This document shows positions 1 to 51,228 of a DNA stretch of 51,228 nucleotides, piece by piece. Each line of letters begins with the position of its first letter. The first letter of the stretch is position 1. The notes under the pieces were generated by a model, which was given only the letters and a program-made list of their open reading frames with translations, was not told where the DNA came from and searched no databases. This DNA is from an uncultured Mycoplasmatota bacterium (GTDB lineage Bacteria > Bacillota_I > Bacilli_A > RF39 > UBA660), in the NCBI GenBank assembly GCA_946488855.1, contig CAMLWC010000004.1, forward strand, positions 1 through 51,228. Direction: 5' to 3'. The position numbers and the translations under genes are program-made.

Positions 1-64
1 CAATTACTCATTATCATCAGTTTTTGGTTCCACCAACACTATTTGACAAAGAGCCCTTTTAATT

Positions 65-3000
65 CTAAATATCAAATGTTTCTGTATATTCAATACCATT
101 TACTGTATATGTAACTTTTACTGTATCTGAAAATATTGGCAAAACACTAATCCAAGTATTTCCAATTTTATTGTTCAAAGTAGGATTATACATATCAATC
201 TTTTTTCCATCTGCTTCAACTTTTAAATTAGTTACAGCATTGTTGAAATTGACACTTATATTTAATCCTTTTTTGCCAACATTGACAATTGTTTTATCAT
301 ATACTTTATGACCATCTAAATGCCATCCATCTGCTTGATATTTTAATACATACCATTCAATAGTATAAGCGCCACCTTCATCAACACCATGACTAATTTC
401 ATTTAATGCATCTTTAGTAGATTGCGCTAAATACTTAAATACTTCTTCTTCGCCTAAACCAATGATAACTGGATCAACACCATTTTTAATATCATTAGCT
501 TGTTCTTCAGTTAATCCACTAACATTAATAGTTAAAGATACTTTATTACCTTCTTCATCTTCTAAAGCGTTGTAATAATAATCTGTTGGATAACCTTCTC
601 CATCTACAGGTCTTACATATTGAGGTTTTAAAATATATGCATATGTACCACTAGCTTCTTGTTCTAAATAAATTGGTTTAATTGTAGCATCAGCAGTTAC
701 ATTTTTATAATTTCCTGCCCAACCATTAAATATATAGATTTTTCCATTTGCTTCATATTCTTTAGTAATATTAGGTTCTTTAGCACTTTCACCTTTTTTA
801 ATTTCTTGAGTAGAAATAATTTGATTATCTTTGTCTAAAAATTTAATTATAAAATATACTGGTTTTACTTTAATTGTTACTTCAATACCTTCAACTACAT
901 TATAGTTTTTAGTATCTTCTGGAGTATATATAACAGTAGTTTTATATTCTCCTTCTGTTAAAACTTTTGTAGTACTTTCTTCAAAAGTAAATCCTTCTGG
1001 TAATTCAACATCTCCTAAAGTTTCACCTTCATTAGCTTCTAAATTAGAAGGAATAGTATAACTTGGAGTTGCTTTAAGAATTTTATAATCTTTAGTAGCA
1101 CCAACTAATACATAATTTCCATCAGATGTAACAACTATTGCTGTATAATTTCCAGCATCAATTGCATTTCCATCTTTTACTTTAACAGTATAGTCAATAC
1201 CATTTTCAACTATAGCTGTTGGAATATGCATTTTGCCATCATATGTATAATCGCCTCTATCAATCCAAGTAACTTTTATTTCTTTTGCTACTATTTCATA
1301 TTCAAATGTTGTATTTGTTAATGTATAATTTTTATTTGTTGTACTTGCTAGTGCTGTATATTTTCCTACATCAATTGCATTTCCTTCTTCTACATCAACT
1401 GTTATTTCAATACCATTTTCTGCACCTGCTGTTGGTAATTGTTTTTCACCATTGTATATAAAAGTACCTCTGTCAATCCAATATACTCTAACTTCTTTTG
1501 GACTAATAGTCATTGTTGCTGTTAATGTAATTTCACCATTATAATTTTCATTACCAGTTATAATAGCTTTTACTTCATATTCTCCTACGTCTACTTTATC
1601 ATTATTTTCATAACTTACATTAAAGCCTTCTGGTAAATTATTTACTGATAATGATTTTTCTGTTCCATCATATACAAATGTTTCATCATTAAATTCAATA
1701 CCTAATTCTTTGATGTCTTCTTCTGTTATTGTTTTTGCAATTATTTCATATTCTTGTCTATTATTTGTTAATGTATAATTTTTATTTGTTGTACTTGCTA
1801 CTGCTGTATATTTTCCTACATCAATACCATTTCCACCTTCTACATCAACTGTTATTTCAACACCTTCAACTGGTTGTGGTTTGAATACTTGTTTTTCTCC
1901 ATTATATATAAATGGTCCTCTATCAATCCAAGTTAATCTTATTTCTTTTGGACTAATAGTCATTGTTGCTGTTAATGTAATTTCACCATTATAATTTTCA
2001 TTACCAGTTATAATAGCTTTTACTTCATATTCTCCTACGTCTACTTTATCATTATTTTCATAACTTACATTAAAGCCTTCTGGTAAATTATTTACTGATA
2101 ATGATTTTTCTGTTCCATCATATACAAATGTTTCATCATTAAATTCAATACCTAATTCTTTGATGTCTTCTTCTGTTATTGTTTTTGCAATTATTTCATA
2201 TTCTTGTCTATTATTTGTTAATGTATAATTTTTATTTGTTGTACTTGCTACTGCTGTATATTTTCCTACATCAATACCATTTCCACCTTCTACATCAACT
2301 GTTATTTCAACACCTTCAACTGGTTGTGGTTTGAATACTTGTTTTTCTCCATTATATATAAATGGTCCTCTATCAATCCAAGTTAATCTTATTTCTTTTG
2401 GACTAATAGTCATTGTTGCTGTTAATGTAATTTCACCATTATAATTTTCATTACCAGTTATAATAGCTTTTACTTCATATTCTCCAGCATCTACTTTACC
2501 ATTATTTTCATAACTTATATTAAATTCTTCTGGTAAATTATTTACTGATAATGATTTTTCTGTTCCATCATATATAAATGTTGCACCATTAAATTCGATA
2601 CCTAATTCTTTAATATCTTCTTCTGTTATTGTTTTTGAAGTGATTGAATATACACCATCAACAAATGTAACATTGTAGTTTTCATTTGTCCAAGTACCAG
2701 TAATTGCATATTTACCAGCAGGTGTAGTGTTAGTTACTTCAGTATTTAATTGTACACCAATTTCGTTACCATTATAAGCCATTTCTAAAGCATTTGATGT
2801 TAATGGTTTAACTTCATCTTTATAAATTGCTTCTACATTATTAATAGTAACTGTTACATTTCTTTTTAATACTTCAAATTCAAAATTTTCGGTAGTTTCA
2901 TTATTTAAATTATCTTTTGCTACCACTGTTATTGTATATTTTCCAAATTGATTTGGATTTACATCATTTGTTACTTCAATAGTAACTCCTTCTGTTCCAT

Positions 3001-3646
3001 AAAATTCATCAGTTGCTTTAACACAATCTTCAAAATTAATTAATTCATCATAAACAACCATTGAAGTTGCACATGAACTAAAATCAATTGAAGGATTTTT
3101 ACTATATTCTGGATATTCTTCTTCATCATCTGGATTAGTTCCATTTTCAATTTCTTCTTCATTAGTATAACCATCATTATCGTTATCACCAGTTGGATTT
3201 AATACAATGATAGTTCTTGTAGCTGTAGTTGTATGTCCTGCTTTATCACTAGTTGTATATGTGATTGTATGTGTTCCAACTTCTAATTTAGTTGTATCAG
3301 TAATAGATGCTGTAACACTTACTACATCATTATCATCACTTGCTTTAACACCAGTCATGACATCATAATTTTGACCAAACAAAATTGTTACTGTTTTTGG
3401 ATTAATTTCGATTACTGGTGCTTCATCAACATTAATCACTGGACGATCATTATTGTCTTCTTCTTGTTCATCATCTTGTTCTTCATCTTTATTGTCATCT
3501 TGTTCATTATCAGTATCTTTATCTTCTTCACCTTGGCCTGGCACTTCTACTGGATCTAATGTAGATGGAGCTGGATTAGCAAATGTAAAGATAAATAAGC
3601 CTAATAAAATAAATAATATAATTGCTATAATTTTCTTTTTATCCAT
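65..3646 (-). CDS. Large repeat-rich cell-surface protein (signal-anchor, acidic linker, Ig-like DUF5011-type domains, MBG/YDG-type repeats)
   Basis: 1193-aa ORF. It has an N-terminal hydrophobic segment IIAIILFILLGLFIFTF and a D/E/N/Q-rich linker. Two ~75-aa segments resemble DUF5011 Ig-like folds (GTHTITYTTSDKAGHTTTATRTIIVL; GKYTITVVAKDNLNNETTENFEFEVL). An Asp-rich loop DNDNDGYTNEEEIENGTNPDD is followed by repeated F-x-YDGTEK...G-x-Y...NY units typical of MBG repeats. There is no C-terminal LPXTG. GGGAGG SD upstream of the ATG. Confidence 0.8.
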   Translation of the reverse strand: MDKKKIIAIILFILLGLFIFTFANPAPSTLDPVEVPGQGEEDKDTDNEQDDNKDEEQDDEQEEDNNDRPVINVDEAPVIEINPKTVTILFGQNYDVMTGVKASDDNDVVSVTASITDTTKLEVGTHTITYTTSDKAGHTTTATRTIIVLNPTGDNDNDGYTNEEEIENGTNPDDEEEYPEYSKNPSIDFSSCATSMVVYDELINFEDCVKATDEFYGTEGVTIEVTNDVNPNQFGKYTITVVAKDNLNNETTENFEFEVLKRNVTVTINNVEAIYKDEVKPLTSNALEMAYNGNEIGVQLNTEVTNTTPAGKYAITGTWTNENYNVTFVDGVYSITSKTITEEDIKELGIEFNGATFIYDGTEKSLSVNNLPEEFNISYENNGKVDAGEYEVKAIITGNENYNGEITLTATMTISPKEIRLTWIDRGPFIYNGEKQVFKPQPVEGVEITVDVEGGNGIDVGKYTAVASTTNKNYTLTNNRQEYEIIAKTITEEDIKELGIEFNDETFVYDGTEKSLSVNNLPEGFNVSYENNDKVDVGEYEVKAIITGNENYNGEITLTATMTISPKEIRLTWIDRGPFIYNGEKQVFKPQPVEGVEITVDVEGGNGIDVGKYTAVASTTNKNYTLTNNRQEYEIIAKTITEEDIKELGIEFNDETFVYDGTEKSLSVNNLPEGFNVSYENNDKVDVGEYEVKAIITGNENYNGEITLTATMTISPKEVRVYWIDRGTFIYNGEKQLPTAGAENGIEITVDVEEGNAIDVGKYTALASTTNKNYTLTNTTFEYEIVAKEIKVTWIDRGDYTYDGKMHIPTAIVENGIDYTVKVKDGNAIDAGNYTAIVVTSDGNYVLVGATKDYKILKATPSYTIPSNLEANEGETLGDVELPEGFTFEESTTKVLTEGEYKTTVIYTPEDTKNYNVVEGIEVTIKVKPVYFIIKFLDKDNQIISTQEIKKGESAKEPNITKEYEANGKIYIFNGWAGNYKNVTADATIKPIYLEQEASGTYAYILKPQYVRPVDGEGYPTDYYYNALEDEEGNKVSLTINVSGLTEEQANDIKNGVDPVIIGLGEEEVFKYLAQSTKDALNEISHGVDEGGAYTIEWYVLKYQADGWHLDGHKVYDKTIVNVGKKGLNISVNFNNAVTNLKVEADGKKIDMYNPTLNNKIGNTWISVLPIFSDTVKVTYTVNGIEYTETFDI
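1286..2635 (-). repeat. Three tandem 450-bp (150-aa) coding repeat units inside the surface protein gene
   Basis: Unit N-termini (KTITEEDIK, plus-strand tgttattgtttt) occur at 2635, 2185 and 1735, i.e. an exact 450-bp period. By eye, roughly 1494-2036 is base-for-base identical to 1944-2486. Confidence 0.9.
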
Positions 3647-3661
3647 TTTTCCTTACCTCCC

Positions 3662-3979
3662 TTAATTTTCTCTCATTCCTATAAAGAATGGACCGAATTG
3701 ACGACCATTACTGAAAGAACTTCTGTTATAGTTATAAACTTTATAACCTAAACCAACACATTCTTCTACAGTACCATCATCAAATGTATGTGTTTTTTTG
3801 CTTATGCAGAATACTGGATCTTTATCATTTTTAACATTAATAAAATCAGTTAACCAAATGATTGCTAAACCAATAATAACTATCCAAAAAACAACATCAA
3901 AAATTCTTTTAGCAATACTTGTTTTCTCAGTGTTTTTCTTTTCAGTTACTTTTTCTTTCTTTTCCACAAAACTCACCAC
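3662..3979 (-). CDS. Small single-pass membrane protein, unknown function (first gene of the surface protein operon)
   Basis: 105-aa ORF with a Lys/Glu-rich N-terminus and one TM helix (FDVVFWIVIIGLAIIWL). Its stop lies 16 nt upstream of the giant ORF start. Confidence 0.55.
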   Translation of the reverse strand: MVSFVEKKEKVTEKKNTEKTSIAKRIFDVVFWIVIIGLAIIWLTDFINVKNDKDPVFCISKKTHTFDDGTVEECVGLGYKVYNYNRSSFSNGRQFGPFFIGMREN

Positions 3980-4010
3980 CTCTCAAAGCACGTATTCTCC
4001 AACAACATAT

Positions 4011-4038
4011 ATTCTACCTAATTTTAAAAATTTGTCAA
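4011..4038 (-). promoter_or_regulatory. Sigma-A-like promoter for the membrane protein/surface protein operon
   Basis: The minus strand reads TTGACA (4038-4033), 16-nt spacer, TAGAAT (4016-4011), about 30 nt upstream of the 3979 start. Confidence 0.4.
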
Positions 4039-4189
4039 GTTTTGTTATTTATTTTTGTAAATAAAATATAACAAAAAGCTAATTTAATTGCCTATTTTAT
4101 AATATTTTTAAAAAAATAAGATGTTACAACATAAATATATTTTATTATAACATCAAATATGTGCTATAATATTAAAGGAGGATAGAAAT

Positions 4190-4978
4190 ATGAATTTAAA
4201 TAATAAAATTGCCATTGTCACTGGTGGCGCTATGGGAAATGGCTATGGAATAGCAGAAGTATTTTTAAAATTAGGTGCAACTGTTGTAATACTTGATTAT
4301 TCAGATAAATTAGCTGAATCTTTAAATAAACTTAGTGTTATATCTAAAAATGTAATTGGATACAAAGTTGATATTACAAATAAAGATTTAGTTAATAAAA
4401 TAATTGAAGATGTTTATAAAAGATTTAACAAAATTGATATTTTAGTAAATAATGCTGGAGTTGCTAAATTAGTAAGATTTGAAGATATAACTGATGAAAT
4501 AAGAGATTTTCACATTGATATAAACATTAAAGGAACTTGGAATGTTACTAAAGCTGTTTATCCTTATATGATTAAAAACAATTATGGAAAAATAGTTAAT
4601 TTATCTAGTGTTACAGGTCCTAAAGTTGCTGATCCAGGTGAAGTTGCTTACGCTACTACTAAAGCTGCACTAATCGGTTTTACTAAAAGTTTAGCCATGG
4701 AAGGAGCTAGTCACAATATAACAGTTAATGCTATTATGCCAGGTTACATTATGACACCGATGGTTGAAGGAATAGCTAAAGATAGTGATGCTAATAATCC
4801 GGATAACGTAATAAAAGGAATTGCTGATGGAATTCCTATGAAAAGATTAGGCACAATCGAAGAATTAGGTAATTTAGCAGCTTTCTTAGCTAGTGATTTA
4901 TCAAATTATATAACAGGTTCTGAATTTGTTATTGATGGTGCTTCAACTTTACCAGAAACAAGAAGTGTTGGAGTATAA
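4190..4978 (+). CDS. Short-chain dehydrogenase/reductase (FabG/UcpA-like oxidoreductase)
   Basis: TGGAMGNG Rossmann motif, NNAG, catalytic S...YATTK, length 262 aa. AGGAGG SD, and TGCTATAAT extended -10 upstream. Confidence 0.85.
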   Translation: MNLNNKIAIVTGGAMGNGYGIAEVFLKLGATVVILDYSDKLAESLNKLSVISKNVIGYKVDITNKDLVNKIIEDVYKRFNKIDILVNNAGVAKLVRFEDITDEIRDFHIDINIKGTWNVTKAVYPYMIKNNYGKIVNLSSVTGPKVADPGEVAYATTKAALIGFTKSLAMEGASHNITVNAIMPGYIMTPMVEGIAKDSDANNPDNVIKGIADGIPMKRLGTIEELGNLAAFLASDLSNYITGSEFVIDGASTLPETRSVGV

Positions 4979-4989
4979 AAAAAGAGTCT

Positions 4990-7260
4990 TTAAACTCTTA
5001 AATATTCAAGTGTTTTTATATGAACACTTTTTTTATTATCAATAATTTTATCAATTATAGTATTTTCTAACTTATCTTTAATTATCTTATCTATTTTTCT
5101 AGCACCAAATTCATTATAATTACTTAATTTAATAATATCATTAATTACAGTATCATCTATTTTTATCTTTATATTTTTATATTTTTTTATTAAATTATTT
5201 ATTCTCATATCAATAATTTTTTTTATATCTTCTTCATTTAATCTATTAAATGAAATAATATTATCAATTCTATTAATAAATGGGATACTAAAATATTCTT
5301 TTAATTTAGTTAAATCATCATTATTTTTATTAAATCCAACATTTATTTCATCAAAACCTATATTAGATGTCATTATTATAATTACATTATTAAAATAAAC
5401 ATCTACTCCTTTTGAATCTTTTATTTTCCCATTATCTAATATTTGGAATAATAAATTAATTATTGTTTGATTAGTTCTTTCAATTTCATCTAATATTAAA
5501 ACGGAAAATGGTTTATTTCTTATTTCTTCTAAAATAGTTTTATTATCACTATATCCAATATAACCAGGAGGAGCTCCTAAAAATTTACTAACACTATGAG
5601 GCTCACTAAATTCACTCATATCTAATCTTATTACATTATCTCCTACTAGTGACTTACCAAAAACTTTAGCTAATTCTGTTTTACCAACACCAGAAGGACC
5701 CGCAAATAATAATGAATAACATTTATCATCTTTATAACCTAATTTTATTTTTTTAGCTATATTACTAACTTCTTTAATTGCTTTATCTTGACCTATTATA
5801 ACTTTTAAATCATCATTTATTTTATTAATATCATTTTGACTTAATATTTCATAAACAGGAATTTTAGTCTTAGAATTAATAACATTAGCTACTTCTTCTA
5901 TAGTTACTTCATTTTTATTTTTATTACATAAAGTAAGTTCTAAATTATTTATTTTATCCATTAAAATAAATTCTTTTTCTTTGTATGATGTTGCTTTTTT
6001 AAAATCATTATTACTTACTGCTTCATTTTTATTTTTAATTAAATTTTGTAATTGTTTATTTAATTTATTATATTCTATTAATTCTTTACTTTCTTTTAAA
6101 CTACTTTTCGCACAAACTTCATCCAAAATATCAATTGATTTATCAGGTTGATTTCGATCAAACACATATTTATCAGATAATTCAATTATTTTATCAATTA
6201 TTGAATCGTTTATAATTACATGATGATAGTTCTCATATATTGGTTTTAATTTTAATAGTATTTGTTTAACAACTTCTTTATTAGGTATTTCAACATTAAC
6301 TTTTTGAAATCTTCGTTCTAAAGCTTTATCACTTTCAATAAATTTTTTATATTCACTAATTGTAGTAGCTCCAATACATCTTAATTTATTTCTAGCTAAA
6401 GCTGGTTTAAATATATTAGAAGCATCAATAGCGCCTTCTGCACCACCTGCTCCTACTAAAGTATGTATTTCATCAATAAATAAAATTATATCATCATTAT
6501 CTTCTACTTCTTTTAATATTTTTCTTACTCTTTCTTCAAATTCACCACGATATTTAGTACCTGCCACTAAAGTAGCCATATCTAAACTTATAATTCTTTT
6601 AGTTTTTAAATTATTCGGTACATCACCACTAGCGATCATTCTACTTAATTCTTCAACAATAGCAGTTTTACCAACTCCAGCCTCACCTATTAATAATGGA
6701 TTATTTTTAGTTCTCCTTGATAATATTTCAATCATTCTTTTTATTTCTTTATCTCTTCCTATAACAGGATCTAATTCATTAGCCTTACTAGTTAAATCAG
6801 TACCTAATTCTTCTAACAGTAATTTTTTCTTTTTTGGTTTAAATATTTTATAACTAAACTCATTATATAATTTATCTAAATCAACATTTAAACTAAGTAG
6901 TATTCTAATTGCTACCCCTTCACCTTCTTCTAACAGATTAGAAAATAAAGATTCAATAGTTACTTCACTATTTTTTTCTTTACAATCTAACATCGCATTT
7001 TCCATAATTCTTTTTAGCATTGGTGTATATAAAAACCATTCACTTTGTTTAGTACCTATCCCCAAAGTTTCAATTATTTTATTTTTAAATTTATCATAAT
7101 CTAAATTATATTGTTTTAATTTTTTAGAAACATTATTTTTAGATTTTAAAATAGCTAATAATAAATGTTCACTTCCTACATAAGGATGCCTTAATTCCAT
7201 CATTTCTTCTTTTGCATTAATTAATATTTTTCTAGCTTCTTCGGTAAATTGTCCAAACAT
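4990..7260 (-). CDS. clpC: ATP-dependent Clp protease ATP-binding subunit, ClpC-type AAA+ chaperone
   Basis: Clp_N repeat (HPYVGSEHLLLAIL). Two AAA+ modules with Walker A GEAGVGKT and GPSGVGKT and Walker B FIDEIH / ILDEIE. 756 aa. Confidence 0.85.
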   Translation of the reverse strand: MFGQFTEEARKILINAKEEMMELRHPYVGSEHLLLAILKSKNNVSKKLKQYNLDYDKFKNKIIETLGIGTKQSEWFLYTPMLKRIMENAMLDCKEKNSEVTIESLFSNLLEEGEGVAIRILLSLNVDLDKLYNEFSYKIFKPKKKKLLLEELGTDLTSKANELDPVIGRDKEIKRMIEILSRRTKNNPLLIGEAGVGKTAIVEELSRMIASGDVPNNLKTKRIISLDMATLVAGTKYRGEFEERVRKILKEVEDNDDIILFIDEIHTLVGAGGAEGAIDASNIFKPALARNKLRCIGATTISEYKKFIESDKALERRFQKVNVEIPNKEVVKQILLKLKPIYENYHHVIINDSIIDKIIELSDKYVFDRNQPDKSIDILDEVCAKSSLKESKELIEYNKLNKQLQNLIKNKNEAVSNNDFKKATSYKEKEFILMDKINNLELTLCNKNKNEVTIEEVANVINSKTKIPVYEILSQNDINKINDDLKVIIGQDKAIKEVSNIAKKIKLGYKDDKCYSLLFAGPSGVGKTELAKVFGKSLVGDNVIRLDMSEFSEPHSVSKFLGAPPGYIGYSDNKTILEEIRNKPFSVLILDEIERTNQTIINLLFQILDNGKIKDSKGVDVYFNNVIIIMTSNIGFDEINVGFNKNNDDLTKLKEYFSIPFINRIDNIISFNRLNEEDIKKIIDMRINNLIKKYKNIKIKIDDTVINDIIKLSNYNEFGARKIDKIIKDKLENTIIDKIIDNKKSVHIKTLEYLRV

Positions 7261-7333
7261 ATTTTCCCTCCTAATATTATTCTATGTTAATATTGAGGAT
7301 ATTTAATAAATTTTATACAACAAAAAACAAGAA

Positions 7334-7720
7334 TTATTTTATTCTTGTCATTTCTGTATATAATATTCTTAAATCCTTTTTATTTTCAGGACTCATTCTT
7401 GAAAAATCTAATCTTAATTGATAACCGCTATCAAATGATATTAGTAATTTAGCTTTTGATCCACCAAACATAATTGCACTAGTAGATATATTCTTATAAG
7501 GTAAAATATGTATTTTTTTATTTTTTGTATAGGGAGTAACATCAAATAAAATCATTCTTTTATCAGTAAACACTGCTCTATCACGGGAAGTTCTATAAGC
7601 AGCAATAATATTTTCGTTATCTAAAACATAATCTAATACATATTTAGGTAATTCACCTATTTCTATTTTCTTATTAAAATTAAAATATTTTGTTAATTCT
7701 TTAAATTTAATATATGCCAT
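7334..7720 (-). CDS. Bacterial PH-domain protein (YokE-like)
   Basis: 128-aa ORF. The pattern AAYRTSRDRAVFTDKRMILFDV...ISTSAIMFGG...LRLDF resembles bacterial PH (bPH) family members. Confidence 0.5.
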   Translation of the reverse strand: MAYIKFKELTKYFNFNKKIEIGELPKYVLDYVLDNENIIAAYRTSRDRAVFTDKRMILFDVTPYTKNKKIHILPYKNISTSAIMFGGSKAKLLISFDSGYQLRLDFSRMSPENKKDLRILYTEMTRIK

Positions 7721-7727
7721 AAAACAC

Positions 7728-8261
7728 CTACTTCACTAATTTAAATCCATTTAAAGGCCAAATTCTTATAAATACCTTACCAATAATATCTTCTTTTTTT
7801 ATTAATCCAACTTCTTTGTTTCTACTATCCAAAGAATTTCCTCTATTATCTCCCAAAACTAAATACATATCATCTGGTATTTTATCATAACCCAAATCCT
7901 TTAAATCAAAATCTTCCGTTACTAATCCTTCAACTATATTTTCTTTATAAGGATTACCATTAATATACAATATATTATCTTTATAGTATATTGATTCTCC
8001 TGGTAAACCAATTACTCTTTTAATTAAATATTTACTACCATCATATTTTAATGACACAACATCATTACGTTTAACATCAAATAAATAATAATGAAATTTG
8101 TTTAATATTAAAACATCTCCTTCATTTAATGTTGGTTGCATAGAAGGTCCTACTACTTGTTGTAGTGTAACAACGTATAATACAATTACTAAAACAACAA
8201 CTATAACAATAAGATACTTTAAAGTATCTTTAAAAAATTCTGTTATTTCTCTAAAATCCAT
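7728..8261 (-). CDS. lepB: Signal peptidase I (S26 family)
   Basis: N-terminal TM, then GPSMQPTL (Ser nucleophile box), KRVIGLPGE (Lys box) and GDNRGNSLDSR. Confidence 0.9.
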   Translation of the reverse strand: MDFREITEFFKDTLKYLIVIVVVLVIVLYVVTLQQVVGPSMQPTLNEGDVLILNKFHYYLFDVKRNDVVSLKYDGSKYLIKRVIGLPGESIYYKDNILYINGNPYKENIVEGLVTEDFDLKDLGYDKIPDDMYLVLGDNRGNSLDSRNKEVGLIKKEDIIGKVFIRIWPLNGFKLVK

Positions 8262-8314
8262 AATATCGCTTCCTATATAAATATTATTACTAAATATGGC
8301 CTAAAAGTCAATAT

Positions 8315-10468
8315 TTATTCATTTTGTTTCAAAATTAATTTTATTTTATCAGTTATTTTTTCTCCGGTTTTAATACTTTGTTCAGTTACAAAACCATATC
8401 CTTCTATTTCATAATCTACATCTAATAAATTAAGTAATGAAATACTTTCTATTCTTGAATATCCAATTAATGATGGCATTTTTATATCATTATCATTTGT
8501 TAATAAAAATATTTTATCATTTGTTACTAAAATAGTATTTTTAGGATATTGATCAATTATTTTATCACCTTCACCTAATGATATAACATTTAATCCTTTA
8601 TTTTTTAATTCTTTAACTACTTCTTCAGTATTTAAATTAACATAACTACTAACTTCTATTTTTTTACTACCATCAATATTTTCTTTACTACTTATTAATC
8701 CTTTATATTTAGCGATAGATTCCATAATTGAACGAGTCATAGTTTTTAAACCAATATTAGAACCATTATTAGGTCTTTTAATAGAAGCAAATATAATTAT
8801 TTCAGGATCATCTTTCGGAAACATACCTGAAAAAGAATATAATTTATCTAACCATCCTGTTAAATATCCACCATTTTTTTCATCATATATTTCTGCTGTA
8901 CCAGTTTTACCTATAACATCTAATCCTTCAATCATATAAGCAGTTCCTATAGCCCCACCTTCAACGTCATTAACTGCATTATACATTAATTGCTTTATTT
9001 GCTCTACTGTATTGTGACTTACTATTCTATCACTTTTTTTAATTTCTCTTTCATATGTAGTTTTACCATTACTTACAATTTTGCTAACTATATTAGGTTT
9101 TACCATATAACCATCATTAGCTACAATACTTAAAGCTTGTAATTGTTGAATTGGTGTTATAGTGATACCTTGTCCATATGACGCAGCTGCTACCTCAACT
9201 GGATAATTAAATACTAAACTACCACTTAATTCTCTAGGTAATTCAATACCAGTTGTACTACCAAATCCATAATTAGTTAAACATTGTTTTAAATCATCTT
9301 TTGTTAAAAAATTCTGCATTATATTAACTGTTCCTACATTACTAGACATTTCAAAACCGTGATCATAAGTAATTTCTCCCCAACCTACTTTATTCCAATC
9401 ATATATCTTGGTTCCCTCAATATCAATGCTTCCAGATTGATATGTTTGATTACCTACATAAGTACCTTTTTCCATAGCACACATATAAGTAAATATTTTC
9501 ATAACGCTTCCTGGTTCATAAACAAAAGAAGTTAATGGATTCTCATAATTAGTTAAATTTAATTTATTTGGGTCAAAAGATGGTTCAGAAACAGATCCTA
9601 ATATATCTCCTGTTTTAGCATCCATTACATTTACTGTTACCCATTCTGGTTCATATTTATCAACTACTTTATTTACCTCTGCTTCTAATATTCTTTGTAT
9701 ATTTGCATCTAGTGTTAAATAAATATCACTACCATCAACAGCCGGTACATTTTCTTCTGGTGTATCTGGAATTTTATACCCATATCTATCTTGTTGATAA
9801 CTAACATAACCATTTATACCCTTTAATATTTCATCATATTTTACTTCAATTCCTAATTCGCCTTGAATAACAACTTCTGTTTTAGTAACATCATCAACAA
9901 CAACTTCAACTTCATTTTTTTTAGCATACCCAATGATATAAGAAGCAAAATCACCATTTGGATAATATCTTTTATAACTTTCAATAAAATCAATTCCTGG
10001 TAAATTTAAATCTTCAATTTGTTTTTTTAATATTTCAGTTATTCCTCTTCCACCAGGACCTAACTCAACTTGATAAGCTTCTTTATTTAATAATTCTAAT
10101 AAAACATCTACATCCATGTTTAATAGAGGTGCTAAAGCTTTAGCAGTTCCTTCCTTATCTTTAACATGATATAAAGTAGTAGAAGATCCTGTTCTACTTT
10201 CATCCAAATAAGCAATTACCGTATAACTAGATACATCGGTAGCTAAAACATCACCTTTTGAATCATAAATAGTTCCTCTTTTAGCATGTAAAGTAGAAGA
10301 ATAAGTATTACGGTTGGAAGCAAACTCTTTCATATTTATACCATATACATTTGGTGATAAAGATAAATATAAATATTGCAAAAATAAAACAAAAATAAAA
10401 ACAAGAAATATACAGAATACTGTCATTGGAGTTTTCCACTTTATACTTCTTGTTTTCATATTATTCAC
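8315..10468 (-). CDS. Class B penicillin-binding protein (PBP2B/FtsI-type) with C-terminal PASTA repeats
   Basis: N-terminal TM. Transpeptidase motifs GSVMK (SxxK), SSN, KTGT. Two PASTA-like repeats at the C-terminus. Sits directly downstream of ftsL. Confidence 0.9.
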   Translation of the reverse strand: MNNMKTRSIKWKTPMTVFCIFLVFIFVLFLQYLYLSLSPNVYGINMKEFASNRNTYSSTLHAKRGTIYDSKGDVLATDVSSYTVIAYLDESRTGSSTTLYHVKDKEGTAKALAPLLNMDVDVLLELLNKEAYQVELGPGGRGITEILKKQIEDLNLPGIDFIESYKRYYPNGDFASYIIGYAKKNEVEVVVDDVTKTEVVIQGELGIEVKYDEILKGINGYVSYQQDRYGYKIPDTPEENVPAVDGSDIYLTLDANIQRILEAEVNKVVDKYEPEWVTVNVMDAKTGDILGSVSEPSFDPNKLNLTNYENPLTSFVYEPGSVMKIFTYMCAMEKGTYVGNQTYQSGSIDIEGTKIYDWNKVGWGEITYDHGFEMSSNVGTVNIMQNFLTKDDLKQCLTNYGFGSTTGIELPRELSGSLVFNYPVEVAAASYGQGITITPIQQLQALSIVANDGYMVKPNIVSKIVSNGKTTYEREIKKSDRIVSHNTVEQIKQLMYNAVNDVEGGAIGTAYMIEGLDVIGKTGTAEIYDEKNGGYLTGWLDKLYSFSGMFPKDDPEIIIFASIKRPNNGSNIGLKTMTRSIMESIAKYKGLISSKENIDGSKKIEVSSYVNLNTEEVVKELKNKGLNVISLGEGDKIIDQYPKNTILVTNDKIFLLTNDNDIKMPSLIGYSRIESISLLNLLDVDYEIEGYGFVTEQSIKTGEKITDKIKLILKQNE

Positions 10469-10471
10469 CTC

Positions 10472-10759
10472 TTAATCACCTATAACAACTATATTATCAT
10501 TATTATACGCTAAACCTAAATCTTTGACAACTTTAGATACATTATCAAATGAAGTTAATTCATTAACTTGCATAGTCAAACTTTCAACTGTTTTTTCTTC
10601 CGTTGATATTTCATATCTAATTTTTTCATTACTCATTTTATAATTTCCGATACTGGCGCCAAAAAATATTTTAATGACTATAGCTAATGCAAAACATAAT
10701 ACACCACTAAAATATAATAATTTTTCACCCTTTGTCAATCCCTTTTTCTTTCTTGCCAT
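10472..10759 (-). CDS. ftsL: Cell division protein FtsL
   Basis: 95 aa with a basic N-terminus, one TM and a short coiled coil. It holds the conserved position between rsmH and the PBP. Confidence 0.7.
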   Translation of the reverse strand: MARKKKGLTKGEKLLYFSGVLCFALAIVIKIFFGASIGNYKMSNEKIRYEISTEEKTVESLTMQVNELTSFDNVSKVVKDLGLAYNNDNIVVIGD

Positions 10760-10761
10760 AA

Positions 10762-11670
10762 CTATCTTACCCTTTCAATTATTCTTAGTTTAGCGCTTCT
10801 TGCTCTATTATTATTAATTAATTCATTATCACTTGGATCAATATTACCAACTATTTTATATTTAGGTTGATATTCAATTGGAATAATTGGTAAATTTTTT
10901 AAATTTTTATCAACCTTACTTACTTCATCAAATATTCTTTTACATATTTTATCCTCTAATGAATGAAAAGTAATAACTTCAATTCTACCGCCTATTTTAA
11001 TCAACTCTAATGCTTGTTTTAAACTTGTTTCAAATACATTTAATTCGTCATTTACTTCAATTCTAATAGCTTGAAATACTTTTCTTGCTGGATGCTTTTC
11101 TTTTTTATAACTAAATGGTACATTATCTTTAATTATTTCAGCTAATTCTAAAGTAGTTGTAATAGGTCTATCTTTAATAATACCTTTTGCTATCGATAAT
11201 GCATATTTTTCTTCACCATATTTTTTAAATATATCCACTAATTTATTTAAATCATAATTATTAACAACATAATAAGCATCTAATTCTTGTTCTTGATTCA
11301 TGCGCATATCAAGTCTTGCATCTTGATGAAAACTAAAACCTCTTTCTTTTTCATCTAATTGCGGACTAGATACTCCTAAATCATATAAAATACAATCAAC
11401 CTCATTAATATTTAACTTATTTAATTCTTCTTTTAAATTAACAAAATTACTATTAATTATTTTATAGTTATTACCTATTTCCTTTAATTTTAAATCAGCT
11501 TTACTAATAGCTTCTTTATCTTGATCAAACGCATATAAATATCCTTTTTTTATTCTTTTTAATATTTCACTACTATGTCCAGCATAACCTAAAGTACAAT
11601 CAACTACAATACTATCTTCTTTTAAATTTAAATTATTAATACATTCTTCTAATAAAACACTTATATGCAT
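10762..11670 (-). CDS. rsmH: 16S rRNA (cytosine1402-N4)-methyltransferase
   Basis: DCTLGYAGHS, DLGVSSPQLD, FHSLEDKICK motifs. 302 aa, downstream of mraZ. Confidence 0.95.
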   Translation of the reverse strand: MHISVLLEECINNLNLKEDSIVVDCTLGYAGHSSEILKRIKKGYLYAFDQDKEAISKADLKLKEIGNNYKIINSNFVNLKEELNKLNINEVDCILYDLGVSSPQLDEKERGFSFHQDARLDMRMNQEQELDAYYVVNNYDLNKLVDIFKKYGEEKYALSIAKGIIKDRPITTTLELAEIIKDNVPFSYKKEKHPARKVFQAIRIEVNDELNVFETSLKQALELIKIGGRIEVITFHSLEDKICKRIFDEVSKVDKNLKNLPIIPIEYQPKYKIVGNIDPSDNELINNNRARSAKLRIIERVR

Positions 11671-11678
11671 AAATCACC

Positions 11679-12107
11679 TTAAATATTTGGAGCAAATAAC
11701 TTATCTGCTATATCAGATATAATATCTTCATTAGCATCTAAAAATTGTTCAAACCTTTCTTTACTCCATATTTCTAATCTTTCATTAACACCGATTACAA
11801 CACATTCTTTTTTTAAATCAGCGTATTTTATAAGTGGACTAGGTATATTTAATCTTCCTTGCTTATCAAATTCTCCTACTATCGCACCTGATAAGAAAAA
11901 TCTTAAATAATTTCTAGCATCTTTAGTATTTGGTAATTCTTTATATTTATTAGCAATATTATTCCATTCATCTTTAGGATAAATAAATAAGCATCCATCT
12001 AATCCTTTAGTTACGATAAATTGTTCACCTAATTCATACCTTAATTTTGATGGAATAGTTATTCTTCCTTTATCATCAATTGTATGATGATATTCCCCCA
12101 TAAACAT
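11679..12107 (-). CDS. mraZ: Transcriptional regulator MraZ
   Basis: Two DxxGR(I/L)xIP motifs (DDKGRITIPS, DKQGRLNIPS). I placed the start at the ATG of MFMGEYHH (12107) behind a GGGTGA SD, not at the longest-ORF start 12140. Confidence 0.9.
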   Translation of the reverse strand: MFMGEYHHTIDDKGRITIPSKLRYELGEQFIVTKGLDGCLFIYPKDEWNNIANKYKELPNTKDARNYLRFFLSGAIVGEFDKQGRLNIPSPLIKYADLKKECVVIGVNERLEIWSKERFEQFLDANEDIISDIADKLFAPNI

Positions 12108-12224
12108 AATTATCACCCACTTTTTGACACCTATTACCACTTCATACCAACATTTTACTCTTTTTATTAATTTTTGTAAAGAGAAATATGTAAATTTGAC
12201 AATAAAAAAAGAGGAATATTCCTC

Positions 12225-12326
12225 TTAATAAAGACATGCACCTAAAATAATAGCTAATAAAATATATAATACAATTATAATAACATAGTTATTATTTTTA
12301 CATGTACAAGTATTTTTTTCACACAT
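12225..12326 (-). CDS. Tiny hydrophobic peptide, YjcZ-family-like (33 aa)
   Basis: Not in the ORF track. Minus strand encodes MCEKNTCTCKNNNYVIIIVLYILLAIILGACLY behind a GGAG SD. A GAGGAATATTCCTC palindrome plus T-run follows the stop. Confidence 0.6.
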   Translation of the reverse strand: MCEKNTCTCKNNNYVIIIVLYILLAIILGACLY

Positions 12327-12344
12327 AAATATTACTCCTTTATA

Positions 12345-12431
12345 TTAAATGTATGCTCCAAGTATAATTATTAAAAGAATAAAAAGTACTAAAACGATAG
12401 CAGCACCAGAAATTCCGTTATTACAACACAT
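12345..12431 (-). CDS. Tiny hydrophobic peptide, YjcZ-family sporulation-protein-like (28 aa)
   Basis: Not in the ORF track. Minus strand encodes MCCNNGISGAAIVLVLFILLIIILGAYI, preceded by AAAGGAGGA SD 8 nt upstream. It matches the Gly/Cys N-terminus plus FILLIIVG-type tail pattern of YjcZ peptides. Confidence 0.65.
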   Translation of the reverse strand: MCCNNGISGAAIVLVLFILLIIILGAYI

Positions 12432-12572
12432 TATAAATCATCCTCCTTTTTGTCTTTTCACATTATTGTATGGATTTTTGAAAGTTTTGTGATAGATATT
12501 GAAAAAATATTGTTTTTTTTATTTTAATTTGTTATAATTATTTTGCAAGTAATAAAAGAAAGGATTTAGGAT

Positions 12573-13547
12573 ATGAAAAAGAAATATTTATTACTATTAT
12601 TGTGTTTACCACTTTTAGTTACTGGTTGTAAATATGAACCAAAACTAGTTGATGGTAAAGAAGTTGTTGTAGAATTAAATGGTAAACAATTTACTGCAGA
12701 AGAATTTTATGAAGAAATGAAAGAAGTTAATGGAACTGGAGTATTAATTAACTTAGTTAATAATTATATTACAGAGCAAGAATTAACAGAAGAAATGGAA
12801 AAAGATGCTTTAGAAGAAGCACAAGCTCAATATGATTCATATTATGCTCAATCTGGTAAAGATTGGAATAGCTTTTTATCATATTATGGATATAGTAGTT
12901 CCGATGCTTTCTTAAAAGATTTACAAGATAGCTATAAACAAAGTGCTGTATTAGAAAACTACTTAAAAACAGATGTTATCAAAGAAGAAGATATTAATGA
13001 ATACTATGAAAATGATATATTTGGTGAAGTAACAGTAAGACATATATTAATTAAACCAGATGTTGATGATGATATGACTGATACAGAAAAAGAAGAAGCT
13101 AAAAGAAAAGCTTTAGAAGAAGCTAAAGATATAATTAAAAAATTAGGTAATACCGAAAATGTTGAAGAAAAATTTATCGAACTTGCTAAAGATGAATCTG
13201 ATGATACAACTGCTAGTGAAGGTGGCTTAATTGAAAACTTTACTAACGAAAGTGGATTAGTTGAAGAATTCTGGGAAGCATCTTTAAAACTTGAAAATGG
13301 TAAATATACTACTGAACCAGTAGAAACAGAATTTGGTTATCACATAATTTATAAAGTTAGTCAAAAAGAGAAACCTTCTTTAGAAGAAGTTAAAGAAAAA
13401 GTTTTAGATAACCTAGTTAAAGAATTATTAAGTGAAAAAAATGCTAATTTAATTTATTGGGCTGGATTAAGAGAAAAATATAATATGGTTATTAATGATG
13501 AAGTAATTAAAGATACATACGATTCTACAATGAAATTATACAAATAA
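12573..13547 (+). CDS. prsA: Foldase lipoprotein PrsA (parvulin-type peptidyl-prolyl isomerase)
   Basis: Lipobox LLVTGC and parvulin core (VRHILIK...GGLIENF...FGYHIIYK). 324 aa. Confidence 0.85.
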   Translation: MKKKYLLLLLCLPLLVTGCKYEPKLVDGKEVVVELNGKQFTAEEFYEEMKEVNGTGVLINLVNNYITEQELTEEMEKDALEEAQAQYDSYYAQSGKDWNSFLSYYGYSSSDAFLKDLQDSYKQSAVLENYLKTDVIKEEDINEYYENDIFGEVTVRHILIKPDVDDDMTDTEKEEAKRKALEEAKDIIKKLGNTENVEEKFIELAKDESDDTTASEGGLIENFTNESGLVEEFWEASLKLENGKYTTEPVETEFGYHIIYKVSQKEKPSLEEVKEKVLDNLVKELLSEKNANLIYWAGLREKYNMVINDEVIKDTYDSTMKLYK

Positions 13548-13578
13548 AAAGATATCAAATGATATCTTTTCTTTTTTT
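13547..13578. terminator. Bidirectional rho-independent terminator between convergent prsA and the M23 peptidase gene
   Basis: AAAAGATATC-aaat-GATATCTTTT hairpin, flanked by an A-run and a T-run. Confidence 0.7.
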
Positions 13579-14812
13579 AATATTTTGTAGTTCTATCATA
13601 CCAATATGAATTAACTCTAGATGGAAAATTTATACTTATTGATGGATCATATCTCTTACTATAATATGTTACATTATTTAAATTTTCAAAACTTCCTGTT
13701 GATATTTCCAAATGTAAATGCCCACCAGTAGAACAACTATCATACGATTCAAATCCACCCATAATACCTATTACTGTATCTTTAGTTACAGGTTGGCCTT
13801 CTTTAACATTTATACTATGCATATGTAAATAACCAGTTGTATATAATTTACCATTTACATTATGTTGTATATAAACTTTAATACCACCACAATGTTTACC
13901 ATTAACTAAATTAAGTGGTACAACAGATATTACCATACCATTAGCAACTGCGTAAACAGGAGTAGTACCTGCATTGGCATTATAAGTTGTTAAATCCATT
14001 CCATAATGGTAACAACTTACACCATTACCACAAGGTTTTCTTGGTCCATATAGTCCTAATGTTCCAGAAATCATACCTTTTTTTAACGGTCTCCAAAAAC
14101 TAGTATCTGGTGGTAAAATATTTCTACCACAAACTTCAATATCTTCATCATCTTTGCAGCCATTTTGTTCATATAATTTTATTTGTGATTCATGAACTTT
14201 AATTAATTCTTCGATTGATAAAGCTTCTTCATCAATTTCCTTCAAATCAGCTTTTATCTTATTCAGTTCTACAGTTAACTCATCTTGTTTCTCAGCAAGT
14301 TCAACTTTTTTAGTAGCTAACTCTTCCGTTTTCTTTTTATTATCTTCAATATTCTTTTTATTTTTTTCAATTAAAGCTTCATTATAACTAGTTAATTGTT
14401 CTGAAACAGCTATCCTATAAATAAAATCTGTAAACGTTTTTGCTCCAAAAGCATATTCTAAATAAGCTGATTCACCATTTTGAATTTGAGTAAATGATAA
14501 AATATCTTTTATTTCTTCTTCATCTTTTTTTATCTCTTCATTTAAAATTTCTATTTCTTTATTTAAATTTTTAATATCTTCACCAGCTTGATAAATACTT
14601 TGACTAATAGAATTTATATTTGCTTCGATTTCTTGTTTTTCTTTTTCACTTAATTCTTTTTCTAATTGATTTTCTTCATATTGTTTTTTAAATTCTTCTA
14701 ATTCTTTTTTCATATCGCCTAAAGTTTTTGCTTCAGCAACAGGAACATATAAATTAGAAATTATTAAACAAAACATAAAAATTATATATAAAAATTTTTT
14801 TACCATATCCAA
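13577..14812 (-). CDS. Secreted coiled-coil M23/LytM-family peptidoglycan metalloendopeptidase
   Basis: Signal peptide, ~200-aa heptad-rich E/K region, C-terminal M23 motifs HYGMD and GGHLHLE. Confidence 0.8.
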   Translation of the reverse strand: MDMVKKFLYIIFMFCLIISNLYVPVAEAKTLGDMKKELEEFKKQYEENQLEKELSEKEKQEIEANINSISQSIYQAGEDIKNLNKEIEILNEEIKKDEEEIKDILSFTQIQNGESAYLEYAFGAKTFTDFIYRIAVSEQLTSYNEALIEKNKKNIEDNKKKTEELATKKVELAEKQDELTVELNKIKADLKEIDEEALSIEELIKVHESQIKLYEQNGCKDDEDIEVCGRNILPPDTSFWRPLKKGMISGTLGLYGPRKPCGNGVSCYHYGMDLTTYNANAGTTPVYAVANGMVISVVPLNLVNGKHCGGIKVYIQHNVNGKLYTTGYLHMHSINVKEGQPVTKDTVIGIMGGFESYDSCSTGGHLHLEISTGSFENLNNVTYYSKRYDPSISINFPSRVNSYWYDRTTKY

Positions 14813-14914
14813 AACATCATCTCCTATTAAACATTATATCATATTTTTACAACTTTTTTGAATTTTTTTTAAACATTTACATTATTTATATGTTATAATG
14901 AATGTGGTGATTAT

Positions 14915-15925
14915 ATGAACAAAGTAAAATATTTAACACGAGTCGTATCAGGAATGCATTACGATCAATTCTTTAAAACAGTTAATGAAATACATGACAT
15001 TAACAAAAAAAATAAATTTCTTATTTTTAGTGATATGGTATGGTGTGGCGTAAGATATGGTGCAGGGTACCATGATTATAAAATATTTGAATTTTATAAT
15101 ATGAAACATAAAAATAGAGATACATATGTTACAAGAGTAAGAAATAAAAAAATAATAATGGCTTTAAACAATCAAGAATTTTCTGACATAATTGATAAAA
15201 AAAATCTATTTGATAAAAGATTTAAAAAATATTTAAAACGTGAAGTTATCGATATTGATGAAACTGATTTAAAAGAATTTAAAAAATTTATGAAAGACAA
15301 AGATGTTGTTTTTGCTAAACCATTTAATTTAGATAGTGGTCGTGGAATCGAAAAATTAAATAAAAAAGATTTCAAAGATTTGGAAGAAATGTATGAATAC
15401 ATTAAATCTAAAAATTTAAGAATGATTGAAGAAGTTATAAAACAACATAAAGATATGAATAAATTATATCCTAATGCTGTAAATTGCATGCGCATCGTAA
15501 CATTAGTTGATAATGGTAAACCTGAAATAGTATATGCTGTATCAAAAAGTGGTTCAGGAGGCCATTATTTAGATAATATGGGATTTGAAGGAATATGTGC
15601 GCCTATCGATTTAAAAACAGGAAAAATTAGAGGTATAGGTCATTCTGAAAGTGGTCATACTTATGTTAAACACCCAGATACAAATATTAAATTCGAAGGA
15701 TTTCAAATACCTATGTTTAAAGAAGCGATTGAATTAGTTAAAAAAGCAGCATTAGAAGTTCCTGAAATCAAATATGTTGGTTGGGATGTATTCATTGGTG
15801 AAGATGGTCCAGGTATAATCGAAGGAAATGATTATCCTGATTATACATTCTGGCAATTACCAGAACATACACCAGATAGAATTGGATTAATGCCTTATTA
15901 TAAAACAAAAATACCTAAATTATAG
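14915..15925 (+). CDS. Sugar-transfer-associated ATP-grasp family protein
   Basis: The N-terminal DMVWCGVRYGAGYHDYKIFEFYN and C-terminal GWDVFIGEDGPGIIEGN patterns match my memory of the ATPgrasp_ST family. 336 aa. Confidence 0.6.
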   Translation: MNKVKYLTRVVSGMHYDQFFKTVNEIHDINKKNKFLIFSDMVWCGVRYGAGYHDYKIFEFYNMKHKNRDTYVTRVRNKKIIMALNNQEFSDIIDKKNLFDKRFKKYLKREVIDIDETDLKEFKKFMKDKDVVFAKPFNLDSGRGIEKLNKKDFKDLEEMYEYIKSKNLRMIEEVIKQHKDMNKLYPNAVNCMRIVTLVDNGKPEIVYAVSKSGSGGHYLDNMGFEGICAPIDLKTGKIRGIGHSESGHTYVKHPDTNIKFEGFQIPMFKEAIELVKKAALEVPEIKYVGWDVFIGEDGPGIIEGNDYPDYTFWQLPEHTPDRIGLMPYYKTKIPKL

Positions 15926-15930
15926 GTATT

Positions 15931-16341
15931 TTATTTTTCTAATTTTTCTAATATTTGTTTTGTAACTTCAATAGTTTTTAATCTTACTGAATCAGCAGCT
16001 TTTTCTAATACTGGAGTGCCTTTTTCAATTGCATAATTTACCAATTCTTCTGCTTTTACTTGAAGATCATTAGCCTTTTTTTTAGCAATTTTTAAAACTT
16101 TTTCCTTATCTAAATCTTCTAATTCAGCTTTAATTTCTTCTATTTTAGTTTCAATAGTTTCTTTTACTTCATCTACATCAACTTCTTTAGCTTTAGCTAA
16201 TAATTCATCAAATTTTAATTTTAATTCTTTTCTTGTTTCAGATCCTTTTTTAGGAGCAAATAAAACTCCTAAACCAGCACCTATTCCAGCTCCTAATAAA
16301 AATTTACCAAAACCACTTTTTTTCTTACTCATCATTATCAC
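15931..16341 (-). CDS. YtxH-domain general-stress-type protein
   Basis: GAGIGAGLGVLFAPKKGSETRKEL signature followed by a long helical E/K region. The real start is probably the ATG at 16335 (MMSKKK). Confidence 0.8.
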   Translation of the reverse strand: MIMMSKKKSGFGKFLLGAGIGAGLGVLFAPKKGSETRKELKLKFDELLAKAKEVDVDEVKETIETKIEEIKAELEDLDKEKVLKIAKKKANDLQVKAEELVNYAIEKGTPVLEKAADSVRLKTIEVTKQILEKLEK

Positions 16342-16612
16342 CTTTCCTTTTTCTATTTAATAACCATGTAATTCCATTAGATATGCCTGTTGCAATTCTA
16401 TCACTAAAAGTATTAATCACATCAGTTGTATTATCGATAATATCAAATAAACCATTTAATTTATTAACTTTATAATCGACATCATCAACAATTTTATTTA
16501 CTTTCTTTAATGTTTTAATTAAATTAACCATTGCAATAGTTGTCGTTATTATTAGTATAATCAAAGAAATAAATAATATTACAATAAATAATTCTTTTAC
16601 ATCTATCAACAT
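16325..16612 (-). CDS. DUF948-like membrane protein (YtxG-like)
   Basis: 95 aa with an N-terminal TM and a helical tail. It sits immediately upstream of the YtxH gene, as in Bacillus ytxG-ytxH. Confidence 0.55.
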   Translation of the reverse strand: MLIDVKELFIVILFISLIILIITTTIAMVNLIKTLKKVNKIVDDVDYKVNKLNGLFDIIDNTTDVINTFSDRIATGISNGITWLLNRKRKGDNDE

Positions 16613-16615
16613 ATT

Positions 16616-17254
16616 TTATTCTCCTTTCTCATACATACTATCAATTAAATCAAATAATTCACTTTCAGTAATAGGCTTTTTATCTAATTCTTCATTTACT
16701 ATATTAGTTTCAACACCTTCATCGATAATATTTATGTTTTCGTCTTTATCAATTAATTCATCAAATAAATCTGCTTCTTCTTTTTCTTCAGGCATAACCA
16801 AACTATTTAAAGTATTTTCTAATTCATCTTCTAAGGTTCCATAAGCTTTTTTTCTAACTTCATCAATAGTTATTGAAGTGTTAGTATAATAGTTAGATTT
16901 TTCTTTTTTTGGTTTTATATCTTCTTTATTATAATTTTTATCTAATACACCATAAACTGGAGAAATAATCGGAGTTGGTTTAAAAACTCTTTTTTCTTCT
17001 TTAATTATTTTTGGTTGTTCTTTTAAATAACTTGATTTAACTTCTTTTTTTGGTTGCTCTAATTCTTTAAAATAATCATCATCAAAAAATATTGGTGCCT
17101 TTGGTTCTTCTTTAATTACTTTAGGTTCTTCCATTATTTTTGACTCTTTCTTTTCTTCCTTAGCTGGAGCAGGTATTTCTACTTGAATTACTTCACTTTT
17201 AACAGGTTCATCTTCTTCTGTAAATAAATTTTTAACTTTATCAAATAACCCCAT
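16616..17254 (-). CDS. Acidic hypothetical protein with N-terminal amphipathic helix
   Basis: 212 aa and E/K/P-rich. The N-terminus is MGLFDKVKNLFTEEDE, and there is an internal PTPIISPVYGVL motif. Its start overlaps the upstream stop (ATGA at 17254). Confidence 0.5.
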   Translation of the reverse strand: MGLFDKVKNLFTEEDEPVKSEVIQVEIPAPAKEEKKESKIMEEPKVIKEEPKAPIFFDDDYFKELEQPKKEVKSSYLKEQPKIIKEEKRVFKPTPIISPVYGVLDKNYNKEDIKPKKEKSNYYTNTSITIDEVRKKAYGTLEDELENTLNSLVMPEEKEEADLFDELIDKDENINIIDEGVETNIVNEELDKKPITESELFDLIDSMYEKGE

Positions 17255-17862
17255 TATTCCACCTCATCTTCTAGTTTTAAAAAGTCACTGCTTTCTTTTT
17301 TAGAAGTGAATATATCATATTTTTCTTCACTAACTAAAAAATCATCATCTAAAATAACTTTTATTATGTTATCATTAAACTTAATTGTTGATAAAATATA
17401 AGTCATGTTTAAAACAACATCATTAATATTTTCATAATCTGTTTCAACTTCCATTTTCGAATAATTGTACATAAATTCAACAAAATATCTACCATTTTCC
17501 TGTTTGTTTATTTCCAAATATCCTTGTTTATCGTTAATATCTATTTTTTTTGAATAATAAGCATTTGGATTTTCTTGATATTCATTTACAACATCATAAT
17601 AATAACTTATTATATCAATATATAGATAATAATAATCCCCATTAGAATATAAAACATCATTATAATCATTTGTATCTATATAAGATACTCCTCTTGGAAC
17701 ATAGTATTTATATCCTTTACCAATTTGATTATATAAATTATTATCTTTTGATAAAACGACCTCTACTATATTATCAATACTACTAGTGTCTATTCTTACT
17801 ATTGAACAACCACATAGTAAAAGCAGTAAACTAAGCAGCAATAATTTCTTCACACGTCTCAC
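17254..17862 (-). CDS. Hypothetical lipoprotein
   Basis: Lipobox LLLLLCGCS, then a Tyr/Asn/Asp-rich 180-aa domain with no motif I recognise. Confidence 0.6.
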   Translation of the reverse strand: MRRVKKLLLLSLLLLLCGCSIVRIDTSSIDNIVEVVLSKDNNLYNQIGKGYKYYVPRGVSYIDTNDYNDVLYSNGDYYYLYIDIISYYYDVVNEYQENPNAYYSKKIDINDKQGYLEINKQENGRYFVEFMYNYSKMEVETDYENINDVVLNMTYILSTIKFNDNIIKVILDDDFLVSEEKYDIFTSKKESSDFLKLEDEVE

Positions 17863-17904
17863 CTACTTATATATATTATAACAAAGTTTGCAATAGTTTG
17901 GCAA

Positions 17905-18549
17905 TTACTTTTTAGAAATTTTACGTATAACTTTTAATTTATAAATTGGTAATCCTAAATTAACGAATTTTTTTTCATATTCTGTTTGAATATTATCCTC
18001 ATTTAAATTTGAATATAAATCTAATTTAACTTCTTCAAAGATATAATCTTTTTGACTAAAACTAACTAAAGAATACTCAAACAAATTTTTATTATCAGTC
18101 TTCATTTCAATAATACAATCATCCTTAAATATCTTACTATATTTATCTAAGAATATTGGACTAGTTAATCTTCTATTAGTATGTCTTTTTTTAGGCCAAG
18201 GATCAGAAAAATTTAAATAAATTTTACTAATTTCTTTATCAAATATTTCATCTATTTCATTAGCATCTATACAAATAATTTTTAAATTATTTAGTTTCAA
18301 GTTATCTAATTTCTTAAATGCACTTAATAAAACAGTTGGATATTTTTCTATTCCTATATAATTTATATTTGGATTAGCCAAAGCTTTATTTATAATAAAA
18401 TTTCCTTTTCCCATTCCTACTTCTATTTCTATATCATGATTATTCTTAAATAACTTTTTAAAATTTCCTTTATATTCAATTGGATTTGAAACATAATATT
18501 CACTTTTACTTATTATATCTTGTGCTCCTTTTATATTTCTTAATCGCAT
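17905..18549 (-). CDS. trmB: tRNA (guanine46-N7)-methyltransferase
   Basis: GMGKGNF SAM-binding loop, FSDPWPKKRHTNRRL motif, 214 aa. Confidence 0.9.
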   Translation of the reverse strand: MRLRNIKGAQDIISKSEYYVSNPIEYKGNFKKLFKNNHDIEIEVGMGKGNFIINKALANPNINYIGIEKYPTVLLSAFKKLDNLKLNNLKIICIDANEIDEIFDKEISKIYLNFSDPWPKKRHTNRRLTSPIFLDKYSKIFKDDCIIEMKTDNKNLFEYSLVSFSQKDYIFEEVKLDLYSNLNEDNIQTEYEKKFVNLGLPIYKLKVIRKISKK

Positions 18550-18623
18550 AACATCACCTCTTACTATTATACACCATTTTTAAACTAAAGCATATAATTA
18601 ATTAGAAACAAAGGAGGAAAATT

Positions 18624-18878
18624 ATGAAAAAAGATCGTGACTGTGGTATGCAATATATGGGAGCAATGCCAATGATGCCAATGATGCCAATCCCTAACCA
18701 AATGCCTTGCCAAATGAATTATCAAATGCCTAATCAAATGAACTACCAAATGCCTAATTATCAAACAAATAATAATGAATTAATAAACCAAATAACTAAT
18801 TTAGAAAAAAGAGTTAGTGCATTAGAAAACATGATGAACAATAATCCTTATAATAATTCAAATTATCAAATGATGTAA
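18624..18878 (+). CDS. Met/Pro/Gln/Asn-rich low-complexity protein with short coiled coil
   Basis: 84 aa with PMMPMMP and (QMNYQMPN)n repeats, then LINQITNLEKRVSALENMM. AGGAGGA SD. No family recognised. Confidence 0.5.
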   Translation: MKKDRDCGMQYMGAMPMMPMMPIPNQMPCQMNYQMPNQMNYQMPNYQTNNNELINQITNLEKRVSALENMMNNNPYNNSNYQMM

Positions 18879-18906
18879 AAAAACAAACATTAACGTTTGT
18901 TTTTAT
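18877..18906. terminator. Bidirectional terminator between convergent genes
   Basis: AAACAAAC-attaac-GTTTGTTT hairpin, flanked by an A-run and a T-run. The stop of the minus-strand gene lies in the loop. Confidence 0.6.
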
Positions 18907-20749
18907 TTATGGAAGAATATTTAGTATGCATATTTTTTTTAGTTAAATATGCTGTATTAATAGTATAAATAATTGAATCATATAAATCATATACATAATC
19001 ATCAATTTTAACTACTCTACTTAAATTATAATCACAATCCAAACAAATGGAATAAGTTATATATTTATTAATATCTTTTGGTAAGTCTTCTACATTAAAT
19101 GTATAGAATCTTTCCATATATTTTTTAAAACCTTTCCATTTAGAATATTCTACATTTCCTAATAAAGTTCTTTTATAAAATTTAATATAATAAACAAGTG
19201 AAATAAAAGAGACAAATAAAACTATTAATGAAGAATAATATGTATCCTTATTTATTAAAAATACACTAATAAGTATTCCAATAATCGAATAAATAATTCC
19301 AACTAATTTAATAGAAAATGTATCACAAAAAAATTCTTTTTCTTCAGCTTCATTAGTTGCTACATTTAACCAATTAGAATATAAATTTAAAAATTCATCA
19401 TAATTTTTAGCTTTATGTTCAAAATTTATTAAACTTATTTCTTTTTTATTATCAAATATTAATTTTAATAACCATTCTTCACTAGTTGTGATATCATTAA
19501 TTTTACCTTTTTTTAATATATAATCCTTTTTATCATTTTCTAATTTTATTACTTTTTTATCAATTAAATATAAAATTGAAGCTACTAAATCATCGTTAGT
19601 TATTTTTTTATGTAATAAATAACCAACTATGGTAGGGTTATAATCATTTGGTATTTCTTCATAAAATTTATATTTAATTGTTTTTTTATTATATTTTTTG
19701 TAAATATTATATAAAATTATTATATTACCAATTATCCATATTGTTAGTATACTAGTTAAAATAACTTTAATTATATCTTCTTTTCTTTCAATTTTAGGTT
19801 CAACATTCATAAGTCTTACTAATAATTGAGTTTTTAATTCATCTTTATCATTTAATTTGCTTACTGCTTCATACGCAATATCATAATCAGTACTAGATAA
19901 ACTTTTTTCAACATTTCCAACTAAATTATAAGCATTTTCTTTTAATTGTTCATATTCTTTGTTTGTTTTATCATTAAAATCGATATTTAAATTATCCTCT
20001 AATTCTACAATAGTAGTAAAAGCTTCTTTTTCTGATAATTTATTTGTATCTAATTTATCAAATACCAATCTAAAATCAAAATAATCACTTGTATTTAAAT
20101 TAGTAATATTTATTTTAATTGTTTCATTATCTATTTTAGTAATTTTACTATCATGGCCATGAACCCAAACTTCTAATAATTTTTTATTATTAGGAATATT
20201 GATTGTAAGCTCAAAATTATTAATTTTTTCATCCATATCATAAAAAAGTGGAAACATAATTTCTGAAATATCTTCATGAGCTATTACCATGTTTTTTAAT
20301 GTATAACTAAGATAAAAATCTTTATTCATTTTAGAAGAATTATATATTTTTATGCTTTCTCCATCATCAAATTTTTCTATTTTATAAACTCCATAATCTC
20401 CTTTAGTAGCTGAATTTAATTCATTAAATAAATCACCTGTTTCAATCATTTCTAATAACGTTAACTCATTTGAATAATCAATAGATCTAACTTCATTTAA
20501 AATTATTCCACTACCATTATAAAGTTGTTTATCAAAAACTATTAATGAATCTCCTTTATACCCCTCATAATTATTACGATATCTAATAGTTCTTTCAAAA
20601 CCATTATATTCGCCATCCATTTTAAAAAATTCTATAACATCAATATTTCCATTTTCTAAAATTGTCATATCTATTTTATAATCAGTTATATTATAAGCAC
20701 ATACTTTTGGTATAAATAAGAAAAACAATAATAAAAATAATTTTTTCAT
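18890..20749 (-). CDS. DUF2207-family membrane protein
   Basis: Signal peptide, ~300-aa extracellular domain, several TM helices and a cytoplasmic region. It is paired with an upstream LemA gene, the usual arrangement. Confidence 0.7.
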   Translation of the reverse strand: MKKLFLLLFFLFIPKVCAYNITDYKIDMTILENGNIDVIEFFKMDGEYNGFERTIRYRNNYEGYKGDSLIVFDKQLYNGSGIILNEVRSIDYSNELTLLEMIETGDLFNELNSATKGDYGVYKIEKFDDGESIKIYNSSKMNKDFYLSYTLKNMVIAHEDISEIMFPLFYDMDEKINNFELTINIPNNKKLLEVWVHGHDSKITKIDNETIKINITNLNTSDYFDFRLVFDKLDTNKLSEKEAFTTIVELEDNLNIDFNDKTNKEYEQLKENAYNLVGNVEKSLSSTDYDIAYEAVSKLNDKDELKTQLLVRLMNVEPKIERKEDIIKVILTSILTIWIIGNIIILYNIYKKYNKKTIKYKFYEEIPNDYNPTIVGYLLHKKITNDDLVASILYLIDKKVIKLENDKKDYILKKGKINDITTSEEWLLKLIFDNKKEISLINFEHKAKNYDEFLNLYSNWLNVATNEAEEKEFFCDTFSIKLVGIIYSIIGILISVFLINKDTYYSSLIVLFVSFISLVYYIKFYKRTLLGNVEYSKWKGFKKYMERFYTFNVEDLPKDINKYITYSICLDCDYNLSRVVKIDDYVYDLYDSIIYTINTAYLTKKNMHTKYSSINKNKR

Positions 20750-20786
20750 TTAAACCTCCTAAAAAAAACTTACATAAGTAAGCTTT

Positions 20787-21350
20787 TTAAAATTGTACTT
20801 TTGGTACTTCTTTATCAGCTTCACTAGCTTCAAAGAATGCTTCTGGTTTGAATCCAAACATTGCAGCAACAATATTAGATGGAAACATTTCTAATTTGTT
20901 TTTATAAACAAGTACCGCATCATTATAGAATTGTCTAGCATATTGAATCTTATCTTCAGTTTCTTTTAAATTAGCTTGCAAATCTAAAAAATTTGTATTT
21001 GCTTTTAAATCTGGATAAGATTCAGCAACAGCCATAAGTCTACCTAATGCTCTAGATAATTCACCATCTGCTTTGATTTCTTCTTCAGTTGTTTTAGCAT
21101 CAACAACTTTGTTTCTAGCTGCTATAACATTTTCTAAAGTTTCACTTTCATGTTTAGCATAACCTTTAACAGTTTCAACTAGATTAGGAATTAAATCTGT
21201 TCTTCTTTTAAGTAAAACATCGATTTGTGACCATTGATCTTTTACTTTATTTCGTAGTGAAACTAAACTATTATATGTTGTTCCAAGAAACAATAAAATT
21301 AATAATACAATAGCTCCAATTACAATTAAAGCAATCATCCATCCTTCCAT
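20787..21350 (-). CDS. lemA: LemA family protein
   Basis: N-terminal TM. YNSLV...WSQIDVLLKRRTDLIPNLVETVKGYAKHE and FYNDAV...FP patterns are characteristic of LemA. Confidence 0.9.
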   Translation of the reverse strand: MEGWMIALIVIGAIVLLILLFLGTTYNSLVSLRNKVKDQWSQIDVLLKRRTDLIPNLVETVKGYAKHESETLENVIAARNKVVDAKTTEEEIKADGELSRALGRLMAVAESYPDLKANTNFLDLQANLKETEDKIQYARQFYNDAVLVYKNKLEMFPSNIVAAMFGFKPEAFFEASEADKEVPKVQF

Positions 21351-21441
21351 ACTCTTTAACCTCCAATATCATTATATAATAAATTAAATAAAAAATAAAT
21401 ACATATTTTATAATTTTTTAAACAAAATAAAACTGAAAGGA

Positions 21442-21657
21442 ATGATTATTTTGAATATCGATATAAGAAAACATATTATAAGTAATTTTAAAGGCGCTGA
21501 AAAAGATGAAATAAAAGTTTCAATTGAAGCATCTATTAAAGAAAATAATGAAATAACATTACCAGGATTAGGGGTGTTTTTTGAAGTATTATGGTCTAAT
21601 TGTGATGAAAATAGTAGAGATTTTATATTAAATACATTAAAAAATTCATTAAATTAA
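21442..21657 (+). CDS. sspI: Small acid-soluble spore protein SspI
   Basis: 71 aa. LNIDIRKHII...LPGLGVFFEVLW...ILNTLKNSL aligns along its whole length with Bacillus SspI (LPGLGVLFEVIW core). Confidence 0.8.
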   Translation: MIILNIDIRKHIISNFKGAEKDEIKVSIEASIKENNEITLPGLGVFFEVLWSNCDENSRDFILNTLKNSLN

Positions 21658-21703
21658 TAAAAAAAGGTTGACAAAATCAATCCTTTTGAGTTAGTATATA
21701 TAG

Positions 21704-21806
21704 TACCAATTCGAGATACTTTCGAATTGGCGCTAGTATCACACTAGCCAACCCCTTTTTATTCTTTTATGCGAACTATTCCTATAAGGAGTAGTTCATT
21801 TTTATT
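21704..21806 (+). ncRNA. Candidate orphan small RNA (promoter, two hairpins, terminator)
   Basis: TTGACA (21668-21673), 18 nt, TAGTAT. Then hairpins CCAATTCGA-gatactt-TCGAATTGG and GCTAGT-atcac-ACTAGC. Then GAACTATTCC-tata-AGGAGTAGTTC followed by TTTTT. No downstream plus-strand gene. Confidence 0.3.
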
Positions 21807-21864
21807 ATAATATATTGACTTTTATCTCGTCAATATTTTTTTATTTTAATAATGTAAATAAATG

Positions 21865-22059
21865 TCAATGAATTTTAATTTTATTATTAGCAATTTCTTC
21901 TAATGCCCTTCCAATCGGTTTTTTTGAAATATATTCATTTTCTTTTAATTGAAAATGTTCTGTTTTTTCTATTTCATGGGCTCTTTTAGAAACTATATTT
22001 ACTAATAAATATTTAGATCCTACTTGATTTAATAATTTATCAATTGATGGATATATCAT
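21865..22059 (-). CDS. rpoZ: DNA-directed RNA polymerase subunit omega
   Basis: 64 aa. MIYPSIDKLLNQVGSKYLLVNIVSKRAHEI matches the conserved RpoZ N-terminus. Confidence 0.85.
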   Translation of the reverse strand: MIYPSIDKLLNQVGSKYLLVNIVSKRAHEIEKTEHFQLKENEYISKKPIGRALEEIANNKIKIH

Positions 22060-22117
22060 TTAATCACCTTCCCTATATTAATAATAAAGCATTATTTAAT
22101 AATTTACAATATATATT

Positions 22118-22720
22118 CTATAATTTTACACTATTTGACAATTCATTATATATTTTATCTATCTTTTCTTTATTATATACTCTTTTATTTAATCTTTTAT
22201 CTATAGTATTATATAATAATCTTCTAGTTGTTAACCATACTCCTGTTACTTCAAACGTTAAGCGACTATTTAAAATAACATAATTGAAAGCATTTTTTTT
22301 TAATATAAAAGGGTTTTTTATTTTTTTATCATTAATAAACCAATATTCATCTTTTATATCACCTTTTATAATTCCTTGTTTATTTAAACTTACAAATTCA
22401 AAAACACCAGCTTCATTAATAACAATTAAATTATTACCAACTATTAAAGTTTTTTGATAAGTATTTAATTTAGATAATTCAGTTATTATCATATCATTAT
22501 TACTATATCTTTCTATTTTTTTAAATGGGTTAATTTTATCACCATATTTATCATAATGTATCATTATTTTAATTACCATACCAGTATTTAAAAATACTAA
22601 GGCAAAATATAACATAACTATTCCAAAATTATTTAACATTGGATTAAATATTCTTAATAAAAAAACTGCAAATACTATTATATAAATAATAAATATAGAA
22701 TAAATAATACTCTTTTTCAT
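22118..22720 (-). CDS. Two-TM membrane protein with a degenerate NERD-like C-terminal domain
   Basis: 200 aa with two N-terminal TM helices. LIVINEAGVFEFVSLNKQGIIKGDIKDEYWFINDKKIKNPF mirrors the NERD pattern (IDhlvi..GvfviExKn..G.i.g....W.....NP), but the D/ExK catalytic residues are not aligned. Confidence 0.35.
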   Translation of the reverse strand: MKKSIIYSIFIIYIIVFAVFLLRIFNPMLNNFGIVMLYFALVFLNTGMVIKIMIHYDKYGDKINPFKKIERYSNNDMIITELSKLNTYQKTLIVGNNLIVINEAGVFEFVSLNKQGIIKGDIKDEYWFINDKKIKNPFILKKNAFNYVILNSRLTFEVTGVWLTTRRLLYNTIDKRLNKRVYNKEKIDKIYNELSNSVKL

Positions 22721-22760
22721 ACTACCACCTATAATAATAATATCATATTTAATTTAAATT

Positions 22761-23435
22761 TTAAATACCATTATCATTAAAACTGTAATAATTATCATTA
22801 CCAATTATTATATGATCTAACACATTAATTCCTAATAATAGACCTACTTCTTTTAATTGTTTGGTAATTAAAATATCATTATTAGATGGTTTAATATTAC
22901 CTGATGGATGATTATGAATACAAATAATGCTTGAAGCACTTAATAAATAAGCTTCTTTAAATACCTCTCTTGGATGAACTAAACTTTGATTAATTGTTCC
23001 TATAAATAACAACTTATCTTTTATAATATGATTTTTAGTATCTAAATAAACACAATAAAAATATTCTTGTTTTTTATCACTTAATTTATCCTTATAATAA
23101 TCAAATATGCTTTGTGATGAGTATATTTTTATTTGATTAATATTATTTATTTTATTATTTATTCTTTTTCCTAATTCAATACTAGCTAAAACTTCACAAG
23201 CTTTAGCTTTACCAATTCCTTTTATTTTAATTAAATTTTCATAATTAATATCTTTTAAATTAGATATACTATCTATTTGTTTTAAAATATTGTTCGCTAA
23301 TTCTTTAACCGATAAATCTTTAGTGCCACATTTTAATAATATAGACAATAATTCTTCATTATTTAAATACTCTACTCCCTTATTTATTAATCTTTCTCTT
23401 GGTCTTTCTTCAATAGGAATATCTTTTATTAATAT
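22761..23435 (-). CDS. radC: RadC-family JAB/MPN-domain protein
   Basis: HhH (IKGIGKAKA) and JAMM motif (CIHNHPSGNIKPSNND). The conserved RadC N-terminus IKDIPIEERPRERLINKG is encoded in frame upstream of the first ATG/GTG/TTG. I extended the CDS to the in-frame ATA at 23435-23433, just downstream of GGAGGG. Confidence 0.75.
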   Translation of the reverse strand: MLIKDIPIEERPRERLINKGVEYLNNEELLSILLKCGTKDLSVKELANNILKQIDSISNLKDINYENLIKIKGIGKAKACEVLASIELGKRINNKINNINQIKIYSSQSIFDYYKDKLSDKKQEYFYCVYLDTKNHIIKDKLLFIGTINQSLVHPREVFKEAYLLSASSIICIHNHPSGNIKPSNNDILITKQLKEVGLLLGINVLDHIIIGNDNYYSFNDNGI

Positions 23436-23436
23436 T

Positions 23437-23883
23437 TTATCCCTCCTCTTTATATTTGCTTAAAATTTGTCTACAAACTTCTTTTATTGTTTCATCATCA
23501 TTTGTTTCTTTTAAAACCATATCATATTGTTTTATTGATTCTATTAATTCATTATCTGAAATAGCAGTAGTTTTAACTATAGTATTTATACCTTTGTTTT
23601 TATAATATTCTTGTAATTTATCTACATTTTCACTATCTAATGAAATACCAATATAAACATAATACATATTATCAATAACACTATAAATATAATCACTTAA
23701 ATTTGATGTGTTTTCTTGCATACTTTCCATATTAGAATAAACCCCTTGTTGAATTAAATAAACATCTTGTTTGACTCCAAAAACTGGAGTTATATCGACA
23801 CTTTCATATTCTTTTAACATATAAAATGATAATAAAAAACCGATTAATAAAGATATAATTATTGTTAATAAATATTTTTTCAT
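23437..23883 (-). CDS. Membrane-anchored SPOR-like domain protein
   Basis: N-terminal TM. YLIQQGVYSNMESMQ...YYVYIGISLDSENVDKLQEYYKNKGI resembles the two beta-alpha-beta halves of a SPOR domain. Confidence 0.4.
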   Translation of the reverse strand: MKKYLLTIIISLLIGFLLSFYMLKEYESVDITPVFGVKQDVYLIQQGVYSNMESMQENTSNLSDYIYSVIDNMYYVYIGISLDSENVDKLQEYYKNKGINTIVKTTAISDNELIESIKQYDMVLKETNDDETIKEVCRQILSKYKEEG

Positions 23884-23932
23884 ATCATCACCAATTTAAT
23901 TATACCCTATTAATCAGTTATATTTTGTCGAA

Positions 23933-25615
23933 TTAAATTAATTCATCTATTTTTGAAACAATATCATTTACATGAACATCAAACACTTGATTAGTTTCTC
24001 TTATTTTTAATTCAACTAAATTATCTTTTGTTTTTTTACCAACTGTAATTCTATATGGAATACCTATTAAATCCATATCATTAAATTTTACCCCTGCTCG
24101 TTCATCACGATCATCTAATATAGTTTCAATATTATTTTTATTTAAATTATTGTATATTGCATTAGCAATTGATTTTTGAATATCATCTTTTTTATCAATT
24201 AAAACAATAGCTACTTTGTAAGGCGCAATTTCAATTGGCCAAATAATACCATTTTCATCATTTCTTTGTTCTATAATAGAAGACATTATTCTACCTAAAC
24301 CAATACCATAACATCCCATTACTACTGGTTTTAATTCATTATTTTCATCTAAATAATTTAAATTTAAATCTTTTGAATATTTAGTACCTAATTTAAAAGT
24401 GTTACCTATTTCAATACCATGTTTAAAATATAGTTTTTTCCCACATTTTGGACATATATCAAATTCTTTAACATTTTTAATATCCCCTACATAGTCATAT
24501 TTAAAGTCAGATGTATTTACGTTCTTATAGTGGTAATCTGTTTTATTAGCACCTACTATATAATTATATTTATATAAAATATCATTATCAATTACTATTT
24601 TAATATCTAAACCGATTGGACCTGCAAATCCTACTTTAGCATTAGTAACCTTTTCTACTTCTTCTAATGAAGCTAATTCAATTGTTTTACCATTTAATAA
24701 TTTTCTTAACTTTGTTTCATTAATTTCTCTATCGCCACTTACTAAACATGCATATAAAATATTATCAACTTTATAAATTAATGTTTTAACAAATTTATCT
24801 TTATCTTCTTTTAAAAATTTAGATATTTCTTCAATTGTTTTAGCATTAGGTGTATGAACTAATTCCTTTTCTTTATACTTTTCTGCTTTTTCTTTATTAA
24901 TTACACATTCACTTACTTCAATATTAGATGCATATCCACAATCACATAAAACTAATATATCTTCTCCAATATCAGTTACAGCTTGAAATTCTTCACTTAA
25001 TAATCCACCCATAACACCTGTATCAGCAGTTACAATACGATAATCAATACCAATTCTATCAAAGATATTTTTATAAGCATTAAACATTTTCATATATGAT
25101 TTGTTTAAACTATCTAATGAAGTATCAAAACTATAAGCATCTTTCATAAAGAATTCTCTTACCCTTATTAAACCATATCTAGGTCTTGGTTCATCACGAT
25201 ATTTGTTTCCAATTTGATATAAATTAAAAGGCATATCTTTATATGATTTTATTTTCATTCTAGCAGCTTCAACAAAAAATTCTTCATGAGTAGGACCTAA
25301 TACTAAACTTCTATTATACCTATCTTTTAAACTAAACATATCATGACCAAAATTATCTCTTCTACCACTACTTATATATACATCTTCAGGTAATAAATTA
25401 GGCATCAATAATTCATTAGCACCTGCTTTATTCATTTCTTCTCTAATAATATTTTCAATATTTTTTAACACTTTTAAACCAAGTGGCATATACATATAAA
25501 TTCCATTACCTATTTTTTTTACCATTCCACTTTTTACAAGTAAATTACCACTTATAGTTTCTTCATCTTTAACATCTTCTCTAAATGTATAGAAAAAATT
25601 TTCACTTAATCGCAT
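23933..25615 (-). CDS. proS: Proline--tRNA ligase (bacterial type with editing insertion)
   Basis: 560 aa. Class II motifs (FRDEPRPRYGLIRVREF, GCYGIGLGR), central INS domain, C-terminal anticodon-binding domain. Confidence 0.95.
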   Translation of the reverse strand: MRLSENFFYTFREDVKDEETISGNLLVKSGMVKKIGNGIYMYMPLGLKVLKNIENIIREEMNKAGANELLMPNLLPEDVYISSGRRDNFGHDMFSLKDRYNRSLVLGPTHEEFFVEAARMKIKSYKDMPFNLYQIGNKYRDEPRPRYGLIRVREFFMKDAYSFDTSLDSLNKSYMKMFNAYKNIFDRIGIDYRIVTADTGVMGGLLSEEFQAVTDIGEDILVLCDCGYASNIEVSECVINKEKAEKYKEKELVHTPNAKTIEEISKFLKEDKDKFVKTLIYKVDNILYACLVSGDREINETKLRKLLNGKTIELASLEEVEKVTNAKVGFAGPIGLDIKIVIDNDILYKYNYIVGANKTDYHYKNVNTSDFKYDYVGDIKNVKEFDICPKCGKKLYFKHGIEIGNTFKLGTKYSKDLNLNYLDENNELKPVVMGCYGIGLGRIMSSIIEQRNDENGIIWPIEIAPYKVAIVLIDKKDDIQKSIANAIYNNLNKNNIETILDDRDERAGVKFNDMDLIGIPYRITVGKKTKDNLVELKIRETNQVFDVHVNDIVSKIDELI

Positions 25616-25661
25616 AATTTCACCTCAACAAAATAATTATATCATAATTTGAAATATTTTA

Positions 25662-26639
25662 TTATAATTTCTTACTAGTTTGTTTAGTTAGTGTATCAAG
25701 AAAACTAGCAGTTGATAATTTAATCTTATCCGTAAACTCTGTTTCAATATTTAAACCTATTATGTCTAAACATTCTTGATAACTTTTTTCATTTATTGCT
25801 TTACTATATTCCATTAGTTTATTAATAAAATCATTATCATTTTTATATGTTTCTAGTATGTATATAGCTATAGGATACCCTAATACATTCCAGGTATCTT
25901 CAATAATAAGTTTTTTTTCAGTAGCGTATTGTTCAAAAAAATCTAACATTTTTTCATAATTATTATCTTTAAAAATTTTATTATATGCTTCTAAACTTAT
26001 GTTTTTCTCTTTTTTATATAATAAAATTAATTTATAAATATAATATACTTTATCCATCAGCTTACAAATCATACGAGCCATAAATTTCATAAACATTTCC
26101 ACGTCATTATGATATACTGTATTTTTTAATTTTTCACAATATACAAACTCAATTCCATAAGATAACGATTCTGTTAACAAATCACTTACAAAATTTCTTC
26201 TAGATTCTGGTTGATTTAAATAATGCATAACTTCATGAATTAATACACAACCATCAGTAATATTATCATTTAAATATATTTCAATTATTCTCTTTTTATC
26301 TTTGTCATAGTATGAGGTTCCAACTCTTGTTATTGAAGCATTTTTATCTATTTTTTTAAATATTAAAATTCCACTTTCAATTAATTCTTTTATCGAAATA
26401 TTCATATGATACTTATCCAAAAATTGTTGAACCAAAGAGATATTTTCTTCCAAACTAACATAAGAAAAATCATATTTTTCGAACTTAATATTTTTTATTA
26501 CTTCAACATACTTATAATAGATATAATTTGATAAATTCCATAAATTTTCTATTTCATCTAATATAAATGGATCATATGAAAAAAATGATAAATTTTCAAA
26601 CCAATCTTTGTAATCTTTAATTCTTTCTTGGCTAACCAT
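25662..26639 (-). CDS. Hypothetical HExxH (gluzincin-like) protein
   Basis: 325 aa. VLIHEVMHYLNQ, followed 18 residues later by TESLSYGIE (possible third ligand). TGCTATAAT extended -10 upstream. Only 46 nt from proS. Confidence 0.45.
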   Translation of the reverse strand: MVSQERIKDYKDWFENLSFFSYDPFILDEIENLWNLSNYIYYKYVEVIKNIKFEKYDFSYVSLEENISLVQQFLDKYHMNISIKELIESGILIFKKIDKNASITRVGTSYYDKDKKRIIEIYLNDNITDGCVLIHEVMHYLNQPESRRNFVSDLLTESLSYGIEFVYCEKLKNTVYHNDVEMFMKFMARMICKLMDKVYYIYKLILLYKKEKNISLEAYNKIFKDNNYEKMLDFFEQYATEKKLIIEDTWNVLGYPIAIYILETYKNDNDFINKLMEYSKAINEKSYQECLDIIGLNIETEFTDKIKLSTASFLDTLTKQTSKKL

Positions 26640-26745
26640 ATTTTCACCGCCTAAATTTGTAAATATTATAGCATAGAATATTGCGAAAATGTTAAATATA
26701 TGTTATTATTAGTATGTAAGGAAAAAACTTGCATATAATAAAAAA

Positions 26746-26829
26746 GGGAACATTCAGTTTTGCAATGTTGAATGTCTACCTTATAAATTTTAGGTTGCAC
26801 TCATTTGCTAAATGAGTGTCATTTTTTTA
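26746..26829 (+). ncRNA. Candidate antisense RNA (putative type I antitoxin) convergent with a small toxin-like ORF
   Basis: TATAAT at 26734-26739. 5' hairpin ACATTCA-N12-TGAATGT. Strong terminator CACTCATTT-gct-AAATGAGTG (26798-26818) plus T7 (26822-26828). The terminator abuts the stop codon of the minus-strand ORF. Confidence 0.35.
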
Positions 26830-26911
26830 TTTCTATTATCATTATTATAAGAAGTGATAAAATGATAATGATATGTTTTAGGACTTTTATTATAAAAAGT
26901 CTTTTTGACAT
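26819..26911 (-). CDS. 30-aa hydrophobic peptide, candidate type I toxin
   Basis: Not in the ORF track. Encodes MSKRLFIIKVLKHIIIILSLLIIMIIEIKK with GGAGG SD 9 nt upstream. The SD region sits next to the TCTCTTAAGAGA palindrome. Confidence 0.45.
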   Translation of the reverse strand: MSKRLFIIKVLKHIIIILSLLIIMIIEIKK

Positions 26912-26975
26912 TTTATCAAACCTCCTCTCTTAAGAGATTCGGTAGACACTCAACAACTAAATATTCCTACTAACA

Positions 26976-27004
26976 AGTATACTATAAATTAACTTATTAT
27001 TCAA
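26976..27004 (-). promoter_or_regulatory. Sigma-A-like promoter for the small toxin-like ORF
   Basis: The minus strand reads TTGAAT (27004-26999), 17-nt spacer, TATACT (26981-26976), which predicts a ~58-nt 5'UTR. Confidence 0.45.
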
Positions 27005-27068
27005 TAATTTACTCGTAATTTATAAAATAATTTATATTAAAAAAAAGAAGATTTCAAATTATATATTT

Positions 27069-28838
27069 TTATTTTAAACTTTCAAATCCACTTCTTTTAA
27101 ACATTTTTTCTAATTCATATTTAGTAAACGTAATAATAGTAGGTCTTCCATGAGGACAATTAAATGGATTATGACATTTTCTTAATTCATTAATCAATTC
27201 TTCCATTTCGTTAATACTTAAATTAGTATTTGCTTTAATACTTGCTTTACAAGCTAAAGTAGCAGATAAATGATCATTAAATTTAGCTAAATCAAAATCT
27301 TTTTCTTTATGAATAACTGCTTCAATTATTTTTCTAATTTGTAAATCTTCAAAACCTTTAGTTAACCAAATAGGATGTGATTTAATAATAACTGAATTAA
27401 TACCAAATTCTTCAATATCAAACCCCATATTATTTAAAAAATCAAAATTTTCTTTTAAAATAATATATTCATTATTAGATAATTCTATTGTAAGCGGTAA
27501 TAAAAGTGGTATTTTATCTTTAACAGGATTGGATAATTTATCTAAAAACAATTCATAATTTACTCTTTCTTTAGCTGCATGTTGATCAATTAAATACATA
27601 CCTATTTCATTTTGACAAACTATATATGTTCCATGAACCAAACCAATAGGATATAATAGTGGTAATCTTTCTTCATATTTTGGTTCTTCTTCTTTTATTT
27701 GATTATCAAAATCTAAAGTTATCTCTTCATATTTTGTTTTTTCTATTTTAGGTGATTCATTTAATTCTTCTTTAGGTTCTATTATTTCTAATTTTTCTTC
27801 TACAATTAATTCAGTATCAAAATCATTTATAGGTTGTTCTATTACTGGAATTAATGTTTGTCTATTTAATTTATTAACAATTGTTTTTTTAACTAAATCT
27901 AATAATTCTTCTAATTTACTAAATTTAATATCCATTTTAGTAGGATGAATATTAACATCTACTAAACTAGGATCTAATTCAATATTAATAACAACAATAG
28001 GATATCTATTATCTGGTTTATAAGAATGATAACTATAATTTATTATTCTATTTAATTCTTGATTTCTAACTACTCTACCATTTACTAAAGTAATAATATG
28101 ATTTCTTCCTGCCCTATTTACTTCAGGTAGACTTATAAAACCACTTATAATATAATCATCATCTTCATTATTTATTTCTAACATTTTACGCGCTACATCC
28201 ATACCATATATACTACTTATAGTTTTAAGCAAATTATTAGAACCATCTGTTTTTAAAATAGTATTTCCATTATTAATTAAAGTAAATCTAATTTCTGGAT
28301 GAGATAACGCAATTTTATTAACGTAATCAGTTATACTAGCAAGTTCAGTATATAAACTTTTCAAATGTTTTAATCTAGCAGGAGTATTATAAAATAATTC
28401 AGTTATTTCAAAAATAGTGCCTTTTCTAGCCTCAGTATTTTCTACTTTAATAATTTTACCACCTTTAATATTAACTAATGTTCCTATTTCTCCTTGACTA
28501 GTTTTAAGTACTACATTACTAACTGAAGCAATACTAGCTAAAGCTTCTCCTCTAAAACCTAAAGTATTAATATTATATAAATCAGATTCATCTTTTATTT
28601 TACTTGTAGCATGTCTATTAAAAGATAAAATAGCATCTTCTTTATCCATACCTATTCCATTATCAGTTACTTTAATTAAACTAGTTCCTGCTTCTTTTAA
28701 TTCAATTTTTATTTCACTACTATTAGCATCAATACTATTTTCAACTAATTCTTTTACAACTGAAGCACATCTTTCAACAACTTCTCCAGCTGCTATTTTA
28801 TTAGCTAAAATCTCATCCATTATTTTTATTTTACTCAT
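27069..28838 (-). CDS. mutL: DNA mismatch repair protein MutL
   Basis: GHKL ATPase motifs (ELVENSIDA, DNGIGM, GFRGEALASI), C-terminal dimerisation/endonuclease region, 589 aa. Confidence 0.95.
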   Translation of the reverse strand: MSKIKIMDEILANKIAAGEVVERCASVVKELVENSIDANSSEIKIELKEAGTSLIKVTDNGIGMDKEDAILSFNRHATSKIKDESDLYNINTLGFRGEALASIASVSNVVLKTSQGEIGTLVNIKGGKIIKVENTEARKGTIFEITELFYNTPARLKHLKSLYTELASITDYVNKIALSHPEIRFTLINNGNTILKTDGSNNLLKTISSIYGMDVARKMLEINNEDDDYIISGFISLPEVNRAGRNHIITLVNGRVVRNQELNRIINYSYHSYKPDNRYPIVVINIELDPSLVDVNIHPTKMDIKFSKLEELLDLVKKTIVNKLNRQTLIPVIEQPINDFDTELIVEEKLEIIEPKEELNESPKIEKTKYEEITLDFDNQIKEEEPKYEERLPLLYPIGLVHGTYIVCQNEIGMYLIDQHAAKERVNYELFLDKLSNPVKDKIPLLLPLTIELSNNEYIILKENFDFLNNMGFDIEEFGINSVIIKSHPIWLTKGFEDLQIRKIIEAVIHKEKDFDLAKFNDHLSATLACKASIKANTNLSINEMEELINELRKCHNPFNCPHGRPTIITFTKYELEKMFKRSGFESLK

Positions 28839-28885
28839 ACAACTTCACCTATATAATTATATCAAAAAAATAAATGAATTAACAT

Positions 28886-29560
28886 TTATTTTTGATGTTC
28901 TTTTATAACTTCTTTTTCTTTTAACATATTATTAAAAAATCTATTTAATAGTTCTAAATTGCCATTCATAGCACTCATAATTGAACCATTCATTAAATTA
29001 TTTTTATCTTCTTCAGTAACATTTGAAAAATCTAATTCATAATCAAAACCTAAATTTTTATTTATAAACACTACCACTTGTCTTAAATATTCTCGCATTA
29101 TTCTACCATTACCTTCTCTAAATGGATGCACAACATTTAATTCAGAGTAATAATAAGATAAAAAAACTACTATGTCTTCTTTTGTTTTAATTTTTTTTAA
29201 ATCATCAAATATTTTATCAAATAACATATTTAAATACTTATATATAAATTCTGGGCGACAAAAAGGTGTATTACCTTTAGTCATATTTTCATTTCTTATT
29301 TTTCCAGCAAATGGATAAATATGTTCAAAAACTTGACGATGTAAATCAATAAAATAATTTACACTAAATAATTCTTTAGAACAAGGTAATGGTTTAGTTT
29401 GTAATTTTACTAACATTAATGTAGTAACATTACGTTCTATTTTATCTAAAGTTTTTTGATCTTGAATATCAAATTTATTAATCAATACATTACTTTCAGG
29501 ATAACAATACTTAGATTGATAACTTAAAGCTTCATTTACTCTACTATTTACTTCTACCAT
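28886..29560 (-). CDS. Fic/DOC family protein (putative AMPylating toxin)
   Basis: Canonical Fic motif HPFREGNGRIMR. 224 aa. The start overlaps the upstream small ORF by 17 nt. Confidence 0.85.
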   Translation of the reverse strand: MVEVNSRVNEALSYQSKYCYPESNVLINKFDIQDQKTLDKIERNVTTLMLVKLQTKPLPCSKELFSVNYFIDLHRQVFEHIYPFAGKIRNENMTKGNTPFCRPEFIYKYLNMLFDKIFDDLKKIKTKEDIVVFLSYYYSELNVVHPFREGNGRIMREYLRQVVVFINKNLGFDYELDFSNVTEEDKNNLMNGSIMSAMNGNLELLNRFFNNMLKEKEVIKEHQK

Positions 29561-29765
29561 TTTCTTGCTCCATATTTTTTGTTTCTTTAACTAACCCATA
29601 CAATAAAGAATCAACAGCATCAGTACCTAATCTATCTTTATATTTCTGATATACTCTAGAAACAATATCCTTCTCATGTTTAGGAATACTATGACCTTCT
29701 ATTTCTACATTACCAATTGCTTTATCCAATTCTCTTTCTAAATCTTTTTCTTGCACAACTATCAC
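29544..29765 (-). CDS. VbhA-like small antitoxin of the Fic protein
   Basis: 73 aa, directly upstream of and overlapping the Fic gene. It contains NVEIEG, which resembles the (S/T)xxxE(G/N) inhibitory motif but has Asn at the first position. GTG start, TGGTATAAT extended -10 just upstream. Confidence 0.55.
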   Translation of the reverse strand: MIVVQEKDLERELDKAIGNVEIEGHSIPKHEKDIVSRVYQKYKDRLGTDAVDSLLYGLVKETKNMEQENGRSK

Positions 29766-29783
29766 CTATTTAAATTATACCAT

Positions 29784-29810
29784 AAAAAAGTAAGTTTCCT
29801 TACTTTTTTT
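29784..29810. terminator. Rho-independent terminator after pheT
   Basis: AAGTAAG-tttc-CTTACTT hairpin flanked by A6 and T7. It abuts the pheT stop. Confidence 0.7.
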
Positions 29811-32170
29811 TACATATTTCTCAATTTATAACCTCTATTTTCAACATCGTTTATTATTTTTTCAAATAATGTATTAACTTCTTCATCAGTTAAGGTTTTA
29901 GTATTATCATTAAATGTTAAAGAATAAGCAATAGATTTTTCATTATTACCAACATTTTCACCTTCATATACATCGAATATATTAATATCAGTTAATAATC
30001 TACCACCTGATTTTTTTATAATATCTAATACTTCTTTAGATTCAGTATCTTTAGGCATAATAAAGGCCATATCTTTTATAATACTTGGATATTTTGATAT
30101 TTCTTTATATTTAATAGGCTTAATATTAGTAATTAAACTATCCATACTTAATTCACAAATATATATTTCATCTTTAGAATCTGTTGGATGAATTCTACCT
30201 ATTATTCCTATTTCTTTTCGATCTAATAAAATTCTAGCAGACATACCAGGATGCATATTAGGTATATTATCAGTTTTAAAACTATATCTATTTTTAAGCC
30301 CTAAATAATCTAATAAATTTTCTAATATTCCCTTTATTAAATAAAAATCTACTTTAATTTTAGTATTATTCCAACCATTATTAATAAAATTACCCTTCAT
30401 TAAAATGCATATTTTACTTTCTTCAGTATAATTTATGTCATATGTTTTAGCAATTTCATAAATTAAAATGTCGTTTACTTTTCTAGTTTTATTATAATTA
30501 TAAACATTTAATAATGAAGGTATTAATGTAGTTCTTACAACCTCTTTATCATTACTCATTGGATTTGGTAAAATAATATTTTCTTTATTATCATAATTAA
30601 ATTTAAGCATATCTTTAGAAACTAAAGTATATGTTTTAACTTCATTTAATCCTAAAGATCTTAATCTTTTTGAAATTAATTTACGATATTTAACATTACC
30701 AATATATTCACCTTTTTTAATATCTACTTTAGGTAAAGTTGATACTAAATTATGATATCCATACAGCCTTCCTATTTCTTCAGCTATGTCATTAACGTTA
30801 GGATCAATATCCAATCTTCTATTAGGTATTGTTACAATAAATTTATCATTATCTAATTTATACTTAAAATCTAATCTTTCTAGTTCTTTTTTCATATCTT
30901 CTTCGCTTATTGTAATACCCAACATTTTATCAACTTCAGAAGGTTTAAATTCAACTATTTTTTCTTTTTTATCTATTTCATCATGAATAACCATATCACT
31001 TAAAACCTTAGCATCAGCATATTTTTCTAATAAATGACAAGCCCTTAAAATTGCTTTATTAGTATATTCATAATTTAATCCTTTACCATATCTAATAGAT
31101 GCTTCACTTCTTAAATCTAATCTATTAGCCGTATTTCTAATACTTACCGCATCAAATATAGCAGATTCAATTAAAATAGTTTTTGTATTTTCATCTACTT
31201 CAGTGTTTTCTCCACCCATAACACCAGCAATACAAACAGGATTATTACCATCAGTTATAACTATATCATTAGTTAATTTTCTTTCTTTTCCATCTAAAGT
31301 AACAATATTTTCATTATTTGCTTCTCTTACTAAAATATTATTACCTAACTTATCTTTATCAAAGAAATGTAGAGGTTGACCATATTCTAACATTACATAA
31401 TTAGAAATATCTACTACATTATTAATTGGTCTCATACCTGCTGCTAGTAATCTTTTTTTTATAAAATCTGGTGATTCTTTTATTTTTACATCAGTAACCA
31501 TTTTAGCTAAATAATAAGGACATTTCTTAGTTTCAACTTTTAAATTAAAATGATTTTTAATGGAATCTTCTATTTCTTTAAATGAATCATCAGGTAAAGT
31601 TACTTTTCTATTTAAAATAGCTGCGATTTCATAAGCAAAACCAATATGATAATAACAATCATTATTTCTATGTTTATGAACATCTAATTCATATAAAGTA
31701 TCGTCTAATCCTAAATATTTAATAGGATCATCACCTACTTTAGCGTTACTATCTAATTCTTCAATACCTCTATTATAAGCTTCTTCTGTTTTCTCTTCTA
31801 AACCTAATTCATATAATGCACATATCATACCATTAGATTCTTGATTTCTAATTTTACTTTTTTTAATTTCAAAATTGCCTGGTAATACTGCTCCTGGTAA
31901 AGCAACAATTACTTTTAATCCTTTTCTTACATTAGGAGCCCCACATACAATTTGGGTAACCTTACTACCAACATCTACTTGACAAACATGTAAATGGTCG
32001 CTATCAGGATGGTCAATACAATCAATTACTTCACCAATAACTAAATTATCGATATGATTAGTAATTACCTTTTCAACATTAATACCAGCTTTAGTTATTT
32101 TAACAGCTAATTCTTTTAAATCTTGATCTGATATATCAATATAATCTTTAACCCACTCTAAACTTATCAT
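29810..32170 (-). CDS. pheT: Phenylalanine--tRNA ligase beta subunit
   Basis: 786 aa with N-terminal tRNA-binding domain, B3/4, B5 and FDX-ACB domains. Immediately follows pheS. Confidence 0.95.
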   Translation of the reverse strand: MISLEWVKDYIDISDQDLKELAVKITKAGINVEKVITNHIDNLVIGEVIDCIDHPDSDHLHVCQVDVGSKVTQIVCGAPNVRKGLKVIVALPGAVLPGNFEIKKSKIRNQESNGMICALYELGLEEKTEEAYNRGIEELDSNAKVGDDPIKYLGLDDTLYELDVHKHRNNDCYYHIGFAYEIAAILNRKVTLPDDSFKEIEDSIKNHFNLKVETKKCPYYLAKMVTDVKIKESPDFIKKRLLAAGMRPINNVVDISNYVMLEYGQPLHFFDKDKLGNNILVREANNENIVTLDGKERKLTNDIVITDGNNPVCIAGVMGGENTEVDENTKTILIESAIFDAVSIRNTANRLDLRSEASIRYGKGLNYEYTNKAILRACHLLEKYADAKVLSDMVIHDEIDKKEKIVEFKPSEVDKMLGITISEEDMKKELERLDFKYKLDNDKFIVTIPNRRLDIDPNVNDIAEEIGRLYGYHNLVSTLPKVDIKKGEYIGNVKYRKLISKRLRSLGLNEVKTYTLVSKDMLKFNYDNKENIILPNPMSNDKEVVRTTLIPSLLNVYNYNKTRKVNDILIYEIAKTYDINYTEESKICILMKGNFINNGWNNTKIKVDFYLIKGILENLLDYLGLKNRYSFKTDNIPNMHPGMSARILLDRKEIGIIGRIHPTDSKDEIYICELSMDSLITNIKPIKYKEISKYPSIIKDMAFIMPKDTESKEVLDIIKKSGGRLLTDINIFDVYEGENVGNNEKSIAYSLTFNDNTKTLTDEEVNTLFEKIINDVENRGYKLRNM

Positions 32171-33205
32171 TTATTCAACATCCTTTCTATCGAAAGTATT
32201 TAATTCTCTTAAATCAGTATTATAAAATACTCTTAAATCATTAATACCATATTTTAACATAGCTAATCTTTCAGCTCCAAATCCGAAAGCAAATCCAGAC
32301 CAGATACTTGGATCATATCCGCCCATTTTAAGTACATTAGGATGAACAATACCAGCACCTGCTACAGTTATCCAACCAGTATTTTTACAAATATTACATC
32401 CTTTACCTTTACAATTAAAGCAACTAATATCAACTTCTACTGAAGGTTCTGTAAATTGATAATAACTTGGTCTAAATCTAGTGCTTATATCTTGACCAAA
32501 TAATTTTTTTACTATAACATCAATTGTTCCTTTTAAATCAGATAAACTAATGTCTTTATCAACTAACAATCCTTCTATTTGATTAAATTGATGTGAATGA
32601 GTTGCATCATCATCATCTCTTCTATATGTTTTACCAGGGCAAATCATTCTAATTGGTTTTTCACCTTTATTTGCTAGCATGGTTCTTACTTGTACAGGAG
32701 ATGTTTGACTTCTTAATAATATTTCTTCTCCTTCAATATAAAAAGTATCTTGTGCATCTCTTGCTGGATGTCCTTTTGGTATATTTAACATTTCAAAATT
32801 AAATTTATCTTCTTCTATTTCAGGCCCGTCTACTACATCATACCCCATAGACATTAACAATTCTTCTACTTCTTCAATTAATTTTTCCAATATATTAGGA
32901 GCACCATTAGCTATTTTAGTACTTGGTAAACTAATATCAATTTTTTCATTTTTTAATTTTTCATTTAAAATATTTAATTCAATTTCTTTATTTTTTTCAT
33001 CAAATATTTTAGTAACTTCTTGTTTTAAACTATTAATAATAGGTCCTTGTTTTTTCTTTTCTTCAATTGATAATTTACCTAAATTAGCTAACAACTCACT
33101 AATAATACCTTTTTTGCCCAAATATTTAACTCTTAAATCATATAAAGTTTTTGTATCATTTATATTTTCTATTTCTTTTAAAACATCATTTTTTATATTT
33201 TCCAT
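32171..33205 (-). CDS. pheS: Phenylalanine--tRNA ligase alpha subunit
   Basis: Class II motifs (GHPARD, FRPSYYQFTEPS, GFAFGFGAERLAML). The start is placed at the ATG of MENIKNDV (33205) behind an AAGGAA SD. The longer TTG ORF runs into the T-box terminator. Confidence 0.95.
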   Translation of the reverse strand: MENIKNDVLKEIENINDTKTLYDLRVKYLGKKGIISELLANLGKLSIEEKKKQGPIINSLKQEVTKIFDEKNKEIELNILNEKLKNEKIDISLPSTKIANGAPNILEKLIEEVEELLMSMGYDVVDGPEIEEDKFNFEMLNIPKGHPARDAQDTFYIEGEEILLRSQTSPVQVRTMLANKGEKPIRMICPGKTYRRDDDDATHSHQFNQIEGLLVDKDISLSDLKGTIDVIVKKLFGQDISTRFRPSYYQFTEPSVEVDISCFNCKGKGCNICKNTGWITVAGAGIVHPNVLKMGGYDPSIWSGFAFGFGAERLAMLKYGINDLRVFYNTDLRELNTFDRKDVE

Positions 33206-33224
33206 TTCAATCATTCCTTTCAAA

Positions 33225-33395
33225 TAAAAAAGCAACTCATCCTAAAGGACGAATTGCTCGTGGTACCACCTTAATTTATACTCAAAGACTATAATGCGTC
33301 ACCAAATAAACTCCAAAGGTGAATTCTTAAAAGATTATTAAATGTTTCCACCAACCACATTCTCTCTATTAATAATTACTTTTAATACTACTTCT
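33225..33395 (-). promoter_or_regulatory. T-box riboswitch leader, Phe (UUC) specifier, controlling pheST
   Basis: The minus strand carries the AGAGA stem I motif (33365-33361) and AAGAATTCACC with UUC followed by a purine (33323-33321). The T-box sequence AAGGTGGTACCACG is at 33270-33259. The terminator GCAATTCGTCC-ttt-AGGATGAGTTGC is followed by T7. Confidence 0.85.
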
Positions 33396-33405
33396 TTTTC
33401 ATCGT

Positions 33406-33648
33406 TTATCTTACTTTTGTTTCTTCTATTGTTTGTGTTACTTGTAAATTACTTAATCCAGCAATCAACTCATCTAAACCTTGACTAGGTGTATTAAAAG
33501 ATGAAGCTGGAGGTAATTCTTGAAGATATGTTATTACTTCTTCTAATTTACCACATTGTTGAGCTAAAGAAATACCTTTAGCACAAACTTCAGTTAATCT
33601 TCCGCCTCGACCTAAATTATAATTAGCGGCATTATTAAATTCTTGCAT
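33406..33648 (-). CDS. Hypothetical 80-aa protein, compositionally atypical
   Basis: AGGAG SD 8 nt upstream, next to the stop of the preceding gene. The protein is rich in G/A/L/Q and poor in K/I/N compared with its neighbours. No family recognised. Confidence 0.5.
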   Translation of the reverse strand: MQEFNNAANYNLGRGGRLTEVCAKGISLAQQCGKLEEVITYLQELPPASSFNTPSQGLDELIAGLSNLQVTQTIEETKVR

Positions 33649-33660
33649 AATTATACTCCT

Positions 33661-34173
33661 TTAATTTCCAAATATTAAACTAGCATCATTATTAAAATAT
33701 GCATCAAACATTTTGTCTTCGCCAATTATTTTTTCTAATAAATTACTTGCTACTATTTCATCTTCATATTCAGATTCTGTTTCATTACCAACTAGAAAAT
33801 TAGCTAATCTTTCTGTATACCCAATATTTAAAGCTTCATAAGCATTATCTTTATTAAAACCAGTAAAATTATCTTTAGCTGTAATAATATTTAATAATTC
33901 TCTCATCAAAATATGTTTACAATCATTATTTTCTAATTTTACAATACTAACTAATAACTCATTAGATATTGGATTATAATAAGAAGATTTTTTTATTAAA
34001 AATTTACTTCCTCTAATTATACTTAAAGTTTTTAATCTTTCATTTAAATTTTCTAATTTTACATTAGGAAATTTACTATTAAATAAATATATTAATTCCA
34101 TTAAACATTCTTTGATGTCATCAGTCAAATTAGGATTGGAATTTAATGAATTTTTTATTTCATTTAAGTCCAT
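33661..34173 (-). CDS. Hypothetical protein, degenerate HExxH-like family member
   Basis: 170 aa. CKHILMRELLNIITA sits where the 41017 paralogue has LIHELNHAINS. The layout of the N-terminal region is similar (DIKECLMELIYLF vs NIKHLLYVVLPAF). Confidence 0.4.
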   Translation of the reverse strand: MDLNEIKNSLNSNPNLTDDIKECLMELIYLFNSKFPNVKLENLNERLKTLSIIRGSKFLIKKSSYYNPISNELLVSIVKLENNDCKHILMRELLNIITAKDNFTGFNKDNAYEALNIGYTERLANFLVGNETESEYEDEIVASNLLEKIIGEDKMFDAYFNNDASLIFGN

Positions 34174-34238
34174 CTTTAAATCACCTATTTGTTATTTTAA
34201 CACAAATTTCACATAATTACAATTTTTTTTGATAATTT

Positions 34239-35222
34239 TTATAATTTTAATGAAATAATTTTTGGAATAGATTTATCAAATTTAACTTTTTTATATGATT
34301 TTATAATTAAATCTATCACAATTTCTCTATTATTTAAGATTGATTGATAATCATCATCATCTATTAAATCATGAAATTCACTATTTAAATCCATAATCGT
34401 TTCATCATCAAGTAAAAGATAAATAGCCCTTAAAAATGATTGATTAATTAACATTTCAGCCATTATACTTTTATCTAATAAATCTTTATCATCATAAACT
34501 AACATTGAATTTAAAATATTAGTATAAAATTCAATACAATAAACTTTAGTTACTTCATTAATTAATTCTAAAGGCCATCCATTCATTTGTCCAAAAAATT
34601 TATAACTAATATATGGATTTTTATTTATTTCAAAATTGCTTATTATCATTTCTTTTTCTATTTCCTGATATATACAACTCGTTGCATATTTTATTTTTTT
34701 TAAATATTTAGTAATATTTAAATCGCTTTGCTTTTCAGTTATTTCGGATACAATCGGTAAAAAACATTTAACAATATCAACAAATATAATATTCTTTGTT
34801 TTAATACTATTATAAATTGAATGATATAATTGTGCTTTTTCCTGTGATAATGTTTTATCAAAATTATTCATAAAATTTCTTGATAATTTTGAAATAATTC
34901 TAGTAATTATCATCATTTCATCTAATTTAAGTAATTGATTTGAATAATTTTGATGTATTAATTCTTTATTATATTTTTCTGTTAAATAATATATAATCTT
35001 TTTATTTTCTTCTAAATTACGCATAATTTGATTGTAGATATTATTTTCAATAGTAAGACATTGTTTTAATTTTGATACAAATAAATTATATTCCTTTGTG
35101 TGTTTTTTTTCATTTAATTCCAACTGATATAATTTATTATATAAATTTACTATTTTTATAGTAATATTAATCAATTTACTTAAATCTTCATATTCATTTT
35201 TATTCAAACTATTATTTTCCAT
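34239..35222 (-). CDS. Hypothetical all-helical protein
   Basis: 327-aa ORF with AAAGGAG SD, 40 nt downstream of the polymerase gene with no visible terminator in between. No motif recognised. Confidence 0.5.
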   Translation of the reverse strand: MENNSLNKNEYEDLSKLINITIKIVNLYNKLYQLELNEKKHTKEYNLFVSKLKQCLTIENNIYNQIMRNLEENKKIIYYLTEKYNKELIHQNYSNQLLKLDEMMIITRIISKLSRNFMNNFDKTLSQEKAQLYHSIYNSIKTKNIIFVDIVKCFLPIVSEITEKQSDLNITKYLKKIKYATSCIYQEIEKEMIISNFEINKNPYISYKFFGQMNGWPLELINEVTKVYCIEFYTNILNSMLVYDDKDLLDKSIMAEMLINQSFLRAIYLLLDDETIMDLNSEFHDLIDDDDYQSILNNREIVIDLIIKSYKKVKFDKSIPKIISLKL

Positions 35223-35262
35223 AATAAATCTCCTTTAGATATTTAAATATATTAGCATATTT

Positions 35263-36465
35263 TTATAAATTTTTAAACTGCTTATTACTATTTTTTAAGC
35301 TTGCTTTGGTTATAATTTTACTACCATATTTTTCTTTCAAAGTATCAATAACATTATCTACTTTAGAATCATTACTATTTTCTGCATCAAATAAAGATCC
35401 TTGATAATTTACACTATCAGTTAATTTATCTAATCTAACTCCTATTAATCTAACTTTTTCTTCACTCCACATTTCATCTAATATTTCTTTAGCTACCTTA
35501 TATATTTCTGTTGTTATATTTGTAGCATTAACTAATTTTTTTTGATGAGATTTTCTTTTAAAATAATTATCCTTTAAAATTACACATATAACATTAGCAT
35601 ATTTATTTTGTTTTCTTAGTCTTATACTTACTGTTTCGCATAAATTCATTAAATATGGATATAATTTTTCCTTATTAATAATATCTCTATCTAAAGTAAA
35701 TTCATTACTTATACCTTTTGGAGTAGAAATAGTACTATCCACTTCACTATTATCTATTCCTTTAGCTTGATTTATCAAAAAAGTTGTTTGATTTTTAAAA
35801 TAAATATATAATTTTTCATAAGGAAAATTAGCTAAATCACCTATTGTTTTAATACCTAAATTAATTAATTTTTCACTTGTTTTTTTTCCTATCATAAATA
35901 ATTCATTAATTGGTAGAGGATACATTTTAGATTCTATTTCATAATTATACAAAGTATGAATTTTATTTGGTTTACTAAAATCACTAGCCATTTTAGCACA
36001 TAACTTATTATTAGCAATGCCAATATTTACTGTAAAGCCCAATTTTTCATATATTTCTTTTTGTAATTTTTTAGCAAACTCATATTGATCCCCATATATT
36101 TTTTTTACCTTTCCATAATCTAAATAACATTCATCAATACTAGCAATTTCTATATCAGGTGTATATTTATTTAATAAAGTAAATAATTTATTACTCATTT
36201 CACTATAAAATTTATAATTTGGTGGAAATATTTTTAGTATATTACATTTCTTTTTTGCTTCATATAGATTCATTGAAGTATAAATTCCTAATTTTTTACA
36301 AGAATTTGATTTAGCTAATACAATTCCTTTTCTAGCTTTAGGGTCTCCACCAATTACAGCATAAGAATTTCTAATATCATAATTATAACCATTATTTAAT
36401 AATTCAATTGCCGTCCAAGATAAAAAAGCATTATTAACATCAATATGAAATATAATTTTTTCCAT
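35263..36465 (-). CDS. dinB: Y-family DNA polymerase (DinB/UvrX-like)
   Basis: IFHIDVNNAFLSW, SIDECYLD catalytic acidic motifs, HhH little-finger region. The start is placed at the ATG of MEKIIFHID (36465) behind AAAGGTGA. Confidence 0.85.
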   Translation of the reverse strand: MEKIIFHIDVNNAFLSWTAIELLNNGYNYDIRNSYAVIGGDPKARKGIVLAKSNSCKKLGIYTSMNLYEAKKKCNILKIFPPNYKFYSEMSNKLFTLLNKYTPDIEIASIDECYLDYGKVKKIYGDQYEFAKKLQKEIYEKLGFTVNIGIANNKLCAKMASDFSKPNKIHTLYNYEIESKMYPLPINELFMIGKKTSEKLINLGIKTIGDLANFPYEKLYIYFKNQTTFLINQAKGIDNSEVDSTISTPKGISNEFTLDRDIINKEKLYPYLMNLCETVSIRLRKQNKYANVICVILKDNYFKRKSHQKKLVNATNITTEIYKVAKEILDEMWSEEKVRLIGVRLDKLTDSVNYQGSLFDAENSNDSKVDNVIDTLKEKYGSKIITKASLKNSNKQFKNL

Positions 36466-36520
36466 AAATGTCACCTTTATAAAAATTTTAACATTTATTA
36501 AATATATTGTAAATAGAAAT

Positions 36521-36536
36521 ACGAATGTATTTTCGT
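36521..36536. promoter_or_regulatory. Candidate LexA (Cheo/SOS) box upstream of the Y-family polymerase
   Basis: Palindrome ACGAATGTATTTTCGT (CGAA-N6-TTCG). It lies just upstream of a TTTACA-17-TAAAAT promoter on the minus strand, ~55-70 nt upstream of the start. Confidence 0.4.
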
Positions 36537-36608
36537 TTTTTATTATAGTTATTTGCTTATTCACTTTTTTTAATATTACATAATATATTATCGAAAGGAG
36601 AATTAAAT

Positions 36609-37388
36609 ATGGATAATAATTTAACTGAGTATAATTCTGATTGTACTAATGACTGTCTTTGTCAAGTAATAAAATGTTTAATCGATATTTGTGAAACTGG
36701 ACCTACTGGGCCTACCGGACCTACCGGGCCTCAAGGGCCATGTGGTTGTACAGGATGTACTGGGCCTCAAGGTGCTACTGGGCCTCAAGGAAGAACTGGA
36801 GATACAGGAGTTCAAGGATTAACTGGACCTACTGGGCCTCAAGGTGCTACTGGACCTACTGGACCTCAAGGCGCTACTGGAGCTACTGGACCTACTGGAC
36901 CTACTGGACCTACTGGGCCTCAAGGCGCTACTGGACCTACTGGACCTCAAGGAGAATCATTTCAAAGTTATGCTATGGTTCATGACTTATCAAATTCAAC
37001 TGTTCCTAAACAAAATCCAATTTTATTTCAAAATACTAACTTATCAAATAAAATATCATATAGTCCAATAACTGGTGATTTTTCTATACCAGAAAAAGGA
37101 ATTTACATAATTCATTGGTGGGTTAATGTTAGAAACAAAGGAAAAGAATGTGAAGATAAAGCATTAAGTATAGAATTCAGAAAATTCTGGCCAAATGCCG
37201 AATTAATTGCACATTCATCAACACATAACAAAGTATCATGTTGTCAAACTGGAACAATTAATGGAAATGCTATTTTTGAAGCTACAGCTGGAGGAAGTTA
37301 TAGATTAGTAAATGCTTCTGAAGTAGATTTCGAATTAGTTCCAAATGATTTATATTCAGGATGTGTATCTATTACTAGAATAAATTAA
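36609..37388 (+). CDS. Collagen-like triple-helix repeat protein with globular C-terminal domain (BclA-like exosporium/spore-surface protein)
   Basis: 30-aa Cys-rich N-terminus ([17 protein letters not shown]), 29 uninterrupted GXY triplets (mostly GPT/GPQ/GAT), then a ~140-aa beta-rich C-terminal domain as in BclA. Confidence 0.8.
36699..36959 (+). repeat. GXY collagen-like coding microrepeat (29 triplets)
   Basis: Repeated ggacctactgg[ag]cctcaaggtgctact-type 9/27-bp units. It is a local GC-rich outlier. Confidence 0.9.
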
Positions 37389-37413
37389 AAAATATGGATT
37401 TTCCATATTTTTT
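37387..37413. terminator. Bidirectional terminator between the collagen-like gene and gmk
   Basis: AATATGGA-ttt-TCCATATT hairpin, flanked by an A-run and a T-run. Confidence 0.7.
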
Positions 37414-38086
37414 AATTTATTTCTAAAGGATCATTATCTAAATTCTTATCAATCAACATTTCATGCATATATTCTTCTTCCGTATTTAGAAATACTTCTT
37501 CTATTCTATCAACTCGGCATTTTTCAGCCTTAATAATAGATAATATTTTATCAACAGCGTTGTCTATTTCATCATTAATAACTACATAATTGTATTTTGT
37601 AACTTCATTCATTTCTTTATATGCAATTTTAAAACGTTCTAAAATTATTTCAGTTGTATCAGTTCCTCTGTTTACCAATCTTTTTTTTAATTCTTTTAAT
37701 GAAGGAGGCATTATAAAAATAAATAAAGCTTCTGGTATTAATTTTTTAATTTGCATAGCACCTTGTATTTCAATTTCTAATATAACATCTTCTCCATTAT
37801 CAAGATGTTCTTGAATATATTTCTTTGGTGTACCATAATAATTATCAGCATACATTGCATATTCTAAAAAATAATTTTCACTAATTTTATTTTGAAACTC
37901 TTCTTTTGTATAAAAATAATAAGTTTTACCTTCTATATCATTAGTTCTCATTTTTCTACTTGTTGCAGAAACAGAAAGCCATAAATTATTATTTTTTTCT
38001 AGCATTTTACTAATTATTGTACCTTTTCCTGCACCTGATGGAGCAGATATCACAATTAATAATCCTTGTTTTTTTGTTTTTATCAT
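37412..38086 (-). CDS. gmk: Guanylate kinase
   Basis: P-loop SAPSGAGKGT, SATSR, YYGT motifs. 224 aa with a C-terminal extension. Confidence 0.9.
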   Translation of the reverse strand: MIKTKKQGLLIVISAPSGAGKGTIISKMLEKNNNLWLSVSATSRKMRTNDIEGKTYYFYTKEEFQNKISENYFLEYAMYADNYYGTPKKYIQEHLDNGEDVILEIEIQGAMQIKKLIPEALFIFIMPPSLKELKKRLVNRGTDTTEIILERFKIAYKEMNEVTKYNYVVINDEIDNAVDKILSIIKAEKCRVDRIEEVFLNTEEEYMHEMLIDKNLDNDPLEIN

Positions 38087-38149
38087 ATTTCTCTCCTTTT
38101 TTATTTCTATTTTATCATAAAAAAAAGAAAAATATGTATTTTCCTTATA

Positions 38150-39061
38150 TTATTTTTTTAATTTTAATAATTTTATTTTTTCTTTTTTATGACTTTCTTT
38201 TATTTTTTGACTTTGCCAAGAATCATCAAAAGGTCTTATATAAAATAATGTATTTTCATAATACTTAACTAAATTACAATATTCATCAACAACTAACTTA
38301 CTAGGCCAATTTTTACTATATCCCAATGCGTCTTCACTTAAAAATGTATCATGACTTTCAATATATTTTACCATTTGATCTTTATTAGAACAATCGTAAT
38401 TTCCTAAAACATGCATATACATAGCATATTCATCACGAATTTTTATGTCTTCTTCAAAAATAACTTCACCATATAAAAATAAACCATATTTATCTAACCT
38501 ATAAATTATATTTGGCCAAAAACGATAGCCTTCACTTGGTAATCCAATTGATTTAGCAGCATCGAATCTAAAGCCCATTACTCCACAATCAATTAATTCA
38601 TTTAAAAATATTACTATCATATCTTCTACATCTTTATGATAAACATTCAATCCAGGTAAATCTATACAATTATGTATAACATCTTGTCTATTTTTCCAAT
38701 CTTTAACTTTAACTTTATTTCGCCAATATTCTGATTTTTGTAATCTTGAATTGACTCTTGGATGAGGTTTAAAATTATCATCAATTGATGCTCCCATATG
38801 ATTTATAACAACATCAGCAAATATTTTAATGTCATATTTTGAAGCTTCATCACATAGCAATTTTAAATCTTCTTTCGTACCAAAATAATTTCCTATTTCA
38901 AAATCTATTGGTTGATAAGACATCCACCATTCTTTCAATCCATCCTCTTTTAATGGTTGAATAGGATTAATTTGAATTGCATCAAATCCCTGTTCTTTCA
39001 CTTTACTTAAAATAGAAATTATATCATTTAATTTCCAATTAAAACAATGTAAAATTCTCAT
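38150..39061 (-). CDS. Minimal GH13 alpha-amylase-family catalytic domain protein
   Basis: Conserved regions DVVINH, GFRFDAAKS, GEVI, IESHDT with the catalytic D/E/D present. Only 303 aa, with no signal peptide and no domain C. Confidence 0.7.
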   Translation of the reverse strand: MRILHCFNWKLNDIISILSKVKEQGFDAIQINPIQPLKEDGLKEWWMSYQPIDFEIGNYFGTKEDLKLLCDEASKYDIKIFADVVINHMGASIDDNFKPHPRVNSRLQKSEYWRNKVKVKDWKNRQDVIHNCIDLPGLNVYHKDVEDMIVIFLNELIDCGVMGFRFDAAKSIGLPSEGYRFWPNIIYRLDKYGLFLYGEVIFEEDIKIRDEYAMYMHVLGNYDCSNKDQMVKYIESHDTFLSEDALGYSKNWPSKLVVDEYCNLVKYYENTLFYIRPFDDSWQSQKIKESHKKEKIKLLKLKK

Positions 39062-39118
39062 ACAACATACCTCTTTATTATATTATAACAATTATTTTAA
39101 TAAAATTTACAAAAAACT

Positions 39119-39225
39119 TTATTTTTCAATAATATTTAATACTATTCCAATACTGCATAATGTAATTAATAAGCTAAATCTACCATAAGTAATATAACAT
39201 CATTTAAAGTAATTATGTCGCTTAT
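39119..39225 (-). pseudogene. Remnant of the 3' end of a SEDS (FtsW/RodA/SpoVE) gene
   Basis: The minus strand encodes YITYGRFSLLITLCSIGIVLNIIEK-stop. Compare the C-terminus of the intact SEDS gene at 39888 (LSYGGSSLLITLCSVGIVLNISKHNCK-stop). Homology decays and loses frame upstream of 39196. Confidence 0.55.
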
Positions 39226-39405
39226 TTTTAGATAAATATTGCTACAATTTAAATTAAAAACTAACTTAATATTAAATATAATGATGTATAATATAAATAA
39301 TTTAATATTTTATTTAGTTATTAAACTTATTTTAAATATTTATAAAAATTGTTATTTCAAATTAAGAAAATAAGATTTTAATTTATATATTATATATTTT
39401 TACAA

Positions 39406-39774
39406 TCAATTATTAAGATACAAATATTGTGTTCTATTTCTTTCGATTAAAACTTCTGTGATATTAAATTCATATCTTAAAATACGTGCTACTTCAAATA
39501 CTGAATTTTCACATGCATTTATTGCCATAACATAAATAGAATTTTCAATTCCCGTTTCACTATCTCTATTAGCTCCTGTACCAACTAAAATAGTAAAACC
39601 ATTAACAAAATACTTTTTACATACTTCTTCAACAAAATTTAACGCGTCTTCTGTAGGTATAATTTGAACACCCTTACATTTATCATCTAATCCTATAAAT
39701 AAAGAATAAAAAGATCCATTAGAAAAACAATTATGCTGTCTCTGACAACAGCAACTATTATTATAAAAAATCAT
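39406..39774 (-). CDS. Hypothetical protein, possibly DUF3574-like
   Basis: 122 aa with a Cys-rich N-terminus (NNSCCCQRQHNC). LFIGLDD...IIPTEDALNFVEEVCKKYFVNGFTILVGTG...SIYVMAI loosely follows the DUF3574 pattern as I remember it. Confidence 0.35.
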   Translation of the reverse strand: MIFYNNSCCCQRQHNCFSNGSFYSLFIGLDDKCKGVQIIPTEDALNFVEEVCKKYFVNGFTILVGTGANRDSETGIENSIYVMAINACENSVFEVARILRYEFNITEVLIERNRTQYLYLNN

Positions 39775-39887
39775 GTATTCACCTCACTTCTATTAATGTA
39801 ATAAAAACTAAAAAAGTAATATTACATTTTATTGTATGATGCAAATACTAAAATAAATATTTAATATGTTTAGATATTTTATTTATA

Positions 39888-40973
39888 TTATTTACAATTA
39901 TGTTTACTTATATTAAGTACTATGCCAACACTACATAAAGTTATTAGTAATGAAGAACCTCCATAAGATAAAAATGGTAATGTAACACCCGTTACTGGTA
40001 TTAATCCTACTACAACCATTAAATTTAAACAAGCCTGAAAAGCAATTTGAAATATTATACCAAACGATAAATATTTACCAAATAAATCATTACAATTACG
40101 TGATATTTTAAATCCATTATAACAAATAATAACAAATAAAGTAATAATTATTAAACAACCTAAAAAACCTAATTCCTCACTTATTATTGAAAATATAAAA
40201 TCTGTTTGAGGTTCAGGTAAAAAGAAATGTTTTTGTCTTGAATTACCTATTCCAAAACCAAATAATCCACCTGGTCCTATAGCATATAAACTTTGAATAA
40301 TTTGAAATCCACTACCTAAAGGATCACTCCACGGATTTATAAATGAAAGTATTCGACTAAGTCTGTAAGGTGCTGCTAAAATTAAACCTACTACACCTAT
40401 TACTCCTACAACACCTAATCTAATAAAATATTTAAAATCAACCCCGCCTACAAATAACAAACCAATTATAGACATTACAATAATAGTACCTGTTCCAAAA
40501 TCAGGTTGTAACATAATAAGTCCAAATATTAATAAAAGTAATACTAAAATCGGTAAAATACCTTTAAAAGATTTTGTTGCTTTTTCATTATATGCTAAAT
40601 ACTTAGATACAAATATCAGCAATCCTAATTTTGTAAATTCACTAGGTTGAATACCAAATGAACCAATACCAAACCAACTTCGACTACCATTTCTAACAGT
40701 ACCAACACCTGGGATTAAAACTAATATTAATAAAACCAAACAACTAATTAAAATTAAATTAGATTTTTTTAAATATATTTTATAATCTATTTTACTTATT
40801 ATAATCATTAAAATTAAACCAACTATAAAAAACAATCCTTGATTTTTAACATATTTTAAAGCATCACCATATTTATATTCTGCCCATATATAAGAAGCAG
40901 AATAAATCATCAAAACACCAAAAACACTTATTATTATTACACTTATTAATAAAGTTAAATTATATTTTTTCAT
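39888..40973 (-). CDS. ftsW: SEDS-family peptidoglycan glycosyltransferase (FtsW/SpoVE-type)
   Basis: 361 aa and ~10 TM helices. Motifs GSRSWF, QPSEFTKL, PEPQTDFIFS, TLPFLSYGGSS. Confidence 0.85.
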   Translation of the reverse strand: MKKYNLTLLISVIIISVFGVLMIYSASYIWAEYKYGDALKYVKNQGLFFIVGLILMIIISKIDYKIYLKKSNLILISCLVLLILVLIPGVGTVRNGSRSWFGIGSFGIQPSEFTKLGLLIFVSKYLAYNEKATKSFKGILPILVLLLLIFGLIMLQPDFGTGTIIVMSIIGLLFVGGVDFKYFIRLGVVGVIGVVGLILAAPYRLSRILSFINPWSDPLGSGFQIIQSLYAIGPGGLFGFGIGNSRQKHFFLPEPQTDFIFSIISEELGFLGCLIIITLFVIICYNGFKISRNCNDLFGKYLSFGIIFQIAFQACLNLMVVVGLIPVTGVTLPFLSYGGSSLLITLCSVGIVLNISKHNCK

Positions 40974-41016
40974 AATTATCCCTCTATTAATTTTATGAAA
41001 AACAAAAAAGCATAAT

Positions 41017-41877
41017 TCATGCTTTTAAGTTACAATTCTTATTAAATCTATTACTTATTTTAATTAATTTAATCGCTAATTTGTTTATTTTATTTTTAAC
41101 AAACATTCCCTTTTTATTTTGTAATTCTTTTAATTCAAATAAAGTATCAATTAATTGTTGATAACCATCTTCACCATATATATCATTAAACCATTTTTCA
41201 ATATCATCGATATTGCCATCGATTCTTAAATTTTCTAAAGTTAATAAAAATGTTTTATTATTTAATAGTTTTTGACAATAATATTTTAAACTAAAATAAG
41301 CAGGTGATATATAACTGCCATTGATACTATTTTTTACAGCATAAATAGTATTTTTTATTGCCTCATCATCACTTTCTAAATTGGCAATAATATTAATTAA
41401 ATTTTCTGTTTGTTTAGAATTAATTATTTCTTCTAAAACATAACTCTTATTTTTATCGATAATTTTCTTTTCTTTTATGCTATATTTAGTTTTAGTTAGA
41501 CCAGTCCTTAAATAAAAATATTCATTATCAATTAATATTTCATTTTTATATGAATTGATGGCGTGATTTAGTTCGTGAATTAAATTATCTAATAACTGTA
41601 AAAATGGAATGTTATTATATCTATTCAAAAAAATTACTTTTTTCGTTTTAATTATGTCTTCCAAATAAGGATAACTTACATATAATGCTTGAATTTTAGG
41701 ATCTTCTTTGCCAGTTACAACAATAGGAATATTATTCAAGCAATCAATAATAAATTGTTCTTTTTTATATTTAATAACAAAAGCAGGTAATACTACATAT
41801 AATAAATGTTTTATATTATCTGGGTAATTATATTTTAAACCGATTTCATCAATAATAGGGATATATTTTTCTATCAT
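41017..41877 (-). CDS. Hypothetical HExxH protein occupying the slot between mraY and ftsW
   Basis: LIHELNHAINS motif. The start is placed at the ATG of MIEKYIPII (41877) behind AGGTGA. No family recognised. Confidence 0.5.
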   Translation of the reverse strand: MIEKYIPIIDEIGLKYNYPDNIKHLLYVVLPAFVIKYKKEQFIIDCLNNIPIVVTGKEDPKIQALYVSYPYLEDIIKTKKVIFLNRYNNIPFLQLLDNLIHELNHAINSYKNEILIDNEYFYLRTGLTKTKYSIKEKKIIDKNKSYVLEEIINSKQTENLINIIANLESDDEAIKNTIYAVKNSINGSYISPAYFSLKYYCQKLLNNKTFLLTLENLRIDGNIDDIEKWFNDIYGEDGYQQLIDTLFELKELQNKKGMFVKNKINKLAIKLIKISNRFNKNCNLKA

Positions 41878-41922
41878 TTTCTCACCTATTATTATTTTAT
41901 AATAATTTAAATAATTATTCAA

Positions 41923-42909
41923 CTAAATTATAACACCAAAAGTTAAGGCAAATAATGAAGCAATTAAACCGATTATCCAAAATAGTTTTACTATATCATG
42001 TTCGTCCCATCCTTTTTTTTCAAAAGAATGATGTATCGGTGTCATTAAAAATAATCTTTTTTTAGTAAATTTATAATATGTTCTTTGAATTATACAACTT
42101 AATGTTTCAACAACAAAAACTATTCCTATTAAAACTAATAATAACTCATGTCTTGTAATAATAGCAATACTGCCTAGAGTTGCTCCTAATGCTAAAGAAC
42201 CAGTATCCCCCATAAAAATCTTAGCTGGATTAGCATTGAACACTAAAAATCCTAAAATACTACCAACTAAAGCAAAACAAAATAAAGCAACACTTTCATA
42301 ACCTTCTAACCAGCCAGTATCATAAGCAATAATACCAAAAGTTAAAAAAGCAATTATTGATAGACCGCCTGCTAATCCATCTAAGCCATCAGTTAAGTTA
42401 ACAGCATTGCTAGAAGCAACTAAAACGAACAATATAAATAAACCATATAGCCAACCAATATCTAATCTTAAGTTAATTGTATGAATCCAAAGTAATGGTT
42501 CGTTACCGGCTTTCATAAATAAATAGAAAAATATAACTGCAACAAATAATTGTAATACAAATTTTGCACTCTCACTTAAACCATTATTGTTATTCTTAAT
42601 AATAATTAAATAATCATCTATAAAACCTATTAAACTATAACTTAAAAACGTAAATATTACTATTAGTAAACTATAATTTAATTCAATTATATTTAGTAAT
42701 AGTAAAAATAAAATAATTAATATTGTAGGAACTATAAAAATTATTCCCCCCATCGTTGGAGTACCACTTTTTTTCTTATGAGTTTCTTCTAAATATCTAT
42801 TTAATATTTGATCTAATTTTTTCTTTTTTAAAAAAGGAATAATTAAAAAACCTAAGACAATTGATAAAATAAAACTTAACATTACTACAAAAGCAACTTT
42901 TGTTAACAT
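41923..42909 (-). CDS. mraY: Phospho-N-acetylmuramoyl-pentapeptide transferase
   Basis: 328 aa and 10 TM. Motifs KKSGTPTMGG, NAVNLTDGLDGLA, MGDTGSLALG. The start overlaps the upstream PBP stop (TAATG). Confidence 0.95.
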   Translation of the reverse strand: MLTKVAFVVMLSFILSIVLGFLIIPFLKKKKLDQILNRYLEETHKKKSGTPTMGGIIFIVPTILIILFLLLLNIIELNYSLLIVIFTFLSYSLIGFIDDYLIIIKNNNNGLSESAKFVLQLFVAVIFFYLFMKAGNEPLLWIHTINLRLDIGWLYGLFILFVLVASSNAVNLTDGLDGLAGGLSIIAFLTFGIIAYDTGWLEGYESVALFCFALVGSILGFLVFNANPAKIFMGDTGSLALGATLGSIAIITRHELLLVLIGIVFVVETLSCIIQRTYYKFTKKRLFLMTPIHHSFEKKGWDEHDIVKLFWIIGLIASLFALTFGVII

Positions 42910-44819
42910 TATTCATCTCCTAACATTAATCTTATTACTTCACCTTCTGCTAAATAACTTCCTTCACTTGGCGATTGATGAATTACTTTATTACCACTAC
43001 CACTAAATTCAACTTTAAATTCTTTTAAGTTAGATACCGCTTCTTTAGTATCCAATCCAATTACATTAGGAACCGTATAATATCTTTTATCACCATAATT
43101 ATATTCTTTAGTCATACCATCATATCTTGGCTCGATATTTAAAGCAGAAATTGCGGCATTTAAAACATTTTTAGCTATTGGTGCTGCAATTGTACCACCA
43201 TATTGTGTTACTCCTTTAGCGTTATCTATTGCTATATAAACTACTACTTCAGGATCATCTGCAGGCAAAAAACCCATAAAAGATGTTATATAATTACCCA
43301 CTAAATATTTTCCATCTTCAACTTTTTGTGCTGTACCTGTTTTACCACCTACACGATAATTTGATATATAAGCATTTCTACCAGTTCCATTAGCAACAAC
43401 ACTTTCTAAAACATATCTTACTTTCGCACTAGTATTTTCTGTTATTACTTTTCTTGTTACACTAGGTTTATTTTCAACTACTACTGAATTAGTTTCTGGT
43501 TCGTTTAAACTTTTAACAATATAAGGAGTATATAAATTACCACCATTAATTGCTGCTGAAACTGCTGTTATTTGTTGTATTGGTGTTACTGATACACCTT
43601 GACCAAAGGCCGATGTGGCTAATTCTAAATCACCTATTTTATCTTTATCAAAGATAATACCATTAGCCTCTCCATTTAAATCAATTCCTGTTATACTACC
43701 AAAACCGAATTTATCAATATAATCAAATAAAGTGTCTTTGCCTATCCTTAAGCCTAATTCTACAAACCCTGGATTACAAGAGTTTTCAACGACTTGTAAA
43801 AATGTTTGATCGCCGTGACCTCCGTGTTTCCAACAATGAATAGTAGCGCCACCTACCTTAACAGAGCCACTATCATAAAAATGTTCTTCCTCTAAATTAA
43901 CAATATTCTCCTCTAAAGCAGTCGCCAAAGTAATTATTTTAAAAGTAGACCCAGGTTCATATGTCATCCATATAGGTAAATTACGATTAATTATTTCGGT
44001 TGAATAATCTTGATAATTACTTGGATCGAAAGTTGGTCGTGAAGCGATTGCCAGAATCTCTCCTGTTTTAGGATTCATAACTATTCCTAATGCTTGATCA
44101 GGATTATATTTACTTATAGCATTATCTAATTCACTTTCTAAAGCAACTTGAATATTGTAATCAACAGTTAAATATATATCAATACCATCTTGTGGTTGTT
44201 CATATATTTCTGATAATTTTAATTTATTTCCTTTAGCATCACTAAAAAATTTTATCGCTCCATAACTTCCAGTTAAGTAATCATCATACATTAATTCTAG
44301 CCCTGATAATCCTTGATTATCGATACCAACAAATCCTAAAGTATGGGCTAACATACTTCCATATGGATAATATCTTTTACTTTCTTTTAATAAATATACT
44401 CCAGGTAAATCTAAATCATTTATTTTATCAGCAGTTTCATAATCTAATCTTCTACCTTCAGGATGAACTCTTTCAATAGAAGATTTTACTGAAACATGTT
44501 CATACATTTCTTCATAAGTTATATTTAAAATAGGCGCTATTAATTCAGCAGTTTTTTCTTTATCTTCAATTTGATTAGGTATTAATACTAAAGATGTAGT
44601 CGTTATATTATCCGCTAAAACAACACCATTTCGGTCATATATTTTTCCTCTATTGGCTTCTATTGGTAAATTTCTACTCCATAAACTAGTTGCATAATTA
44701 TTTAACTTTTCATATTCAAATACTTGGATATAAAAAACTTTGCCAATTATTAATATAAAAAATAAAAATATTACTAACATCACTATTTTAATTCTAATAT
44801 GAATATTTTTAAAAAACAT
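42909..44819 (-). CDS. Class B penicillin-binding protein, SpoVD/PBP2B-type with one PASTA domain
   Basis: N-terminal TM. Motifs GSTFK (SxxK), SCN (SxN), KTGT, and a C-terminal PASTA domain. The probable start is the ATG of MFFKNIH (44819). Confidence 0.9.
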   Translation of the reverse strand: MFFKNIHIRIKIVMLVIFLFFILIIGKVFYIQVFEYEKLNNYATSLWSRNLPIEANRGKIYDRNGVVLADNITTTSLVLIPNQIEDKEKTAELIAPILNITYEEMYEHVSVKSSIERVHPEGRRLDYETADKINDLDLPGVYLLKESKRYYPYGSMLAHTLGFVGIDNQGLSGLELMYDDYLTGSYGAIKFFSDAKGNKLKLSEIYEQPQDGIDIYLTVDYNIQVALESELDNAISKYNPDQALGIVMNPKTGEILAIASRPTFDPSNYQDYSTEIINRNLPIWMTYEPGSTFKIITLATALEENIVNLEEEHFYDSGSVKVGGATIHCWKHGGHGDQTFLQVVENSCNPGFVELGLRIGKDTLFDYIDKFGFGSITGIDLNGEANGIIFDKDKIGDLELATSAFGQGVSVTPIQQITAVSAAINGGNLYTPYIVKSLNEPETNSVVVENKPSVTRKVITENTSAKVRYVLESVVANGTGRNAYISNYRVGGKTGTAQKVEDGKYLVGNYITSFMGFLPADDPEVVVYIAIDNAKGVTQYGGTIAAPIAKNVLNAAISALNIEPRYDGMTKEYNYGDKRYYTVPNVIGLDTKEAVSNLKEFKVEFSGSGNKVIHQSPSEGSYLAEGEVIRLMLGDE

Positions 44820-45075
44820 ATACTCACCCATTTAAGTATATGTTTTATTTATTATTTTAATAGTATACTATTGAAAATACTTATTTAATTATCTAAATTT
44901 ATAATATAACTACTACTAGTTCCCTCATTTGTTTTATAATTTTTTCCATAAATTGGATTTTAAAAACCAATTTCTATTTTGGGAATATCTTGATACATTT
45001 CATATTCTAATAATCCCATATCCATATTAATTTTAACTAATTTATCCATAAAAAATGCCTATAATACTTTCTATT

Positions 45076-45882
45076 TTATATATTTAACAATTTATTTAAA
45101 AAGATTTCAATCAAACAGATACTAAAATAATTATTCCATAATAATTTTAATTTTGAATCATCTTCAATTAAGTTTATATACTCATTAGCATTTTCAATAT
45201 AACTTAAAGTTTCTCTATTTTTTGATGTATTAATAATTGCTTTTCTTAAAGTTTCTTTATTAATATCATTCCATTTTAAATTAACAAACATATATAAATC
45301 ATAATAATCTTTCATTCTAGTATTATCAATATTTCTACTTATTATTGATTCAAATTTTTCTGCTATTATAGTTTCATAATTATAAGTCATAATATTAATA
45401 GTATCATTATCAAATAATGTAATATAATTAAATTCTACTTCTTTATAAGTAATAACATCACCTGTTGTTATATCAATCATTAAATTAATTTTTAATCCAT
45501 CAAAGTCTGCTTTTAAGTTAACATTATACCCTGAATATAAATCTTCTTCTCTAATATCTTTAATATTTTTTATTTCAAAAGTTATATTATCTTTTAAATC
45601 GATATTTATTATTTCTGTAATTACTTTTGTAATTGTACTTTTATTTAATGGTAATCCTTTAATTGTAGTATCTAGATCCATTGTACTTCTTAAATTAACA
45701 CCAAAGATAGAAGATAATAATAGACCACCTTTAATAATAAACTTATCTTTATAAACTGAATTAGATATTCTTTTTAATAATGCTTCAAACATAAAATTTT
45801 GAATTATATATTTATTAGGAATATTTGTTTGTTTTGATAAATTAGATGCTTTTGCTTTTAAACTATCTTTATTTTTAATCAT
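45076..45882 (-). CDS. abiEii: AbiEii/AbiGii-family nucleotidyltransferase toxin (type IV TA)
   Basis: N-terminal FMFEALLKRI...FIIKGGLLL...RSTMDLD pattern of DUF1814/AbiEii. The ATGA overlap with the upstream antitoxin gene is consistent with translational coupling. Confidence 0.8.
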   Translation of the reverse strand: MIKNKDSLKAKASNLSKQTNIPNKYIIQNFMFEALLKRISNSVYKDKFIIKGGLLLSSIFGVNLRSTMDLDTTIKGLPLNKSTITKVITEIINIDLKDNITFEIKNIKDIREEDLYSGYNVNLKADFDGLKINLMIDITTGDVITYKEVEFNYITLFDNDTINIMTYNYETIIAEKFESIISRNIDNTRMKDYYDLYMFVNLKWNDINKETLRKAIINTSKNRETLSYIENANEYINLIEDDSKLKLLWNNYFSICLIEIFLNKLLNI

Positions 45883-46484
45883 TTAAGAACCTCAAATGTA
45901 TCTCTTACTTTATTATAAATATTCATCTTTTTAGCATACTCATATAATTTTAAAGTATTTTTCTTTTTACTATAAAAATATTCTCTAATAGCTTTATTAA
46001 ATAATTCCGAATCTAATTTCTTTTTATTTTTAATAATATCACAAATAGTTTTATCTAAATCGTAAACTCTAATAATATTACCTGAATCTAGTTTATAATT
46101 AATTACACCTAAATTTAAGAGTTCTTTTTTGGTATAAAATAAATTAACATTATTATTTTTTTGAAGTGATCCATTATATCCATTATTAATAGTAATATCA
46201 TATTTTAAAGGAATTCTATTAGAAAATCCATGTAAATATAAAGCAGTCATATTTGAATAAATTGCATTCTTACTTTTACTTTGTAAAATAACAAATTCAT
46301 CAACCAATTCATTTTTCTTAATATATACTCCACGACTTACTCTTTCTATTTTGCTTTCTTTAATAAGTTTAGTTAAATAAAATCTAGGAATATTATTATC
46401 ATTAACATCTTTAGTAGTTAGATAGCCATTTTTAAATAAATTTAAAATTTTATTTTCATATTCCACATTATCATTTCCTTTCAC
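45879..46484 (-). CDS. abiEi: AbiEi-family antitoxin/transcriptional regulator
   Basis: N-terminal wHTH pattern GYLTTKDV...YLTKLIKESKIERVSRGVY typical of AbiEi_4. The real start may be the in-frame GTG at 46466. Confidence 0.8.
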   Translation of the reverse strand: MKGNDNVEYENKILNLFKNGYLTTKDVNDNNIPRFYLTKLIKESKIERVSRGVYIKKNELVDEFVILQSKSKNAIYSNMTALYLHGFSNRIPLKYDITINNGYNGSLQKNNNVNLFYTKKELLNLGVINYKLDSGNIIRVYDLDKTICDIIKNKKKLDSELFNKAIREYFYSKKKNTLKLYEYAKKMNIYNKVRDTFEVLK

Positions 46485-46511
46485 GATTAAATTATATCAT
46501 ATTTAATCGTG
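46482..46511. promoter_or_regulatory. Perfect 11-bp inverted repeat spanning the abiE -10 element (candidate AbiEi operator)
   Basis: CACGATTAAAT-tatatcat-ATTTAATCGTG. On the minus strand the loop/arm contains TGATATAAT (extended -10). It sits immediately upstream of the abiEi start. Confidence 0.45.
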
Positions 46512-46666
46512 TTTGAAAATATTGTAATTAAAAAAAACATTGTTTTAACCCTAATATTTTAAAATAAATATTTAATTTATTACTAATAATATTAAAAACA
46601 ATGCTTTATTTTAGTAACTATTTTATCAACATTTATTATAAACGATTGACGTTTAGGTAACTTAAT

Positions 46667-47419
46667 TTATTTTTTTAGTACTTTATTTAATGTTTTAATA
46701 TGTTCTTTAGAATTAATTATTGCATCTTCGCAATGGCCTTTTCCTTTCAAACAAATAGTCGTTGCATTATAATTTTTTTCTAAATATCTTGCTACTTTTC
46801 TAAATAAAATTTCATTTATTTTACTACCATAAAAATAATAAATTTCTGTATCAGGTATATCAATATCCTTTGGTAAATTAAACCTACCAACTTCCTTAAC
46901 ACAATTGATTATTGTTTCATCTGATAGATGATCACATAGTTCTAAAAATATATTTAATTTATCCTTACTAATAATAGTACCAACTGCTTGATTAATAGTT
47001 TTTTCATCTCTATTTTGTACTTTATGAGTAATACCTAAATACCAATTTGTAAAATATCTTATCATAAATTTATTCCAAGATAAGAGAGGAGAACTTTCTA
47101 ATATTAATTTTTCAATTTCTATATTTTTATTCTTCCAAATGTAGCTTGCAAAAATTCCTCCCATACTCATACCATAAACAGCAAAAAGTTTATTACCAAA
47201 TCTTTTAAGATAATATTCTTCAAACTCTTTAGCACATGTATCAAAAGAGATAAAATCTTCTTTATCATTTACATTATGACCTGCAAGAATTGGAACAATT
47301 ACAAAATAATTTGTTTTATAATATTCGATATAATCATTCCAAATTTGATATGGGCATTGGAAACCGTGAATTAAAATAATTTTTTTATTTTTAGGATCAC
47401 CATATTCTAATATTTTCAT
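46667..47419 (-). CDS. Alpha/beta-fold hydrolase
   Basis: HGF oxyanion region, nucleophile elbow GMSMGG, C-terminal GKGH. The start is placed at the ATG of MKILEYG. Confidence 0.75.
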   Translation of the reverse strand: MKILEYGDPKNKKIILIHGFQCPYQIWNDYIEYYKTNYFVIVPILAGHNVNDKEDFISFDTCAKEFEEYYLKRFGNKLFAVYGMSMGGIFASYIWKNKNIEIEKLILESSPLLSWNKFMIRYFTNWYLGITHKVQNRDEKTINQAVGTIISKDKLNIFLELCDHLSDETIINCVKEVGRFNLPKDIDIPDTEIYYFYGSKINEILFRKVARYLEKNYNATTICLKGKGHCEDAIINSKEHIKTLNKVLKK

Positions 47420-47448
47420 ATCTACCACTCTCTTTCATATTTCTATTA

Positions 47449-48597
47449 TTAACCTATTTTTTGTTTTCTTTTTGATACTATATTAGTCAAAATAATAAAT
47501 ATAATAGAAAAAGATAAAATAATTATAATATTTAATAATATTGGTTTTATTGTATTAAAATTAATAATTTCTAATGTCTTTAAAATTTCATTATTACTTA
47601 TATAATAATATGATGGCAAAATATGAGCAATTTTTATAACTCCTTCTGGTAACCATTCCATTGGAACAAATGCTCCACATAAGAAACTCGATCCAAGAGC
47701 TATTACATTAACTATTCCACTTATAGCATTTTTATTTGAAATTATATTACCAATAAATAATGCAATTGTGGTAGCACATATTGTAAATACAAATGAATTT
47801 ATTAAGTAAAAAATGCCATGAATAGAAAACATTATATCCCCTACTAAAATGAAACTTAATGTAACATAAATCATCCACAAAATTATGGAAAACAAACTAT
47901 TTGATAACAATAATTGTCTATTTAAAGTTTTATAATTAGTACTACTGATGATTGTTCTTTTCTGAATTTTTATATCTTTAAAACTTGCTAAAATTAAACA
48001 TATAACATATATCAAACATGCCATTATACTGTAGTTAGCAAAATTATAATAAAACGTTGCTTTTGATAAAATATTAGTATCTAATTTGGATGTTATTTCG
48101 ACTTCACTTTTTTTAGATAAAGTTTCATTTATTTTACTAATTAATTCTTCTTCACTATTAATACTTTTTTGATAAATATTTGCTACTTTAATGTATCTTG
48201 ATAACAACATTTCGGCAAATGATGATTGATAATCTCCTGTACTTTTAATTTCTATTTCAGGATTTTTTCCATCCATAAAATCTTTATTATAATTTTTAGG
48301 AATATATACTACATAATTTACATCTCTATAAAATAAGGCATCATTAATTGCATCTTCATTTTTCTTTAAATCTACTACATTACTATTTTCTTCTATATAT
48401 TTTATTAAATCTTTTGTAATTCCTTTTTCTTCATCATAATTTACTATCATTATATCAGGTTTACTTGCAACAAAGTTTGTATTATTTTCACTTGTTTGCA
48501 TATTAAATCCACCAAAGAATATTAAAAACATTGTATATAGGATTATAATAAACTTATTTTTATTCAATATTTTTAAAAAAGTTTTAAATACTGTCAT
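47449..48597 (-). CDS. ABC-2 family transporter permease
   Basis: N-terminal TM, ~150-aa extracytoplasmic loop, five C-terminal TM helices. 14-nt overlap with the upstream permease gene. Confidence 0.75.
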   Translation of the reverse strand: MTVFKTFLKILNKNKFIIILYTMFLIFFGGFNMQTSENNTNFVASKPDIMIVNYDEEKGITKDLIKYIEENSNVVDLKKNEDAINDALFYRDVNYVVYIPKNYNKDFMDGKNPEIEIKSTGDYQSSFAEMLLSRYIKVANIYQKSINSEEELISKINETLSKKSEVEITSKLDTNILSKATFYYNFANYSIMACLIYVICLILASFKDIKIQKRTIISSTNYKTLNRQLLLSNSLFSIILWMIYVTLSFILVGDIMFSIHGIFYLINSFVFTICATTIALFIGNIISNKNAISGIVNVIALGSSFLCGAFVPMEWLPEGVIKIAHILPSYYYISNNEILKTLEIINFNTIKPILLNIIIILSFSIIFIILTNIVSKRKQKIG

Positions 48598-49765
48598 ATT
48601 TTTGCCTCCTTAAACTGATATAAGAAACTGCTATCAATATGAAAGCGAAAATAAGTAAACTTACAACATTAAATATATATCTATCTAATGTTTCATAGTA
48701 ATATAAAGAATATAAACCATCTGTTATCATATTTGCAGGATTTAATTTATTAATAATTGGAATATTTTTATCAATTATGTATTTCATTGTTATTCCCATC
48801 ATTCCTGATAAAAAACAACCTAACATTGTTATAGATAAAATTATGCCAGTTTTAACATTTTCGTTTGATTTAATTGTAGTTGCTACCATAGTACCTAATG
48901 ATAATCCTGCTAGACTTCCTACCAATGCTAAAATAATAATTAATCCTAAATTATTACCATAATCAACATTTAATACAAAGATAGTATAAATAAATAATAA
49001 TGCAACTCCTATTAATTGAGTAATATAGCTTGCAAGAACACTACTTAAAATTACTTTGCCTTTTGTTGTGGGTGCTATTGATACTCTTTTCCCTTGATTA
49101 GACATATTAGCTAAATTTTGATTTATAGAAACAGTTCCAAGTATCCCACCATATAAACAAACCATTGCAATAAGTGTATAAAATTCTATCATTGTATAAC
49201 TTAGATTATCACTCGAAATATTCTTAAGTTTAACATTTTCTTCAGTTGTAATCTCTATTACTTTATTATAAATACTTTCATAGTCAACATTAAAATTGCC
49301 TGTCATAATTTGGTTTTGTATTTCTTCTTCAGTAAGGTTATTTATAATATTACTTGTTTGCATAATTTCTTCTGATACATATTTAAATATAGTTTCATTA
49401 ATACCACTTGTTATAAAGGTTAATTTAGGTTTATTATCTACTAATTCCATATAACCAACTATTTTTTCTTCTTCTAGTAATTTTTGCGCTTCTTCTTTTG
49501 TAGTGTATTTGGTTTCGAATAATCTATCCTTATTATTTTTATCACTCATTTCTTCAAATGCTGATTTAAAAACTTCGTTATTATTAAAATCATCATTTTG
49601 AATAATTGCTATATTTATAATGTCTAATTTTTCACTATTTTCTATATCTGAAAATGCCATGTTAAAGAATGTTGCTAATATTATTGGAAATGCAAAAGTC
49701 CAAAATATTAATTCTTTGTTTCTAAAAAGAGTTTTTAAAGAATATTTAAAATTATGAATAAACAT
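48584..49765 (-). CDS. ABC-2 family transporter permease
   Basis: Same topology as the neighbouring permease. Directly follows the ATPase gene. Confidence 0.75.
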   Translation of the reverse strand: MFIHNFKYSLKTLFRNKELIFWTFAFPIILATFFNMAFSDIENSEKLDIINIAIIQNDDFNNNEVFKSAFEEMSDKNNKDRLFETKYTTKEEAQKLLEEEKIVGYMELVDNKPKLTFITSGINETIFKYVSEEIMQTSNIINNLTEEEIQNQIMTGNFNVDYESIYNKVIEITTEENVKLKNISSDNLSYTMIEFYTLIAMVCLYGGILGTVSINQNLANMSNQGKRVSIAPTTKGKVILSSVLASYITQLIGVALLFIYTIFVLNVDYGNNLGLIIILALVGSLAGLSLGTMVATTIKSNENVKTGIILSITMLGCFLSGMMGITMKYIIDKNIPIINKLNPANMITDGLYSLYYYETLDRYIFNVVSLLIFAFILIAVSYISLRRQKYDSI

Positions 49766-50704
49766 TTAATCTCTAAGTTCCTTTCCAGTTAATTCAAGAA
49801 ACACATCATTAAGTGTTGGTCTTTCTGAATAAATTTTGTTATATTTAATCTTGTTTTCTTTCAAATATTCCATAAGCTCTACAAGATTGTTTTTTCCTTT
49901 TGTATATGTAACTAGTAACAAACTATTAGTATATTTTACTTCATCTACATTTTTTGATTTTTTAATATCTTCTATATAATTTTCTTGTAATTCATTTATT
50001 TCAACTGTTATTTTTTCTTCTATTTTAGCAAGTTCTTTTAATTCATCACTTGTTCCTGTTGCTAATATTTTACCTTTATCTAAAATAATAATTCTATCAC
50101 AAATAATTTCTACTTCTTCCATATAGTGTGTTGTGTAGATAATTGTTGCTCCATTATCTCTTAATTTTTTTATTCCATCTAATATATTATTTCTACTTTG
50201 TGGATCTACTGCTACTGTTGGCTCATCTAAAAATATTAGTTTTGGTTTATGTGCTATTCCACAAGCAATATTTAATCTTCTAAGCAAACCTCCAGATAAT
50301 TGTTTTGGATAAAATTTTTTAAATTCTTCTAAACCCACTAATTCTATTGCATCTTCTATATATTGTTTCCTTAATTTTTTATCTTTTATATATAATCCAC
50401 AAAAATAATCTATATTGTCATATACTGTTAATTCTTCAAATACTGCCACATCTTGGAATACTACACCTATTTTAGATTTTATATCGTAAGAATCGGGTTT
50501 CATCTCTTTACCAAATATTTTTATACTTCCACTACTATAATTTAACAACGATAATAGACAATTTATGGTAGTTGTTTTACCGCTTCCATTTGGTCCTAAA
50601 AGCCCTAGAATTTCTCCTTCATGAACTTCAAAAGATAAGTTATCTACTGCTTTTATTTCTTTATATTCTTTTATTAAATTTTTAACTTCAATTACATTTT
50701 TCAT
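49766..50704 (-). CDS. ABC transporter ATP-binding protein
   Basis: Walker A GPNGSGKTT, signature LSGGLLRRL, Walker B LIFLDEPT. The start is placed at the ATG of MKNVIEVKNL behind AAGGGAG. Confidence 0.9.
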   Translation of the reverse strand: MKNVIEVKNLIKEYKEIKAVDNLSFEVHEGEILGLLGPNGSGKTTTINCLLSLLNYSSGSIKIFGKEMKPDSYDIKSKIGVVFQDVAVFEELTVYDNIDYFCGLYIKDKKLRKQYIEDAIELVGLEEFKKFYPKQLSGGLLRRLNIACGIAHKPKLIFLDEPTVAVDPQSRNNILDGIKKLRDNGATIIYTTHYMEEVEIICDRIIILDKGKILATGTSDELKELAKIEEKITVEINELQENYIEDIKKSKNVDEVKYTNSLLLVTYTKGKNNLVELMEYLKENKIKYNKIYSERPTLNDVFLELTGKELRD

Positions 50705-50946
50705 TTCATACTCCCTTTTTAATGAAAACATTTTTTAATATAATTACTTTTAGATAATTATTTTTGTTTTTTCAAACATACCCATAATTTATCACTTACA
50801 TATATTATTATACCATAGATTTTTGGCATATTTTATTAATAGTAGTATTTAAGTCTATATATTTATCAAACACTTATATTCATACTCAACATCATATTTT
50901 TTAGTGTATTTACTATTTAATCCTCTAGTAATAGTAAGGGTATCAT

Positions 50947-51177
50947 TTAATAGACAGAAAGTTGTATTGGTGTTACTGATACACCTTGACCAAAAGCAGT
51001 TGTTGCCGATTCTAAATCGCCAATTTTATCTTTATCAAATATAATACCATTTGCTTCTCCATTTAAATCAATTCCTGTTACACTTCCAAATCCAAATTTA
51101 TCAATATAATCAAATAAAGTTTCTTTACCTATCCTTAGGCCTAATTCTACAAACCATGGATTGCTTTGTGTCAACAC
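50947..51177 (-). pseudogene. Internal fragment of a SpoVD-like class B PBP gene
   Basis: The 76-aa ORF FVELGLRIGKETLFDYIDKFGFGSVTGIDLNGEANGIIFDKDKIGDLESATTAFGQGVSVTPIQ is near-identical to an internal stretch of the PBP at 42909-44819 (DNA roughly 43575-43790). The SxN box is damaged (QSNPW vs NSCNPG), and the fragment has no N- or C-terminal domains. Confidence 0.8.
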
Positions 51178-51228
51178 ACGAACATTTTTTGACTAAAGAA
51201 TAGCGAGAACAAGCCATATTTTTATTCC

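Follow-up and report, generated by a model that had tools for sequence, protein, structure and literature searches.

A probable type I toxin-antitoxin-like module with an end-paired peptide mRNA and a facing, predicted antisense RNA gene in uncultured gut Bacilli

The analyzed window is the whole stretch of 51,228 nucleotides of contig CAMLWC010000004.1 from an uncultured Mycoplasmatota bacterium. The spacer between mutL and the HExxH gene, which is "empty" in the open reading frame (ORF) track, carries a conserved module of ~325 bp (positions 26681-27004). Sequence analysis and RNA prediction resolve it into an ORF for a predicted membrane peptide of 30 residues, carried on an mRNA with its 5' and 3' ends paired, and a facing, predicted gene for a small antisense RNA. 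The features that an earlier sequence-only reading of this DNA had listed were all found at or near the same positions. The parts of the module are the following:

26999..27004, minus strand: -35 box TTGAAT of the peptide-mRNA promoter, found by sequence scan; position and 17-nt spacing are kept in the family
26976..26981, minus strand: -10 box TATACT of the same promoter; predicted transcription start ~26968-26971
26941..26967, minus strand: 5' arm of the long-range closure, GGAAUAUUUAGUUGUUGAGUGUCUACC; pairs with 26780-26747 in the minimum free energy (MFE) structure and the RNAalifold consensus
26921..26937, minus strand: palindrome UCUCUUAAGAGA with the Shine-Dalgarno (SD) sequence GGAGG (26925-26921); predicted small hairpin, in the window copy extending over the SD
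26819..26911, minus strand: ORF of the 30-aa peptide MSKRLFIIKVLKHIIIILSLLIIMIIEIKK, stop codon included, from the ORF translation
26850..26864, minus strand: segment CAUUUUAUCACUUCU within the ORF, which can pair with the SD-to-AUG region (26925-26909); 15-bp helix in the RNAalifold consensus
26797..26828, plus strand: intrinsic terminator of the antisense RNA (hairpin 26797-26819, T-run 26822-26828), from the scan and family conservation
26781..26796, no strand assigned: A/U-rich linker, predicted to be unpaired in the folds of both RNAs; candidate site of their first contact
26747..26780, minus strand: 3' arm of the closure, from the MFE structure, RNAalifold consensus and covariation
26740..26745, minus strand: U-run ending the peptide mRNA, conserved in alignments A1 and A2
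26716..26828, plus strand: predicted antisense RNA of ~113 nt, deduced from promoter, terminator and strand-asymmetric hairpins
26712..26736, plus strand: 5' stem-loop of the antisense RNA, GUAUGUAAGG-AAAAAA-CUUGCAUAU, conserved in every tandem repeat unit
26681..26709, plus strand: promoter of the antisense RNA, TTGCGA-17-TGtTATTAT (extended -10), from the scan and family conservation; predicted start ~26716

The 30-aa ORF of the sequence-only reading was confirmed at 26911-26819. It is intact and 30 aa long in 13 of 13 close copies, where substitutions are conservative, and at least 79 distinct related peptides of 27-31 aa were collected, with a basic N-terminus, a hydrophobic core of ~20 residues and often a KK end. 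The product is predicted to be a single-helix membrane peptide. The host genome has ~22% G+C, a composition that itself favours a peptide rich in I, L and K. The peptide is under purifying selection (pN/pS 0.31-0.53), and its frame stays open across the family while the other frames are closed. An open frame of 23-38 codons was present in ~90 of 97 homologues, with a few broken copies, and GGAGG and a start codon were found in all full-length homologues, the exceptions being two matches cut by a contig end. The window copy carries Glu27 where 12 close copies have Val and might be attenuated. Gene callers miss this ORF. [quoted passage not shown] Searches of Pfam and NCBIfam with six of the peptides yielded noise only, phmmer gave 0 matches for the peptide among 1.84 billion protein representatives, and the look-up of its exact sequence returned no record.

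Both boxes of the proposed minus-strand promoter TTGAAT-17-TATACT are present (27004-26999 and 26981-26976). With 27 promoter-like sites in the region, compared to 16.5±3.7 in shuffled sequences, this promoter is not significant on its own. Across the family its position is kept, since the -10 box ends 6-9 nt before the 5' arm in 77 of 89 flanks; the spacer is 17 nt in 74 of 89 cases, and TATAAT is the commonest form of the -10 box. The SD (GGAGG, 26925-26921) adjoins the palindrome TCTCTTAAGAGA (26937-26926), as had been noted.

Folding of the minus-strand transcript, as the sequence-only reading had suggested, recovered an end-to-end closure in the MFE structure. The predicted free energy is -68.2 kcal/mol compared to -34.4±3.9 kcal/mol for shuffled sequences (z = -8.57), and 0 of 200 shuffles were as good. 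The proposed long-range pairing of 26967-26941 with 26780-26747 belongs to this structure and starts ~1-4 nt from the predicted 5' end of the mRNA. Inside the 3' arm lies a local hairpin, ACAUUCA/UGAAUGU (26776-26749), which together with the U-run forms the predicted terminator of the mRNA itself. The hairpin and T-run had been noticed before and are present, but with 2 G-C pairs they make a weak terminator by the criteria of our scan, which did not list this site (26776-26740).

Further support for the closure is provided by covariation. In an alignment of 94 distinct sequences, compensatory changes were observed in 24 of the 27 pairs, and 95-98% of the cells were paired (97.6% and 95.1% in the two helices individually), with the proviso that an alignment fitted by a covariance model leans towards the modelled structure. 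Changes on both sides occurred in 47 of 51 pairs, compared to 29.3±2.0 in shuffles (0 of 500) and 17-23 in slid controls. As helix 1 was out of register in the MAFFT alignment of divergent members (A2), that alignment was replaced by the covariance-model alignment and by a duplex test that needs no alignment. In the latter, cognate arms paired with -35.1 kcal/mol and non-cognate arms with -24.9 kcal/mol, the cognate arm being better in 81 of 81 cases. Many of the pairs between the arms are G·U pairs.

The short hairpin just 5' of the SD (helix 3) covaries as well, between UA and CG. Helices 4 and 5, in which the SD-AUG region pairs with coding sequence, are 84-88% paired and show some compensatory changes, so that support for a pairing of the segment 26850-26864 with the SD-to-AUG region is moderate. 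The earlier claim of a sequestered SD holds for the window copy, where the predicted unpaired probability is 0.07 (0.33 with shuffled flanks); family-wide it is only moderately supported, as the predicted accessibility of 0.21 is not clearly lower than the 0.24 obtained with shuffled flanks. Removal of the 3' arm barely changed this value (0.27). The closure therefore does not obviously gate translation.

For the plus strand, the sequence-only reading had placed the promoter of a convergent RNA at the TATAAT at 26734, which is ~30 nt off. The likeliest promoter lies at 26681-26709, with TTGCGA at 26681-26686 and TGtTATTAT at 26701-26709, and hence the module extends to 26681. The TATAAT at 26734 was rejected, as it is without a -35 box and variable among copies; moreover, a conserved hairpin before it shows G·U selection on the antisense strand, which argues for a start further upstream. 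The promoter pattern TTGnnn-17-TGnTAnnAT was found at a fixed place in 77 of 80 distinct flanks, always with the TGn and a spacer of 17 nt, and at the same place in 14 of 14 inspected copies, and distant members carry TTGACA-17-TATAAT. The 5' stem-loop of the antisense RNA is located beyond the 3' end of the peptide mRNA.

A hairpin at the stop codon followed by T7 had been proposed as a plus-strand terminator. This was confirmed, except that the stem has 10 pairs and not 9 bp. It is the sole terminator-like site in 1.6 kb (0.1 expected) and overlaps the end of the ORF with its final Lys codons and stop codon. A terminator, defined by a hairpin whose following 9 nt contain 6 or more T, was found in 64 of 78 members, including 21 of 33 whose peptide has a non-KK end; it is independent of the KK codons. 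G·U pairs are distributed asymmetrically in favour of the antisense strand, both in the 5' stem-loop (82 vs 21, p = 2.9e-9) and in the terminator hairpin (79 vs 18), and the latter is more stable on the antisense strand in 62 of 74 cases (p = 1.4e-10). Such asymmetry in two hairpins indicates selection at the RNA level acting on the antisense strand. The promoter of the antisense RNA, its terminator and its 5' hairpin are conserved and under strand-specific selection. From the features on both strands we infer two transcripts, of which the antisense RNA would be perfectly complementary to the final ~90 nt of the mRNA, a stretch that contains one strand of the closing helix.

At least ~100 homologues were identified in related metagenome-assembled genomes and in gut or rumen metagenomes, often in tandem and in many different neighbourhoods. 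Sister genomes carry one to three tandem copies downstream of mutL, and divergent members occur in L026, L027, L036 and L063. The metagenome search gave at least 120 matches, and 95 of the 120 listed are full-length members; the pattern used for this search contained a portion of the 5' arm together with the SD and an ATG, so the conservation of these elements partly reflects how the sequences were selected. Tandem pairs were present at 12 of 87 loci. Flanking genes are unrelated between loci (106 clusters among 126 ORFs), and essentially no synteny with MutL, HExxH, ProS, HIT, SufC or Obg was detected among the metagenome loci, so that a place next to mutL does not define the family. In some members the neighbouring gene is on the other strand. 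The 51-kb window contains no second copy of the module and no repeated arms. Rfam gave no match at the gathering score, and at E<=10 only three noise-level entries (E 1.1-8.7, bits far below gathering) appeared. Phage and plasmid collections searched by blastn were without a match; a looser DNA pattern picked out 107 stretches on viral contigs, all of which were discarded as chance hits, none having an nhmmer match.

The sequence-only reading had interpreted the locus as a short ORF for a hydrophobic peptide, whose mRNA is closed by 5'-3' pairing and faces a convergent antisense RNA overlapping its 3' end. This is supported by the comparative evidence, namely the covariation of the closure, purifying selection on the ORF, the conserved antisense promoter and terminator, the G·U asymmetry in two hairpins and the autonomous, dispersed and often tandem occurrence of the module. 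The sequence features, the closure by covariation and selection on the ORF are directly supported. Of the traits that define type I TA loci, an antisense RNA gene paired with the putative toxin gene is present as judged computationally by promoter, terminator and G·U asymmetry, and the two predicted RNAs overlap perfectly over ~90 nt (26740-26828), being cis-encoded by construction. Tandem repetition and hydrophobicity are established characteristics of type I TA loci, which in Gram-positive bacteria follow the pattern of an antisense RNA overlapping at the 3' end (PMC8594479). The module is graded as type I TA-like, short of a proven TA system; it is probably a self-contained unit of this kind, whose antisense RNA overlaps the mRNA at its 3' end, as in TxpA/RatA, and whose mRNA hides its 5' end, as in Fst and hok.

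Because the computational evidence says nothing about toxicity, it would fit equally well an ordinary gene for a non-toxic small membrane protein, for example a transporter or sensor modulator, whose control involves a cis-antisense RNA and mRNA structure. A pN/pS of 0.3-0.5 shows that the peptide sequence matters, and one copy (L224) has kept the ORF but lost the 3' arm and the antisense promoter. However, the module has no conserved neighbour, is dispersed and is tandemly amplified up to three times, decayed copies exist that include antisense-only remnants (L222 and L267), and the mRNA has both a sequestered 5' end and a paired translation start region. Such traits are what type I TA loci typically show, and they are unusual in the gene of a small housekeeping protein (PMC8594479, PMC7472228). 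We therefore regard this explanation as rather unlikely.

The long imperfect inverted arms at many intergenic sites could also suggest a non-coding repeat of the MITE or REP type, in which the arms are functional or mobile and the ORF is accidental. The sequence-only reading had itself considered this, should the arms recur at intergenic sites without the ORF. Instead, the arms occur once in the 51-kb window and the ORF accompanies the homologues: SD and start codon are present in every uncut one, the frame is kept in most, and it is under purifying selection. The numerous G·U pairs between the arms are a property of RNA rather than DNA, promoters and terminators are conserved on both strands, and the phage and plasmid collections are without a match. 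A MITE/REP-like origin is close to refuted and highly improbable. Just as improbable is a cis-regulatory leader (leader peptide or attenuator) of the HExxH gene, which lies directly downstream on the same strand. Downstream genes differ at almost every locus, some members are opposite in strand to their neighbour, only the last unit of a tandem array abuts the HExxH gene, and a separate extended -10 promoter and SD for this gene follow the module.

Among known type I systems, Fst/RNA II (par of pAD1 and chromosomal par-like loci of Firmicutes) shares with the new module the convergent promoters, a ~30-aa single-helix membrane peptide, an intramolecular helix that hides the extreme 5' end of the toxin mRNA, a stem-loop at the ribosome binding site (RBS) and a terminator hairpin that both strands share where the ORF region ends (PMC7472228, PMC5608710). 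In Fst/par the upstream helix (5'-UH) is needed for RNA stability, and the stem-loop (5'-SL) lies at the RBS (PMC7472228, PMC5608710). Their counterparts here, a covarying closure and a covarying hairpin at the SD, are analogous features, and this likeness is not evidence of homology. The new peptide lacks the Trp between the transmembrane helix and a long charged tail, and the PXXXG motif, of the Fst/Ldr superfamily: neither Trp nor PXXXG occurs in any of the 79 peptides, whether intact or broken, and their C-terminus is either KK or absent. Without this signature or an NCBIfam or Pfam match, the family falls outside Fst/Ldr as defined. It further differs from Fst/RNA II in having two separate terminators (26797-26828, plus strand; 26776-26740, minus strand), ~80 nt apart, instead of one bidirectional terminator, in the ~90-nt overlap of its RNAs, and in a 27-bp pairing between the 5' end and the extreme 3' end of the mRNA. 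A second complementarity of the DRa/DRb type, in which the non-overlapping 5' part of the antisense RNA was paired with the translation start region, was unsupported (-7.8 vs -6.3 kcal/mol in shuffles).

To our knowledge, no covarying end-to-end closure is known for the type I mRNAs of Bacillus subtilis. The module shares with TxpA/RatA, BsrG/SR4, BsrE/SR5 and YonT/SR6 of this species a cis-encoded convergent antisense RNA over the 3' end of the toxin mRNA, an overlap which in B. subtilis includes the end of the ORF (PMC8594479, PMC5848175). Neither the peptide nor the RNA is similar to TxpA/RatA or the BsrE/G/H type, as judged by Rfam, Pfam and NCBIfam, and the new peptide is shorter (27-31 aa) than the B. 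subtilis toxins. Whereas the B. subtilis systems reside on prophage-like elements, the new family occupies ordinary chromosomal intergenic sites and is missing from the phage and viral collections searched. Long-distance 5'-3' closure of the toxin mRNA is shared with hok/Sok and AapA1/IsoA1 of Gram-negative bacteria, AapA1 also being 30 aa long. In the full-length hok and AapA1 mRNAs this interaction yields a stable, translationally inert form (PMC6733600, PMC5416894, PMC9841398). Their antisense RNAs bind the 5' region or the start of the ORF, and only after 3' trimming, whereas the new antisense RNA overlaps the 3' arm itself. No mok-like overlapping leader ORF was found at the locus, and the host phylum is another one, without sequence similarity between the systems. 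With the antisense RNA at the 3' end and a predicted SD that stays closed upon truncation of the 3' arm, the module does not group with hok/Sok. Activation by 3' processing, as in hok, is unsupported, because loss of the 3' arm has hardly any effect on the predicted accessibility of the SD.

A working model can be drawn from these predictions. The minus strand would be transcribed into a ~230-nt mRNA for the 30-residue membrane peptide. Pairing of its first ~27 nt with the ~34 nt that immediately precede the 3' U-run would place both ends in one long helix, while the small hairpin near the RBS and the complementary coding stretch would lower access to SD and AUG. The 5' upstream helix of Fst RNA I and the way in which the hok and aapA1 mRNAs fold back to close suggest, by analogy, that this message should be stable and poorly translated. 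The plus strand would give rise to the convergent ~113-nt RNA, starting just past the 3' end of the mRNA and stopping at the stop-codon hairpin. Pairing of the two RNAs probably begins at the unpaired A/U linker or at hairpin loops and would produce a long duplex as substrate for RNase III; decay dependent on RNase III is the expected mode of action by analogy with the B. subtilis type I systems. Pairing would also displace the 5' arm, and the exposed 5' end may lead to decay of the mRNA. If the level of antisense RNA dropped, the stable mRNA would be translated and the peptide would enter the membrane. What we infer for such a circuit is the action of the ribonucleases, the direction in which regulation runs and the peptide's toxicity.

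Tentatively, and with considerable doubt, we propose that the antisense RNA acts by invading the end-to-end closing helix ("unmasking by strand displacement") and not by blocking the RBS. Its target would be one strand of the 27-bp helix that hides the 5' end of the mRNA, and the displaced end would be open to 5'-dependent decay (RNase J1/Y) besides RNase III.

A report of such modules in this lineage of uncultured, genome-reduced gut Bacilli was not found in the literature, and the module looks like the representative of a previously undescribed family of type I TA modules. If confirmed, this would be a new and well-populated type I TA family, with at least ~100 sequences and at least 79 distinct peptides, in uncultured, genome-reduced Bacilli of gut and rumen. 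The covariance model R1 with alignment A6 lets annotators label stretches of such genomes that seem empty. Since its RNA side is unusually well constrained by covariation, the family would offer a clean natural case for the interplay of closure, 3'-overlapping antisense RNA and ribonucleases in Gram-positive-type bacteria. If strand displacement indeed operates, this mode of action would belong to the first type I TA family described for reduced-genome gut Bacilli (Mycoplasmatota incertae sedis at NCBI, 'Ca. Faecisoma' and relatives), in which the family has spread to many chromosomal sites.

The 430-bp spacer between mutL and a gene for an HExxH protein holds the features of a small peptide-coding transcription unit on the minus strand. 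Together with a putative convergent RNA gene on the plus strand, these form a module at 26681-27004, on which the evidence is wholly computational.

Features of the spacer and its flanking genes
27069-28838, minus: mutL, flanking the spacer
27004-26999 and 26981-26976, minus: putative peptide-mRNA promoter, TTGAAT, 17 nt, TATACT
minus: putative leader of the peptide mRNA, ~58 nt
26925-26921, minus: Shine-Dalgarno sequence (SD) GGAGG, 9 nt upstream of the ATG
26911-26819, minus: 30-codon ORF, product MSKRLFIIKVLKHIIIILSLLIIMIIEIKK
adjoining the stop codon of this ORF, minus-strand reading: perfect hairpin
26776-26740, minus: second hairpin, then a U-run
26797-26819, plus: putative terminator hairpin, then T7
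26681-26686 and 26701-26709, plus: putative antisense promoter, TTGCGA, 17 nt, TGtTATTAT
26712-26736, plus: 5' hairpin of the predicted antisense RNA, just downstream of the antisense promoter and outside the peptide mRNA
25662-26639, minus: HExxH ORF, 325 aa, downstream of the module

The sequence-only reading had listed the minus-strand TTGAAT-17-TATACT sites, the GGAGG and the 30-aa ORF, all of which are present in the sequence. The long-range pairing it had drawn, between 26967-26941 (5' arm) and 26780-26747 (3' arm), recurs exactly in the predicted mRNA fold, and the plus-strand terminator it had proposed, hairpin 26797-26819 with T7, is the sole site of terminator type in 1.6 kb, where 0.1 would be expected. 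DNA of ~22% G+C is rich in promoter-like hexamers (27 found at the locus vs 16.5 expected), which therefore carry no weight alone. A second copy of the small ORF or of the arms was not found within the 51-kb window. The HExxH ORF matched no Pfam model even with the cut-off relaxed to E<=1. Immediately past the module it has a separate extended -10 promoter and SD; its protein also occurs on gut metagenome contigs, where the spacer is identical.

Beyond mutL, a 73-aa ORF without a Pfam match (29544-29765, minus) precedes and overlaps a Fic/DOC-family ORF (28886-29560, minus; PF02661, E = 6e-16). Lying directly upstream of mutL, the two could form a toxin/antitoxin-like pair of Fic type; the same arrangement is present in L001, another of the DNA stretches compared. 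The pheS/pheT region (pheT, 29810-32170) is preceded upstream by a T-box leader (RF00230, 33242-33411, minus; 96.5 bits, gathering score 93). Elsewhere, a 450-bp unit present three times in tandem (94% matches, 1276-2637) inside a 1193-aa ORF (65-3646, minus) probably represents ~150-aa repeated domains of a large surface protein, and a period 9/27 repeat at 36775-36954 (ACTGGACCT, ~14 copies) may specify a triplet repeat of collagen type.

When species-representative genomes were scanned with MutL, the window fell among uncultured gut Bacilli near 'Candidatus Faecisoma merdavium', whose genus is filed by NCBI under Mycoplasmatota incertae sedis. Sister genomes carry the complete module downstream of mutL, singly or as up to three tandem copies (stretch L009 has two, L010 and L011 three each). 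The repeated unit starts at the minus-strand promoter and extends to ~60 nt past the mRNA U-run, so that the far stretch belongs to it. The 30-codon ORF was kept in 13/13 complete close copies, with synonymous or conservative substitutions (I/L/V, K/R, F/Y, H/Y), and the post-stop hairpin occurs in two unrelated sequence versions, both hairpin-forming. Distant members were searched for with nhmmer and a covariance model (R1) built from the close copies. This yielded divergent full-length members in four further genomes (stretches L063, L026, L027 and L036), located on the opposite strand between mutL and obg in L063 and upstream of sufC in L026. A metagenome scan gave at least 120 loci, with full-length members in 95 of the 120 listed; its pattern comprised part of the 5' arm, the SD and the ATG, and the metagenome set is ascertained accordingly. 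The covariance-model alignment (A6) comprises 99 hits, 94 of them distinct. In viral contigs a looser DNA pattern gave chance matches only, and phage and plasmid collections searched with blastn contained no match. Flanking genes are locus-specific (126 flanking ORFs form 106 clusters and include topA, ftsK, polC-like, queA and udp-like genes) and tandem pairs occur at 12 of 87 loci. Thus, the module is autonomous and dispersed, and tied neither to mutL nor to any partner protein.

GGAGG and a start codon are present in all members but two contig-truncated hits, both features being partly selected by the search pattern. The reading frame was not part of that pattern, and about 90 of 97 members contain an open frame of 23-38 codons; a few copies are broken by a frameshifted or truncated ORF. 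The 79 distinct peptides fall into three related forms.

Peptide forms
Form 1, 30-31 aa: MxK[KR]xF[IV]IKVLR[YH]I.IIL.LL..M.IVIKK
Form 2, 29 aa: MxKKDLLI.FLILIIILLIV.LMIL.IKK
Form 3, 27 aa: MxKKDFLI.SLI.IIFLLIALLFT.V[IK]

Within length classes pN/pS was 0.31-0.53, and no member has an open +1 frame. The peptides have a basic N-terminus, a hydrophobic stretch of ~20 residues and frequently a KK end; Trp and a PXXXG motif are absent. Pfam and NCBIfam models did not match, and the peptide was found neither in gene calls nor among 1.84 billion protein representatives. Codon 27 (26831-26833) encodes Glu in the window copy vs Val in 12 other close copies, a possibly attenuating substitution. A few distant members likewise have Glu towards the C-terminal end of the hydrophobic stretch (...LVIEIKK, ...IIVEIKK).

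The minus-strand transcript 26970-26738 folds at -68.2 kcal/mol vs -34.4±3.9 for dinucleotide shuffles (z = -8.57; equalled by 0/200). In a 17-sequence alignment both sides had changed in 21 of 51 pairs (5.3±2.0 in shuffles). Among the 94 distinct sequences 91.7% of cells were paired (shuffles, 81.4%), with double changes in 47/51 pairs vs 29.3±2.0 in shuffles (0/500) and 17-23 pairs when partners were slid by 1-3 columns. Pairing in the two closure helices reached 97.6% and 95.1%, with compensatory changes in 24 of 27 pairs (e.g. CG:30/UA:23/UG:19/AU:8 and UA:36/CG:32). Because the alignment is fitted to the model, and so leans to the modelled structure, and the search pattern fixed some 5'-arm positions, an alignment-free duplex test was added to the slid-partner and shuffle controls. 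Here, cognate 5' and 3' arms paired at -35.1±3.5 kcal/mol and 5' arms with the 3' arms of other members at -24.9±2.8, the cognate arm being superior in 81/81 cases. Many closure pairs are G·U, which the opposite strand would show as A·C mismatches; closure therefore belongs to the minus-strand RNA. On this comparative evidence, the end-to-end closure of the mRNA is real. The peptide-mRNA promoter is kept at a fixed distance from the closure helix across members, which puts the predicted 5' end 1-4 nt before the helix; both mRNA ends would thus be buried.

The sequence-only reading had also described a sequestered SD. In the window copy, the short hairpin that immediately precedes the SD can slide onto it by virtue of a palindrome, and the SD is unpaired with a probability of 0.07 vs 0.33 with shuffled flanks. 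This did not extend to the family: in 87 members SD accessibility was 0.21 vs 0.24 with shuffled flanks, i.e. not below the control, whereas that of the AUG was somewhat lower (0.22 vs 0.39). In the 94 sequences the short hairpin (helix 3) covaries (UA to CG and back). The consensus fold pairs the SD-to-AUG region (26925-26909) with ORF-internal 26864-26850; start-region/ORF helices are 84-88% paired, with double changes in some pairs. These predictions make an occluded start region plausible and support it moderately. Deletion of the 3' arm in silico in 87 members altered SD and AUG accessibility little (0.27 and 0.26), and closure more likely serves RNA stability than the gating of translation.

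Three independent lines, namely promoter, terminator and strand asymmetry, support a plus-strand transcript. A promoter of the type TTGnnn-17-TGnTAnnAT lies just past the mRNA 3' end, at the same site, in 14/14 inspected copies, and in 77 of 80 distinct flanks, invariably with the extended -10 TG and 17-nt spacer; distant members have the full consensus TTGACA-17-TATAAT. The stop-codon hairpin has stems mostly of 10-13 bp. On the antisense strand at least 6 of the next 9 nt are T in 64/78 members; its peptide-strand tail is T-poor. The T-run is kept in 21 of 33 members whose peptide ends other than Lys-Lys, so it is not a mere by-product of AAA codons. Antisense-strand G·U pairs (A·C when read on the peptide strand) account for 79 positions in this hairpin vs 18 for the reverse, and the antisense strand forms the stabler hairpin in 62/74 cases (p = 1.4e-10). 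The bias in hairpin 26712-26736 likewise favours the antisense strand (82 vs 21, and 50 vs 8; p = 2.9e-9). The convergent 3'-overlapping antisense RNA of the sequence-only reading is thereby supported, but its start moves upstream: the TATAAT proposed at 26734 has no -35 box, is not constant from copy to copy and falls inside the selected hairpin. The predicted RNA of ~113 nt would start near 26716 and end at ~26828. Comparison across members shows conservation of a putative convergent RNA gene; the ~90 3'-terminal nt of the mRNA, among them the 3' strand of the closing helix, fall within it.

Some Gram-positive type I systems have a 3'-overlapping antisense RNA (PMC8594479, PMC5848175), and in Fst a 5' upstream helix stabilises RNA I and a stem-loop lies at the RBS (PMC7472228, PMC5608710). 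By analogy we infer that closure would make the mRNA long-lived and poorly translated. First antisense contact would occur at the A/U linker (26781-26796), unpaired in predicted folds, or at hairpin loops. Pairing would then grow into a long duplex and displace the 5' arm, exposing the mRNA to 5'-end-dependent decay and to cleavage by RNase III. Scarcity of the antisense RNA would allow the peptide to be made and to act on the membrane. That it is instead a non-toxic regulated small membrane protein appears unlikely to us. Remnant copies lend the toxin-antitoxin-like mechanism anecdotal support. Two in stretch L222 (782-1133, minus), in tandem behind an intact module, and one in L267 (1795-1967, plus), ~120 nt upstream of an intact module, consist of the antisense-RNA gene alone and the last ORF codons: terminator hairpin, 3'-arm region, 5' hairpin and antisense promoter are kept, and peptide promoter, 5' arm, SD and start codon are missing. 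In stretch L224 (732-906, minus) promoter, 5' arm, SD, 30-aa ORF and post-stop hairpin are intact, and 3' arm, mRNA terminator and antisense promoter are missing. Its ORF would share a transcript with the next gene, a possible counter-example to strict toxin-antitoxin coupling.

The module has the 3'-overlap layout of TxpA/RatA and BsrG/SR4-type loci, and shares 5'-end sequestration and an SD stem-loop with Fst/par. Its peptides lack the Fst toxin signature, and the shared bidirectional terminator, the direct repeats and a par-like second complementarity of the antisense RNA to the start region were sought and not found. End-to-end closure resembles that of hok and aapA1 (PMC6733600, PMC5416894), but in hok/AapA the antisense RNA is at the 5' end, unlike in the module. 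Rfam models did not match the module, and a literature search found no report of a type I system in the lineage of the window. [quoted passage not shown] We rate it as a putative new type I toxin-antitoxin-like family, and as its distinctive arrangement an antisense RNA that would target one strand of the closing helix of the mRNA.
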